This document shows, one piece after another, positions 1-64,000 of a DNA stretch of 64,000 nt. Below the pieces are notes generated by a model that saw only the letters and a program-made list of their open reading frames with translations, had not been told where the DNA came from and ran no database searches. Origin of the DNA: Paragordius varius (lineage: Eukaryota > Animalia > Nematomorpha). The first letter of the stretch is position 1, and each line of letters starts with the position of its first letter. Made by a program: the position numbers and the translations under genes. Location of the stretch: positions 10,354,001-10,418,000 of the forward strand of contig OZ176051.1 in assembly GCA_964247055.1 (NCBI GenBank). Reading direction: 5' to 3'.

Positions 1-12
1 CAATCAAATTTA

Positions 13-75
13 TTAGATAATTGCTTCCATTTTCGTGGGGGTTCCAAGGCATGGTCGGTAACCTTGTAAAGTGTT
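13..75 (-). CDS. Candidate terminal exon 3 of the GPCR (NTLQGYRPCLGTPTKMEAII*)
   Basis: Poly-T plus CATAG acceptor at 77-76, then 21 codons ending in TAA. Phase 0 matches a GTAACG donor at 2124 in GPCR exon 2. No homology support. Confidence 0.4.
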   Translation of the reverse strand, partial: NTLQGYRPCLGTPTKMEAII

Positions 76-174
76 CTATGCCAAAAAAAATATAAAGATT
101 TACTTTTTTAAAAAATGTTTTTTTGAAGTGCTTTGAATATATAAAAAAATAAGGATTTTTTTAAAAACAATTTA

Positions 175-951
175 CCATTTCTCTATCAAAAAAACGTTTT
201 CCCAATTAAAAACATTTTCCCAATCAATAAAAACATTTTTCCAGTCAATAAAAACGGTTTTATTTTTGATGATAAATACCGAAACAAGCTATAAAAATAA
301 TAAGTTTTAACCATTAAGAGAACACTAATAAGGAGATTATATTTTATAAATTCACATGAATGACAATATTTTAATATATGCAATTATACACATTAATGAC
401 TTCTTAAAAGATATATTTAATTAATTGTGTGATATGTTATGATTTGACATATTTTTATACAATTTTTTACAAAGGTAACACTTCTAACGCAACATTTTTC
501 ATTCAAACGAAATTAAAAATATTGCGTTTGTTTAGAAAAATGTTGCTTCAGACTGAAAAATGGTATAAAAATATGTCAAAACCATAAAATACTCATCAAT
601 AAAATATAGCTTTCAATAAGAAGTCACCAATGATTATATATTTGATGACATAAAAAAATGTCATTCAATATTGATTTTATAAAAAATATATCCTTATCAA
701 TGTTCTCTTAGTGGTTACTTATTTTTATACCTTGTGTTGATATTTATCATCGAGAATAAAACCGTTATTGACTTGGAAAATGTTTTTATTGATTGGGGAA
801 ATCGTTTCGATTGACTGAATAATTGTTTTTATTGATTGGGAAAATGTTTTTCTTCGCTGGTAACATGTTTCGATTGAATGAGAAAACGTTTCAATTAATT
901 GGAAAAATGTTACGATTGATTGAGAAAATGTTTTTATTGACTGGGTAATGG
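175..951. repeat. Foldback/MITE-like long imperfect inverted repeat with internal ~20-nt TTTTATTGATTGGGAAAATG-type subrepeats
   Basis: Arms ~175-500 and ~535-951 are reverse complements. Ends are TA|CCATT...AATGG|TA. Confidence 0.7.
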
Positions 952-1350
952 TAAATAAAATTTTACAACAATAATTGGGAATTTTTGTAAATCACCTGCA
1001 AATTAAGTATTTAATGTTTTTCTAATTGGTAAGAACTTGTATGAATATGTAATCATATTGCCCTTAACCCCTTATTATACCTTGTTTTGATTTCTTGTTT
1101 TTGATATTTATCATAAAAATGAAACCGTTTTTATTGATTTGGAAAATGTTTTATTGATTGGGAAAATGTTTTGATTGGGGAATTGGAAAAATGTTACGAT
1201 TGACTGAAAAAATGTTTTTATTGACTGAGTAATGGTAAATAAAATTTTACAACAATAATTGGTAAAATTTGTAAAATCACATGCAAATTAAGGATTTAAT
1301 GTTTTTTTATTGGTAAAAACTTTGTGTAAAAATTTATTCTTATTACCCTT
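720..1350. repeat. Degenerate direct tandem duplication of the right foldback arm plus its flank
   Basis: ~720-1070 is repeated at ~1075-1350, e.g. TAATGGTAAATAAAATTTT...CAACAATAATTGG...GCAAATTAAG occurs twice. Confidence 0.65.
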
Positions 1351-2124
1351 AAACATTTGGTATCAAAGTTTATAAATTTTAATGCATTATATATATTATA
1401 AACGCCTTTGCCTTTATTTATGAAATATTAGTTCTGGAAATACTAGAACCGCTTTAAATATTAAGGAAAGTAATTATTTTTCCTGCGATTTCTTATGTTT
1501 TTACGATTACAACAGTAAAAGTGGGTAGAGGCGAAAAACACTCGTTATTTAATAACCTAATTTTCAATAAAAAATAATATCGAGTATTACTGTTAAGTCC
1601 AATATATCGAAATCTTTTTTTATATATCAAGTAGTAGTTTATTGAGAGTGAGTCAGTCTATCATACCCTTGTTCTGAATCAAAAGTCACTAATTAAAGGA
1701 TTATATATCTACTAAACCTTTAAAAAAGATGTTATTTAAAAAATGGCGCATTAATGATTTGAGCCAATTTTTGATTTACATAAATTAATTAATATGTGCC
1801 GAATTCGAATTGAAAACAGTATTTCTTGATACTTAATAAAAAGTTTTGCAACTAAAGCATAATGTATTTTATTTGAATCCAAAAAAAATCGTGCAAGTCC
1901 CCTTCATACCGTATTTAATAACTTTAAAAACTCATTTTTATGAGTTTGGAACCGTATCCATACAGTTTATTTTTTAAAACGGATCAAAAATTTGATAACA
2001 TTGGTTTTAATTTCATTCATTTCCTTTAATCTCGGTCAAGGGTTAATCAAATACTCCAAAAAAAGTTTAGAAGGATTTAGTTTGTTGCCAATTATTCATG
2101 AAAAAAAAATACATATCTCGTTAC

Positions 2125-2540
2125 TTTAAGATTCGCGCACCATGTTAAGCAAGGATGGTATGTTTCTTGCAATGCCTTCTTCAAATTGTGCCCAAAGTAA
2201 AATATAACTATCACGTTTCCCCACCGATCTATGGACATGAGTAGGTTGGACAGTTCAGTTATGTAATATTTGGTCCAAATACCCGAATACGGGTTTATAA
2301 TCTGAAATATTTCCAGGAAATTTATTATGGTGGTAGGGGCACCTACGATCAAATGTAGCATCATAATCGATATAATCATATGAATGGCTTTACTATTATG
2401 TTCTACGGATGAGGTAGCACCCAAAACTTTGGCTGATTGCTTGGACGCTTTTTGTAAGGCCGTGATTGAAGCCACATATGCTATTACAGCTATAACCACT
2501 GGTATAAGCAAACCTAAAAGAGCAAAAAGTTTGTTAAACA
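2125..2540 (-). CDS. Rhodopsin-like (class A) GPCR, exon 2 (TM5-TM7). May instead run to the stop at 2092.
   Basis: TTTTAG acceptor at 2541, phase matching exon 1 (G|TG = Val). TM5 LLIPVVIAVIAY, TM6 LHLIVGAP, TM7 SNLLMSIDRWGNVIVIFY. Confidence 0.8.
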
Positions 2541-2819
2541 CTAAAAATTATGATATGTTGCTTATTTATATTATCAATTTTACAATATTATTTTCTGGTT
2601 TTGATCCGACCCCGGTACAGGTTAAACGTTAGGTTCCGCTTATTTTTAATATGAGGGTTAACCGATATACATATCTGAAAACAAACGATAATTTATAATC
2701 ATTTATTTTATACTAAAATCGAATATCATTCATTTATAGTTGATAAACTTAACCTAATAAACTGCCTAATTATGCAATATATATTTAAATTTAATACGTT
2801 TTTTTAAATGTTTAAACCA

Positions 2820-3086
2820 TGTAAGGTTGATTTATTCACGTATAGCAGTATGGTATAATAAAATAGAGTTGAGAGATAAAAAGAAAAACCAAATAAAAAA
2901 GTGAGTTGCTATTATATCACAAGTTCTTTTTATGTGTGCATGCCTTATTTGCGTAGACGTTACACAATGGTTATTCTCAACAACAGATAAGCTTTAACAC
3001 GAAATATATATATAATATTCAAATACAAAATAACTGATGCAACATGAATTGAGTGTGTTAACAAAATAGAATATTATAACCTTACA
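2820..3086 (-). repeat. 3' LTR (267 bp)
   Basis: TG...CA ends with a 9-bp terminal inverted repeat. Reads identical to 9286-9552. Confidence 0.97.
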
Positions 3087-3089
3087 TTA

Positions 3090-3099
3090 CTCTCCCCCT
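3090..3099 (-). other. Polypurine tract AGGGGGAGAG
   Basis: Lies 3 nt upstream of the 3' LTR on the minus strand. Confidence 0.9.
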
Positions 3100-3151
3100 A
3101 AGTTAACCACGGGGGCTGTCGTGTTCGTACATTATACCTATAAGTTTAAAC

Positions 3152-5335
3152 CAGTGATACTCAAACCGCGGCCCGCGGGCCGCATGCGGCCCTAAGAGTG
3201 CTTTAAAATTGCCCTATGACCATATTGATACTTGAATCATTTTTTTATTGATGAATTTTTAAAATAAACATAAATGAATTTTTGCTTATTTTAATATCAA
3301 TTTGTTTTCTTTAGATTTTATTTTGGTAATATTTATTTTTTACCCAATTTGAAAGGTAAAAAATTTCCCTACATTAAAATGATTTCAAAATTTAAGCCTA
3401 CGTTGTTTCTGTTTCTGTATTCTATCTTTTCTTATTTTTATTGCCCTCGTTTTTTGTATTTAAGCAAGCCTTCCAACTTATACATATTCTTTTCATTGCT
3501 ATCCTGCATCATTTTTTATCACTCATTCCCATAAAATATTTTTCAAATTAACATCATCAAATTTCGACCTGTTTTTTAGCATAATTCAAATTAAACTCCT
3601 ATTTAAAAAATTACATAATATTTAAACATAAATTCAAAGGATGACATCTAATGCTAAAAAAAGGTAAATTATCCGATGAAAATCGTTCCTTTAATGGGAA
3701 GACAAATTATTTGTCGTTTTACCTGCCTAAATATAATATTGAAAGACATTTTACAATCCATCATTTTCATAAATTACTAGAAAATCATGAGGAAAGAAAC
3801 GAAAAATATAAAAAGATTAAGGAATTATACCAGAAAAAAATTTATTATGTCTATAGCTTTCTCCCAGGAAAAAGCTGTAACATTAGCATCGTATGAAATT
3901 TGATATATTTTAGAAAAAAATATGAATCCGTTTACTGATTCCCAACTAAAGATTGTCTAATAAATGATTGCACTTTTTTAGATAAATTTTATAAAGAAAT
4001 CATGAGGCAAATTAGAAAAAATTTACCTTTCTAATTCAATAAATGCTCGACGCATTGAAGATTTATCTAAATGTATATTTAACAAAAGCTCTGAAAAACT
4101 GCAAATATTCTGGTATTGCTATTGATTCTAGCACTATTAGTTCAACCACTTAATCTGCGCTCTTCGTGAGATATTCCAAAGACAACATAATCTACGAGGA
4201 ATATTCAGAAATTTTACCAATAAATAATAGCAGAAAAACTTAATTTCGCGTGTAAAAGATGAATCACTCAATTCAGTAATTAAAACGGTTGTGCATATAG
4301 TTAATCACATCCGTGGCAGAGAATTCAACCGCCGTAAATTTAAAAACCTTCTGAAAGATATCCACAGTGAGTTTGAAGATGCCAAGCCTTAGCAAAGTAT
4401 TAAATAGATTTTTGGTTTAAGACAAGAAATTCTATTATTTATAAAAGATAACAGATAGTTTGACGAGGAAATTAATAGTGACCAATGGTGGGTTTTTATT
4501 AGCCTATCATTACTTATAAACTAATATTTTTTAGGAAAAATTAATAATGTATAAACAAGATTTTATAAATAAAACACTCCTAATTTTCCAACACTTAAAA
4601 CGATTCATGAAAAAAATATGGAAATTACCGCGGAGATTAATTTAATAATAGTCAATTATAAAATTTTTGTCTAATGAGATGTTCTAATTTCAAGAATTAA
4701 GAAATATTAAAAATTGCAAAAAACTCGTTGAATATCCATGGCATATGGATATATCTAATATTAAGCAACTTGAGCATTTCGGTTTTGATCAGGTGCACGC
4801 ATATCATTGAAGAGTTCGTACATGTTAAAAATGATTCCACTTTAGAGGCTATGTTCAAGGAGAATCGTAGAGAAGAAAGATATGTGGAATTTTGGAAAGA
4901 TGTGCCAAATAAATATGAAAATTTAAAAAAATGTGGTCAAGTTATCCTATTTTCCCTCAACTTACACGTGTAAGACGACATATTCAAAAATGAAGTATGT
5001 CAAGAATACATACAGAAATGCCTTAACCGATCATATGGACGACGTATTAAGATTGGTCTGTCATGAGGCGAAACCAAATTTGTCCAAAATTATTTGTTAA
5101 TATCAAAATAAATGTTGTTCTCAAAATATTTTAATTTTTTATACTAAATGGTGCAAAACGAGTTTTTAGCTGGATTTGCATGCGATCCGCCAAAAATTCA
5201 TTTTACTAATTTAAAGTATAAATGTGTGCATATAGCTCAAATAGCTATGATATATTTGCCATTATAAGGTTCTTGGCCCTCGAAAAAAAATTATATTTTA
5301 TTTGGCCCGTCAAATTTTTTTGGTGAGTACCACTG
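3152..5335 (+). mobile_element. hAT (Buster/Charlie-type) DNA transposon nested in the gypsy element
   Basis: TIRs CAGTGATACTCA / CAGTGGTACTCA (11 of 12 match). Perfect 8-bp TSD GTTTAAAC at 3144-3151 and 5336-5343. Subterminal GCGGCCCGCGGGCCGCATGCGGCCC motif typical of Buster/Charlie elements. Confidence 0.95.
3640..5070 (+). pseudogene. Decayed hAT/Buster (GTF2IRD2-like) transposase
   Basis: Fragments in mixed frames: KLSDENRSF..KYNIERHF, IAIDSST, VIKTVVHIVNHIRGREFNRRKFKNLL, and the hATC motif STYTCKTTYSKMKYVKNTYRNALTD. Many stops, frameshifts and deletions. Confidence 0.85.
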
Positions 5336-8300
5336 GTTTAAACGATCGGGAGGCTGCCGTCTTCTTAGCGGATATCTACGCTCGGGTAGGTCAGAAACCT
5401 CCTTTACCACGTCGGGTGTGGCCTCTACAGGCGTCAGCGATTCTGGGGCTACGTTTTGCCATGAGGTAGCAGGCGTTGGGGCATGGACTATTTGAGATTC
5501 CGAGGTGGGATGGAAGGTGTGTTCGGAGTGGGCCTCGACATGACCCGGGACACTTTCGACGCTGGGATATTTATGCTCTATTAAGGGATTAGTTTCGTAT
5601 GAATTCCCTCCTGACCTACGTCGTAACTGATCTGCATGTTTACGTTTTCGAATCCCTTCCTCATCTTGCACTTCATACGAGAGTAACCCCCTTCTCTCCA
5701 GAATGTGACCTGGCCGCCAGCCTACGGCCATTTCATTTTTAATATAGACAGGATCGTCTTGTTGGAATTCGCGTCTCGGTTCATTTTCGTGCTCTATAAA
5801 TTCGACAGGGGTTGTTTTTACCCAAGAGATAGGATTGTGTACACGCCGTTTTAGGAATATGGCGGAAGGCGTTTCTTTTAGCGAAGAATGCATGCTAGTT
5901 CGATACGAATAAAGGACCGTGTTGATAGCTTCATATGCATGCATTTGTTGGGTCTTAGTAGCGGCGTATTTCGTTTTTAATGTCTTTATTACTCTCTCTA
6001 CTAGACCGTTTGTTTTGGGATGATAGGGTGCTGCACAGATGTGCTTTATATTCATATGATTCAGGAGAGTCGTAAATTCTCTTGAAGTAAAATACGTGGC
6101 GTTATCGGTCACAATTTGGCGGGGAAAACCAAATCGTGCGATGTGTTTCTCCAGGCAATTTAAAACGCTTTGACTCGTTATTGATTTAAGAAGATCTATC
6201 TCTACCCACCGTGAGGCGCTATCGATAGTCACTAACCAATAATATCCGTCCACCGGTCCAGCAACATCTATATGTAACCTTTCCCATGTCAAAGTGTTAA
6301 AATTCCATCGATAGGGAAGATTTTCAGGTGCGTTAGGTCGATAGGTTTGGCAAGCCTCGCACCTTTCCACATAATTCTCTAGATCGGTGTCTAATTCGGG
6401 CCAAAATACCGAACACCGGGCTTGGGCTTTCATTGTTTTTAGCCCGCTGTGTCCCGTATGCAGAAGTTTCAATATCGTTTCCTGCATCGCTTGTGGTATC
6501 ACTAAGCGATCATTCAGGTATAACAGATTATAACAATCCAAGTCATTTTTATGTTTTAAAAAAGGTTTCAGATCTTCGTCGATCCAACTGTTTGTCCTGA
6601 GAGCATTTTTAACTTTTGATAACCGTTGGTCAGTGATCGTTGCCTCTTCGACCACTTTCTTATTTACATCAAGTGTTTTTAGAGCCAAAAATCGTACCTG
6701 CTTGGTCGCCGCGTCATCTTCATCATCTGGTTGGCTATGCTCTATGGGAAGTCTCGACAACGCGTCGGCTAAGTTTTCTTCCCCTTTCTTGTAAAATATT
6801 TCATACTCGTACCCGATGGTCTTCGATATCCACCTGAGCAGTTTGCTATTATTAATGTTGTTGATATCTCTCTTCCGCCCAAATAGTGACACCAGCGGTT
6901 TATGATCTGTATATATCTCGAAAGGTCTTCCATATATAAAGTATTTAAATTTTTCTAGGGCAAACACTATGGCCTTGGCCTCTTTTTCGATCGTGGAATA
7001 ACCCTTTTCTGCTATTGAACAAGTTCGTGACGCGTAAAAAATTGGGCGTTTCTCCTGTGGGGTCTTATGAAACAGTATTGCCCCAAACCCCTTGTTGGAA
7101 GCATCTGTTTCGATCAACAATGGAAAACGGTCGTTAAATGGCATTAAAGCGGGGGGCCTGGTTAGCAAGCTTTTTGCTTTCGCGAATTCACTATCATCTG
7201 CCGGGGTCCACCGCCAAGGTGTATTCTTTCCACTTAACTTGTGTAGGGTTGCTAGGTGTGGGTGACAGTTTGGTATAAACCGCTCATGAAAATTTATTAA
7301 GCCTAAGAACGAACGTAGCTCAGTTTTGTTTGTAGGTGTCGGACAATTTTTAATGGCCTCTAATTTTTCATTGGACGGCTCAATACCTTGGTCAGAAATC
7401 ACGTACCCCATGTATTTGACTCGTGAGATACCAATTTGCAATTTGTCTCGGCGCAATCGTAATCCCGCCTCTTGTAACCTTCTAAATACTTCCCTTAATC
7501 TTTGATCATGTTCCTCCCTGGTAGCTCCGGAAATTAAGACATCATCCAGGTACACACAAATACCAGGTATGTCCTTTAAAAGATTGTCCATGCATCTTTG
7601 AAAGATCATAGGTGCTGAAGTTAATCCGAATGGAAGTCGCTGGTAAGCATAAAACCCTTTGTGAGTTGTGATGGTCACTAGCGTCTGTGACGCCCGGTCT
7701 ATCGGAAATTGTAAGTAAGCATCTTTCAGGTCTAAAGTGGAAAAAATTATCCCATTTGCCACTTTGGTGGCCAACTCGTCAAAAGTAGGTATCAGATGAG
7801 AATCTTTTGCTAAATAACGGTTGATACTAATTCGGAAATCGGCACAAATCCTAATTTCTCCATTTACTTTAACTATATTTACTGTGGGAGAGGCCCATGT
7901 TATTGGGGTTTGGGTCGGATCGATAGGTCGGAGTATTTTGAGTTTAACTAATCTATCAATTTCATTTTCTACTAAAGGTTTTAGAGTTAAAGGTACCCTA
8001 CGACAAGGAAAAACTTTAGGTTTGGCCCCGGGGTCGATAAATAATTTTATTGGGGGCCCCTTGAAAGTACCTAACTCGTCTGAAAACAATTTGTCAAAAT
8101 AATCAAATAACATTTTATTATTAGGTGCTTGCGTATGTAAAACTGAAAAAACATTTTTTGGTAATTCTAACCGAAACGCCCGCATCCAATTCATCCCGAA
8201 CACGGCTGGCGGGTTAGTTTGCGTCACCACGCAGGGCAGGCACTTCTCCTCTTCGTTCAAAACCACTGAAATCATCGATTTTCCGAGTACTTCTATCGGG

Positions 8301-9265
8301 CCATCATTGTAGGTTCGCAAATTTGGAGCTGGGAGCAAACGAGGTCGACCAATATTTACCCAAGTGCGCTTGCCAATAACGGATACCTCGGCGCCCGTAT
8401 CGTAGATAAACGTTGTTGGTATATTATTTATTAATACCTGAATCCGGGGGGTGTTGTTCGGGCTAGTCATGGTGCGGATTGACGGCCGTCGGAACGTTGC
8501 CTTGCATACTGTGCTGAAATGATTCCATTTGTCGCAATTGAAACACCGTTTTCCTTTTGCCGGACAGGTGGCGGAACCATGTCGATACCCACAATTACTA
8601 CATAGCTTTCGGATTATTTGATTGATTGTATTATTATCATTAACAACTGGTTGGATACTTGAAGAAAGTTCACTGGTATTATTATTGTTCATATCATTAT
8701 TATCTCTGATGTTGTGAACCTTTTTATCTTCTAATTCATAGGAATAAGCGATGTCTACAATCGCTTGAAGGGTTACCGGACCCCCGTCCTTTTTGCCATC
8801 TGGATATTTGGATTGAATTTCGCGTTCTACTCTGGGATTTTCAAGACCTACCAGGAATAAATCGCGTAATTTTGACTGAATATCCCCTTCAAATTTCCCG
8901 GCTTCACACTTTGCTTTCAGACGTTCCAGGAAATCCATGACTGATTCATCTGGCATTTTTTTTAATCGGTAGAATTCAACTCGATTTAACCATAGGCTGC
9001 TGATTGGTGAATATATCTGAGTGGCCAAGGTTGCAATTTCCTCCCATTCCATGTCATCTATGAGTTTTGGAAATGCTAACGTTTCAATTTTCATTATTAC
9101 TTGAATACCGCCGAAAGCGAGAAAAGTGCGTTTCATTGTGGTGTCATTGGATTCGATATTTTTGGAATTTAAGACTCTCCTGATGTGACGTATATATTGC
9201 GTAAAATTCATCGGTTCCTTAAAAGGCTCCAAAATCAGTTTTGAAATGTCCAACGCTTGGCTCAT
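5291..9265 (-). CDS. Gag-Pol polyprotein, 1324 aa (gag, two Zn knuckles, protease, RT, RNase H, integrase)
   Basis: CSNCGYRH..C and CFNCDKWNHFSTVC knuckles, DTG protease, YLDD RT, TDAS RNase H, HHCC zinc finger and D-D-E integrase (HIDVAGP, TDNA, VERVI). The last 14 aa derive from the hAT TIR. Confidence 0.97.
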   Translation of the reverse strand: MSQALDISKLILEPFKEPMNFTQYIRHIRRVLNSKNIESNDTTMKRTFLAFGGIQVIMKIETLAFPKLIDDMEWEEIATLATQIYSPISSLWLNRVEFYRLKKMPDESVMDFLERLKAKCEAGKFEGDIQSKLRDLFLVGLENPRVEREIQSKYPDGKKDGGPVTLQAIVDIAYSYELEDKKVHNIRDNNDMNNNNTSELSSSIQPVVNDNNTINQIIRKLCSNCGYRHGSATCPAKGKRCFNCDKWNHFSTVCKATFRRPSIRTMTSPNNTPRIQVLINNIPTTFIYDTGAEVSVIGKRTWVNIGRPRLLPAPNLRTYNDGPIEVLGKSMISVVLNEEEKCLPCVVTQTNPPAVFGMNWMRAFRLELPKNVFSVLHTQAPNNKMLFDYFDKLFSDELGTFKGPPIKLFIDPGAKPKVFPCRRVPLTLKPLVENEIDRLVKLKILRPIDPTQTPITWASPTVNIVKVNGEIRICADFRISINRYLAKDSHLIPTFDELATKVANGIIFSTLDLKDAYLQFPIDRASQTLVTITTHKGFYAYQRLPFGLTSAPMIFQRCMDNLLKDIPGICVYLDDVLISGATREEHDQRLREVFRRLQEAGLRLRRDKLQIGISRVKYMGYVISDQGIEPSNEKLEAIKNCPTPTNKTELRSFLGLINFHERFIPNCHPHLATLHKLSGKNTPWRWTPADDSEFAKAKSLLTRPPALMPFNDRFPLLIETDASNKGFGAILFHKTPQEKRPIFYASRTCSIAEKGYSTIEKEAKAIVFALEKFKYFIYGRPFEIYTDHKPLVSLFGRKRDINNINNSKLLRWISKTIGYEYEIFYKKGEENLADALSRLPIEHSQPDDEDDAATKQVRFLALKTLDVNKKVVEEATITDQRLSKVKNALRTNSWIDEDLKPFLKHKNDLDCYNLLYLNDRLVIPQAMQETILKLLHTGHSGLKTMKAQARCSVFWPELDTDLENYVERCEACQTYRPNAPENLPYRWNFNTLTWERLHIDVAGPVDGYYWLVTIDSASRWVEIDLLKSITSQSVLNCLEKHIARFGFPRQIVTDNATYFTSREFTTLLNHMNIKHICAAPYHPKTNGLVERVIKTLKTKYAATKTQQMHAYEAINTVLYSYRTSMHSSLKETPSAIFLKRRVHNPISWVKTTPVEFIEHENEPRREFQQDDPVYIKNEMAVGWRPGHILERRGLLSYEVQDEEGIRKRKHADQLRRRSGGNSYETNPLIEHKYPSVESVPGHVEAHSEHTFHPTSESQIVHAPTPATSWQNVAPESLTPVEATPDVVKEVSDLPERRYPLRRRQPPDRLNQWYSPKKFDGPNKI

Positions 9266-9273
9266 TGAAAGAA

Positions 9274-9283
9274 CACGGCACCA
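9274..9283 (-). other. Primer-binding site TGGTGCCGTG (complementary to the tRNA-His 3' end)
   Basis: Lies 2 nt after the 5' LTR. Complement of CACGGCA-CCA, the conserved 3' end of eukaryotic tRNA-His(GUG). Confidence 0.8.
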
Positions 9284-9285
9284 AA

Positions 9286-9552
9286 TGTAAGGTTGATTTA
9301 TTCACGTATAGCAGTATGGTATAATAAAATAGAGTTGAGAGATAAAAAGAAAAACCAAATAAAAAAGTGAGTTGCTATTATATCACAAGTTCTTTTTATG
9401 TGTGCATGCCTTATTTGCGTAGACGTTACACAATGGTTATTCTCAACAACAGATAAGCTTTAACACGAAATATATATATAATATTCAAATACAAAATAAC
9501 TGATGCAACATGAATTGAGTGTGTTAACAAAATAGAATATTATAACCTTACA
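9286..9552 (-). repeat. 5' LTR (267 bp)
   Basis: Direct repeat of 2820-3086, followed by the TSD AACCA. Confidence 0.97.
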
Positions 9553-9934
9553 AACCATATCAGGGATATAGCAGGCATATATTATGGTCTTATTTATATC
9601 GCGTGATTTTTTTGACGTACAAATTAGTAGCTTTCCTGTTCAAAATTATTATTTGACAAAATAAACAAATCCACAGAATTGCATGTTAAATTATGAGAAA
9701 TGGCTGTATGCGTGACTAGTTGTATATTAAACAATTTTCGATTATAACTATAAATTCAAAAATAAATAAGAATACTAACGCTCCTAACCGGATTAATTTT
9801 ATCGATGGGGTGAATGCATTAAAATTTGGTGAACTTGAAAACACAAATCCTATTAAATTTTATGGGATAAGTATCATTTCTGTAAGTTTAAAAAGCATTT
9901 TTTTATATTTAAATTGGTATTTTCTAAAACATAC

Positions 9935-10853
9935 CAAACAAAGTGGTATAGATAAGAATTATAGTGTTCCATTCATGGCCCATGAATTTTTCATGTAAGG
10001 AACAATGCGTTTTAACCATAATTATGATTAATGGAATGGTCGATAGCACAGTCAAAGAAAATAGGAGTATAATTTTTTCATAAGTTCGCCAAAATTGGGA
10101 TTTGTCTAACCAAAGCGTTTGATAACACCCTTTTTGAGACTTTCTCACCATCTTGATGATTGTTTTGATTGGGTGTTTACGAAATGAGAAAGTGAATTTC
10201 GTATTACTATTTATGCCACTTACAGCTCTGTACCGGTTAAGTGCTAAGGCAGTTATGGCATATGCACTGGCAAATCCACAGTATCCGCTAAAAAATGTGA
10301 AAAAAGTTTGAACCCTACAGGTGTAAGCAATTTCTCCCGTGTGACTCTTTGCCGCAAAAAATATGGTGGGATAATTGAAGATGACGTATAAGGGTAGACA
10401 AATGGCCCCTACCAAAAAATCAGCGCTACTCAGAAAAACTATATACATATTCATATTTCTAACATCCTTTGACAATGTTCGGCGTACTGGAATAGGCGGG
10501 GATGGTGTAAAAATGCGTGAACGAGGCGAATCACTCTGACTGACCAAAGATGTAGGACTCAGGGTGGTAAAAGAAGTTGTCATAGATCTCAAGGAGTCAT
10601 CAGCTAGCAGTTTAGGATCATTGTGCCTACGATACAATACCTTGAGCAAGATAACATGGATTAGGATGAAATTACTGATAATGATTGCCGCAATATTTAT
10701 CATATAAAGTAGGATCCATACGATAGAAACTGTAGAATGGTCATTTGTTAGATATGTACTTATTGTAGGATTTTCACTAAAATTTAAATATGGAGAATGA
10801 TTTAATATAGGAGGAAAGGATGCGAGTGTAAAATTGGTTGACATTGTAGCCAC
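9935..10853 (-). CDS. Rhodopsin-like (class A) GPCR, exon 1 (N-terminus to start of TM5)
   Basis: N-glycosylation sequons in the N-terminus, TM1 IIISN, TM2 LSSADFL, TM3 Cys...ALALNRY, TM4 with P. GTATGT donor at 9934, phase 1 (919 nt). Confidence 0.85.
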
Positions 10854-12914
10854 AATAATATATAAATGTGCGTAAAATTAGAAGAAATAATAATTTTTAA
10901 GGCATATCTTGTAATGATGTGTGCATTTTATTTTTTGGCCTTTTCCCAGTTAAAGACGACATGTGATAATGTCGCATATTTAATATAACATTTAAAGAAT
11001 AACACATATTTTTGTGTATTTACGACAATAGTTTATTCGAAAATGGCAAAGAAAGTTATACTACGTTCTCATTATCAAATTTTTAAGATTTATTATGAAT
11101 AATAATATTAATGTTTGTGGATACGTAATCAAATATTTTTAAACAACTCCGTAAAAACTTCATTTTAACCAGTGAACACGCGTGCCAGTACATGAGAATT
11201 TCTCATTTACATTCTTTAATGGAACTTTAAGCAAATAATATAAAATGCATTTTTAACCTGCTATATTAGGTAGTGGTGAAATTAGTATTGTTAGGCGACG
11301 ATGAATCAATTTGGCGAAATGCTTTTTTTTTGTAATACAAATCAATCACACATTATATTAATATATTGTTGAAAGAACTAATAAACGCGAAAAAATGTTA
11401 AAATTAAGAAACAGCAAAAAAACAAATAAACATAAAATGTTTTACATAATCCTGAATCAGAAAAAATTGCTTATGAAACACTTTTATTGAGAAACTGAGG
11501 AATCAAAAGCGCCGATCTCGGTACACTCTGCCGAGCCAAATAGCCTAAAACCCCAATTACGGTTAAAGATGCCGCCACTTGCCGAATGCGAATCGGTTTG
11601 GTTAACAATTTATAAAATACAGCCCATAATTCCACCAATAAATAGTTCTCAATCAATTAAGTTATTGCGCATTATAAACTATACTGAAAAATTAATCCTA
11701 AATTATCTCCTAACGCTAATTTGTTATAAAGTTGAATTAAGGTGGCAGGGTAAGAAAAGATATACACGGTATTGTACCAAGCTTAAAACAAGAAGTTAAC
11801 ACTATTTCACCTTGGGGTTTTTTTACATATGAGCTATTTTAAAGAGTGTTTAAGATATTGAGCCAAATTTATATTCTTTAGCCTTAACGCATGATATAAA
11901 ATAATTTTAAAATGTTAAAATGGATAAAAATCATAACTAAAAAATTTTCTGTGATTTTATGGTGGATTTTTTTAATAGCTGGCAGAAAAAAAAACAATCA
12001 TGGTTAAAAAATATGAATATTTAATTTAAAAAAGATTTGAGATCATTTAGAACAAATTGATATTAAATTTTAAATCAGATGTTTGTCAATCGGGTTCCCT
12101 TTCCATTTGAGTTTGTTTAAAGTCAGAAACCTGAAAAAAAAGCTTTAAAAGAGGAACAATGTTTATAGTTTAATTTTAAGTTTTGGCTAAAATGTAATCG
12201 TTTACTTAAAAAAACACAATGAAATAATTACAAAATGATTTAAATCCTATGTGGAAAAACCTCATATAAACCATCAAACTGGTTTCTTCACATATCAATA
12301 TTTTAAAAAAATCAAAAATCTTTTCTTAGATTATAGCTTTTATTTTTTTCCAAATTAGTAATTGGTCTTAAACCTAATTGATGGTTATTGGAATAGTCCT
12401 TAAGGAAACGGTTTTAAGGTAATTTAGCAACCTTATTTATTATAAAAACCCTAATATAAATTAGTTTTGATTACATTTTGAACCTTAAGTAGCAATTTAA
12501 TTTTAAAATTTTTATTAAAATGTTACGGATAAAATTTAATTTCTATTTACTATACACTTTGATCCAAATTTAAAAAGTATTAATGAAAATTTATTAGCTC
12601 TCTCCCCATTTTTGTCTTAGCCTTTAAAGTAGACAATAAAATAAGAAATACTGATTTTTTAATATTGTTATTTTATAAATAGGTGCAAATTATTAATTAT
12701 TAATATATCCAAATTTTATGAATTGTGTAACACAAAAAATAACATGAATATATTCTGATAAATAAATGTATCTGTATTTTTGGAGTAATTTTGGTTTTTG
12801 GCCTTAGAATGAAGTTTGTAAATTATTATTATTGTTAAGGTAACTATCCATATGAGAAAACGGTAAAACTTGCGTATTTGCTTAATAAAATTATTTTTGT
12901 CATGCACAAATAAA

Positions 12915-12921
<7 letters not shown>

Positions 12922-12960
<39 letters not shown>
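12922..12960. repeat. (TA)n microsatellite
   Basis: Pure TA run. Similar runs at ~13554-13602, 18332-18360, 18587-18650, 38078-38118 and 39175-39198. Confidence 0.95.
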
Positions 12961-12962
<2 letters not shown>

Positions 12963-13551
12963 TTTGGTCTGCGAAAGTCTGATTTTTTTTGGAACCCTTG
13001 ACAATGGTCAAGTTTTCTTCAACTAAATAATAAAATTTCGATATTGCGCAATGAATATTTACAATAATGCTAAATCTTGACGTCCTAAAAGTATTTTTCA
13101 AAAAAATCAATATTTTGCTTAAAGATTAAATTGGCAAAATTTTGGTGTGTTTATGGTAATTAGAGCATGAAGAAAACGGTATAAAAACATTCAAAATATA
13201 AAAACACGTTTTCTATAAATGTAGTTCAATTGTGGCCTCACGCGTCATTGCGAATTAAGTGTGGACCGTGAATAATTTTGACATTCGTAATTCGCTAAAA
13301 TATGCACACAAAATCTTAGCAAAATCGGTATCCATTTTAGAACTAGAAAAAATGCTCATTTCGCAATCAAATGTTAAATAATAAATATTAATGAATTTCT
13401 ATGTATACTTCGAATGCGGCCGAATCGGAGTCAATAATGCGGCGCGTGCCATTTGTGTTGGAAATTCATATTTGCTGATTTCCATCATCATAGATTTTTG
13501 ATTATAAAACTTATTAAAAAAATAATCGAGTCAAATGCATTTAATGCGACT

Positions 13552-13606
<55 letters not shown>

Positions 13607-15140
13607 AATTGTTTTTTACCCTTTCCACCATGCCTCGAGATACCTTCTCGGTTTAACAAAATCATAAGTTAAATTTTAAAATCATTTTTTTATATATATT
13701 TGATGTCAAAATTTAGGACATATTTTAAATATTAACTGCGCAATATCAGAGGTTTTGCGTTTCGTTTGGAAAATCTTGCTCAATTTATGCATGTCCGAAA
13801 ATTTCAGACTCTCGGAGCATCTATTTTTTTAAGAATATTGTTTTGCGTTTATAATACTATAAATGGTATTTCTTTGGAATGTAACAATATTTTCCCCCAA
13901 AAATTTTTATTTAGCAAATGTCCAAATTTGGCCCTTTTCTGACATAGACCAATTACTACAAAAGTAATAACAACTTTATAACACTCAGAAGGCCTAAAAC
14001 TAAGAGCACTGTGAAATTGAAAATATTTAGAGCATATATATTTAGAAAAATATATTTTTTATACCACGCGGCAGTCTATATGATATCAGGTTTTTATACT
14101 ATTTTCGCAACTAATACATGTATGGTTTCTGGTGCTAGAAAAGCGAATCTCTCGATCCAATCTTCAAATAAAAAAATGGGAATACAAAATCAATTCAATG
14201 GAGATATTTTTATAATTTATGCATCTTAATCAATAATATTTAAAAATATTTGTGAACATGATATTTTAATAAATTTCAAAGGATAATAGTAATATACCAT
14301 TTAGCATGGCTCTATGAATTTTTCGCACAATAACTTTAATTTGATAAATTTAAAGAAGTACAATAATGTTTTATTTTGGAAAATGATAGAAATTCTGATG
14401 TTATTGTACATTTATTTATCTCATATTTTTTGAGTAAATGGCTAATAGTTTTAAATATTAAATACTTGTGGAACTCTTACTTAGATTCAATTTATTTGTT
14501 TTGAAATCAATATTTAACTTCAAAAATAAATTTGTTTTATAACTAAATATAGTCATTTAATAATACTAGTTTTTACTAAAGCTACTGGTTTAAAACGGGC
14601 TTATATTTTTTAACACTTTATTACCTTTTCACATTTTGTACCGGTTAACATATGGGGTTTTAATCCCATAGCTAAATTTCGTAATCATACAACAGTTGTT
14701 ATAATTTAAGGTAAAAGTTAATTATCAAACAATTTTACATATATTAGAAAGCTTGTAAATAGTGACACCTCCAAAACCCGATTGAAACAAACAGCTGATA
14801 TTAAAATATATCAAGTTTTCTGGCAAAATGTAGCCTGATTAAAGTATTATTTTACACTTTCTAAACATAATATAGATTTATATGCCTGTAGTATTAGCGA
14901 TTAAGAGATTTATAAATAAAAAAGCGCCGCAAAATATTTTAGGTAAGAATTTTTTTATCAATTTCACGTTTAGAAATTTTTTTGTAAAATGAGCCTGAAG
15001 GCTAAAAAAGCATATTTTAACTCGGCTACCTTAAATTATTTTTTAATTTGAAACTCGCGGATTTAAAACTACAAAAGTTAATAAGGTCGTAAAATACATC
15101 ATTCAAGGGTAAAATAAAATTTTTTACTATATAACATTAG

Positions 15141-18100
15141 ATCAACTTTATCAAAATAGGTGGCAAGCGATGCTAGAACTTGATACCTCCAATGATTTGT
15201 TAATAGCTCAATTGTTACAACAAGATTATGAAGATAATTTTAATCATGAATTAAGGCTGCGAGAAAAGGTACAAAATCATGGTAGCAAAGGTATTAGCAA
15301 TTATAAATATAGTAAAAATTTCGTTGGATAAGTTAAAATATCCCGTTCCAGAAACTGACTGTGTATCCGACAGCGATCATTCTGTTTTTTCCGAAGATAG
15401 CAACGAATATGCAATTAAAAGTTTTTGTGAATTTTATTATGTAGAATCCCCGAATTCCACAAAACATGATCTGATTGTATCCGGATACAAAAATGCTAGT
15501 AAATTTATGAAGGCACCAATAAGTATTGATACTGGAGATTGTCAAAGTGCTGGAATGAAACTTTCAAATCATGTTTATAACAATTTAGCTAAAAATTGTA
15601 TTAAAATAGATAAAAGACGTAATCGGATTCACGAAAATAAAGAGACATCTATAGCTGTGAGTAAATTTTAAATTAAATTATTAACAAAAATATTTGGGTA
15701 TAATACAGGATCTTATATAACTCATTATTTATAATGTTTTACTAAAATGTTAAATTGGAATAGAATAATATAAAGCCATTTGCCAACCATGATCATAAGT
15801 TATAGATTGGATAAGTTTAATAAACACTAGGCCACACACAATTTTTATATCAGAATATTTATGAGATTTTATCATTCTTAAATATTTTTTATAGTATTTA
15901 ATGGTCATAGCACAAAATACAATCGATTTTTCTTGGGGACATTTTTTGTCAGACCTTGCGAAATAAATATTTGTGCCATTTTGTGCATCATTTGTTTGAT
16001 ACATGAGTGTTTAACACAAATATTTTTGCGGCTCCTTTGATAATTTTAGTTTTGGATTCATTTTAACCCAATTTTGAATGATATATCTGCCATATCCTAA
16101 ATTTTTAATATTACCCTTTTCAAAGCACTTTATCGAAAAAAGCGAGTTGGACATCCCTAGTTGAATAACTATGCACAGGAATTACAAATGTTTAAACTTT
16201 TTCATGCACCAATATAATTCAAAATATAACTGCTTACACGTCTACACTTTCATTTTTTATATGTGATGACCTTTGGGGTAGTTTTTTACCCTAGAACTCA
16301 AAGTAGAAAACAAACTATTGTTTTGGAAGTTGTTTTGGTTAAAATTTAATTATTGAACCCTATTCTTCCGTAATAAAAAAGTAATATTAGTTTTTTAATT
16401 TTTATTGAATCTCATGTCCCTAATTTAGAGAGCTAAGATGTAAACGACCAGCTAATATTTATATTTATAAATATCAAAAATTTATTAATAAATTGTGTTT
16501 TAAATGCTTTGAAAAGTTTATAATTTTAAATTTTCATATACAATTATTTGCCTGTTATATACGATATTTGATGATTATTTTTGCCAATTTTTTCATTAAA
16601 AATTTTTTTTGATATTATTCGCCTAAAAGGCTAAAGATAACCCCAAAAGGTCATGAGCCGTAAAGATGATAAATAAGACAAATTTCGATTTTCCGATCAT
16701 TGATTATTTTATTATTTTTCCAAAAAATAACAAACAAATAATAATTCCGTAAAAATACACGTTTTTAGGATTGCGATTGCCGTTTTCACTAAATATTATA
16801 TTATGAAGATTGCGCGAAGTGCTTTTCTTTTTTCACGAATTTTTCTAAAATATTAGAAAATTTAATAAAAATTACAAGCCTTATATCATATGTGTATAGG
16901 AACATTCCATGGATGCTAAAACGCGACTCCTCCTGTACAAAATGATTAATAAAGGTTTACTGGTTCAAGTCAATGGCTGTATTAGTTCTGGCAAAGAGGC
17001 TTGCATTTTCCATGCCGAATTAAATCCATTCTACAATGACCAAGATGAATCTGAACTTGAACCGAATCAATTGGAATCATCAGATGAAAATGAAAATAAT
17101 CAAACTCAAAATTTAAATATGGAATTGTCTCAAAACGAGAATTCTGTCCAAGATTCTAAGGAATTGAACTTTGAAGTTTCTTCTGAAGATAGTAACGAAA
17201 AACATGAGAAAAGAGTGTCTTTTAACCCTGTAACCCAAGTACAACTAATTGAAAAAGTTTCACCTGAATATAATGACAAAGAGAAGGGTTTAGTCAATGA
17301 ATGTGCCATAAAAATTTATAAAACTGTCCTGACTGATTTTAAAAATCGCCAAGAATATATGATGGGTGATCATAAATTTTCAGCGCATAAAACAAAGGTT
17401 CATCTAAGCTCACAGAAATTGGTGCAAAATTGGGCCGAAAAAGAGACCAGTAACTTAAGGAAGTAATCACATGTTGTCATTGTAAAAAAATTTGATAATT
17501 ATTTATAAAAATTATTTTTATTTTTATTGATTTTCACTAAATTGTGGTATTACTTTAACTTTAATTAAATATAAAATAAGCCATTTATTTTAAGCATTCT
17601 AATTTTGTTTTTACTTTTGATTTTTAAAAATTAAACCAAATCATTCCATTAACTCCGTTCTCTTTTCGCTATTGCTAATAGCTAAAATACCAATTTAACA
17701 TAAAAAAACACTTAACAGAATGAAAAGATATGGCCTTCCTGTACCCGAGGTTATAGCATTACAAAAGCACGTCTTAGTCATGACGTTTATTGGGAAAGAA
17801 GGGATACCAGCCCCCAAACTTAAAGATAGCAATTTATCCCATGATCAACTTCTAATTGCGTATGAACAAATTATTAAAGTAGGTTTTTTTTGGTCTAAAA
17901 TAAATAATTTTGGTACAATAAAATATATCTATTAATAAATTTTTGACAAAATTGAGTTTGAGTTTATATTACAGCCTTATGAATTTTTTATGTTTAAAAT
18001 TCTTTATCAAATTCAAACACCACGAATAATTATGATTTTAATGAGGGAAAAAAACTTATAATTTAATGAGATGTAAAATTAGCTTTTATGCGTAAGTGAA

Positions 18101-18329
18101 TTAATTTTTAATTATTTTTTTGTCTCATATTTAGTATGCACTTAATGGTTTCTTACATAGTAGGGCAATATGCAACACGGTAGTTTAATGAAAAAAGAAA
18201 GAGAAAATTGGTTAATTTAACATTTTCTTATTTTTTCCCATACATTACTGTGTTGCAAACAGCCTTAATATGTCTGAAATAAGCAACCATTAAAATGCAT
18301 ACTTTAATATGACTTTTTAACCGTTTTTG

Positions 18330-18364
<35 letters not shown>

Positions 18365-18583
18365 CTTATATATTATTTTATATATTTTCACAAAATAAAC
18401 TTTGTAGATTATGAAAAAGTTATTTAATCGATGTCATCTGGTACATGCCGATTTAAGTGCTTACAATATTTTATGGCACGAAAATCAATGCTTCATCATA
18501 GATGTGGGCCAATCTGTATCCCTATATCACCCAAAAGCTTTAGAATTTCTGTACCGAGATTGTGTAAATATTGTTCAGGTAAA

Positions 18584-18652
<69 letters not shown>

Positions 18653-20384
18653 GTTTACAGTTTAAATTCACCCTTGAACAAAATTCAAATTCACCCTAAA
18701 AATAAATTGTGTGTTTTCGAACCAATATAACTCATGATTAATATAAAATATATCTTTATGGCTTAGTTTATTGATTTTTTAGTATAATTTAAATTTAAAA
18801 CATAATTTTATTTTTTAAAAATAAATAAAAATAAAGGTTATTTTTAATCCTAAAAAACATATAATTTATTTGAGGGTGAATTTTAATTGTTCAAGGGTAA
18901 TTTTGAATTGTAAATGGTATATATATGATTTTGATGTCATATTGATACATATGCTTAAACTAAATATTTTCTTCTTTAAAAAATATTTATCTCAAAATGT
19001 TATTTTTTGAAATTTATCTTGTAATTCTAGCTTTATTTTTGATTATAATATTCTTTGTCGCTTACGGTATCTAATTAATTTCAAAATATTTCCCAAAATG
19101 ATTATTAACTGTCAATGCTAAAATTAAAATTATTTTTTATTGCTTATATATATATTTTAATTATAACTTTTTAGTTTTTTGAAAAAGCCAAATTGGAACA
19201 AGTTCACACACCAACTCAACTTTTTAACGCAATTACCGGATTTAACCTAGCGGATGATGGAAGTGTGGATTTTATACATCAAGTAAAAATATATTTTACA
19301 ATAGTGTGCATATTATATTTGTAATTAGTATTTTTATACTTTCGATATATTTAACAATTTATCACTTTTTGGGCTAGGTTTATATCTCAGACCTATTTAA
19401 TATTTAACTATTTTAAAAAGTATCAAGTTGTCTCTACCCTTAGTATCATCCTTTCAATGTTTTCGAAAATATAAAACCTAAAAAAATCTTTACAAGCTTT
19501 TTCGCCGCCATTTTTTATTTTGGATTTCTTATGATCGCTAACACAATAGGCAATAAATCTATAATGATTAAAAATATTAACTTTATAAATTTTTCAGGCT
19601 GCATTTATTTATTAATTTATAAATCAACTGTTTTGGAGCTGTCCGAATTTGCGACTTTAAAAGTTAAGATTTAATACTGCGCAGGATTTGATAATTAAGT
19701 TTTAACACAAACAATTTAAAATGGCTCTTTATTTGCGAGTTTAAGTTTCTAGGACAGGGCTGGCCAATGCGTGGCCTGCGAAAAATTTGGAATCCATAAT
19801 TTGCAAAAAAATGCTTATAAAATCTTCGTAAAATTGATAATTCTTAAATTTTTTCAAAATAAGTCTATTCAAATGGCACGAACGAAAAATTGTTTTATTC
19901 CGTTTTCATTTGCAGTTTTATGTTTGAAATCTAATATATTATATGTGAATGCCCATATATATTTCAAATGCCGCTTGACAAATTTTTTGAGCTAAATATG
20001 CGGCCCGCAAAGCCATTAGTGTTGGACACCCCTGTTCAAGGATATATTGCATCAAAAAATAATCGTCTAAAGAAAAAATAATGAAGTGTTGATATTTGTG
20101 AAACATACAAACGCTGGCTCCAAGATGTACATTTTTAGATATTTATTAATTACAAAATTTCTATAATTTATTAAGATACGTTTTTAAAGGCAATTAAAAG
20201 ATAAATTAAATAATAAATCTTATCCGTATTTAACTATATATAAAATGTACCAATATATAATCATTTTTTATAGATTAGAAAATTTGCTAAACACGATTTA
20301 TATAAACGGCTTATTTGTTTGGATGAATGCAACAATGAATCATTTGAATACTTAATGGACCGATTATCAGTTTCTAGCGAATAA
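15141..20384 (+). CDS. RIOK3: RIO kinase 3 (multi-exon; 5'-most exon(s) not resolved)
   Basis: Exons ~15141-15290, 15313-15656, 16900-17462, 17719-17878, 18408-18578, 19175-19282 and 20274-20384, all phase-consistent. Motifs DTSNDLLIAQLLQ, TKHDLIVSGYKN, KLSNHVYN, DAKTRLLLYKM, ISSGKEA, ECAIKIYKT, WAEKE, LVHADLSAYN, IIDVGQSV. Confidence 0.92.
16266..16654. mobile_element. Possible MITE relic in RIOK3 intron
   Basis: Terminal inverted ATGACCTTTGGGGTA / TAACCCCAAAAGGTCAT. No clear TSD. Confidence 0.4.
18651..18917. mobile_element. CCATTTACAATT-type MITE (TA-flanked, 21-bp subterminal repeats)
   Basis: TIR CCGTTTACAGTT...AATTGTAAATGG with AATTCAAATTCACCC subrepeats. Inserted in a TA run. Confidence 0.8.
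19755..20034. mobile_element. hAT/Buster-type MITE (280 bp) in the last RIOK3 intron
   Basis: TIRs CAGGGCTGGCCAA / CAGGGGTGTCCAA. 8-bp TSD TTCTAGGA / TTCAAGGA (1 mismatch). GCGGCCCGC subterminal motif. Confidence 0.8.
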
Positions 20385-20662
20385 ATATAAAAATTTACAT
20401 AGCGCAAATATAATTGATATTTTATTTTATAAATTATTATAGCTTAATTTCAAATTTCTTCTAATTATTTTATCATTACACTTATGCTATTTGAAATTGA
20501 ATATATATATTATAGTCTATTAATGATAAAGCAAACGGAGCTTGTCATCAAATAAATTAATTATATATTTTATGGGCAAATTTATTTTTTTTATCTATTT
20601 TAAGATCATGGCCAGAAAAAAACCGAATAATATAATATTATTAAAAATTTTGTTGCGTTAAT

Positions 20663-23600
20663 TTAACGGCTATTCCAATCATTTTTTTCACGCATTTCAG
20701 CCATCACCTCTTCAATAAATGGTTGCAAATAATGTGTATCCTAGTTATATCAAAATATAAATATTATAATTCATTAATAAATTATTCGTAAATGTTTAAG
20801 ATTTGGGGTAATTGATCAAACTAGTGAAAATGTTTAGTGATATAAAATTTAGATATTAAATGAATATAATGCATAGCAAGATCAGCACTTCATTTTATTA
20901 ATATATTCCAATTAGCAAAAAGATTTCAAAAGTTATTTATGACATTAATTTTTATTAATTTAGATATATAAATTTTATGGCCATTTACAAATATCAATGA
21001 TATTATCGATGTGTTTGTCGCTTTGTGCTTTGTTTTTTTAGTAAATATCTCATAAAATTACTAAATATGATTAACCTCTATTGTTGAAAAATTAAAATTT
21101 TTGGATATTAATACCAAACTTTGTGATATTTGTGTAAATTGACTTTTTTTAGCTCTTTTGTGAGAAAAACCTTTTAGTGTCACAATTTTTCACAAAAATA
21201 AATACAGCTCTAACTGTAATAAAAGTCAAAAAAATAAAAGATAAATTTTTCACTAACAATTAAATATTTAAGAATTATAATATATATGCAAGATGTAGCC
21301 ATATTTACCGGTTTAATGAATATAGTAATTTTAAAAAATGAATTATTTATTTTCTTCAAAATATTGTCCATCGGCTTCTACACATTTCACCCATCTTTCA
21401 AGTATATGAATGCCATGCCCGAAAAATTGATTGTTTTTTTAACGTCTTTTAATTATTGACCTGCTCTGGGTGCAAGTATCTTATTTATGCAGAGGAAATA
21501 GTCCTATTTTCATATTGGTTTTTAAAGTTTTTTTCACTAGTTTTTCTGTGAGATAAGGAAAATGTCATATTACAATACTTTTCGATGCCTTCTGGCTTTT
21601 TCAGATCGTTTTTCGATTAATGCATGGTTTAATACAATCATTATTGGCGATAGCGTTGTGAGTTAATGGTCGTTTCAAAAATAATGCACAATACCGTTCT
21701 GATACTACCAGATATAGAACAGTCTTATTACGAAAACAATTTGGCCTTGGTCTTAATGGCTAGATTTGGATTGAAAGACACGCTAATTTCGCCTTGGATC
21801 AAAACAAACCCACTTCTCAATGCCACTCACAATTTAAGGCAAATATATTCTTCCTAAGTAAGGTTAAAACATATTTCACAAATTGCGATTTTCTTTTAAA
21901 GTTCATAAAACTAAGTTGATCATCCAATAACTCATGCGTCGTCTTTGTATGTGAGTGGCCTACAAAGGCGTTCGCGCTCTTTATATCGCAAAAACTTTTA
22001 GATTTTTGAATGTTTCGCTTGTTTCAATCAATGGAGCATCATCATGCATCTTACAAGCTAACAATTATGATTTTTTTCTGGTGGAATAAGAAAAGTCATG
22101 TGTGCCCAAAATGTTCTTTTTAAGGCATAAAATCCGACATGATCACTGTATAATAAAAATAACACGCTACCTTTTTGGGGGCTCAACTCGTGGCGGTTCT
22201 TTAAATGACGGATGAAAAAATGTGATTTGTGTCAAATTAATCATCTGCTTATTTAATGTAACAGGTAAGGAGTTATGGTCACTGAAAAAACATTGAATTG
22301 TAAAAGGTTTAGCATAATAGCCGCTTTCGCTTTTTTCCCATGTATTATTATGGTAACATTTGTGTGCTTATTTTTACAAATTTTAATACTAGTTGGAAAA
22401 AAATTTGTATTTAAAAATGTGCACTAAATAATTGTGCACCGTGTACAGTACAAATAATTGACTTGCTGTTGAAAAAATTTTTTGATAGATCATTTATGTA
22501 TAAAAATTTAGTAATTTATGTTTTATATAAAAATAATTTTTTGGAATACACTCAGACATGGCTGCGCCTACTCCTAATTCCTATCTTGTTCACTGTAGAT
22601 TTTATGTTGATTAAAAATATGCTCGACAGAACCTAAATAGATTATTAGGAGACAACAACAAACCATAAACACCCGATTTAAAATTACAAATGGTATAAAG
22701 TAGAAAGATGCCAAACTTAAATTATTCAACTTATTCAGGTATTTGGAAAAGGGTGTGACAGGCATGGTTCCAACCGCCACTGTCCACACAGGACAACCCT
22801 TACCGCCTTCCTGCGCTTTTACACGCTTCAGGGCAGGGGGAGGCCACTTTTTTGTTGGGTGCTTCTAAGGGTATATAGTGCATAACATGTAATGCAACAG
22901 ATAAATTAAAAGTGATAGTAATATTAAATTATATGCAATTAACCCCCTATCAAAGTATTTAAGGTTACAGTCAACCACAAACTATCCCCCACCGGATCCG
23001 CCCTTTTTGCAGATAATCTTTGAAGGCGCACTCGCTTCGACGCTGGCGTTTGGCGTAATGATGGAGTCTCTTCTCTTCCTTTAATAATTCTTTCTTAATT
23101 TGAGTGCATCTATTTTTTCTAGGGTGACAATGTCTCCGCAAGGTCCACACGCTGTAGAAAAACACACATACGTACATGCCATGTTTTTTTGTATTTCCAG
23201 CGGGCATCTAGTTAAGATTCCAGAGCTGCCTTGAGCGGGCTCATTCCATTATGGCACAGCTGATGGGCTACCACATTCAGACTCAGTATTCCTAGCACGA
23301 GAGACAAGATATTCCCGAATGGATCTAGATCATTCAAAAATTCGGCATACTCCAAGATATCATGAGGGCCGTAGGCGCTAATATGCGTATAATATTTAGT
23401 GCAGATTTTTATTTGAAGCTCGGCCAATCTATGGGAATGCGGCACAAAGTTAATAACCCGTCGCAGAATATTGCGCCTTACCAAGAATCCGACACCTCCA
23501 GACATACCATTTGCTTTGCCGATGAAGAGGGTGAAGTGTTGACCAAATTTTTGGCGATCATCGAGGGTTCTACGAGTTTCCTGAAAGCAAAGCTGAAGGG

Positions 23601-25341
23601 ATTTATTTGCGCAAAACGTTCTTACCTCCGCCAATTTGTTTTGAATCCCAGGGACATCCCAAGAGCCAAACTTAAGAAGATGTGAGGTAGACAAGGATTT
23701 AGATAAAGTAATTTGCAACGCTTGAATATCGATAAGTGTAGCATGGATGTGAAAAGCGCATTTTCCAAACCCATAAATCAAAATTGATATTCACATCAGA
23801 TCATGTTTTGTAATTTTGCGACTCAGCGTGTATTAACGCGTGGTAGGGAATTGATATTGAGTAAAAATATTTGCTGAAGCATGAAGAAATGATCAAAGTT
23901 TGATTATCCATAATTCAGCTTTTATCAAAACAACTATATTGCATCATTTATCGTACTATTTAATTTTATTACTCCGTTTCTGTATTCATATGTCTATCCC
24001 ACATCCCCTTAAGTTTAGCTCTTGGAATGTCCCTGGGATTCAAAACATATTGGTGGAGGTAAGAACGATTTGCGCAAATAACTCTCTTAAGCTTCTTTGC
24101 CTTCAGGAAACTCGCTGCACCTTCGATGGTCGCCAAAATTAGGGTCAACACTTCACCCTCTTCAGCAGCAAAGCAAATGGTATGTCTGGAGGTGTCGGAT
24201 TCTTGGTAAGGCGTAATATTCTGCGACGGGTTATTAACTTTGTGCTGCATTCCCATAGATTGACCGAACTTCAAATAAAAATCAGCACTAAATACTATAC
24301 GCTTATTAGCGCTTACGGCCCTCATGATATCTCAGAATATCCTGAATTTTTGAATGATCTAGGATCCGTTCTGGATTCGGTTCCGACACAAAAACCGATA
24401 TCCTGCCTCTCATGCTGGGAATACCGAGTCTGAATGTGGTAGCCCATCAGCGTGCCACAATGAAGTGAGCCCGCTTAAGGCAACACTGGAATAGAAACTG
24501 GATGCCCGCCCAGCCTATTGGAAGTACGAAAAAACATGGCTTGGACTGTATGCTTACGGAGACAGACTTTGTCACTCTGGTGCTAAATAGGGGTTGGAAC
24601 AAAAAGATGCAATCAAATTAAGAAAAAATTATTAAAGGAAGAGAAAAGACTTCATTACGCCACCTTCAAAGACTATCTGCAAAAAGGGCGGGTTCGATGG
24701 GGAATAGTTTGTGGTTGATTGTAACCATAAATACTTTGATAGGGGGAAATTGCATATAATTTAATATTACTATTACTTTTAATTTATCTGTCTACATGTT
24801 TTACTGTATATACCCTTAGAAGCACCCAACAAGGAAGTGGGTCCCCCTGTTCTGAAGCGTGTAAAAGCGCCAGGAAGGCGGTAAGGGTCGTCCTGTGTGG
24901 ACAGTGGCGGTTGTAACTATGCTTGTCACATCCTTACCTGGATAAGTTGAATAATTTAGGTATAAATAATAAACTTACATCTTCATATTTAACCCAATAT
25001 TCTTCGGGGAGATAATTTTGTATGGTACTAGCGTGAAGTGCGCGCATTAAACGATGTTGACGAGCCATATAAACATCTTCAGGTAATCGTTTAAGTGCCT
25101 CCTTAACCACTGGAAAACTATCGTGATAAACATCGTCAGATAACAATCCTTAAAAATATCAATTTTTAAAATATTCGATTAATACAGATTATTTTAAATA
25201 TGATCATTATAGCGAAAAATTATATACCATATTTGTGGTGGCCTTCAAGATTGTATCTCAACTTTTTTAAAGCATGTGGAATAACTATCAGATTAAGATA
25301 AATATAAAACCTCCCTTCCCAGATATAACGCGAGAAGCCAT
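20663..25341 (-). CDS. UQCRB: Cytochrome b-c1 complex subunit 7 (QCR7)
   Basis: Exons 25341-25311, 25284-25228, 25148-24979 and 20740-20663 give MASRVISGKGVIPHALKKLRYNLEGHHKYGLLSDDVY...KEALKRLP...RLMRAL...LPEEYWVKYEDDTHYLQPFIEEVMAEMREKNDWNSR*. Confidence 0.92.
21345..22200 (-). pseudogene. Decayed mariner-family transposase relic in UQCRB intron 3
   Basis: Minus-strand fragments VSGIEKWVCFD (cf. VTGDEKW), GIVHY..TINSQRYRQ and C-terminal GIHILERWVKCVEADGQYFE. Frameshifted; TIRs not recognised. Confidence 0.7.
22717..23693 (-). mobile_element. Internally deleted non-LTR retrotransposon (APE endonuclease fragment plus 3' part), left copy
   Basis: SWDVPGI...LCFQETR...GGVGFLV...ISAYGP is the N-terminal half of an AP-endonuclease typical of RTE/L2/CR1-type LINEs. 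Reverse complement of 23991-24959. Confidence 0.8.
23991..24959 (+). mobile_element. Internally deleted non-LTR retrotransposon, right copy (inverted relative to the left copy)
   Basis: SWNVPGI...LCLQETR, GGVGFLV, ISAYGP with a frameshift. Shares the same downstream blocks as the left copy. Confidence 0.8.
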
Positions 25342-25360
25342 ATGCTTATGCGTATGATCA

Positions 25361-25940
25361 ATGATTATATTAATTACAGGTGTTCCAGGAGTCGGTAAAA
25401 CTACGTTAGTCAAAAAGTTAACTCAAAATTTAAAAAATTTCTCCGGATTAAGAAACGAAAGTAATACTAGAATTGGTTTTAAGATTTGCACATTTGATGG
25501 ATATAGTCAGAATTTAGCAACCCTAAAGTTTATTATTTTTATAGTATTGTAGTGGATCGGGTCCAAAAATTGAAAATACGTAGTTCACATCAATAGTATC
25601 AATTCAATTATTAGGTCCATTAATAAAGTTTCCGCATATATTAACTTAAGAATGTCAATTTGTATATTGTAGATGAAATCGGTAAAATGGAACTATTATC
25701 AAATAATTTTAAAACTTTTATATCTGACATTATACAAAGGGCAGAAAATGGACCTATGCATTTGATCGCCACAATACCACTAAAATCAAATGATCCCATA
25801 ATCACAAATTTAAAATATAAACATAAAAATAATTTATTTACAGTAAATGCATAATATATTTCTACATATAGTTAACTTTTTCGAATAGAGAAAATATAGA
25901 AGATACAATATTGCACAAAATTGGACCATTTATGATATAA
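25361..25940 (+). CDS. NTPCR: Nucleoside-triphosphatase THEP1/NTPCR family (NTPase_1); frameshifted as assembled, possible pseudogene
   Basis: ITGVPGVGKTT P-loop, RIGF, IVDEIGKMEL, ATIP, SNREN. Introns at 25528-25552, 25628-25650 and 25843-25871. A 1-nt frameshift lies near 25572 and the usual FYTEE segment is missing. Confidence 0.8.
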
Positions 25941-26481
25941 ATACATTAAAATTTATAATCTATTATATTGACAAATTTATATAAAAATTGCACGGTTGTA
26001 TTTAAACAATATGCGTCTCAGGTATTGCATAAAGTTGTCTCACTACTTTATAGTTATTAGATGTCCTTGCATCGTTTGCATAATTCCTGTCAAGATTATC
26101 TAAATCATTCTATTATAATAAATAATTATGTATTGTATATCAAAAAATAAAGATATGGCTATTTACACCTACAAAAATTAAAAATTAGTAATTAAATAAA
26201 GTAACATATCATTTTGCTGTGAAAAAAATATCTCAAAGTAACAGACTTTAGGTAATTAATCAAAACATGTAAGCCTTAACATTCACACTGCGAGTAAACC
26301 TACATTGTAAAACTATTGAATATTGTCAAGCATTTGCAATCAAATATCTATTGGTTTAAAAATAAATGCTAATATGTATATTTACATCTGATGTTGTAAA
26401 ACGTAAATGTAAAATATTTAGTATCAAATATAGCTGATCATTTTCGATTTTAAAAACTATTAATATTTTAAAGATAACAAT

Positions 26482-29400
26482 CTAAATAGGCATCACTTGT
26501 AATGGGTACTGATTAGATGTGCCAGCCATTATTTCAACATTACCATAATACACAGGATCATCGTCTTCAAAACCATAGTTTATAGCCGGTTTAAATGGTG
26601 AATTAACAACATTAATATTTCCAGATGTATTTGGTTGGATTCCCATATTAGGGCGTTTAAAACGGTTATATTGTATAACATTATTCATATCATTAGGATT
26701 ATTACTATCATTTGGTTCTTGTACGTTGTTATTTGGAAACCATTCAGTTATACGATGTTTGCACCGTGAAACGAAATAGGTTAAAAGACTTGCCAAACCC
26801 AATAGGGTTAGTAAGCCTAGGATAGCTATTAACCAATTTATGTTACGATTTTGTCTCTCCTTTTCCATTTCGCTTAGGGGTGAGTTTATGCCTAAGTGTA
26901 AGTTAAAAAAAATTGTTTTTTTAAAAAAACCGTAATAAAGAAAAAGATTGCTTATATTATAACATAATATTATAAGTGGGTAGAATACTGTGATATTTCA
27001 ACTTTTAAGGGTTTTTTTCTCCCAAAAAGAAGGTAACCCTAATACTGTGATCTAAATTTACTATTTATGACACTTATTAATAATTCATGATTATCAATCA
27101 CTAAAAAATAGCTATGCAGTTATTTTATTTTTGTGATAAAACTGACCTATATAAGATTTACGCAACACTATTTTGAAACGTAAAACCTTAAAAAACGTAA
27201 AACTGTATGATAATGCTACTTGACTTGTAAATACTCTTTAAAAATTTAAAATAGATGTGGGGAAAGGGTTAACTATATTTCCTTTAATAAAAAAACATAA
27301 ATTTTACCATTTTCCCATTCAGCAGGTGTAATTAAATTTGAATCGGTCGAAGGTAGTATTTGTTGAGAATTTAAATTCAAACCGCCGCCGCCTAAATTAA
27401 ATGTTAAAGTGTCATAATTAACACTTTTATCGTAGAATGATGATCGTGATTGGGCTGGATGATGCATTTGCAAATTTTTCGTAAAATAACCAGCAAGCCA
27501 GGAGTTCCATAAAAGTTGATTAACATACTTATTTTCAAACAAGGGCCACCATTTTTTACCATTCTCAGGTGTAAGTCGTTGTTTTTGTTTTAAAAGCGGG
27601 TCCACAATTATGGGTGGAGTTACATTTAGTGACGAATAAAAAGCATATTGAGTTTGAAGGTTCGTTGGAGTTATTTGCGTAAATAATTGAGAACAATCAC
27701 GCATCAAATGATTTATCATAGTACCATTATCCTCCAGGATAATTGAATGACTTAAACATGGGTGAGCATATACACCTATAATATATTTTATATATATATG
27801 CCAAAAATTAATATTTAATGAGAGAATATTTTAGGGAAAATTCAATTATAATTATTGGAAATTAAAAAAATTTATTGTCCAAAAAATGGCTTTGATACGT
27901 TAAAATAAAACAAACAAAAATAGTTATTTGTTAATCTTTGCCTAATCCGTTTTCCGAAATTAAATGATTAATTCTATATTATTTATAAAAAAAATTTCCT
28001 TAATCATACTGTTGTAAAACTAATATATGGTATTAATTAATATACAGACAATTTATAGTAGCATTTAATTAACATAATCCTTGGTTTAAGTACATCAACA
28101 TATTTTAAATATATATATATAACCAACTTGTTTGAGTTGCATCCAACAATTGACATAAAGCCGGTAAATTTTGATTATACCACCAAGTTGGAATCAATAG
28201 TTTTCCACTTAGTTCCATAAATAAATTAATACTGTTGCTTATATTATTAATGCATGAAACATTGGTTTCTACAAACGAAGCATTTGAAAATTTTTTAACC
28301 AGAGGTTGTGTTAAATGATGATTTTCTACCAACCAATATGGCAGTATAGTTGTAAAAGATAAATTTGAAATTTGTGTATTTCCTTCGCTTAAATTGGCAT
28401 ATGATGAAATATTTAGGATTGGAATGTTAGATACAGTATGAGCTAAAAGGGTAGATGTGTAGGGCTCAGGCTCAGGCAAAGTAAAATTATGATGATTGGG
28501 ATCAAATGCATAGTTGAATGGAGTTATATTTGTGTCACTTATCATAGTAGTGGTATTATTCATAAATGCAGAAATAAAAATACTACTGGTTAAGTTATTA
28601 CCAGGTGTTGCAGTATTATTAAAATTATAAAAAGGATACGAATAAGCTATTTTTGACATATTTTGGTTCATTGCATCATTTATGGTGTTTGCAACTACAT
28701 TAGCAGAAGAATAAAAAAAATTTATCGTAGGTTTTGTTGTGGTAAATAATAGATTTTGAGAAGAATTGAGTGTAGCTTTATCCATAAACATGGAATTATT
28801 ATTATTAGTAAAATTAACGGGTGTTTTGGTTATAATATCATGAAAAAAATGCGACAAAAAATTATAGGACGAGGACCCATATGAAAAATCATTAGGCATC
28901 ATATAATAACTTTTATTCCATGACTTGTTTTGTTGTTTTTCTGGCTTAATAACGGTGTATCGCGTCAAATTTAACATAGGATCATTCGAAAAAGTGTTTA
29001 AATTGATAGTTGTGGTATCATTAAGAGATATTGTATTGCTATTTTCTTGTTGCTTATTATTAGTAGTGTTGGCTGATAGAGGGGATGTATTAAACACTGG
29101 GTTAGCAAATATACTCAAGCTTGATTCTGAAGCGTTATTTTGTGGTTTTCCAAATAAAGGAACAGTTTCATTTATTGTCAAAGTATTATTTGACAAATCC
29201 CTTAGCATATGAGAGATATTGAGTATGCGTGAGGAATTCACAAAAACATTGTTATTTGAGGTTGCAGATATAATTTTTGAAACAAAAGTTTCATTATTGA
29301 TTATGGGTATATTTGAGTTTTCAGTTTTATTTGTGGATGGGTATAATGTATTGGTAGTTTGGTAAAACCTGTGTAATAAAAAAATAAATTTATGCGATGA

Positions 29401-30193
29401 TAAAAAAAATTTAAATCATAAATATTTAATTACCTGCCATACAATGTAATATTGTAAATGTAAAAATATGTTATTGTAGTTTGATTTGACCAATGAAAGG
29501 TTATGCGAATGGCTTTGACCGGTTTTTCCGATAAATTAATACTAAGGACAATATAAAATAATAATTTTTACGAATTTTAGAAAAAATTTAAATTTAATAT
29601 AAAAATGTTTACAAACCAAAAAGTATACTTTTCATCATTTTTTGGACATTCTGAGGTATTGTAGGTAAAGATACAACTATTGACGTTATATAATTGAGAC
29701 CATAGTTTGAGAGGATCATTGTATTTTTCAATAACAATTTTAATTGGTGTTGGATATGAAACTTGCATATATATGTAATTTATCTGAGAAATTAGAGAAA
29801 ATATACCTGAGATACATTGGATAATTCTAATTGGATTGAAATCTTATTATTAAATATAGGAATGGCTATGTCAGATCCATATATATTTTGTTGGACCAAA
29901 AATCTTTTTATATTCCTTAAAGGTAATGTATCGAGAGAACTTATTTTATCACATTCAAAGATTTTTGATGAATTTGCATTAATCATAATAATATTTTTTA
30001 ATTTCAAAATATTGCAATCTTTGGAATATGTATTACCGCATTTGATCAAATCATCACATAGCGTTTGCAGGCTAGAATCCAAGAACCAATAGTAACGAAT
30101 ATTATTTATAGGTAATAAAATGATATTACAAAATATTAAATTAATTATACAAAAAATAAAAAATTGATAAGAAAACCAAAAGGTACGCTTCAT
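26482..30193 (-). CDS. Orphan single-pass type I membrane glycoprotein, 922 aa, with a mucin-like Asn/Thr/Ser-rich stalk
   Basis: Six phase-consistent exons: 30193-29807, 29783-29629, 29541-29434, 29368-28128, 27775-27308 and 26891-26482 (2769 nt). Hydrophobic N-terminal signal, many NxS/T sequons, TM WLIAILGLLTLLGLASLLTYFV and a cytoplasmic tail. Confidence 0.75.
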
Positions 30194-30241
30194 CTGTTTA
30201 AAGGAAACTATAAAAAACAAGGTGCTTTTGTTGAATCAAGC

Positions 30242-33200
30242 ATGAGTGCAGGCGAGGTTTTTACATATATATCATTTTAAAGGATCTACGTTTTGCACAC
30301 ATTTTAAATGATCCAAAATACAAGAATATTAGTAAAAAATCCAAGAAAGTTCCGATTGATGACAGATTTCATGGCATGTTTGCCGATAAAAAGTTTAAAA
30401 TAAAGGGCAAATATGATAAGCGTGGTCGGAAAACTAACGTAACGTCCAAAGAAAATATGGAAAAATTTTATGATATAAATGAAAGCGAAATGCCAATGAA
30501 ACAACTTTCAAATGCATCCTCAAATGAAGAATTATCCGCAACGGATACCGATGATATGACAGGTAACCAAAATAATTCGTTAATTAATATTATTTGGTTT
30601 CATCACCAAGTATTATAATAGCATAAGTTATGAAAAAGTTGTGTTTTTATAATAGTTAAACCTGATAAAGTTTGTAACGGTCGACCAAACATATATATAA
30701 TTGAACACCTTTTCACCTTTTATTTATGTAACGAGGCCAACTACATATAAAACCATATAATTATCATAATATGTAAACATATTGTCTTTTATATTTTATC
30801 AAACAACTTTATAATTCTTCATCGACTTACTTGTTAAAACTCTTCCAAATATCAAAATTATACTTGTTTTATTTACCATATTACATACACTAATATCTTA
30901 CAATTATAATAACAAATATGAATTTAAGCTTACCACATCAAAATGAACGATTTTGCCTAAATTTTGACTTAATTATTACTCAGTAGTATGATAAAAAACA
31001 ACTCTTGCACTAGACAATATTCTAGAGTATTTCCAACATTTACGATTGTTTAATTATGAAACTATTTCCGACACCACATGTTAATTATTATTTTTTTTCA
31101 GATTCATTTTTTTTTCAAAATATGATATATTTTACCATAATTATTTTGTTATATTTTAAGATGAGGAAGAAAGCAATATAGAACACAACTGGGGAGAATT
31201 CGATGCCGATTGTCCTGAAATCGAAAATTCAACTGCCAGGTTAGCCCTGTGCAATATTAATTGGGAAATGATTGTGGCCAAAGATATTTACAATCTTATG
31301 GAATCTGTAAAACCTCTGACTGGCAAAATATTATCTGTTAAAGTACTTATTTTCGTTATAAATATAAAATTGCTTTCAAAAAATTGTTTGTTTTATTGTT
31401 TAAGAATGCGTTAAATGTTTGATTCTATATTTGATGGGATGTAAAAAAAATTATTAATTTATATTACAAAGGTACTATCTCCTTCCTAATTTCTCTAAAT
31501 TTGCATTTTGTTTCATGTATTTTATCTTATTGTCGGTAAAAAGGTAAAATAAATATTTTACAGTCCGATAAATTATCTGCAAAAGACTTATTTTTGAAAC
31601 TGCCTATTTATATGCTCACTGAATATATCTACAAACAAAAAATGGTCGTAAATTAAACACCTAAACGTTTAATCAAAATATATAAAAAGAAATTATTTTA
31701 GAAATAAATATATAATTATGGGCTTATGCGGTAAGTTTAGTAAAGACAAAAAAATACTTAATAATTTTGCATACTTTTTAATTTTAATATTATGCCGAAA
31801 TTAAATTTTTCTAGATGAAAAATAAATGCGCAAATCCATGGACCCGAATACATATTAACATGGGTCATGAAAATGCTTTAACACTCGTTTACCTAGGATT
31901 GATTTATTTTATGATTTGCTCATAAAATATATTTATTTTTTTTTCTCTAACTAGAATGAAAATAAAATTATAATATAATTCCATTAATTTCCATTTTTAT
32001 GATTAAAATAATTTACCCATATAATTAGTTTGATTCTTGTCTTATCCTCGGATAACATTTTCCCCTTTTATCTTTAAGGTTTATCAATCGGAATATGGTA
32101 AGCGCATGAAACAAATTGAAGAAACCCAAGGCCCTTTTGCCCTTATACAACAGTTACAATCTCAAAAACAGTCACAAAATACTCTGGAAAAAAGTTTGCC
32201 TTTATCAAATTAAAATATAAACTTTTAGCTTTAAGGTTAACTTTTATTTTATTACCCAGGTGATAGTGACGAAAATGAGTCTGAAGAGGAGAATGTTGAT
32301 ATGGAAAAACTACGATTATATCAAATTAATACGTATTAATTATATATTTTAATATTTTGTTTTTATAAACCACACAAACTAATTTCGATTTAAAACAGCA
32401 TTTATATCTCGTGTTGATATATAATCAAAAATTATGATATAATAATTATACCATTTACAATTCAATCTCCCTAAAACAATTCGAATTCTCCCTCGAACAA
32501 TTCAAATTCTCCTTCAAACAATTCAAATTCACCCTCAAATAAATTATATGTTTTATAAGATTAAAAATTACCTATATTTCAATATATTTTTAATAAATAT
32601 TTTTTTTTAAAATTAAATTATTAAAACAACTATGCCATAAAGATATATTAATCTTAATAATGAGTTAAATGGCTTCGAAAACACTAGGGGGAATTTAAAT
32701 TATTCAAGGGTAAATTTAAATTGTTTGATGTTATATTTGAATTGTTCAGGGTGAATGTGAAATGTAAATGGTGTATGTTAAAAATACTAAATTTTGTATT
32801 TATAAAACTTTATATTTCATTATATTTTATCTGTTTATGATAGGATGAAATATGCATACGCTATAATAGAATGCGACTCTCCACAAACTGCCGAACATTT
32901 ATATCGAGAATGCAATGGTTTTGAATTTGAGAAAACATCAAACATAATAGATTTAAGGTATTTTTCCCCACCAAATATTGTAAATATTGGCATTTTTTTC
33001 TAACTAATTTGCGGATTTTATTTTTTTGAAAAAGATGACGGATTAACTTTTAATTTAAATATGTTTAAATATTGTCTTATAATTTATATGGAACAATTAA
33101 AATTCTCTCTCAGTTTTGAAAATAGTTTTTCAACTAAAGTTTGTACATTTATTAATTGCGATTCAGATAATTTGGGCTTAAGACATTTACTTTTTAGGTT

Positions 33201-36200
33201 GTTAAATTAGGAAAAATTTATACGGAGTGTTTCTAAAAATTTTAACAATTTACGTATTAAAATGGTATTTCTCCTTAAAATTATATTTCAACTACACATG
33301 TTATTTGATATTACCTATACAGTTCGAATTCACCCTCAAACACTCAAATTTATTCTTGAAGAATTCAAATTCATTTAAAAATATATTATGTGTTTTCGAA
33401 CTAATATAACTCATTATTAATATGAAATATATCTTTATGGCATATTTTATTATTTTCAGTATTATTTTAAATATAAAAAATTATTTTTTAAAAATATACA
33501 AAAATATAGGTAATTTTTAATCTTTTAAAAATCACATAATTTATTTGAGGGTTAATTTGAATTGTTCAAAGGTTGATTTGAATTGTTTTAAGGGTGAATT
33601 TGAATTGTAAATGGTATATGTATTTCGTTTTTGTAGATTAATCTTTTTTTATTTATTTCTTTGATTAGATTCGTTCCAGATGACACGCAATTCGAACCTG
33701 GTGACATACTTTCCCAAATGAGTTTGGAACAAGCCACATCCGGTTTCAATGATGACTGTGATGATTTAACACAAATAATAACTAAAGTTCCCTCAAAAGG
33801 TTTTATCGGAAAAAACGGCGCTGGTATAACGCAAACACCAGTTATGATGACAGAAAATAAAGTAAAGATATTTACCAATAAAACATTAAAAATATCGATA
33901 CAAATATTTTTACAACAATATTTAATTTTTTCCTTTATATATTTAAATATAATTTTGAATTTTATCATCGAGGGCATTAACATATTTTACATCTCTTACC
34001 CCATTCATTATAAAACGATGATTTTTTTAAGATTTTAAAAATTTAGACAAAAAATATGTTTTACATTTATTTATAATACTTACATTGGCAGTGTTTGAGT
34101 CAAACGCATTTCGATATCGCATGGGATCAAACTGATGCAAAACGCCGAGCCCTACTTCAAAGTAGTCTACTATCAGCAACTTTGTATGGTCTTGAGGGAG
34201 GTCGGTTTGATAAAGTATGAATTTACCTTTTTGCTTTTTAAACCATAAAATCTTTTTTTTTCAAAAAAACGAACTTTCATAAAGCATATCAATTTAGTTT
34301 TGATTAGATAAGATTTTTCTCATTTTACCCTTAGTGGTAAAAATGTATATAATGAATCCAACAGTTTTTCAGCTTAAGTTTTGATAAGGTAAAAGGTTTC
34401 GTATTTTAATTAAAATCAATCATTTCTTCATTTCCTGTTTAAATTAACTGAATGCCATGTCTTTTTTGCTATATCAAATAATAGACAATTTTTTTTTATT
34501 TTTGCCCATATAGATTGGAAAAAGTCGAAATAGTAACAAAGAAAAGAAAAAACTTAAAAAACAACTCATATCTCAACTAACCAATGATGGCATTATAGAT
34601 GGTATAGAAAGTCAAAATACATCAGAGGACACTGATAATACACAACCGGATTCAAATGTAAAAGTCAAGAAAAAAACTAAAAAAGCGGGTAAACTGGTTA
34701 AAAAACCTGGGGCATCTTTGAATTTAGATCAATTTTTAGCATCACCCTCATCTGCCGAAGAAACTGACATAGATCAAACTTATATGTATTTTTTTGAAAA
34801 AAAATATGTTTTTTATTATTGACATTATTTGTGGAAAAATATAAATTTGTAAAATATTTAATACATATTTTTTAGAACAAATAAGTTTTTATAAATAATA
34901 AATGAGAAAAATAATTTTAACTAAATGTATGTTCAGTAAAAAGTCCTATTTTTTAATGTTTCGTAACTTTTGTGAATATAATTGTGAATGGAGTATTACC
35001 AATTTGCATCCCTATATATTTTACAACTCATATCAATAGCTAAAATTTAAAAAATAAGCGTTTTAAAGGCTTACCTTTCTTTTTCAAAAATATTTGTTTT
35101 CTAGTGTTTACGTTTGGCAATTATAATTTATTTTTTTTAATTATGATATCTCTAATACCATTTAATTTTACATACATTTATTTTTATAGCCCGGATAGAT
35201 CAGATAAACCTCAGGATTCACAAGTTTTAACTAATGCAATAAATAATTCCACCACATCCGTGCCCGATAAATATCAAAAATATCGGGAACTTTTAAAATC
35301 TGCCCTTACAAGCAACACTGATAAAATAAATACCTCTTGTGACTTTAATAAAGAAGACGATGCGAATAATGATGATTTTTTCAATCAAACTACCCTGCTG
35401 TCTGAAAGTGAGACCGAGGAGGGTGAAAAATTACCTCTAAATTTGGTAAAAGACCGACATTCTCATGTGATAACTGGAAATAATCCGAAATCTAAAATGA
35501 AAAAACTTGTAAATGGTTTAAAGACAAATTGTGATGGAAGTATGTCTATGACATGGAATCCTGGTTTGAATTAAAATATATACTTTGTTGTTTTCAACAT
35601 TATATCGAACTATCTAGAAAAGTGGTTTTTTATGCGTTAAAATTAGGAAAATAATCGAAATTACTATGCTTTTTAGATTAATAAACTATTTTTTCCTATA
35701 ATTTTTGGCAAAGCCAATCTTCTAAATTTACCTATAAACGGTAATGTTTTATATTTTAAGCTAAGATTTGATATACTTCATTGTTTTCATAAAGCTTATG
35801 TCGATTGAAAGCATTAAAATTTTTGTTTTAATAAAATAGAATAGTATTGTTAGCAATATAATTATAATCTTGACTTGTAATAAACAATATAAAAATTTAT
35901 TGCAGCTTTGATACTTTTTATTTATAATTGCTATTTACCAATGTAGTTTTCATACCAAGTACAAAAATCTATACAATGGTGTGAAATTGGTTTTAATTAA
36001 ATTATTTTTTTTATTTGCGCTTATAGTTGAACCGCAAAAATATTATCACGTCTGATTACAAACGAATTTTGTTTTATTATAAAATTATGTTTTATTTACA
36101 CAATTAGAGACTGTGTTAATTAATTTAGCAAAGAGCTGTATATATCTTTTCTTTTACTCCTGCAGTATATATAAATCAATTCTTCTATAGTGCAAAAATA

Positions 36201-38042
36201 ATTACACCATATCAATTCCATATACTATATTTTTTACATGTGGTTATAATTAATTTAGAGGACGAACATGGTGGTATGATAGAAAGCAAAAATAATGAAA
36301 AAAATACTATAGTAGTAAAAAATGGAAAAAAAGAGCAAATTATACATGATAACAGTGAATCATTGCTGACCCCGTGGGAATCATATTTGCAAAAAGATAA
36401 AGCCAAAAAAATGGCTAAAAAATTGAAAAAAATGGAAACACAAAGGCAGTTAGACAATAATACTAACCATTCTACCAATGATATGAACGAGGTTTTTGAT
36501 TAAATTACAATAGATTTTAAACTATGAATTTTTAAATATGAATATGTATGAAATTTTTGCTGTATATCGTATGTTGACAAAATCAATAACTTACTTTAAT
36601 ATTTAAGTTGATCTTGCTTCTTAGTTTTAAGGAAGGAGTTGGGATTTTTTTGTGGCATTTTGAAGATTTTTATTTTTGCCTGCTAAATAAAGAATGTTTA
36701 TAGTCCAGATAAAAATATATTTATTCCGTATTTTCTGCCGCCAAAAATATTAGAAAAACTTAAAAAATGGTATCTTATATTTTTTATAAATGTCTTGTTT
36801 TTTTGTATTTAAAAGGTTTATTTTTGGGGTGCTATATACATAAAGTTACTATGGTTAGATAACAATACATTTTTGCCATATTTTTTGTCAAAACATTAGA
36901 CATTATACAAAAATTGACATTTTTTTCCAATATTAAATATATTTTTTGGGATACCCTAAAAGTAATTTATATAGGATAATAAAAAGTTTTTGTCATATAA
37001 AAAAAATTTAGAACGAAAATTGTACAAAATCAAGCGCTAATCTCGAACTACTTTTGATGGACGATGAAGACTATGATTTAGAAAATAGCAACAATGCAAT
37101 AATAAATTCGGATTTGAATGTAAACTCAACACACAAGAATGCTAAGAAATGGAAACGAAAAAAGAAAAAACAACCAGCACCATTCATGACTGATAAAAAT
37201 CAAAATGATTTAATGGTTAATAAAATATTATTTTTTTTTACTCTTTTTGTTATGAGTTAATTTTAAGCTGAATTTTTATGTGTCGTTTTGTCTTTCTCAT
37301 TGTAATATAACACCAAATTTATGGTTTTTGCTGTATAATATTGATTAAATTTTGTAACACTCAGTGTTAATATATGCACGTTTTTTTTCCTACGTATTAC
37401 ATTTTTTCTAAGGTGCAAAAATTTATTATATATAAACAATTTAAGTATTCGATACAGGCAGCAGAAAAATTATTAATTATTCATGATGGTTTGTGGCGTG
37501 CACTATTTTCGATATTCTTTGAATATTTTCTCCAGATATTAAAACTTTTTGGTTATTTATTAGTAATTTTGATTTATCGATCATCACAATATTATATTAA
37601 TTTTTTCGTCTTTGATGTTGGTTTAGTTTATAAAAATATATTATGCCATATATATATATATATTCTCGATAAAATGACAGCTTTTTTGTGGACCGACCAT
37701 ATCATATATATGGCTATAATTAATTTTTTTAAATAATTAATTTAATTAGTTTTTGTTTCCACATATTACAATTTTATTGCCTTTTTTAAGTTTAAATTTA
37801 TATTTTTTCCGACAATTTTTACACAGTTTAACGTGACTGGTAAATAATTTATGCATACACAAAGTTGAAAAAACATTTTTTATAAAAATTTTACATGGAT
37901 AAATGCATTTTATACAAAAATATTTTCATAGAAAAATCCGCCAGATCAAAGATTTCAAGCAATGTATACTGATCCAAATTACGCAAAAGATCCATCACAT
38001 CCGAATTTTCAAAGCAATAAAAAAACCGCAAAATTCCAATAA
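30242..38042 (+). CDS. ESF1: ESF1 homolog (pre-rRNA processing, NUC153 domain), multi-exon
   Basis: DLRFAHILNDPKY...IDDRFHGMFADKKF...DKRGR; TARLALCNINW; VYQSEYGKRM...QGP; EKLRLYQ; YAIIECDS...IDLRFVPDD; DIAWDQTD; MTWNPG; LTPWESYL. Terminal exon 37932-38042 encodes DQRFQAMYTDPNYAKDPSHPNF. Confidence 0.93.
32451..32771. mobile_element. CCATTTACAATT-type MITE in ESF1 intron
   Basis: TIR CCATTTACAATT...AATGTAAATGG with tandem 21-bp subterminal units. Confidence 0.8.
33314..33614. mobile_element. CCATTTACAATT-type MITE in ESF1 intron
   Basis: Degenerate left end, right end AATTGTAAATGG|TA. Body matches 18651-18917. Confidence 0.75.
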
Positions 38043-38080
38043 TTGATTGATACAATTTGAAAATTGGCATCAATAAATAT

Positions 38081-38117
<37 letters not shown>

Positions 38118-39574
38118 AATTTGTTTCTATTAATTTATTTGAGAATTTAAAGTGATTTTTTTCGAAAATATATAGTTTTAAACGCTCGGTATAATCATGA
38201 TTGCGGATTTGTTTTTGTTGGAAACACGTATATATAAATCTAATTTAAATGCAATTTGCATATTTTGTTGCATAATGGTATATATCTGTAGTAGTGTTTT
38301 AAGATTTATCTATAATCTTTTAATAGCTTTTTTGCATTAGTAACGGTTGCTACATATTGAATACAAAAGCGTTTTTTGACGCGTTAAGATCAATAAAGGA
38401 TTTTGTTATTGAACATATTTCTTCTGTCCTTAAAGTTTTTCTTTTTTGTACAATTAATTTAAACAACCATTAATTATCATTAGGATTTTTTTGCAAAAAA
38501 ACAAAATTAGTCCGTAACATTGTTTAAAGTAAAAAAGTTATAATCCCGATATTATATATATATCTATGTCCTCAATACGGAATTGTCATTTTATTATACA
38601 AACCTAAACATTTTTTATATAAAAAATTTATTTTTTAAACACATAGATACAAATTTAACCAAATTATTTTTTGTTTTATATTTACAGTAAATACACTTTT
38701 ACCATTTTCACAAGGCTAACAAACCTGATAAACATAGGATAGTAATATCAACATTAGAAAAATATTTTCCCTAAAGAAATAAATTAAACTCATATCTTAC
38801 CCCCAACAATAATTAATTGGTCATCCATTTATGCCTAAAAATCAATATATTTTTTATGATAGATTAAAAGGGTAGAAGCATAAATTTAAATTAAAATATA
38901 TTTTTGTAAAATCAGGTGTCAACTTACATTTCATATATTTAAATAGATTTAATGGTAAAATTATGCATGGGACACTTCATAAATATCCTCAGAGTTTTTC
39001 ATTAACTTAATGTATATTTTTGGTTCCACATAGATCAGTAAAATGTAATATCAATTTAATAATTGAAAAATAATGGGTTGAAATCATTTCGGGGTGGGGT
39101 GTATGATTACTATACTCGCTTTACAAAACATAATAAATAATTTCAACCAATCGATAAACCTATATTTAGTTATAAATATATATATATATATATATATAGA
39201 TTCCTATATAACGTAAAAATTGGTTTAAATTTTGTGGATATTGGCCAATACGACTACCTCTTATTACCTTCTATAAAAAATGTATTAGCTTGCTTAGTTC
39301 CTCATCCTGACATGTATAATTAATGAGTTTGGATAGAAAAATAGGTGTGTGTACTTTTTATTAAAACACTACATAAATTTATTGATTATTAATTTTTTCT
39401 ATTATCTAATTTGTATTTGAATTGTGTGCAAAAAAGAAGGTTACTTTTTTTAAAAAAAAAAATTCATGAGATAGCTTATGACCAGCGAATTCATTTGCCG
39501 CAAAAAAATGTAATTTGTTGAAGACCTATTTTCGAAAAATTAAAGAAAATCAAATCAGGCTATTTAAAATTTTA

Positions 39575-40095
39575 ACTATATTAAAAAAAATTTTAATTAA
39601 TAACCAAACTCATTCACATTTTATTCAGCAAAAAACTTATATATCAAAATAAAACTAAAAAATATTGTTTTTTATTTTTTTGTCATCTGGCTTATGAGTG
39701 TATAAAAAATTTTTACTGTTTTATTTTGGAATCTTACATGAGTGGGAATTAAAAAGTATATAATCTATGCAAAATAACATTTAAAGTAATGGAATATCAA
39801 CCAACAATCCTTACGAATCCCTGTACAGGAATATTTTGGACAGATTTTTGGTTGATATTGCAATATTTTAAAATCTTTTGCATAAATTATAATTTTATAA
39901 ATCCCACCCATGTAAGATTCCAATATAAAACACTTTTTTTATACACTCATAAACCAGATGACAAAAAAATGCAAAAATAAAAACAATATTTTTTAGTTTT
40001 ATTTGGTATAGTATTTTTTTACTGATAAAATATTAAAGTTAAGATAATTATAGTAAGTTTAGTTGGTAAATAATTAAAAAAATTATTTTAATAGA
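39575..40095. repeat. ~520-bp imperfect palindrome (MITE-like hairpin)
   Basis: Arms such as TTGTCATCTGGCTTATGAGTGTAT / ATACACTCATAAACCAGATGACAA and GGAATCTTACATG / CATGTAAGATTCC, centred near CCTGTACAGG at ~39825. Confidence 0.8.
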
Positions 40096-41758
40096 GTTTT
40101 ATAAAAATAATTTTGTTTTTTAAGTATGTCATAAAAACGCCATCTTTTGAACTGAGATTTTATACAAACCCTAGCTACATAATTTTAGGCTGTTTATAAA
40201 TTGAAAATATCTCTTATATTAAACCATAATATTCTAACTTTTATCATTATATTTAATATTCTTAATTATCCTTAATTTCACTTTTTGACCAATTTTAATT
40301 TTCCCCCATCAAAAACTAGGTCGTAAATAAATTAAATTTAACTATCTCATGAAAAAAATCTATTTTGTTAAAAAAAATTTTGCACACAGTGTAATACATG
40401 ATTTTGTATCTAAGGCTACTTTTTGATAGTAAATGGTGATATTATTTACAAATATTTTCCAAAAATAAATGAACAATTTAAAGTATAACCAAAACAGTTT
40501 TATATTTTTAATTAAACCACCATATAATCTAGATAAAAATAGATGCGAGGCCCCAACTATCCTTAAACACACATACGATATGAAATCAATGATTTCAAAC
40601 AACCAAAATTTATTTATAAATTTTAGTTTTAATAATTTTTCTTTCCATAAATGTTTGCAATAAAACAAAAGGGAAGGTATTATTATAATTATATAACAGG
40701 TTGTATGCACACAAACACACTTAATAAGATGCATTTTTTACATTGATATAATCAAAAATAATAATTAACACAGTAGAGGAGAGGCATTTATATTCAAAAA
40801 ACGTTCTATCATATAAATAAAATAATGTTATTCATAAAAAAGGATTAGAAGTTATCAAAATGGGACATTTTCAATTTCATTTTTTTTCAATATATATGTA
40901 TATATAATTGGGTCAAGATGTCTATAGATTCTTAGAATAAGAGAGATGATATGTGATTTAGTAAAGGCATATAAGTTTAGAACATTTATATTGATATAAT
41001 AAATATAAATATTTATCATTTGATGATTTTTAAAATCGTCATTATTGTATAAGTTGGTTTAATCACTTTTAAATACAAGTATAGATAGGGAGAAAAAGCG
41101 ATCGAGATGGGCAAAATTTATATGTTGTGAAAATTATATCAAATAAATCACACTTTTATAGAAAGGTATAAATGGTAAATCTAACTTGAAAAGAAATTGG
41201 GTAAAGTAAAAATTGCACATGAGTAAGAAGAAAAGGTATATAATATTGCATCTAAGAAGCAGAATTAATAGTGTAATAATCATTTATAAATGCCTAATAA
41301 ATTAGAGAGGCGGGGGTCAGAAAATCTATATTATGCAGCATAAAACTTCTTTTTTGTGAAACCTAATTTTCTCGAAATTAGTAAATAAATATTTACAAAT
41401 ATGGATATTTTGGTGTAATTTACAGAGTTTGGTATAAACTACCGATTAATTTGTGTGGATTTATGAAACCTACGGCTTTTTTAGTTTTACGATAGTTAGA
41501 TATGGGTATCCGTCAAACAAATATCGGTTAAAATGTTTTTTCGGAATGAGAGGGGAGAGGTATATTCAAATATACAATGGAAAACACATCCACGTGTCTA
41601 ATTCTGTTTAATGTTTTGACTCTAAAAAAATGAAAATAAAATAAATATATATCCGTGACACTATAAAAAGAAGATACCTTGAAAAAAAAGATGTTCATTA
41701 AATATTAATTATTTTATAATGTTTTACACTCGGAAATGTATGATGAATCCCGTGTTTT

Positions 41759-43126
41759 TCATATATCAACAACCATTTTTTTGTCAACATCCAAATTGCC
41801 AACGACCTATATAAATACAGGATGAAAAATTAATGTAACCATTTTTTGTAATTTAGGCTAGATAACTAACTAATACATAGGCTCCCTTATACAGTATATC
41901 ATTATGAATTATATTAACTTCATTTCCTTACCATATAATATATATAAAAAATGTATGTTAAAACTAATATGACATATTTCATCATAAAAATAATTAATCA
42001 TTTTTGTGTGTCCAAACATAATTTAGCTTGGCACACATATTAAAACATTATTTTCTGAAAATTTCACTCTAAAATAGGCATAAAATATAATCATCATTCC
42101 TTTTAAAAACTTTATTAATAAAAGTAAACAGATTAGGATTGTATGAATTCTACATTAAACCATATTAAATAAAAAATATAAAATAAATGGTAATATATTT
42201 GGCTAGTATAATTAATATGGAAAAAATATCTAAAACCGATGATTTTCATTTATAGGTGAAAAAAATTTTAATAAAATTATTCATAATTAATTTTTTAACA
42301 TAAATAATAAAAATCGCTAATAAACTAAAATATAAATGATTAACCATTTAATGTCGAATTAACAACACAATCTAAATGTTTAGCGTATCGTTTTTAGCCA
42401 CATAACAAATGTTTTTATCAAACACACAATTAAACTTAATAAGCGATTAACATGGTAGAAATAATTATTATTATTAAATGCATTTATTTGTTTTTCAAAC
42501 AAAAAATAAATAAATTGCTCATTTTTATTTATAAAAAAACAAATTATACCGCACAAAATTCTTCGTAAGATATTTTTCCATCCCCGTCTTTATCGGCATT
42601 TATAATCGTTTTATCGACAATTTGTTGTAATTGAGTATCTTTGAGATTGCTTCCAACCATCATTTTAAGTACGGCAAATAATTCGCCATTTGATATGAAA
42701 CCATCCTTATCAATGTCATATATTTTGAATGCAACTAAAATAAAATCAGTTAAATATAAAAATCAATTATATTAAATATATAAAGAATACGTACATTGTA
42801 GCTTGCTTTCTTTGTCACTTTTGACGCTAAACTGTGATATACCCTCAATGAACTCTAAAAAAATTAAGATTAAAATATGTACCTTTAAAGTCAACTTCTC
42901 CGTTGCCGTCGGTATCAAAAATTTGAATAACTCTTTGGACAAGTGGATTCTGCTGAAGTTCTGGTAATGACATGAATTCATCCACACTAAGTGAACCGGA
43001 ATTATCGGTATCAAGTTTTTTAAATCGTTTACCCAACCGTTTAATTTCTTCAACATCAACTAAAATATATATTATAGTCTTACAATGTGAGCAAAGCTCA
43101 AGTTGAGCCGATATGTCGTTTCCCAT
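41759..43126 (-). CDS. PPP3R1: Calcineurin subunit B (four EF-hands, myristoylation Gly2)
   Basis: Exons 43126-43084, 43059-42883, 42854-42795, 42734-42550 and 41806-41759 give [31 protein letters not shown]...[20 protein letters not shown], closely matching CNB. Confidence 0.97.
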
Positions 43127-43715
43127 TTATATATTGGTAAATATATTTAAGAAATTTTCAGCATTATAAATAATCTTCTTAAACATTCATCTATCGATTA
43201 ACATTAAACGCAAAGTAAAGAGAATTAATTAATGATCATATGAAAAGCATTACATTAATAAGGTGTGAATTATATTAACACCTTTTGTGAATATAAAATC
43301 AATAAAAGTGCTATCAACATCACATCATAAAAATGCCTAAAAAATTTTAAGTTTTCATTTGAGTGATTGAGAATTAGAATTATATTTTCAATTATTTTAA
43401 GTAGTTAGTTATTTTTGGGTGTATAGTAGACTCCAAATTTATTCCAATTTTTATTCTTGAAGTATGATGTTTGGATATTATATGCATGGTACTCTATGGG
43501 CCTTTATTCTATCCAAATAATTGTTAAGGTCCTGACAATTTGAGCAACATATTGGAAGATAAAAATAGATAAAAGTTTATAAACACTTCGATTTAAATTG
43601 GGTATCTAGGGACCCGGGACGATAATAAAGTATTAAAAACAACTGTAAGAAACGGTTTCAGATTAAAATGCTTCCATCATAAAAAAGATGGATAAATAAA
43701 TCAAAACATAATTAA

Positions 43716-44296
43716 CACTTGGATACAACACACTCATTTTAGTCCTTCGATTCAAATTGGGGTAGTTGGATACCCCAGGCCTGTTTAAAATCAAATACTT
43801 TAAAAAATATGGAAGCAATCGAGACCATGGCAAAATTTTGCATTTATATAACATTAATAAACCGAAATATATTAAAAATTTTTTTGAAAAATTCCTCATA
43901 TTATTTATTTTGAGCCAAAACTGAAAGGTAAAAATTTAGTCAACGTGACATGTGTCAAATTTTAAAATTAAAAAATAATACAAAATAAACCGCTTTTTCT
44001 ATTTCTATCAATGTTAGATCTAATTTATATAAAAAATAAGCTTTAGTTTTACCCTTAAAATTAAATGAAGGCGATATTTTGCAAAATTTTTGTAAAATAA
44101 AAATGGCGTCAAAGTAGTTTGAGATGAAACTTTTTTTCAAAACAAAATTTTATCAAGATATTTTGGCATATTTATACAATATTTATCAGGATAGAAGCAT
44201 AAATTTAAATTGGGACCGTTTCCTTCAGTAGTTATTTAAAAATTTTAATTAATATTTAGTCTGGGGTATTTAGATACCCCAATTTGAATCGAAGTG
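43716..44296 (+). mobile_element. TTAA-flanked MITE (piggyBac-like), copy A, 581 bp
   Basis: TTAA|CACTTGGATAC...GAATCGAAGTG|TTAA with subterminal TTCGATTCAAATTGGGGTA repeats at both ends. Confidence 0.8.
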
Positions 44297-44396
44297 TTAA
44301 ATTAAGTTTTGAAAATCTGTATCAAACTACTTCGACGCCATTTTTATTTTCGCGAAATACCGTGCTTTTTCAGTTGCGCTAAAATTAACCCTTTAA

Positions 44397-44978
44397 CACT
44401 TCGATTCAAATTGGGGTATCTAAATACCCCAGACTAAATTCAAATTAACATTTTTAAAAAACTACTGAAGGAAACGGTCCCAATTTAAATTTATGCTTCT
44501 ATCCTGATAAATATTATATAAATATGCCAAAACATCTTGATAAAATTTTGTTTTGAAAAAAAAGCTCCATCTCAAACTACTTCGACGCCATTTTTATTTT
44601 ACAAAATTTTTGCAAAATATCGTCTTTATTTAATTTTAAGGGTAAAACTAAAGCTAATTTTTTATATAAATTACATCTATCACTGATAGAAATAGAAAAA
44701 GCGGTTTAGTTTGTATTATTTTTCAATTTTACAATTTGACACATGTCACGTTGACGAAATTTTTACCTTTCGGTTTTAGCTTAAAATAAGTAATATCAAG
44801 TATTTTTGTATAAATTTTTTTATATATTTTTGTTTATTAATGTTATATAAGTGCAAAATTTTGCCATGGTTTCGATAGCTTCCATACTTTTGAAAGTATT
44901 TGATTTTAAACAGGCCTGGGGTATCCAACTACCCCAATTTGAATCGAAGGACTAAAATGAGTGTCTTGTATCCAAGTG
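44397..44978 (-). mobile_element. TTAA-flanked MITE, copy B (inverted to A)
   Basis: TTAA|CACTTCGATTC...TCCAAGTG|TTAA; reverse complement of copy A. Confidence 0.8.
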
Positions 44979-45196
44979 TTAATTCCAATTGGGGTATCTT
45001 TATATCCCAGGCTAAATTTAAGTTTATATTTTTAAAAAACGGAAACGGTCTTCATTCAAATTTGTGCTACTATCTTAAAAAAAATTATATTAATAGGCCA
45101 AAATATATAAATAAAATTTCGTTTTGAAAATAGGTTCCATGAGGATTTCGACGCCATTTTTATTTTACAAAATTTTTGCAAACCTATGTCATTTAA

Positions 45197-46340
45197 CACT
45201 TGGCAACACATTCATTTTAGTCCTTCGATTCAAATTCGGGACTAAAATACCCCAGCCTGTTTAAAATTAAATTCTTTAAAAAATATGGAAGGAATCGAAA
45301 CCATTGCAAAATTTTTCACTTATGTAACATTAATAAACCGAAATATATCAAAAGTTTTATTCAAAAATATTTGATATTACTTATTTTAAGCTAAAAGCGA
45401 GAGGTAAAAATTTAGTCAAAGTGACATCTGGGAAATGGTAAAATTGAAAAATAATACAAAATAAACGGCTTTTTCTATTTCTATTAATGTTATATGTAAT
45501 TTAAAAAAAAACATTGGCTTTGATTTTACCCTTAAAAATAGGGACGATATTTTGCAAAAATGTCTTAAAATAAAAATGGCGTCAAAGTAGTTTGAGATGG
45601 AACTTTTTTTTCAAAGCAAAATTTTATATAGATATTTTGGCATATTTATGTAAATTTTATTAGGATAGAAGCATAAATTTAAATTGGGACCGTTTCCTTC
45701 AGTAGTTTTTTTGAAAATCCAAATTTAAAATTAGTCTGGGGTATTTAGATACCCCAATTTGAATCGAAGTGTTAACACTTAAATACAACACATCCATTTT
45801 AGTCCTTCGATTGAAATTGGGGTAGTTAGATACCCCAGGCCTGTTTAAAATTAAATAATTTAAAAAAATATGGAATGAATTGAAACCATTTCAAAAATTT
45901 GCACATTTATAACATTAATGAACCGAAATATATAAAAATTTTACTCAAAATACTAAATGTTACTTATTTTTAAGTAAAACCTCAAGGTAAAAATTTAGTC
46001 AATACATGTGTGCATTGGCTAAATTTCAAAATAATACAAAATAAACCACTTTTCCTGTTTCTATCAATGTAAGATGTGATTTAAATAAAAAAATAGCTTT
46101 CATTTTAGCTTTAAAATCAAATAATCACGATATTTTACAAAAATGTTGTAAAATAATGGCGTCGAAGATAGAACTTTTTTTTCAAAACAAAATTTTATTT
46201 AGAAATTTCGGCTTATTTATATAATTTATATTAGGATAGAAGCATAAATTGAATTGGGACCGTTTCTTTCAGTAGTTTTTTAAAAATTTCAACTTAAACA
46301 TAGCCTGAGGTAATTAGATACCCCAATCTGAATCCAAGTG
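45197..46340 (+). mobile_element. TTAA-flanked MITEs, copies C (45197-45771) and D (45776-46340) in tandem
   Basis: Junction GAAGTG|TTAA|CACTT shares one TTAA. A truncated inverted copy follows to ~46664. Confidence 0.75.
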
Positions 46341-48401
46341 TTTATTTTTAAGGCGAAATTAAAGCTATTATTTATTTAAATAACATTTAACATTGGTAGA
46401 AATAGAAAAAGTGGTTTATTTTGTATTATTTTTCAATTTTTCCAACGCGTTACGACTAAATTTTTACCTTTGGTTTCTGATTAAAATAGGTAATATCAAG
46501 TATTTTAAAATAAGTTTTTGCATATTTCCATTTATTAATGTTATATTTTGCCATGGTTTCGATTCCTTCCATATTTTTTAAAGTATTTAATTTTGAAAAA
46601 TCCGAAGTATTCAACTAGCCCAATTCGAATCGAAGGAGTAAAATGAATGTGTAATATTCAAGTGTTTTTGGAATCGTTTCCAACTAATCCATATTTTTTA
46701 AATGTTTGATTTAAAGTGTGGGGTCCGTGACCCTGCTTTAAATTGAAGGACTGAAATGAATGTGTAACATCAAAATGTTAATAAGAAGGCTTAAAAAATA
46801 GAATACACTGCGTCCAATTTAGAGGATTATAAAAATATCTTGATAAAAATATTTTCTGATAAAAAAATATCGGGATTATCAAAGAACTAAACTAGACCTT
46901 AAATATTTTTTTAATATTAGAATTTAAATGGCTTTGGAATATGAAACTACCCCAAAGTCAATCTTATATAAGCCGAATTTAAAAATATGCTTACTTCAGC
47001 CTTATATTATGGTTGAAAAACGTTAATCACACTTCATTTCGGGCAGGTTTTATATCACAGCGAAATTTGAAAAATATAAAATTATGGAATTAAGCCCAAA
47101 TTATAAATATGCTTTATTTAGGTAGGTGGACAAAAAATTTTTTTAAAAAAAATATATTTGTAAATCCTCATCTCAAACTTTTTCTCCGCCATTTGTTCCT
47201 TAAATTTTTTAAATCGTTAATAAAACAGCTATATAAAAATTTATGATTAGAAAATGTAAGTAATTTTTAATCACCTTTCAAGTTGCATATACTAGCAAAA
47301 ACCTAATATTTATTGACAGTAAAAGCGGTTTAGGTATATCGTGTTTTGAAGCTGCCCCGATTTAGGCTTAGAAGCAAAACTCTAAAATATACAAGATTTT
47401 GATCAAATGAAAGAATAATGTTTATTTTAACAAATCTTAAAAGAGTAGTTTATTGACATAAAGATCTCGGTTATAAAACTACCCAATATGTCATCACGGA
47501 CAGAACAGTGAAAATGTAACAAAGTGTTAACTTTAATCCGTGACCTTATGGGGTAGTTTTGCCAGAGCGAGAAATTCCAATATTTTAAAAAGTATTTGAG
47601 GTATTATGACTCATTACCTTTGGAGGTAGTTTAAATCCCGAAAAGATTTTAGTTTGACTATAAAGCCGAAGTTCTAAATATGCTTTTTTAACCTTTTACC
47701 GCATTATACAATTTATATAAAAAAACTGTAAAATTCTCATCTCAAACTTTTTTGGTGCCATTTTTTTCAATTTTTTTACCTCGCTATTGCAACAGGCAAA
47801 TATATATATTATAATATATGTAAATAATTAACTTTAAAAGGATTTCATACATTTTATCAGCAGCTGTTCGTTTCAATCGTGTTTTGGAGATGTCCCAATA
47901 TTGGACTTTAGAGTCACAAAACTTAAAAAATATAATTTTTTATTCTAAAACAAACCATATTTACACAATTGAGCTTAAATATAAACCCAATATATTAACA
48001 AAAAAGAAGTGTAAAGCTTTCACACATTTTACCAAAAATGATAAAAAAAATTGCTAAAAGCTAAATGCCTCATTCCAAAAATATCACTATATCGCAATAT
48101 TTTTATACAATTGTAATATTTTTACAGTGTCTACAAAAAATTCCCTGATAAAATATATATAAATATACATATATTAATGTGACCAGATATTTAGAACCAT
48201 GGCGCAGTACAAAATTAAAACATACTTTGCCTATTTTTTAACCGGATTTTTGGCGTTTTATATTAAATGATATTGTTCGTTACTATTTATAAGCTCATTA
48301 GTAATAATTAAAATATCCAACAATAAATTTATTAAAAATTTAATATAAATGTATGTACATATAATTATATCATATGTTATATATATGAATATATAATAAT
48401 A

Positions 48402-51400
48402 CTAGCGTAAATCTCGTGCTGCTACGCAGCCCGAGGAAGTTCTTCGGACTAGTGGGGATATTTAAAAAAAGGGACAATAAAATGATCCACATATGTGGAT
48501 TATTTCTATTTCTAAACATTATTTATTAGCTATGATCTCATAGGAATTTCAAAACGGTGCATTCATACTAATATATTGTTTACTTGGGCGAAAAATAATT
48601 CCAACAATTTGAATTTTTTGGAAAAATGGCATTTTACGGGAGGAGCGGATAAAAAGAGGGCCTTAATTAAAAAAGCGAGCGGATTATGTTCGGCGCAATC
48701 GAATATGAGTAAACAAAAATCATATTTATAATTGAATAGTCCAACACGTCCAGAAAATTCTCTCAAAGACACGATTTTTGTGGACTTCTGTTTTTAAAAA
48801 AAACCGTTTTTTACACGGGGTAGGCCCGAACTGGGGGCCTTATTCAAAAAAGGGCAAAGATATTGTTGAAGCATTCATTAATGATTATATTTTTTCGACA
48901 TTTGGATTTGAATGGATCTACCGGTTTCCCGGAAATAGATCACCAAGCCTAATGTGACCAGATATTTTGAACTTTGACGCAGTACAAAATTAAAATATAC
49001 TTTGCCTGTTTTTACACCATCAATGTGGTATATCACACAGTTTGCACAAAAAATATCCAGATGAAATATATATATTCTAATAGGAAAATATCAGGATTTT
49101 CATGGTGCTTTTGATTAAATTTAAAGATATGGGCTTTGAAGGTTGCAATTTTTTTGGCTCTTTTAAAATGGACTGTTCTCTTATAATCAACGCAAAAATT
49201 CCGACATTGTGCAATAAATTAAATATATGTTAAATTTTGATATCGACTAAATATATTTTTAATTTTGGCAAAATTTTGTTAAAAGTACTTCATACTATTT
49301 TGAGCATGATGGACACGATATAAACGGTTGAGATGTTATACACTGTAAATATATAATTCGAACTCAGAATTTTGATTAAAATATTCGTTCATTATCAAAG
49401 TTATGTTAAATAAAAATTGTGTTTTTTACAAAAATTCACCAAAATTTGAAAGCAAACAAACCTTTAAATTAAAATTCTTAATGTTTAACATCATCATTGA
49501 GAAAAGGGTTTTATTATATCTTAAAGCATTATACCGTTTCCAACATGCTTCAAAATCGTTAGTAGTACGCTTCAACAAAATATCTCAAATTTGTTTATAA
49601 GAAAATTAAAAATTAAAGTTTAGAAAAAAAAATTAAGTTATTACATACCTCCCATCTAATGAGTGTAGAAAACGAAAACTCTTAATTTTGTAATACGAAT
49701 AAAAAAGGTTATTTCGAAATCATATGCCATTTATAATAAATTTAAAATCCGTTTGATAATTATAACAAAAATGAGCTTTTTAAACTTGAACAAACATTTA
49801 TTAAAATATCATAAATTAATTTATTAATTTTAAATTTTGAGGCACCTCTTTTTGCGGAAGCCCTGAGCGAAAGAGCTATTAGCCCGAATCTAACGGTGGC
49901 CGAGATTTATATTTCGCCACTGCGCGAAAGGCTGCAATCATAAGCGGTTTGATCGATCCAAAATCCAATTATATGCATAACACTGGACAACAAATTTTTA
50001 TGCCATTCGAGTTTTTTGAATTTTCTGATATTTAGTATCATTTTAACAGAAAATCTGAAATAAAAATTACAACTCGTTGGAAGAATTTTGTATAATTTGA
50101 TTTTTTTGATTATGCGCCCTCTTTATCATTTACTAAAAAATATTTTTCTTTCAAAATATACAAGTAATGCCCATTTGTAATATATCATTCGAAAGAGTAA
50201 TAAAAACTCTATAAAATGCATACTAATATGTATTACATCGACAGTTAATATTGGACACAAAGAGCGACAAACGCGCGAAGCGAGAGCATTTTTTTAATTA
50301 TTATATTTTTAAAACTAATAGATGAAAATAGCTCAAATTTTGTTTAGATGGTAATGAATGTCCAAAAAAGATAACACAAGAAAGTTCTTTTGATTAAAAC
50401 ATTTTTTTATTGCTTTTATGTCACTCAAAACAGCCATTTTTAAGTTTTTTGTTTTTTAAAAACTACCATCTCATCAATATTAATTTATTTTCTTTATAAT
50501 GCTGATAATTTCGAAATTTTAAAGATAAAAACAAAGTTTAAGGTATTTTTGATCTTTTATGGCCATTATGAAATAAATTTACAGTTATAACTATGCATTT
50601 TAGTATCCACTAGGTAAAATATTTATGATAATAATAATTTTTATTAAAAAAGCAAGCCAAAAGCTTTTTCAAACATTTTTTTAAATTAAATACTAATATA
50701 ACCCTAATAATTATATTAATATAATTTATATGATTTTCAAATTTTGTCTGTGAAAATTCTTGACTTATTTATGGATTGAAAATTTCGACCATTTAAATCC
50801 AAATAACTTTTACATCCGATTGATTTAAATGACTTACTACCATTTAAAAGATGCAGTATTTTGCGCTCTTTCGAATGATATAAAATAATAGGCTTCATAT
50901 CTAAAACTTTTAATTTTCGAAATTTCGAGTTTATTGTTAAATCGGGGCCAAAAATTTTCGATAAACTCTAAAATAAAAAAATTCTTCCATGCTAGACCAA
51001 TTTTCTTTTCAGATATACTAATTATGTACTTTAATGAAATAAATTTTAATACAAGAATGGCAGTTAAAAAAAGTTTGTTGTCTAGTGTAATTCGAGCAGA
51101 AAATAAAATATTAACCAATAAATAGGCCAATCTTATTTTACCGCAATAAATTATTACTTTACAAATTATGGGGTATTTTTACAAAGGTTACTATTTCAAA
51201 TTATAAAATATTTTTTTTGAATAAATAAAAGATAATTAATATATATCCATAAATAAATATTTTTTTTAATTTCAAAAAGCAGTACAAAAGTAGGCGCAGT
51301 ACAGTCGCAGTTTTTTTCTGAAAATCCAGTACTGTACTGCGAAAAACAGCCTATCTGGTCACATTAACCAAGCCACTACTTTCCATTTTTATAAATATAT

Positions 51401-51403
51401 AGA
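48402..51403 (-). mobile_element. Non-autonomous Helitron (~577 bp native) nested in the outer hAT
   Basis: Minus strand A|TCTATATATTTATAAAAATGG...CTCGGGCTGC-GTA-GCAGCACGAG hairpin, 7 nt, then CTAG|T. No TSD, A|T target. Confidence 0.88.
48950..51366. mobile_element. Non-autonomous hAT (same TIR family), inner element inserted in the Helitron
   Basis: Perfect 15-bp TIR TAATGTGACCAGATA. Perfect 8-bp TSD ACCAAGCC at 48942-48949 and 51367-51374. Confidence 0.92.
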
Positions 51404-53872
51404 TTATAATGGTATGTTTGTTTTAAAAAATGCTAATTGTCAAAAACAATATAATTACCAATATATGATAATAAAAATAGAGGGAAACAATATATCTGGT
51501 TTTTATAAGATGTTGCCGTGCAGATAAAATCATTCACACACGATCTTATAAAAGTTCTCTTCCATAGCTTTTTAGAAAAATTACTATTTGACAGCAGGTA
51601 AAACTATGCGTTGATGAAAAAAAGATAGGTAAATGGATAGAAAATTATTCAAATGCCGACTTTGCTACAGTGTAAAATTCAAAAATAATTCAAATAGTTC
51701 TGAGTCTACCCAATGAATGGTATATGACGTGACATAATTATTAATAAATAATATTTTTTTATAATAGTAATAATAACTAAAAATAATAAATTATATATAT
51801 TTTTCAGATTTATGTATTTGTCCCAATAATTTATGGTTTTGCGAAATTTTTTCTAAAGAAGCTTCACAATTTTCTTCTGTATTTTTGACTATTTTGCTTT
51901 CAAAGTATATATTGTGAGTTGTGTTTTTCAGTAGTCCATATTTTGTTTATAGGAAAAGGCACGGAAAAGAAAATTAAAATGGAATTAATGAAAAAATTAT
52001 TGTGTGTGCCAAAATTAAAATAGGTCTATAAAATTGTTTATGCACAAAAGAATGAAAAGACTGGCTAAAAATTAAAGTTTAAGGAAGCAAAAAATTAAGG
52101 AACATACCTCCCACCCAAAACATAAAAAGTTGTTTTTTTTCCTAGAAAAAAAGGTTATATCGAAACTAAATATAATGAATTTTAAAAAGAATATGTTGCG
52201 GAAATAAAAAAATTTTCCGTTTGATAATTATAATTAAAGTAAACTCAAATAAATTTAATTTAGCTGAAACTTATATAAAACAAGATGAATTTTCAAAAGA
52301 TAAAATTACTGAAATATTAATTTATTTTTTGTTTATTTTTGAGGTCGCTTTTGCGGAGCCCTGATTGAAAGGTTGGCCTAAATCTGGAATCTTATATTGA
52401 TAGTTCCGTCACTTCGCGAATGGCTGCATTCATAAGCGATTTGACCGGTCCAAAACCTAACTCCATGTATAATTAGAGCAGAAAATAAAATATTAAAATT
52501 AAAGGCCATAGTTTTTTACAGTTAAAAAAAACCATTTATTTATTTTAACTAAGGGTGCTCTATCGAATTCTACAAACATAACTTGTAAAAATAAATGGTA
52601 ATTAAAACATATTTATAAAAAAAAATTTCAAAAAGCAGTACAAAAGTCAGGGCAGTACAGGCGCGGTTTTTTTTCGAAAACCCAGTACTGTACTGCGAAA
52701 AACAGCCTATCTGGTCACTTTAACATATATATATTTAAAAGAAAATGTATCAGGATTATCATGAATTTTTTGGTTTCGGCCCTTTGAAGAGTTTAAAGTT
52801 ATTTAAACTCTTGTAAGTGCACAATATCAGAAAATGGTATATATGTGGTATATATTTTTTTGGTCCAAGATAAACGCATTCCAAAAATATCAGTCAAATA
52901 CATCATAAACAATATATAGAAAGCAAAAATATCATTTAACACTTTTAATTTTTAGATGTGGCCTTCAAAAGTCCTAATTTTTTTCGCTCTTCTAAAATAA
53001 GGTGTTTCTCTTAAAAGCGTAATAGGCCGAATTTTTAAAATATTGAGCTTGGTACCTAAAATTTTGAGTTAAACCATTCGCTCTTATATCACTCTGTTAT
53101 TATTTTACCACAAATTTAGCATATTATTATTATAATAATTATTATAAATTATTTTCGATTATTTATTCTAAGCTACGCCAGATTTATTACGAAAGTGTTG
53201 GTTTTATATTTTGCACTATTTTTTAAATTGAAACATTATCTGCTTCAGTATCCATCAGGGATTCTTGGTGAATATCTCTCCAAACTGCGTCACGTCTTGC
53301 TCATTTTGTTAGGAGCCCCTCGGCAAATATAATGCTATGTTTATAAAATAAATAACAATATATCATATTTTTAATATATTATAATGGGATGAAAGAACCT
53401 TTAGTGATAAATTTATATAAACTGATTGGCAATTTAAACAGAAACATGTTGTCAGATAGATATAATTATCCATTGATTTTAAGATATTTTAGTCAATTAC
53501 ATTTAATAGTAATTAATTGTTAGTCAGGCTAGGAAATAGTTATAATAATTTTTAGATATACTTTTTCGGATTTCATCGCTTTATAATTTATCATTAAAAA
53601 TATAAGGAATTTATAATATTATTCGAAATATTTTGGTAATCAGTCAAAAAATTGCTAATTGAACAAGTTATGTATTGTTACAAACAAAATAAATTATTTT
53701 GTTTTTAAATGATTAACAAATTTTCAAATATGTACCGTTAGTTTCAAAGTGATCAATAAAACAAATTTCTTTTGATAATAATAATAATCACACTATTCAC
53801 AAAAAAACTTAATTTTTTGTGGGATGTTTATAATGAGTTCAAAATATATCTGTGATTTTATTTTATTGAGAA

Positions 53873-56800
53873 CTAGCGTGAATCTCGTGCTGCTACGCAG
53901 CCCGAGGAAGTCCTTCGGACTTCTGGGGGGGGGGGGGGGGGGGTCGAAGTTTGGATTTGAATGGGTCTACCGTTTTTCCTGTAGATCACAAAGCCAGCAT
54001 TTTCCATTTTTATAAATAAGATTACCATAAATAATGTTTTAATATCCATATATCTTTTAACATGCTATACATATGATAGATACTCCTTACTCAGCAGCTA
54101 TCATCAAAGAAACGCTTGACTAAAATTTTTGCCTTTTAACAGGGAATACGTGGAATCTTTATTGAATTTTTACGGTCTCATACCTAGGGCGAAAAATCGA
54201 TTTAGAAAATTATTTTTGTGGACTTTGTTTTTTGAAAAAAATGGCATTTTACGGGGGGAGCGGGTAAAAAGAGGGCCTAAATCAAAAAAGTGGCTCGACT
54301 ATGTTCGGCGCAATCGAAAATAAGTAAACAAAAATTATATTTGAAATTGAATGGTCCAACACGTTCTCCGGAAAATTGTCTCAAAAACACGATTTTGTGG
54401 ACTTCTGTTTTCAAAAAAAAACCATTTTTCATACGGGGTGGGCCCGAACTGGGGGCCTATTTCAAAAAAAGGGCGAAGCTATTGTCGGGACATTTATTAA
54501 TGATTATATTTTTTCGATATTTGGATTTGATTGGGTCTACCGGTTTTCCTGTGCCAGATCACAAAGCCAGCATTTTCCATTTTTATAAATATATAGATGA
54601 GGATAAATAATGTATTAATATCCATATATCTTTTAACATGCTATACATATGATAGATACTCCTTACTCAGCAGCTATCATCAAAGAAACGCTTGACTAAA
54701 ATTTTTGCCTTTTAACAGGCAATACGAAAAATCTTTCTCGAATTTTTACAGTCTCATACCGTGGACAAAAAAATACAATCAAAAAAATATTTTTGTGGAC
54801 TTTGTTTTTTTTTGAAAAAAATGGCATTTTACGGGGGGAGCGGGTAAAAAGAGGGCCTAAATCAAAAATGTGACTCGACTATGTTCAGCGCGATCAAAAA
54901 TAAGTAAACAAAATTCATATTTGAAATTGAATGGTCAAACACGTTCTCCAAAAAATTGACTTAACCCATTTTTCACACGGGGTGGGCCCGAACTGGGGAC
55001 CTAATTCCAAAAAAGGGCGAAGCTATTGTCGGGGCATTCATTAATGATTATATTTTTTCGATATTTGGATTTGATTGGGATCACCGGTTTTCCGGAAACA
55101 GTTCACAAAGTTATAGGAAAAATCAGTTTTTAGCGGGTAGCTCCTTACCCAGCAGCTATCATCCAATAAAAGGTGGACTAAAATTTTTGCCTTTTAACAG
55201 GGAATACGTGGAATCTTTATTGAATTTTTACGGTCTCATACCTAGGGCGAAAAATCGATTTAGAAAATTATTTTTGTGGACTTTGTTTTTTGAAAAAAAT
55301 GGCATTTTACGGGGGGAGCGGGTAAAAAGAGGGCCTAAATCAAAAAAGTGGCTCGACTATGTTCAGCGCGATCAAAAATAAGTAAACAAAATTCATATTT
55401 GAAATTGAATGGTCAAACACGTTCTCCAAAAAATTGACTTAACCCATTTTTCACACGGGGTGGGCCCGAACTGGGGACCTAATTCCAAAAAAGGGCGAAG
55501 CTATTGTCGGGGCATTCATTAATGATTATATTTTTTCGATATTTGGATTTGATTGGGATCACCGGTTTTCCGGAAACAGTTCACAAAGTTATAGGAAAAA
55601 TCAGTTTTTAGCGGGTAGCTCCTTACCCAGCAGCTATCATCAAATAAAAGGTGGACTAAAATTTTTGCCTTTTAACAGGGAATACGTGGAATCTTTATTG
55701 AATTTTTACGGTCTCATACCTAGGGCGAAAAATCGATTTAGAAAATTATTTTTGTGGACTTTGTTTTTTGAAAAAAATGGCATTTTACGGGGGGAGCGGG
55801 TAAAAAGAGGGCCTAAATCAAAAAAGTGGCTCGACTATGTTCAGCGCGATCAAAAATAAGTAAACAAAATTCATATTTGAAATTGAATGGTCAAACACGT
55901 TCTCCAAAAAATTGACTTAACCCATTTTTCACACGGGGTGGGCCCGAACTGGGGACCTAATTCCAAAAAAGGGCGAAGCTATTGTCGGGGCATTCATTAA
56001 TGATTATATTTTTTCGATATTTGGATTTGATTGGGATCACCGGTTTTCCGGAAACAGTTCACAAAGTTATAGGAAAAATCAGTTTTTAGCGGGTAGCTCC
56101 TTACCCAGCAGCTATCATCAAATAAAAGGTGGACTAAAATTTTTGCCTTTTAACAGGGAATACGTGGAATCTTTATTGAATTTTTACGGTCTCATACCTA
56201 GGGCGAAAAATCGATTTAGAAAATTATTTTTGTGGACTTTGTTTTTTGAAAAAAATGGCATTTTACGGGGGGAGCGGGTAAAAAGAGGGCCTAAATCAAA
56301 AAAGTGGCTCGACTATGTTCGGCGCAATCGAAAATATGTAAACAAAAATTATATTTGAAATTGAATGGTCCAACACGTTCTCCGGAAAATTGTCTCAAAA
56401 ACACGATTTTGTGGACTTCTGTTTTCAAAAAAAAACCATTTTTCATACGGGGTGGGCCCGAACTGGGGGCCTATTTCAAAAAAAGGGCGAAGCTATTGTC
56501 GGGACATTTATTAATGATTATATTTTTTCGATATTTGGATTTGATTGGGTCTACCGGTTTTCCTGTGCCAGATCACAAAGCCAGCATTTTCCATTTTTAT
56601 AAATATATAGATGAGGATAAATAATGTATTAATATCCATATATCTTTTAACATGCTATACATATGATAGATACTCCTTACTCAGCAGCTATCATCAAAGA
56701 AACGCTTGACTAAAATTTTTGCCTTTTAACAGGCAATACGAAAAATCTTTCTCGAATTTTTACAGTCTCATACCGTGGACAAAAAAATACAATCAAAAAA

Positions 56801-59800
56801 ATATTTTTGTGGACTTTGTTTTTTTTTGAAAAAAATGGCATTTTACGGGGGGAGCGGGTAAAAAGAGGGCCTAAATCAAAAATGTGACTCGACTATGTTC
56901 AGCGCGATCAAAAATAAGTAAACAAAATTCATATTTGAAATTGAATGGTCAAACACGTTCTCCAAAAAATTGACTTAACCCATTTTTCACACGGGGTGGG
57001 CCCGAACTGGGGACCTAATTCCAAAAAAGGGCGAAGCTATTGTCGGGGCATTCATTAATGATTATATTTTTTCGATATTTGGATTTGATTGGGATCACCG
57101 GTTTTCCGGAAACAGTTCACAAAGTTATAGGAAAAATCAGTTTTTAGCGGGTAGCTCCTTACCCAGCAGCTATCATCCAATAAAAGGTGGACTAAAATTT
57201 TTGCCTTTTAACAGGGAATACGTGGAATCTTTATTGAATTTTTACGGTCTCATACCTAGGGCGAAAAATCGATTTAGAAAATTATTTTTGTGGACTTTGT
57301 TTTTTGAAAAAAATGGCATTTTACGGGGGGAGCGGGTAAAAAGAGGGCCTAAATCAAAAAAGTGGCTCGACTATGTTCAGCGCGATCAAAAATAAGTAAA
57401 CAAAATTCATATTTGAAATTGAATGGTCAAACACGTTCTCCAAAAAATTGACTTAACCCATTTTTCACACGGGGTGGGCCCGAACTGGGGACCTAATTCC
57501 AAAAAAGGGCGAAGCTATTGTCGGGGCATTCATTAATGATTATATTTTTTCGATATTTGGATTTGATTGGGATCACCGGTTTTCCGGAAACAGTTCACAA
57601 AGTTATAGGAAAAATCAGTTTTTAGCGGGTAGCTCCTTACCCAGCAGCTATCATCCAATAAAAGGTGGACTAAAATTTTTGCCTTTTAACAGGGAATACG
57701 TGGAATCTTTATTGAATTTTTACGGTCTCATACCTAGGGCGAAAAATCGATTTAGAAAATTATTTTTGTGGACTTTGTTTTTTGAAAAAAATGGCATTTT
57801 ACGGGGGGAGCGGGTAAAAAGAGGGCCTAAATCAAAAAAGTGGCTCGACTATGTTCAGCGCGATCAAAAATAAGTAAACAAAATTCATATTTGAAATTGA
57901 ATGGTCAAACACGTTCTCCAAAAAATTGACTTAACCCATTTTTCACACGGGGTGGGCCCGAACTGGGGACCTAATTCCAAAAAAGGGCGAAGCTATTGTC
58001 GGGGCATTCATTAATGATTATATTTTTTCGATATTTGGATTTGATTGGGATCACCGGTTTTCCGGAAACAGTTCACAAAGTTATAGGAAAAATCAGTTTT
58101 TAGCGGGTAGCTCCTTACCCAGCAGCTATCATCAAATAAAAGGTGGACTAAAATTTTTGCCTTTTAACAGGGAATACGTGGAATCTTTATTGAATTTTTA
58201 CGGTCTCATACCTAGGGCGAAAAATCGATTTAGAAAATTATTTTTGTGGACTTTGTTTTTTGAAAAAAATGGCATTTTACGGGGGGAGCGGGTAAAAAGA
58301 GGGCCTAAATCAAAAAAGTGGCTCGACTATGTTCGGCGCAATCGAAAATATGTAAACAAAAATTATATTTGAAATTGAATGGTCCAACACGTTCTCCGGA
58401 AAATTGTCTCAAAAACACGATTTTGTGGACTTCTGTTTTCAAAAAAAAACCATTTTTCATACGGGGTGGGCCCGAACTGGGGGCCTATTTCAAAAAAAGG
58501 GCGAAGCTATTGTCGGGACATTTATTAATGATTATATTTTTTCGATATTTGGATTTGATTGGGTCTACCGGTTTTCCTGTGCCAGATCACAAAGCCAGCA
58601 TTTTCCATTTTTATAAATATATAGATGAGGATAAATAATGTATTAATATCCATATATCTTTTAACATGCTATACATATGATAGATACTCCTTACTCAGCA
58701 GCTATCATCAAAGAAACGCTTGACTAAAATTTTTGCCTTTTAACAGGCAATACGAAAAATCTTTCTCGAATTTTTACAGTCTCATACCGTGGACAAAAAA
58801 ATACAATCAAAAAAATATTTTTGTGGACTTTGTTTTTTTTTGAAAAAAATGGCATTTTACGGGGGGAGCGGGTAAAAAGAGGGCCTAAATCAAAAATGTG
58901 ACTCGACTATGTTCAGCGCGATCAAAAATAAGTAAACAAAATTCATATTTGAAATTGAATGGTCAAACACGTTCTCCAAAAAATTGACTTAACCCATTTT
59001 TCACACGGGGTGGGCCCGAACTGGGGACCTAATTCCAAAAAAGGGCGAAGCTATTGTCGGGGCATTCATTAATGATTATATTTTTTCGATATTTGGATTT
59101 GATTGGGATCACCGGTTTTCCGGAAACAGTTCACAAAGTTATAGGAAAAATCAGTTTTTAGCGGGTAGCTCCTTACCCAGCAGCTATCATCCAATAAAAG
59201 GTGGACTAAAATTTTTGCCTTTTAACAGGGAATACGTGGAATCTTTATTGAATTTTTACGGTCTCATACCTAGGGCGAAAAATCGATTTAGAAAATTATT
59301 TTTGTGGACTTTGTTTTTTGAAAAAAATGGCATTTTACGGGGGGAGCGGGTAAAAAGAGGGCCTAAATCAAAAAAGTGGCTCGACTATGTTCAGCGCGAT
59401 CAAAAATAAGTAAACAAAATTCATATTTGAAATTGAATGGTCAAACACGTTCTCCAAAAAATTGACTTAACCCATTTTTCACACGGGGTGGGCCCGAACT
59501 GGGGACCTAATTCCAAAAAAGGGCGAAGCTATTGTCGGGGCATTCATTAATGATTATATTTTTTCGATATTTGGATTTGATTGGGATCACCGGTTTTCCG
59601 GAAACAGTTCACAAAGTTATAGGAAAAATCAGTTTTTAGCGGGTAGCTCCTTACCCAGCAGCTATCATCCAATAAAAGGTGGACTAAAATTTTTGCCTTT
59701 TAACAGGGAATACGTGGAATCTTTATTGAATTTTTACGGTCTCATACCTAGGGCGAAAAATCGATTTAGAAAATTATTTTTGTGGACTTTGTTTTTTGAA

Positions 59801-60639
59801 AAAAATGGCATTTTACGGGGGGAGCGGGTAAAAAGAGGGCCTAAATCAAAAAAGTGGCTCGACTATGTTCAGCGCGATCAAAAATAAGTAAACAAAATTC
59901 ATATTTGAAATTGAATGGTCAAACACGTTCTCCAAAAAATTGACTTAACCCATTTTTCACACGGGGTGGGCCCGAACTGGGGACCTAATTCCAAAAAAGG
60001 GCGAAGCTATTGTCGGGGCATTCATTAATGATTATATTTTTTCGATATTTGGATTTGATTGGGATCACCGGTTTTCCGGAAACAGTTCACAAAGTTATAG
60101 GAAAAATCAGTTTTTAGCGGGTAGCTCCTTACCCAGCAGCTATCATCAAATAAAAGGTGGACTAAAATTTTTGCCTTTTAACAGGGAATACGTGGAATCT
60201 TTATTGAATTTTTACGGTCTCATACCTAGGGCGAAAAATCGATTTAGAAAATTATTTTTGTGGACTTTGTTTTTTGAAAAAAATGGCATTTTACGGGGGG
60301 AGCGGGTAAAAAGAGGGCCTAAATCAAAAAAGTGGCTCGACTATGTTCGGCGCAATCGAAAATATGTAAACAAAAATTATATTTGAAATTGAATGGTCCA
60401 ACACGTTCTCCGGAAAATTGTCTCAAAAACACGATTTTGTGGACTTCTGTTTTCAAAAAAAAACCATTTTTCATACGGGGTGGGCCCGAACTGGGGGCCT
60501 ATTTCAAAAAAAGGGCGAAGCTATTGTCGGGACATTTATTAATGATTATATTTTTTCGATATTTGGATTTGATTGGGTCTACCGGTTTTCCTGTACCAGA
60601 TCACAAAGCCAGCATTTTCCATTTTTATAAATATATAGA
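53873..60639 (-). mobile_element. Composite Helitron with internal tandem array
   Basis: 3' hairpin plus CTAG|T at 53873 and A|TC 5' end at 60639, same family as 48402-51403. Confidence 0.85.
54022..60639. repeat. Tandem array of 13 monomers (576/482/478/478 bp) with a 2014-bp higher-order period
   Basis: Near-identical short ORF starts recur at spacings 1058, 478, 478. Helitron TC termini occur at 54597, 56611, 58625 and 60639. Confidence 0.95.
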
Positions 60640-61858
60640 TTCACGGAATTGATTGATTTAGGCTTTTTTATATACATTGTTCCTAAATACATTAAGCAGA
60701 GTGGAAATTTTAACATCTTCTGTATCCACCCAATTTGATAAAATTAATTTGCCAAAAATATCAAATAAACAGTTTATCACATTATACATATACTAAATTA
60801 TATATACAGTTTTCAAAACAATCATTCTATTTTTGAATCTTTAAGGTGTGCCCTACATTACGCTTGAAAAATTTTCAAATTTTGATCATATGATTATTTA
60901 TCACCTCCCAATCAAGTTTTCTTGCTTGACTTAACTCCCCTATAAATTATTTAATCACATGAAAGCAAGCCATGACTTGAAAAACTTGAAAATCAAGGCA
61001 AAATGTTTTTTTACCACCCCACCCAATATCTTAAAATTTTTTGGTTTCCACTACCTTTTGAAAAACCCTAAATGTTTTATCACATGTAAATTTTTTAGCT
61101 AAATATTTATTTTTGTGAAGAAAATTATTTTTGATCTCAAAATATAGCATACATTTAAAATTATCGACTTATCTTGGCCTTTTTGCTTTGATTCTAATAA
61201 AACGAGTTTATTTTGGACGGATCCAAAAATTTAAGGCTTTCGGAGCTCACATCTAAAATTAATATTTTTAAAAATATAGATATACATTTGAAATGTAGTT
61301 TATGATAATTTTTAGCCATTTTTGTAATAAGGGATTTAGTCTTAAAAATGCAATTTTCTCATATAAGCGTGACACGAAAGTGTTTATATCTTTCCTACAT
61401 AAGTTGTAAGACATAAAACAAAAGCACTATCAGTATCCTGTTACATTTTCCTATCAAAATATATATAATTTATCAGGATTTTTTGTAATCACTGTAAATA
61501 AATTGACTAAAATAAAATGCCCCATTTTAAATGATACCAGTAAAATACATCCTAAACGACAAAACAAATTTTTTTCAATATTCGAATCTTAAATGTGGGC
61601 TCCGAATGTCCAAATTTATGGCGCGCTTTAAAATAGGTTATAAAAAGATGCAAAGAGCCGACGATTAGTATTTTTAAATATATGCTAGATTATAAAATAA
61701 TTTTTAGCTAGAGAAACCAATTTTTAGTAAAGTTTTAGTAACTGTATATTAAGGTAATTTAAAGCACAATAAAAGCGACATTAGGACATTGTAACTTAAA
61801 AACACTTTTTCTACATAGACTAGCACCAATAATTAACCATTTTTTTATCATTTATTTT

Positions 61859-64000
61859 CCATGCTATCAAGAGTTTCACCAACAATCAATAATTCTTTTT
61901 CAACAATAAACCATCATTTTTCCAATTAATACCAATGCTATAGTTTCACCATCAATCAACCATTCTGTTATAATAATTAATATATATCATTTTCAGTTCA
62001 AATTCACTTTTAAACAATTCAACACCCTTGAATAATTCAAATTTACGCTTGAACAATTCAAATTTACGCTTGAGCAATTCTAATTTACGCTTAAAAATTC
62101 AAATTCACCCTTTAACAATTCAAATGCACCTTCAAACAATTCAAATTCACCTTAAAATAAATTGTTTTTTTTAGATTAAATATTATTTATATTTTTTTAT
62201 ATTTTTAAAAAAAGAAATTTTGTATGTAATCAAAAAAATACTAAAAAAATATAAACTTTGCAATAAAAATATATTTAATTTTAATGATGAGTTGTATTAG
62301 ACCGAAATTTCTAAATTTATTATTAGGGTGAATTCGAATTGTTCGAGGGTGAATTTCAATTCAAGGGTGAATTTGAATTGTTTAAGGGTGAATTTGAATT
62401 GTTTAAGGGTGAATTTAACCTGTTTAAGGGTGGATTTCGAATGTTGGAGTAAATTGTAAATGGTATAATTTACCGGTGGTAAAAGATTTCACCAACAATC
62501 GACCATCATTTTTCAACACAATCAATTATTTATATAGGCTATCAAGAGTTATATAAACATTGATTTTCAACAATCAAATTATAATACGCACGCTATCAAG
62601 ATTATCAACAATCAACCATTCTTTTTCAACATTAAATATGCTATTAAGAGTATCACCAGCAATCAACCATTCTATTCTAATAATAAATTATTTTACCCAT
62701 GCTATCAAGAATTTTACCAACAACCAACATTTTTTTAACAAAAAACCATTGTTTTGACCATTCATTTTCAACAATCAAAGTGTATTAACCATGTTATTAT
62801 ATGTTTCACCAACAATCAACCATCCTTTTTCAATATTGAAATAAAAATACTCATGCTAATAGTTTCAGCAACAACCAATTCTTTTTGAAACATTAATCAA
62901 ATTATTTTACCCATGCTATTAAAATTATTAACAATCAACCATCATTGTTCTTAAATCAAATTATATTACATATGTTATTCAATGTTTCACTAAAATCTTC
63001 CATTTTTATTCAGCAATTAATCATAAAACACATGATATTAAGAGTATTACCAATGATTAACTATTTTTTTATCATATTATCTATGCTATCAAGAGGTTCA
63101 TCAACAATCGACCATTATGTTTTAAAAATCAAATTATTTTACCCATGGTAAAAATTTCACCAATTATCAACCACCACTTTTTAATAATTCAATCATAATA
63201 CTCATGCTAATAGTTTCAGCAACAATTTTTGAAACAATAATCAAATTATTTTACCCATGCTATTAAAATTATTAACAATCAACCATCATTGTTCTTAAAT
63301 CAAATTATATTACATATGTAATTCAATGTTTCACTAAAATCATCCATTTTTCAGTAATTAATTATAAAACCCAAGCTATTAAGAGTAGTACTAATAATTG
63401 AACATTTTTTATTAAATTGTATCCATGTTATCAAGAACAATTCTTTTTTAACAATCAACCATTATTTTTCCACAATAAAATTATACCCATGCTATCAAAG
63501 GTTACACTAACGATCCCATTTTCTTTCAATAATCAAATTATTTTATGGTAAATGATTTCGTCAACAATCAACTATCATTAATCAACCATCAAATTATAAT
63601 ACCCATACTATCAATATTTTACCATCGATCAACAATTCTTTTTCAACAATCAAATTATATTACATGCTATTGAAGGTTTCGCCAACAATCCCATTCTTTA
63701 ATCAAATTATTTTACCCATGGTAAAAGATTTCACCAAGAATCAAACATTATTTCAACAATCAAATTATAATACCCATACTATCAATAGTTTTACCATCGA
63801 TCAACAATTCCTTTTCAACAATCAAATTATATTACAGATGCTATTAGGAGATTCAAACATTCAACCATCATTGTTCAATAATATAATTATCCATGCTATC
63901 AAGAATTTTACCAAATATATATCCCAATTATTCAACAATCAATTTATAATACCCATGCTATTTAAAGTACAAACAATCAACCATCATTGTTCATCATTCA
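61859..64000. repeat. Degenerate ~60-bp minisatellite (CCATGCTATCAAGAGTTTCACCAACAATCAACCATTCTTTTTCAACAATCAAATTATTTTAC consensus by eye)
   Basis: Recurrent CCATGCTAT and CAACAATCAA motifs up to the window end, interrupted by a MITE. Confidence 0.8.
61988..62463. mobile_element. CCATTTACAATT-type MITE with expanded 21-bp subterminal arrays
   Basis: About 7 AACAATTCAAATTCACCC-like units on the left, inverted units on the right, ending AATTGTAAATGG|TA. Confidence 0.8.

What the first reader, a model, noticed from the sequence alone, without database searches (positions are those of the whole stretch)
3144..5343. A dead hAT transposon sits 6 nt before the end of an intact gag-pol ORF: possible retro-carried DNA-transposon cargo
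Seen: removing 3152-5335 plus one GTTTAAAC restores the ending ...RRRQPPDRLNL* (TAG at 3140-3138), 38 nt from the PPT. The insertion deletes only the last Leu and adds QWYSPKKFDGPNKI from the hAT TIR, so the polyprotein stays open. The ages conflict: LTRs are identical and the ORF is pristine, yet the nested transposase is heavily decayed and its TIRs mismatch. Inference: either the composite has been copied by reverse transcription, which re-homogenises LTRs and would spread a Class II passenger via a Class I route, or an old defective hAT was recently trans-mobilised into almost the only tolerated site.
Basis: partly seen in the sequence, partly recalled or inferred. Interest (0 to 1): 0.75.

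Follow-up and report, generated by a model that had tools for sequence, protein, structure and literature searches.

The report
Old dead hAT hopped into young gypsy
A broken cut-and-paste jumping gene (hAT) sits inside the tail of a very young copy-and-paste jumping gene (gypsy); the other 24 gypsy copies examined at that site lack it, so this is an ordinary recent nested insertion and not a DNA transposon being spread by reverse transcription.

Summary
Window 3152-5335 (+) is a 2184-bp dead hAT element with an 8-bp target-site duplication, GTTTAAAC. It sits 6 nt before the native stop codon of the gag-pol ORF of a Ty3/gypsy element on the minus strand. That gypsy has identical 267-bp LTRs and a 5-bp duplication, TGGTT.

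The "retro-carried cargo" reading fails its own test. All 24 other gypsy copies in this genome whose site could be read have an uninterrupted site with a single GTTTAAAC. This hAT variant, with its private 61-bp deletion, occurs nowhere else in the assembly.

The age conflict is only apparent:
- At least 11 of the disabling indels, including a 190-bp deletion, are shared with three other copies (94-96% identical), so the element was already dead when it moved.
- The single TIR mismatch is shared by 25 of the 27 copies examined, including those with an intact ORF, so it is not decay.
- A related young autonomous family (median 98% identity) keeps a stop-free 609-aa transposase at two loci and has identical termini.
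- hAT moves by cut-and-paste, so an old copy can relocate and leave no twin behind.

The cargo route also would not explain the young gypsy interior, which is 99.5% identical to its closest relative.

Best reading: recent trans-mobilisation of an old non-autonomous Buster-type hAT. The "only tolerated site" idea has no support. The finding is ordinary and of low interest.

The parts
2815..2819 (-). gypsy target-site duplication TGGTT, 3' side
   Evidence: other copies have their own 5-bp duplications (ATTAC, TTGAA, ATTGG)
2820..3086 (-). gypsy 3' LTR (267 bp, TG...CA)
   Evidence: 100% identical to 9286-9552
3090..3099 (-). polypurine tract AGGGGGAGAG
   Evidence: read from the sequence; conserved in 4 other full copies
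3138..3143 (-). displaced native end of gag-pol (Leu codon + TAG)
   Evidence: paralogs end ...DRLNL*
3144..3151 (.). hAT target-site duplication GTTTAAAC, left copy
   Evidence: single copy in 24 empty paralogous sites
3152..5335 (+). dead non-autonomous Buster-type hAT element, antisense to the gypsy. TIRs at 3152-3163 and 5324-5335. Remnant transposase start at about 3641.
4524..4525 (+). junction of a 61-bp deletion private to this copy, found nowhere else in the genome
4228..4229 (+). junction of a 190-bp deletion shared with the three sister copies
5336..5343 (.). hAT target-site duplication GTTTAAAC, right copy
5291..9265 (-). gag-pol ORF as it now stands (1324 aa; the last 14 codons and the stop are read from the hAT end)
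9268..9283 (-). putative primer-binding site TGGTGCCGTG..., 2 nt after the 5' LTR
   Evidence: read from the sequence; conserved in other copies; the tRNA was not identified
9286..9552 (-). gypsy 5' LTR
9553..9557 (-). gypsy target-site duplication TGGTT, 5' side

Best explanation
This is a simple two-step nesting.

Step 1: a member of a young, multi-copy Ty3/gypsy family integrated here, making the 5-bp duplication TGGTT.

Step 2: shortly afterwards, an old and already dead non-autonomous hAT of the Buster group was mobilised in trans. The likely source of transposase is a related autonomous hAT family in the same genome. The element inserted by cut-and-paste at a TA-centred 8-bp target, GTTTAAAC, that happens to lie 6 nt before the gypsy stop codon.

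hAT transposition empties the donor site. The element's divergence from its relatives therefore dates its last replicative split, not its arrival here, so there is no real conflict of ages. The gypsy ORF stays open because the copy is young and the insertion fell by chance in its last codons, not because of selection.

Shown: the insertion, the empty paralogous sites, the inherited lesions, the shared termini, and the intact transposase genes elsewhere.
Inferred: which transposase acted, and that the donor site was emptied rather than being missing from the assembly.
For: Empty sites:
- 24 of 24 other gypsy copies have an uninterrupted site with one GTTTAAAC.

The hAT was dead before it moved:
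- Three full sister copies, L002-L004, are 94-96% identical in substitutions and have their own 8-bp duplications at unrelated sites.
- They share at least 11 indels with the window copy, including frameshifts and a 190-bp deletion, so the transposase died before these copies separated.

Termini fit trans-mobilisation:
- The first 41 nt are identical to the autonomous copy L017, and the last 84 nt (positions 2101-2184) are 96% identical. The interior is about 88% identical.
- The same imperfect TIRs occur in 25 of the 27 copies examined.

A source of transposase exists:
- The autonomous family has a median pairwise identity of 98.2% and some terminal branches of 0.001-0.004.
- Stop-free 609-aa ORFs lie at C2:1488663 and C4:7017656.
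- The protein has a hAT dimerisation domain above the Pfam cut-off and full-length relatives at 53-55% identity in arthropods.

Target site:
- All 24 duplications read nnnTAnnn, the Buster consensus (PMC3517528).

Age comparison:
- The hAT copy has 27 private columns in 2151, plus a private 61-bp deletion.
- The gypsy has 3 private columns in about 1400 and 0 LTR differences in 267.
- The rate difference gives P = 4e-4. The chance of identical LTRs, had the hAT's private changes arisen in place, is about 1e-3.
Against: - No donor site or excision footprint was identified.
- No near-identical free copy exists, so movement is inferred rather than seen.
- The old subfamily has only four full copies and one fragment, so there is little independent sign that it is still mobile.
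- Transposase activity is inferred from open frames only.
- One haploid assembly without reads cannot show whether the insertion is polymorphic.
- The genome searches score only the best candidates, so copy counts are lower bounds.
Confidence: 0.85

Rival explanations
1. Retro-carried cargo. The hAT entered a parent gypsy copy elsewhere. The composite RNA was then reverse-transcribed and integrated here, and the parent composite was later lost or is missing from the assembly.
For: - The LTRs are identical and the composite is flanked by an intact 5-bp duplication.
- The polyprotein, PBS, PPT and both LTRs are all retained around the insert.
Against: - 0 of 24 other copies carry the insert.
- Retrotransposition keeps the parent, yet the best other hAT match is 88-90% by BLAST. 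The private 61-bp deletion junction is unique in the genome.
- The gypsy interior is itself young. A recent hop of an old hAT is therefore needed anyway, and the cargo step explains nothing extra.
- The insert is antisense and 28% GC, and it adds 7 AATAAA motifs on the gypsy sense strand. By inference only, this would work against full-length RNA.
Confidence: 0.05
2. Old nesting masked by gene conversion. The hAT entered an old gypsy copy long ago, and the gypsy arms and LTRs were later homogenised by conversion from younger copies.
For: More than 20 highly similar gypsy copies are available as conversion donors.
Against: - It needs separate conversion tracts on each side that stop exactly at the hAT, without erasing it.
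- Both 8-bp duplications and both gypsy 5-bp duplications are perfect.
- The window gypsy clusters normally with its nearest relatives, with no mosaic signal in the 1.4-kb segment examined.
Confidence: 0.03
3. Assembly artefact that joins an hAT read into a gypsy copy.
For: Both are multi-copy repeats, which are prone to mis-assembly. No reads were available.
Against: - The insert has complete TIRs and a perfect 8-bp duplication of exactly the sequence that is single in 24 paralogs.
- It also fits the family's nnnTAnnn target rule.
- A chimeric join would not create these features.
Confidence: 0.02

Closest known systems
Non-autonomous hAT elements mobilised in trans (Ac/Ds of maize; hAT MITEs such as Mar of Drosophila, PMC3517528)
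   Same: - A defective element keeps the family termini and relies on a transposase encoded elsewhere.
- 8-bp duplication.
- Cut-and-paste movement, so copy divergence does not date the insertion.
   Different: - This is a 2.2-kb decayed full-length derivative, not a short deletion derivative or MITE.
- It is about 12% diverged from the autonomous family.
- Mobilisation was not shown experimentally.
Buster family of hAT transposons (TcBuster, Charlie, and the GTF2IRD2-type domesticated relatives)
   Same: - nnnTAnnn duplications in 24 of 24 copies.
- The transposase's best named relatives are GTF2IRD2-like proteins.
- hAT dimerisation domain, with weak DUF4371 and SPIN-DOC-type zinc-finger matches.
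   Different: - No phylogeny with reference Buster and Ac transposases was built.
- Catalytic residues were not checked.
Nested TE insertions used for relative dating (a younger TE inside an older one)
   Same: A Class II element sits inside a Class I element, with both sets of target duplications intact.
   Different: The nested element looks older in sequence than its host. This illustrates that divergence-based ages fail for cut-and-paste elements.
Ty3/gypsy LTR retrotransposons (Metaviridae)
   Same: - TG...CA LTRs, 5-bp duplication, PBS and PPT.
- A single gag-pol ORF with the domain order PR-RT-RH-INT.
   Different: - Very compact, about 4.5 kb without the insert.
- No gag, env or chromodomain profile hit.
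- The clade was not assigned.

Membership tests
hAT superfamily | 8-bp target-site duplication | tested here: met
   GTTTAAAC on both sides, and single in 24 empty paralogous sites. 22 of the 24 duplications read are perfect 8-bp repeats and two differ at one or two bases.
hAT superfamily | short terminal inverted repeats | tested here: met
   12-nt TIRs, CAGTGATACTCA and CAGTGGTACTCA, with one mismatch shared by 25 of the 27 copies examined
hAT superfamily | transposase with the hAT C-terminal dimerisation domain | tested here: met
   Met in the intact relative L017: PF05699 at 31.9 bits against a cut-off of 21.4. The window copy holds only a decayed remnant of the same gene.
Buster family of hAT | target duplication consensus nnnTAnnn | tested here: met
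   24 of 24 duplications have TA at positions 4-5. The consensus is taken from PMC3517528.
Buster family of hAT | transposase groups with Buster/Charlie rather than Ac in a phylogeny | tested here: inconclusive
   The best named relatives are GTF2IRD2-like and ZBED5-like proteins. No tree with reference sequences was built.
Ty3/gypsy LTR retrotransposon | LTRs with TG...CA ends, a short target duplication, PBS and PPT | tested here: met
Ty3/gypsy LTR retrotransposon | pol domain order PR-RT-RNase H-integrase | tested here: met
   Pfam: protease-like 275-362 (weak), RVT_1 468-623, RNase H 686-814, integrase 923-1122
Retro-carried DNA-transposon cargo (composite replicated by reverse transcription) | two or more composites with the same internal junction at different genomic sites | tested here: not met
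   0 of 24 other gypsy copies carry it. This hAT variant is unique in the 110-Mb assembly.
Retro-carried DNA-transposon cargo (composite replicated by reverse transcription) | full-length composite RNA | not testable with these tools
   no transcript data available

The most novel reading that the evidence does not exclude
The composite is still competent for retrotransposition, since its ORF, PBS, PPT and LTRs are all retained. On this reading it either arrived here as a unit or will spread as one, giving a natural case of a Class II element propagated by a Class I route. Further composites would then be present in other individuals or in unassembled sequence.
Probability: 0.04. Interest if true: 0.6.

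Novelty: new member of a known kind. Interest (0 to 1): 0.14.

Why it matters
The main value is as a clean worked example. A dead cut-and-paste element can look much older than the retrotransposon it sits in, because its divergence records its last replicative split and not its last move. TE age estimates based on divergence should not be applied to DNA transposons without this caution.

The locus also shows that this very AT-rich animal genome has a recently active gypsy family. More than 20 copies are 97-99.5% identical, and several have open polyproteins of about 1310 aa. It also has a probably still active Buster-type hAT family, with two stop-free transposase genes.

It does not show any new route of transposon spread.

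Tried and rejected
- Search for a second composite. I read the hAT/gypsy junction in every retrievable gypsy 3' end, and all 24 were empty.
- Search for a near-identical free hAT or a donor remnant. The whole-element search and two junction-specific searches found only three full sisters at 94-96% substitution identity.
- The partial copy L005 (94% by BLAST) was tested as a possible donor remnant left by abortive gap repair. It lacks the window copy's private deletions and has a different 5' end, so I rejected it.
- Gypsy target preference for GTTTAAAC. A third GTTTAAAC lies 2 nt from the LTR end, which suggested a preference. Other copies' flanks show no such motif, so I take it as chance.
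- Search of solved structures with the transposase: no sequence match.
- Literature searches for retrotransposon-borne DNA transposons and for dating of cut-and-paste copies returned only general TE surveys.
- Earlier notes of this scan gave nothing near this place.
- The two arms of the gypsy were always compared separately.
Full report
**What is there**

The region holds a Ty3/gypsy LTR retrotransposon on the minus strand.
- Its LTRs, 2820-3086 and 9286-9552, are 100% identical over 267 bp.
- On the element's strand they read TGTAAGG...CCTTACA. They are flanked by a 5-bp target duplication, TGGTT, at 9557-9553 and 2819-2815.
- Two nucleotides after the 5' LTR comes a TGG-initiated putative primer-binding site. 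The ATG is at 9265.
- The 1324-aa ORF (9265..5291) carries a protease-like domain, RT, RNase H and integrase in the gypsy order.
- A polypurine tract, AGGGGGAGAG (3099-3090), lies 3 nt before the 3' LTR.

Inside the end of this ORF, at 3152-5335 on the plus strand (antisense to the gypsy), lies a 2184-bp hAT element.
- Its 12-nt terminal inverted repeats are CAGTGATACTCA and CAGTGGTACTCA.
- It has a perfect 8-bp duplication, GTTTAAAC, at 3144-3151 and 5336-5343.
- The ORF now reads ...RRRQPPDRLN, then QWYSPKKFDGPNKI* from the hAT end.
- The displaced Leu-TAG sits at 3143-3138, 38 nt from the polypurine tract.

**Is the insertion real?**

The window's genome is 110 Mb in 44 contigs. It holds at least 19 full-length and several partial copies of this gypsy at 97-100% identity.
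- I read the site in all 24 other copies whose 3' end could be fetched. Every one has a single GTTTAAAC (one copy reads GATTAAAC), followed directly by GATCGGGAGGCTGCC....
- Full copies on C4 and C6 have ORFs of 1312 and 1306 aa ending ...RRRQPPDRLNL*.
- The copies have different flanks and different 5-bp duplications, such as ATTAC, TTGAA and ATTGG. Most are therefore independent integrations.

This gives 24 paralogous empty sites. The hAT insertion with its duplication is a true event private to this copy.

**The hAT and its relatives**

A DNA search with the insert finds two groups.

The first group is a young family of about 2450-bp elements.
- Twenty-three copies were aligned, and the genome has hundreds more candidate fragments.
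- Median pairwise identity is 98.2%.
- Two loci, C2:1488663-1490489 and C4:7017656-7019482, encode a stop-free 609-aa protein. Three more loci have a single stop.
- The protein has the hAT C-terminal dimerisation domain above the Pfam cut-off, plus weak DUF4371 and SPIN-DOC zinc-finger matches.
- Its full-length relatives, at 53-55% identity, are arthropod proteins named GTF2IRD2-like. These are the Charlie/Buster kind of hAT.
- All 24 target duplications read have TA at positions 4-5. This is the Buster consensus nnnTAnnn (PMC3517528), and GTTTAAAC fits it.

The second group is an old dead subfamily of four full copies plus one 5' fragment, L005.
- The full copies are the window copy and L002-L004, on C8, C4 and C6.
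- They are 94-96% identical to each other in substitutions, or 88-90% when gaps are counted.
- They are about 12% diverged from the autonomous family.

**Why the ages only seem to conflict**

1. The decay was mostly inherited. Of the 24 indels that separate the window copy from the intact ORF, at least 11 are shared by all four dead copies. These include deletions of 7, 16, 28, 8 and 190 bp. The 190-bp junction occurs only in these four copies. The transposase was therefore dead before these copies parted, and they spread as a non-autonomous element.

2. The TIR mismatch is not wear. The same A/G difference at position 6 is present in 25 of the 27 copies examined, including those with an intact ORF.

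3. The parts needed in cis are kept. The first 41 nt are identical to the autonomous copy L017, and the last 84 nt (positions 2101-2184) are 96% identical. The interior is about 88% identical.

4. The window copy does carry private changes. It has 27 private substitution columns in 2151, a tree terminal branch of 0.023, and several private indels. One is a 61-bp deletion whose junction is unique in the genome.
   - The host gypsy has only 3 private columns in about 1400 bp, a terminal branch of 0.0036, 17 mismatches in 4217 bp to its closest relative, and no LTR difference.
   - The rate difference is significant (P = 4e-4). Had the hAT's private changes arisen in place, identical LTRs would be expected with a probability of about 1e-3 or less.
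   - So the hAT lineage is older than its stay here. For a cut-and-paste element this is no paradox. Divergence from relatives dates the last replicative split, and a hop empties the donor site, so no twin need exist.

**Cargo hypothesis**

Retrotransposition is copy-and-paste, so a parent composite should remain. There is none. No other gypsy copy carries the insert, and no other hAT copy exceeds 96% identity to this one.

The cargo route also would not explain the data. Reverse transcription resets the LTRs, but it does not reset the divergence of the gypsy interior from its relatives, and that divergence is very low. A recent hop of an old hAT into a young gypsy is therefore needed under either reading, and the retro step adds nothing.

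By inference only, the insert would also hinder a full-length transcript. It is antisense, 28% GC against 42% for the gypsy interior, and adds 7 AATAAA motifs on the gypsy sense strand.

The idea that this is 'almost the only tolerated site' has no support. An integrated TE copy is under no selection to stay open, and this is a single event at a site that fits the family's TA-centred target rule.

**Other rivals**

- Conversion-masked old nesting would need conversion tracts ending exactly at the hAT on both sides.
- An assembly chimera would not create a perfect duplication of a sequence that is single in 24 paralogs.
- Both are given a few per cent.

**Verdict**

This is an ordinary recent nested insertion, useful as an illustration of a dating pitfall. 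It also indicates that both TE families have been active recently in this genome.

**Limits**

- There is one assembly and no reads or RNA data.
- Genome searches score only the best candidates.
- Transposase activity is inferred from open frames.
- The Buster assignment rests on the target consensus and on named relatives, not on a tree.
- The two gypsy arms were compared separately.

Noticed in passing
window 9927-10853 (-) and 2095-2541 (-): Two minus-strand ORFs match complementary parts of the rhodopsin-family GPCR profile 7tm_1: profile positions 17-87 at 26.8 bits and 157-229 at 27.3 bits. Each is just below the 30.5-bit cut-off. The 6.7-kb gypsy+hAT composite therefore probably lies, in sense orientation, in an intron of a GPCR gene that would otherwise be under 1 kb.
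   Followed up: partly
G000 C4 about 6.99-7.16 Mb (loci L039-L042, L008, L010, L011): Four gypsy copies share identical flanks. Three autonomous hAT copies share the same duplication, ATCTATAT, and recur at a spacing of about 46-47 kb. This looks like a tandem segmental duplication that carries both TEs. Only one of the three hAT copies keeps the open 609-aa frame.
   Followed up: partly
window 2810-2817: A third GTTTAAAC lies 2 nt from the gypsy LTR end, out of only four in the 64-kb window. Flanks of other gypsy copies show no such motif, so I take it as coincidence.
   Followed up: yes
window 180-1300: Degenerate repeated units resembling TTGATTGGGAAAATGTTTT. They include a 95-nt pair at 897-991 and 1181-1275 that is 94% identical. 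Possibly a small satellite or MITE cluster.
   Followed up: no
L005 (G000:C4:7584543-7585577): A truncated 5' half of the dead hAT subfamily with an altered terminus: the GC-rich palindrome after CAGTGATA is deleted. It does not share the window copy's private lesions.
   Followed up: yes
L037 (G000:C1:10630009-10631305): This gypsy copy matches the query over only about 990 bp of its interior and has a very long branch (0.19) in the 1.4-kb interior tree. It may be truncated or interrupted by other sequence.
   Followed up: no

What the first reader, a model, noticed from the sequence alone, without database searches (positions are those of the whole stretch)
53873..60639. Helitron caught turning into a higher-order satellite: five 5' ends, one 3' terminator
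Seen: the monomer is homologous to the body of the single Helitron at 48402-51403. Thirteen monomers form a 4-mer higher-order unit of 2014 bp (576+482+478+478), repeated three times plus one monomer. Only the 576-bp type carries the Helitron 5' terminus (A|TC at 54597, 56611, 58625, 60639, plus 54021), and the only hairpin-CTAG is at 53873. The copies are nearly identical. Established: Helitrons move by rolling-circle replication, the 5' end is the origin, and Helitron internal repeats have seeded satellites in other animals. Inference: first the body triplicated internally, then an origin-bearing, terminator-less 2-kb unit was concatemerised. This gives a direct snapshot of higher-order repeat birth, with the period set by the replication origin.
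Basis: partly seen in the sequence, partly recalled or inferred. Interest (0 to 1): 0.75.

Follow-up and report, generated by a model that had tools for sequence, protein, structure and literature searches.

The report
Multi-head Helitron grown by unequal recombination
A 6.8-kb non-coding jumping element (a Helitron) repeats its start signal five times before one stop signal. The layout is real, but it is this family's normal build and is already known from other organisms, and the sequence shows that the recent tripling of its 2-kb unit came from misaligned recombination, not from the start signal acting as a replication origin.

Summary
On the minus strand, 53873-60639 is one non-autonomous Helitron: A|TC at 60639, two hairpins plus CTAG|T at 53873. 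Its layout is three 2014-bp units (head + four monomers + tail), one 576-bp unit, and a 149-bp head-polyC-terminator module. The three units differ at only 2 of 2014 positions.

- The multi-head layout is the family's standard build. All 29 other loci read carry at least two heads before one terminator, and there are about 1,900 first-look candidates.
- The 2014-bp unit predates this array. It occurs once at two other loci, at 97-98% identity.
- All three variable sites are staggered across neighbouring units: u3 T/A/G, u2 C/A/G, u1 C/A/T, u0 C/T. The C+A combination occurs nowhere else in the genome. The repeated unit is therefore a chimera whose breakpoint lies inside the head-D homology, not at the TC terminus.

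This fits two unequal exchanges from a progenitor [hDCBAt][hDt][mini]. A one-shot rolling-circle concatemer would need two reversions to the family consensus. The multi-5'-end, single-3'-end layout and the rolling-circle model were published for plants (Xiong et al. 2016). This scan has already reported the same family trait on other DNA of this genome. Assembly error cannot be excluded here.

The parts
53873..60639 (-). Whole composite non-autonomous Helitron (6,767 bp), inserted between A and T
   Evidence: 5' A|TC at 60640/60639 and 3' CTAG|T at 53873-53876/53872. Other family copies show the same ends in unrelated flanks. Diverged paralogues of the surrounding older repeat run across the site without the insertion.
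53873..53943 (-). 3' terminator module: 19-nt poly-C (53925-53943), two hairpins, then ATTCACGCTAG
   Evidence: Folds as DNA to -15.3 kcal/mol, z = -5.45. It is one of only two such motifs in the window. About 1,900 first-look candidates genome-wide.
53944..54021 (-). Mini head h': a 5'-terminus copy placed directly before the terminator, here with a 3-nt deletion
   Evidence: A head in this position, 90-96% identical to the outer head, is present in all 29 other loci read.
54022..54597 (-). Unit u0: head + D monomer + tail (576 bp), the family's basic unit
   Evidence: Differs from the head-D of the 2014-bp units at 1 of its first 480 nt. Carries derived C at head-45 (54553) and the family state T at D-275 (54323).
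54598..56611 (-). Unit u1: head-D-C-B-A-tail (2014 bp)
   Evidence: Site states: C at 56567, A at 56337, family state at 55642.
56612..58625 (-). Unit u2: head-D-C-B-A-tail (2014 bp), a chimera by its site states
   Evidence: Site states: C at 58581, A at 58351, derived G at 57656.
58626..60639 (-). Unit u3: outermost head-D-C-B-A-tail (2014 bp)
   Evidence: Site states: family T at 60595, A at 60365, derived G at 59670.
48402..51403 (-). Related single-monomer Helitron (577 bp without its insert): head, one monomer, own 3' spacer, terminator, no mini head
   Evidence: Alignment with u0 + mini. It falls outside all array monomers in the tree.
48950..51366 (.). Nested 2,417-bp hAT-like element inside the related Helitron
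   Evidence: 8-bp target duplication ACCAAGCC and 15-nt perfect terminal inverted repeat.

Best explanation
This is one copy of an abundant non-autonomous Helitron family whose standard build is [head - D monomer - (0 to 3 headless 478-bp monomers) - tail], repeated n times, followed by [mini head - polyC - hairpins - CTAG]. Head plus D is the 5' leader of the Rep-encoding parent element. The composite moves as a whole, from the outermost head to the single terminator. The copy at this locus most likely began as [hDCBAt][hDt][mini]. It gained two more 2014-bp units where it lies. The mechanism was misaligned homologous exchange (unequal sister-chromatid or homologue crossover, or replication template switching) between the roughly 515-bp head-D direct repeats, with one small B-to-C conversion between the two events. 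The heads mark the period because they are part of the direct repeats that misalign, not because replication starts at them. Shown: the anatomy, the family-wide layout, that the unit is older than the array, and the chimeric site pattern. Inferred: the progenitor structure, the order of events, and that growth happened at this locus.
For: Termini, A|T target and hairpins. All 29 other loci read show at least two heads before one terminator, with units of 576, about 1,055, about 1,500 and 2,014 bp mixed within arrays. The 2014-bp unit occurs once at C4 (98%, followed directly by the mini module) and once inside a mixed array at C6 (97%). B+C monomer pairs occur at 6 or more loci. Within-array identity is 99.95%, against 97-98% to other loci. 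Site pattern: head-45 is T in u3 and in 33/33 other heads read, and C in u2, u1 and u0. D-275 is A in u3, u2 and u1, and T in u0 and in 68/68 matching monomers at other loci. Genome-wide, the C+A combination exists only in u2 and u1, and T+A only in u3. At the third site, the derived G is in monomer C of u3 and u2 but not of u1; the family state is T in 21 of 22 copies elsewhere. The parental types sit at the array's two edges and the recombinants between them, as unequal exchange predicts. B and C monomers cluster by locus in all three loci that carry the unit, which indicates concerted evolution of headless monomers. Elsewhere in the genome, a 1,988-bp tandem duplication spans a family member's terminator plus 1.6 kb of flank, so ordinary duplication acts on these elements. 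Rep-domain relics carry head + D-like leader upstream.
Against: The inference rests on only three variable sites. A275 also occurs at 13 other places in the genome and C45 at 2, so neither mutation need have arisen at this locus. A misassembly across the head-D repeats would produce the same chimeras, and no reads were available. Reintegration of an excised circle by homologous recombination gives the same product. No unexpanded allele or orthologue was seen.
Confidence: 0.68

Rival explanations
1. Rolling-circle amplification during transposition. A terminator-less 2014-bp circle was copied round and round from its 5' origin, and the concatemer was integrated as one element.
For: The layout of several 5' ends and one 3' end, with units lacking the terminator, is the one that model was built for (PMC12628747). 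The units are nearly identical. The array is bounded exactly by Helitron ends.
Against: Copies of one circle should be born identical. Here the outer head keeps the family base while the inner heads share a derived one with the non-circle unit u0. A second site separates u1 from u2 and u3, again by the family base. This model therefore needs two independent reversions to consensus, or added recombination. The tail|head junction has no CTAG or hairpin at which a circle could have been closed. Most family members read have a single unit before the mini module. The Rep-domain loci found were broken wherever examined: most hits carry stop codons, and the three regions checked hold no long open reading frame.
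Confidence: 0.1
2. Circle-mediated growth. Recombination between the two head-D repeats popped out a 2014-bp circle. The circle, possibly after copying, reinserted into the same array by homologous recombination.
For: An excision between head-45 and D-275 would yield exactly the C45+A275 chimera seen in the inner units. Extrachromosomal circles are a general model for satellite growth (PMC12628747).
Against: It needs more steps than a direct unequal exchange for the same product. The two-step stagger at the third site requires two separate reinsertions. There is no direct evidence for circles.
Confidence: 0.1
3. Assembly artefact. The true locus holds fewer units, and the assembler, or a join of two haplotypes, expanded the repeat.
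For: The units are 99.95% identical over 2 kb. A false overlap within head-D would create the same chimeras.
Against: The three units are each distinguishable by their site combinations, so at least three different units exist in the data. The array is only 6.8 kb, which is short for long-read data. Other arrays of this family show similar structures.
Confidence: 0.08

Closest known systems
Tandem arrays of truncated Helitrons with multiple 5' ends and one 3' end in plant genomes (Xiong, Dooner and Du 2016, Plant J 88:1038; summarised in PMC12628747)
   Same: Several 5' termini, a single hairpin-CTRR end, repeated units that lack the terminator, and arrays of a few to many units.
   Different: Here the site pattern points to homologous unequal exchange rather than rolling-circle amplification. 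The host appears to be an animal; the evidence is an exon that looks like part of a calcineurin-B-type EF-hand gene and an earlier scan note, and the organism was not identified. The family also carries a fixed mini head directly before the terminator.
Helitron/Helentron non-autonomous elements with internal tandem repeats that seed satellites (DINE-TR1 in Drosophila; Cg170 carriers in Crassostrea gigas, PMC8268682; Xenopus Heli2Xen, PMC12001565)
   Same: Conserved ends and a variable central tandem array. The same repeats occur inside elements and as longer arrays.
   Different: In those cases the repeats are usually unrelated or captured sequence. Here the repeat is the element's own 5' leader, including its 5' terminus.
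Higher-order repeats of classical satellites (e.g. primate alpha satellite)
   Same: Two nested periods. Higher-order copies are far more alike (99.95%) than the monomers within a unit (about 81-100%). Growth is by unequal exchange.
   Different: Only 3.3 units and 6.6 kb, lying inside a mobile element. No evidence of a centromeric or other chromosomal role.

Membership tests
Helitron (Helitron1-type rolling-circle transposon), non-autonomous | 5' terminus TC and 3' terminus CTRR | tested here: met
   TC at 60639-60638 and CTAG at 53876-53873 on the minus strand. The same ends are present at the other loci read.
Helitron (Helitron1-type rolling-circle transposon), non-autonomous | GC-rich hairpin about 10-12 nt upstream of the 3' end | tested here: met
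   Two hairpins ending 11 nt before the end, -15.3 kcal/mol, z = -5.45.
Helitron (Helitron1-type rolling-circle transposon), non-autonomous | Insertion between A and T, no terminal inverted repeats, no target duplication | tested here: met
   A before the outer TC and T after CTAG at every locus read, with unrelated flanks. Diverged paralogues of the host repeat span the site without the insertion. They are too diverged (65-72%) to fix the empty site to the base.
Helitron (Helitron1-type rolling-circle transposon), non-autonomous | A Rep/helicase-encoding partner that shares the termini | tested here: inconclusive
   16 Helitron_like_N hits. At C8 a head + D-like leader, the Rep hit and a terminator lie on one strand within 11 kb. 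At C6 head + D lies 2 kb upstream of the Rep hit. No long open reading frame remains in the three regions read. The helicase domain was not searched.
Rolling-circle-amplified Helitron array (Xiong et al. 2016 model) | Several 5' ends, one 3' end, units lacking the terminator | tested here: met
Rolling-circle-amplified Helitron array (Xiong et al. 2016 model) | All repeated units are copies of one circular template, so differences should be private new mutations | tested here: not met
   All three variable sites are shared in a staggered way between neighbouring units, and each minority state is the family consensus base.
Higher-order-repeat satellite | Nested periodicity, with higher identity between higher-order units than between monomers | tested here: met
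   478-bp monomers within 2014-bp units. Units are 99.95% identical; monomer types are about 81-100% identical to one another.
Higher-order-repeat satellite | Long homogeneous array (tens of kb or more) at a chromosomal domain | tested here: not met
   3.3 units, 6.6 kb, about 10.7 kb from the calcineurin-B-like EF-hand exon, on its upstream side.

The most novel reading that the evidence does not exclude
The internal heads may be live origins. If so, any head in an array could launch a shorter daughter that ends at the shared terminator, and the mini-head-polyC-terminator module, conserved at every copy read, would be a selected minimal cis-unit rather than a founder accident. The arrays would then be multi-origin launch pads in which recombination sets how many kinds of daughter are possible.
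Probability: 0.15. Interest if true: 0.5.

Novelty: new member of a known kind. Interest (0 to 1): 0.3.

Why it matters
It gives a small, cleanly resolved case in which the two competing routes from Helitron to tandem array can be told apart from the sequence alone. Three polarised sites show chimeric units, so homology, not the replication origin, set the period. This argues for caution in reading 'many heads, one tail' arrays as proof of rolling-circle amplification. As a phenomenon it is already described, and it is common in this genome.

Tried and rejected
- Coding or RNA function of the array: the repeated 106-aa and 71-aa ORFs have no Pfam match, and the region has no Rfam match. Rejected.
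- Precise empty site: paralogues of the host repeat (L051, L052, L053) are only 65-72% identical, so the insertion point could be bracketed but not fixed to the base.
Rerun as three shorter exact patterns.
- My first attempt to extend the C6 array assumed the wrong strand and wasted one fetch. Corrected.
- The Xiong et al. 2016 paper itself is not held. Its content is cited through the review PMC12628747.
- Organism identity: not established.
- Solo 150-bp mini elements (head' + terminator alone), which a circle-splitting model might leave behind: none among the 29 loci read.
Full report
WHAT IS THERE

The window is part of a 110-Mb, 44-contig, very AT-rich eukaryotic assembly (G000:C2:10354001-10418000). 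Between 53873 and 60639 lies one element on the minus strand.

Its 5' end reads A|TC: TC is at 60639-60638 and the flanking base is at 60640. Its 3' end reads CTAG|T: CTAG is at 53876-53873 and the flanking base is at 53872. The last 73 nt consist of a 19-nt poly-C run, two hairpins, and then ATTCACGCTAG. As single-stranded DNA they fold to -15.3 kcal/mol, z = -5.45 against shuffles.

Read in element orientation, the element has three kinds of part:
- Three 2014-bp units: u3 = 60639-58626, u2 = 58625-56612, u1 = 56611-54598. Each is built head (75 nt) - D monomer - C - B - A (478-bp monomers) - tail (65 nt).
- One 576-bp unit, u0 (54597-54022), built head - D - tail.
- A 149-bp end module (54021-53873), built mini head - polyC - hairpins - CTAG.

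TRF and the repeat finder give 13 monomer copies spaced 580/478/478/478. The three 2014-bp units differ at 2 positions in total. The 21-nt head motif matches exactly at 54597, 56611, 58625 and 60639, with 0.08 matches expected by chance. The terminator motif occurs only at 53873 and, in the neighbouring element, at 48402.

- The 478-bp monomers keep a decayed head. Positions 32-75 are 82-86% identical to the head.
- Each head-bearing unit includes a 65-nt tail that precedes the next head.
- The 'single Helitron' at 48402-51403 is a 577-bp element split by a 2,417-bp hAT-like insertion at 48950-51366, with an 8-bp target duplication and a 15-nt inverted repeat.

IT IS A HELITRON, AND THE MANY-HEADS BUILD IS THE FAMILY NORM

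A search of the whole assembly with the end module gave about 1,900 first-look candidates. All 40 that were scored matched at 90-100%. I annotated the 29 other loci that were returned.

Every one ends in ...CGCTAG|T, apart from one with a single substitution just before CTAG. Every one has an outermost head preceded by A in otherwise unrelated flanks. Every one has the same architecture: one or more [head - D - (headless monomers) - tail] units, followed by a mini head directly before poly-C and the hairpins. No copy has fewer than two heads.

Units come in several sizes: 576 bp (D only), about 1,050-1,060 bp (D+A), about 1,500 bp, and 2,014 bp (D+C+B+A). Arrays mix these sizes. The C6 locus, for example, reads [hDAt][hDCBAt][hDAt][h-A-partial tail]-terminator, with a 1.1-kb TA-flanked inverted-repeat element sitting inside one head.

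Internal junctions are of two fixed kinds...CCTCA|TC and ...GGTAA|TC.

The surrounding DNA in the window is an older repeat. Its diverged paralogues run across the insertion point without the element.

The genome holds 16 Helitron Rep-domain hits, most of them with stop codons. At C8 and C6 a head plus a D-like segment lies upstream of the Rep hit on the same strand. At C8 a matching terminator lies downstream. No long reading frame survives in the three regions I read. In the monomer tree these Rep-linked leaders and the window's 577-bp neighbour branch outside all array monomers. The 'monomer' is therefore the 5' leader of the coding parent element.

THE 2014-BP UNIT IS OLDER THAN THIS ARRAY

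The full unit occurs once at C4:5972697-5974709 at 98% identity. There it is followed directly by the end module and sits in different flanks. It occurs once more, inside the C6 array, at 97%. B+C monomer pairs occur at six or more loci. The composite is therefore mobile as a whole, and the four-monomer unit was inherited, not made here.

The tree separates three groups:
- an A clade of 20 rows, support 100/99;
- a B/C clade of 13 rows, support 100/99, nested among D-type monomers;
- a D grade.

So 'the body triplicated' is too simple; at least two monomer lineages of different age are combined. Within the B/C clade, B and C group by locus at all three loci that carry the unit (supports 99/91 and 100/97, and identical sequences at the third). 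This is the mark of local homogenisation between adjacent headless monomers. It is recombination that owes nothing to an origin.

HOW THE THREE UNITS AROSE

A perfect tandem array has no readable phase, so a TC once per period says nothing about mechanism. The informative data are the few differences. I polarised each one against other family copies.

Site 1, head position 45 (window 60595, 58581, 56567, 54553):
- u3 has T, as do 33 of 33 other heads read.
- u2, u1 and u0 have C.
- Genome-wide, the C form occurs at only two other places.

Site 2, unit position 275 in D (window 60365, 58351, 56337, 54323):
- u3, u2 and u1 have A.
- u0 has T, as do 68 of 68 matching monomers at other loci.
- A occurs at 13 other places in the genome.

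Exact linked-pattern searches of the whole assembly show three things:
- C45+A275 exists only in u2 and u1.
- T45+A275 exists only in u3.
- C45+T275 exists in u0 and at one other locus. That locus is not a close relative, judged from the first 80 matched bases.

With the family's T+T, all four combinations exist. This requires recombination or repeated mutation.

Site 3 lies near the end of the 478-bp monomers (window 59670, 57656, 55642 in monomer C; 59192, 57178, 55164 in monomer B):
- The family state is T in 21 of 22 copies elsewhere.
- The derived G is in B of all three units.
- It is in C of u3 and u2, but not in C of u1.

Along the array the states read u3 (T, A, G), u2 (C, A, G), u1 (C, A, T), u0 (C, T). 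The two edge units carry the parental types and the inner units are recombinants.

This is what two successive unequal exchanges produce from a progenitor [h(T) D(A) C B A t][h(C) D(T) t][mini]:
1. The first crossover, between head-45 and D-275, joins u0's head to the outer unit's D and creates the C+A unit.
2. A B-to-C conversion, or a mutation, then marks one unit.
3. A second crossover, between position 45 and about position 970, makes the middle unit a chimera of its two neighbours.

No site needs to change twice. The breakpoints lie inside the 515-bp head-D repeat, not at the TC terminus.

A one-shot rolling-circle concatemer would be born uniform. It would need two later changes, each happening to restore the family consensus base, or else recombination on top. 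Its tail|head junction also carries no CTAG or hairpin at which a circle could have been closed.

A variant route gives the same product: a circle excised by head-D recombination is reinserted by homologous recombination. It cannot be excluded, but it takes more steps.

Ordinary duplication does act on this family. At C4:9929767 and 9931755, a 1,988-bp tandem duplication at 99.1% identity spans part of a monomer, the terminator and 1.6 kb of flank.

CAVEATS

- The argument rests on three sites.
- Neither C45 nor A275 is strictly private to this locus.
- I had no reads, and a false overlap within head-D, or a join of two haplotypes, would mimic a crossover. The three distinguishable units do at least show that three different units exist in the data.

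WHAT IS KNOWN

Arrays of truncated Helitrons with several 5' ends and one 3' end, from a few to hundreds of units, were described across 27 plant genomes. Helitron-derived tandem arrays are also reported in Xenopus (PMC12001565) and discussed for a hydrozoan (PMC11934779). Helitron and Helentron carriers of satellite-like repeats are well documented in Drosophila and oysters (PMC8268682).

Earlier follow-ups in this same scan reported the same family trait on other pieces of this genome, with 10, 16 and 25 heads, and favoured unequal recombination. I treated those as leads. My own sample of loci and the site analysis agree with them.

VERDICT

The Helitron identity and the order of events are right. 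The mechanism claimed, with the period set by the origin, is not supported; homology-driven unequal exchange is the better reading (about 0.7). It is a new member of a known kind and of modest interest. Its value is as a compact example in which chimeric units decide between the two models.

Noticed in passing
window 48950-51366 (a further end of the same element near 48176): A 2,417-bp hAT-like element with a 15-nt perfect inverted repeat (TAATGTGACCAGATA) and an 8-bp target duplication (ACCAAGCC) is nested in the neighbouring small Helitron. A second copy's end lies just upstream of that Helitron.
   Followed up: partly
window 60641-61040; L044-L048: The DNA abutting the Helitron's 5' end belongs to an older repeat of about 400 bp to 1 kb, with 363 first-look candidates at 72-82% identity. 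At another locus (L046) a head of the same Helitron family also abuts this repeat, about 45 bp further out, which may hint at a target preference.
   Followed up: partly
window 42845-43126 (-): An open frame with EF-hand pairs (Pfam E = 1e-10) that looks to me like the first coding exon of a calcineurin-B-type gene. The array lies about 10.7 kb away on its upstream side.
   Followed up: partly
L023 / L031 (G000:C4:9929767 and 9931755): A 1,988-bp tandem duplication (99.1% over 1,878 bp) spans part of a monomer, the tail, the mini head and the terminator of a family member plus 1.6 kb of flanking DNA. This duplication is not bounded by Helitron signals.
   Followed up: yes
L005:3520-4637 (G000:C6, inside the third head of that array): A 1.1-kb element with 20-nt inverted repeats (GGGTGGAGTGAATAAAAAAA) and a TA target duplication, of Tc1/mariner MITE type, interrupts a Helitron head four bases after TC.
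   Followed up: no
G000:C4:10508089-10513387: Six units carrying the A275 variant are spaced alternately 1057 and 1052 bp. This suggests a second higher-order (two-unit, about 2,109-bp) array of the same family. The sequence could not be fetched.
   Followed up: no
window 61997-62156 and 62325-62442: Two short arrays of the same 21-bp unit in opposite orientation (7.9 and 5.7 copies), about 170 bp apart, in a foldback-like arrangement. Further 117-344-bp tandem repeats follow at 62804-63993.
   Followed up: no
G000:C8:~2816973-2828141 (-) and G000:C6:~4225544-4228304 (+): Decayed Rep-encoding Helitron relics carry this family's head and a D-like leader upstream of the Rep domain. At C8 the family terminator lies downstream. 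These are candidate parent elements. Their reading frames are broken.
   Followed up: partly
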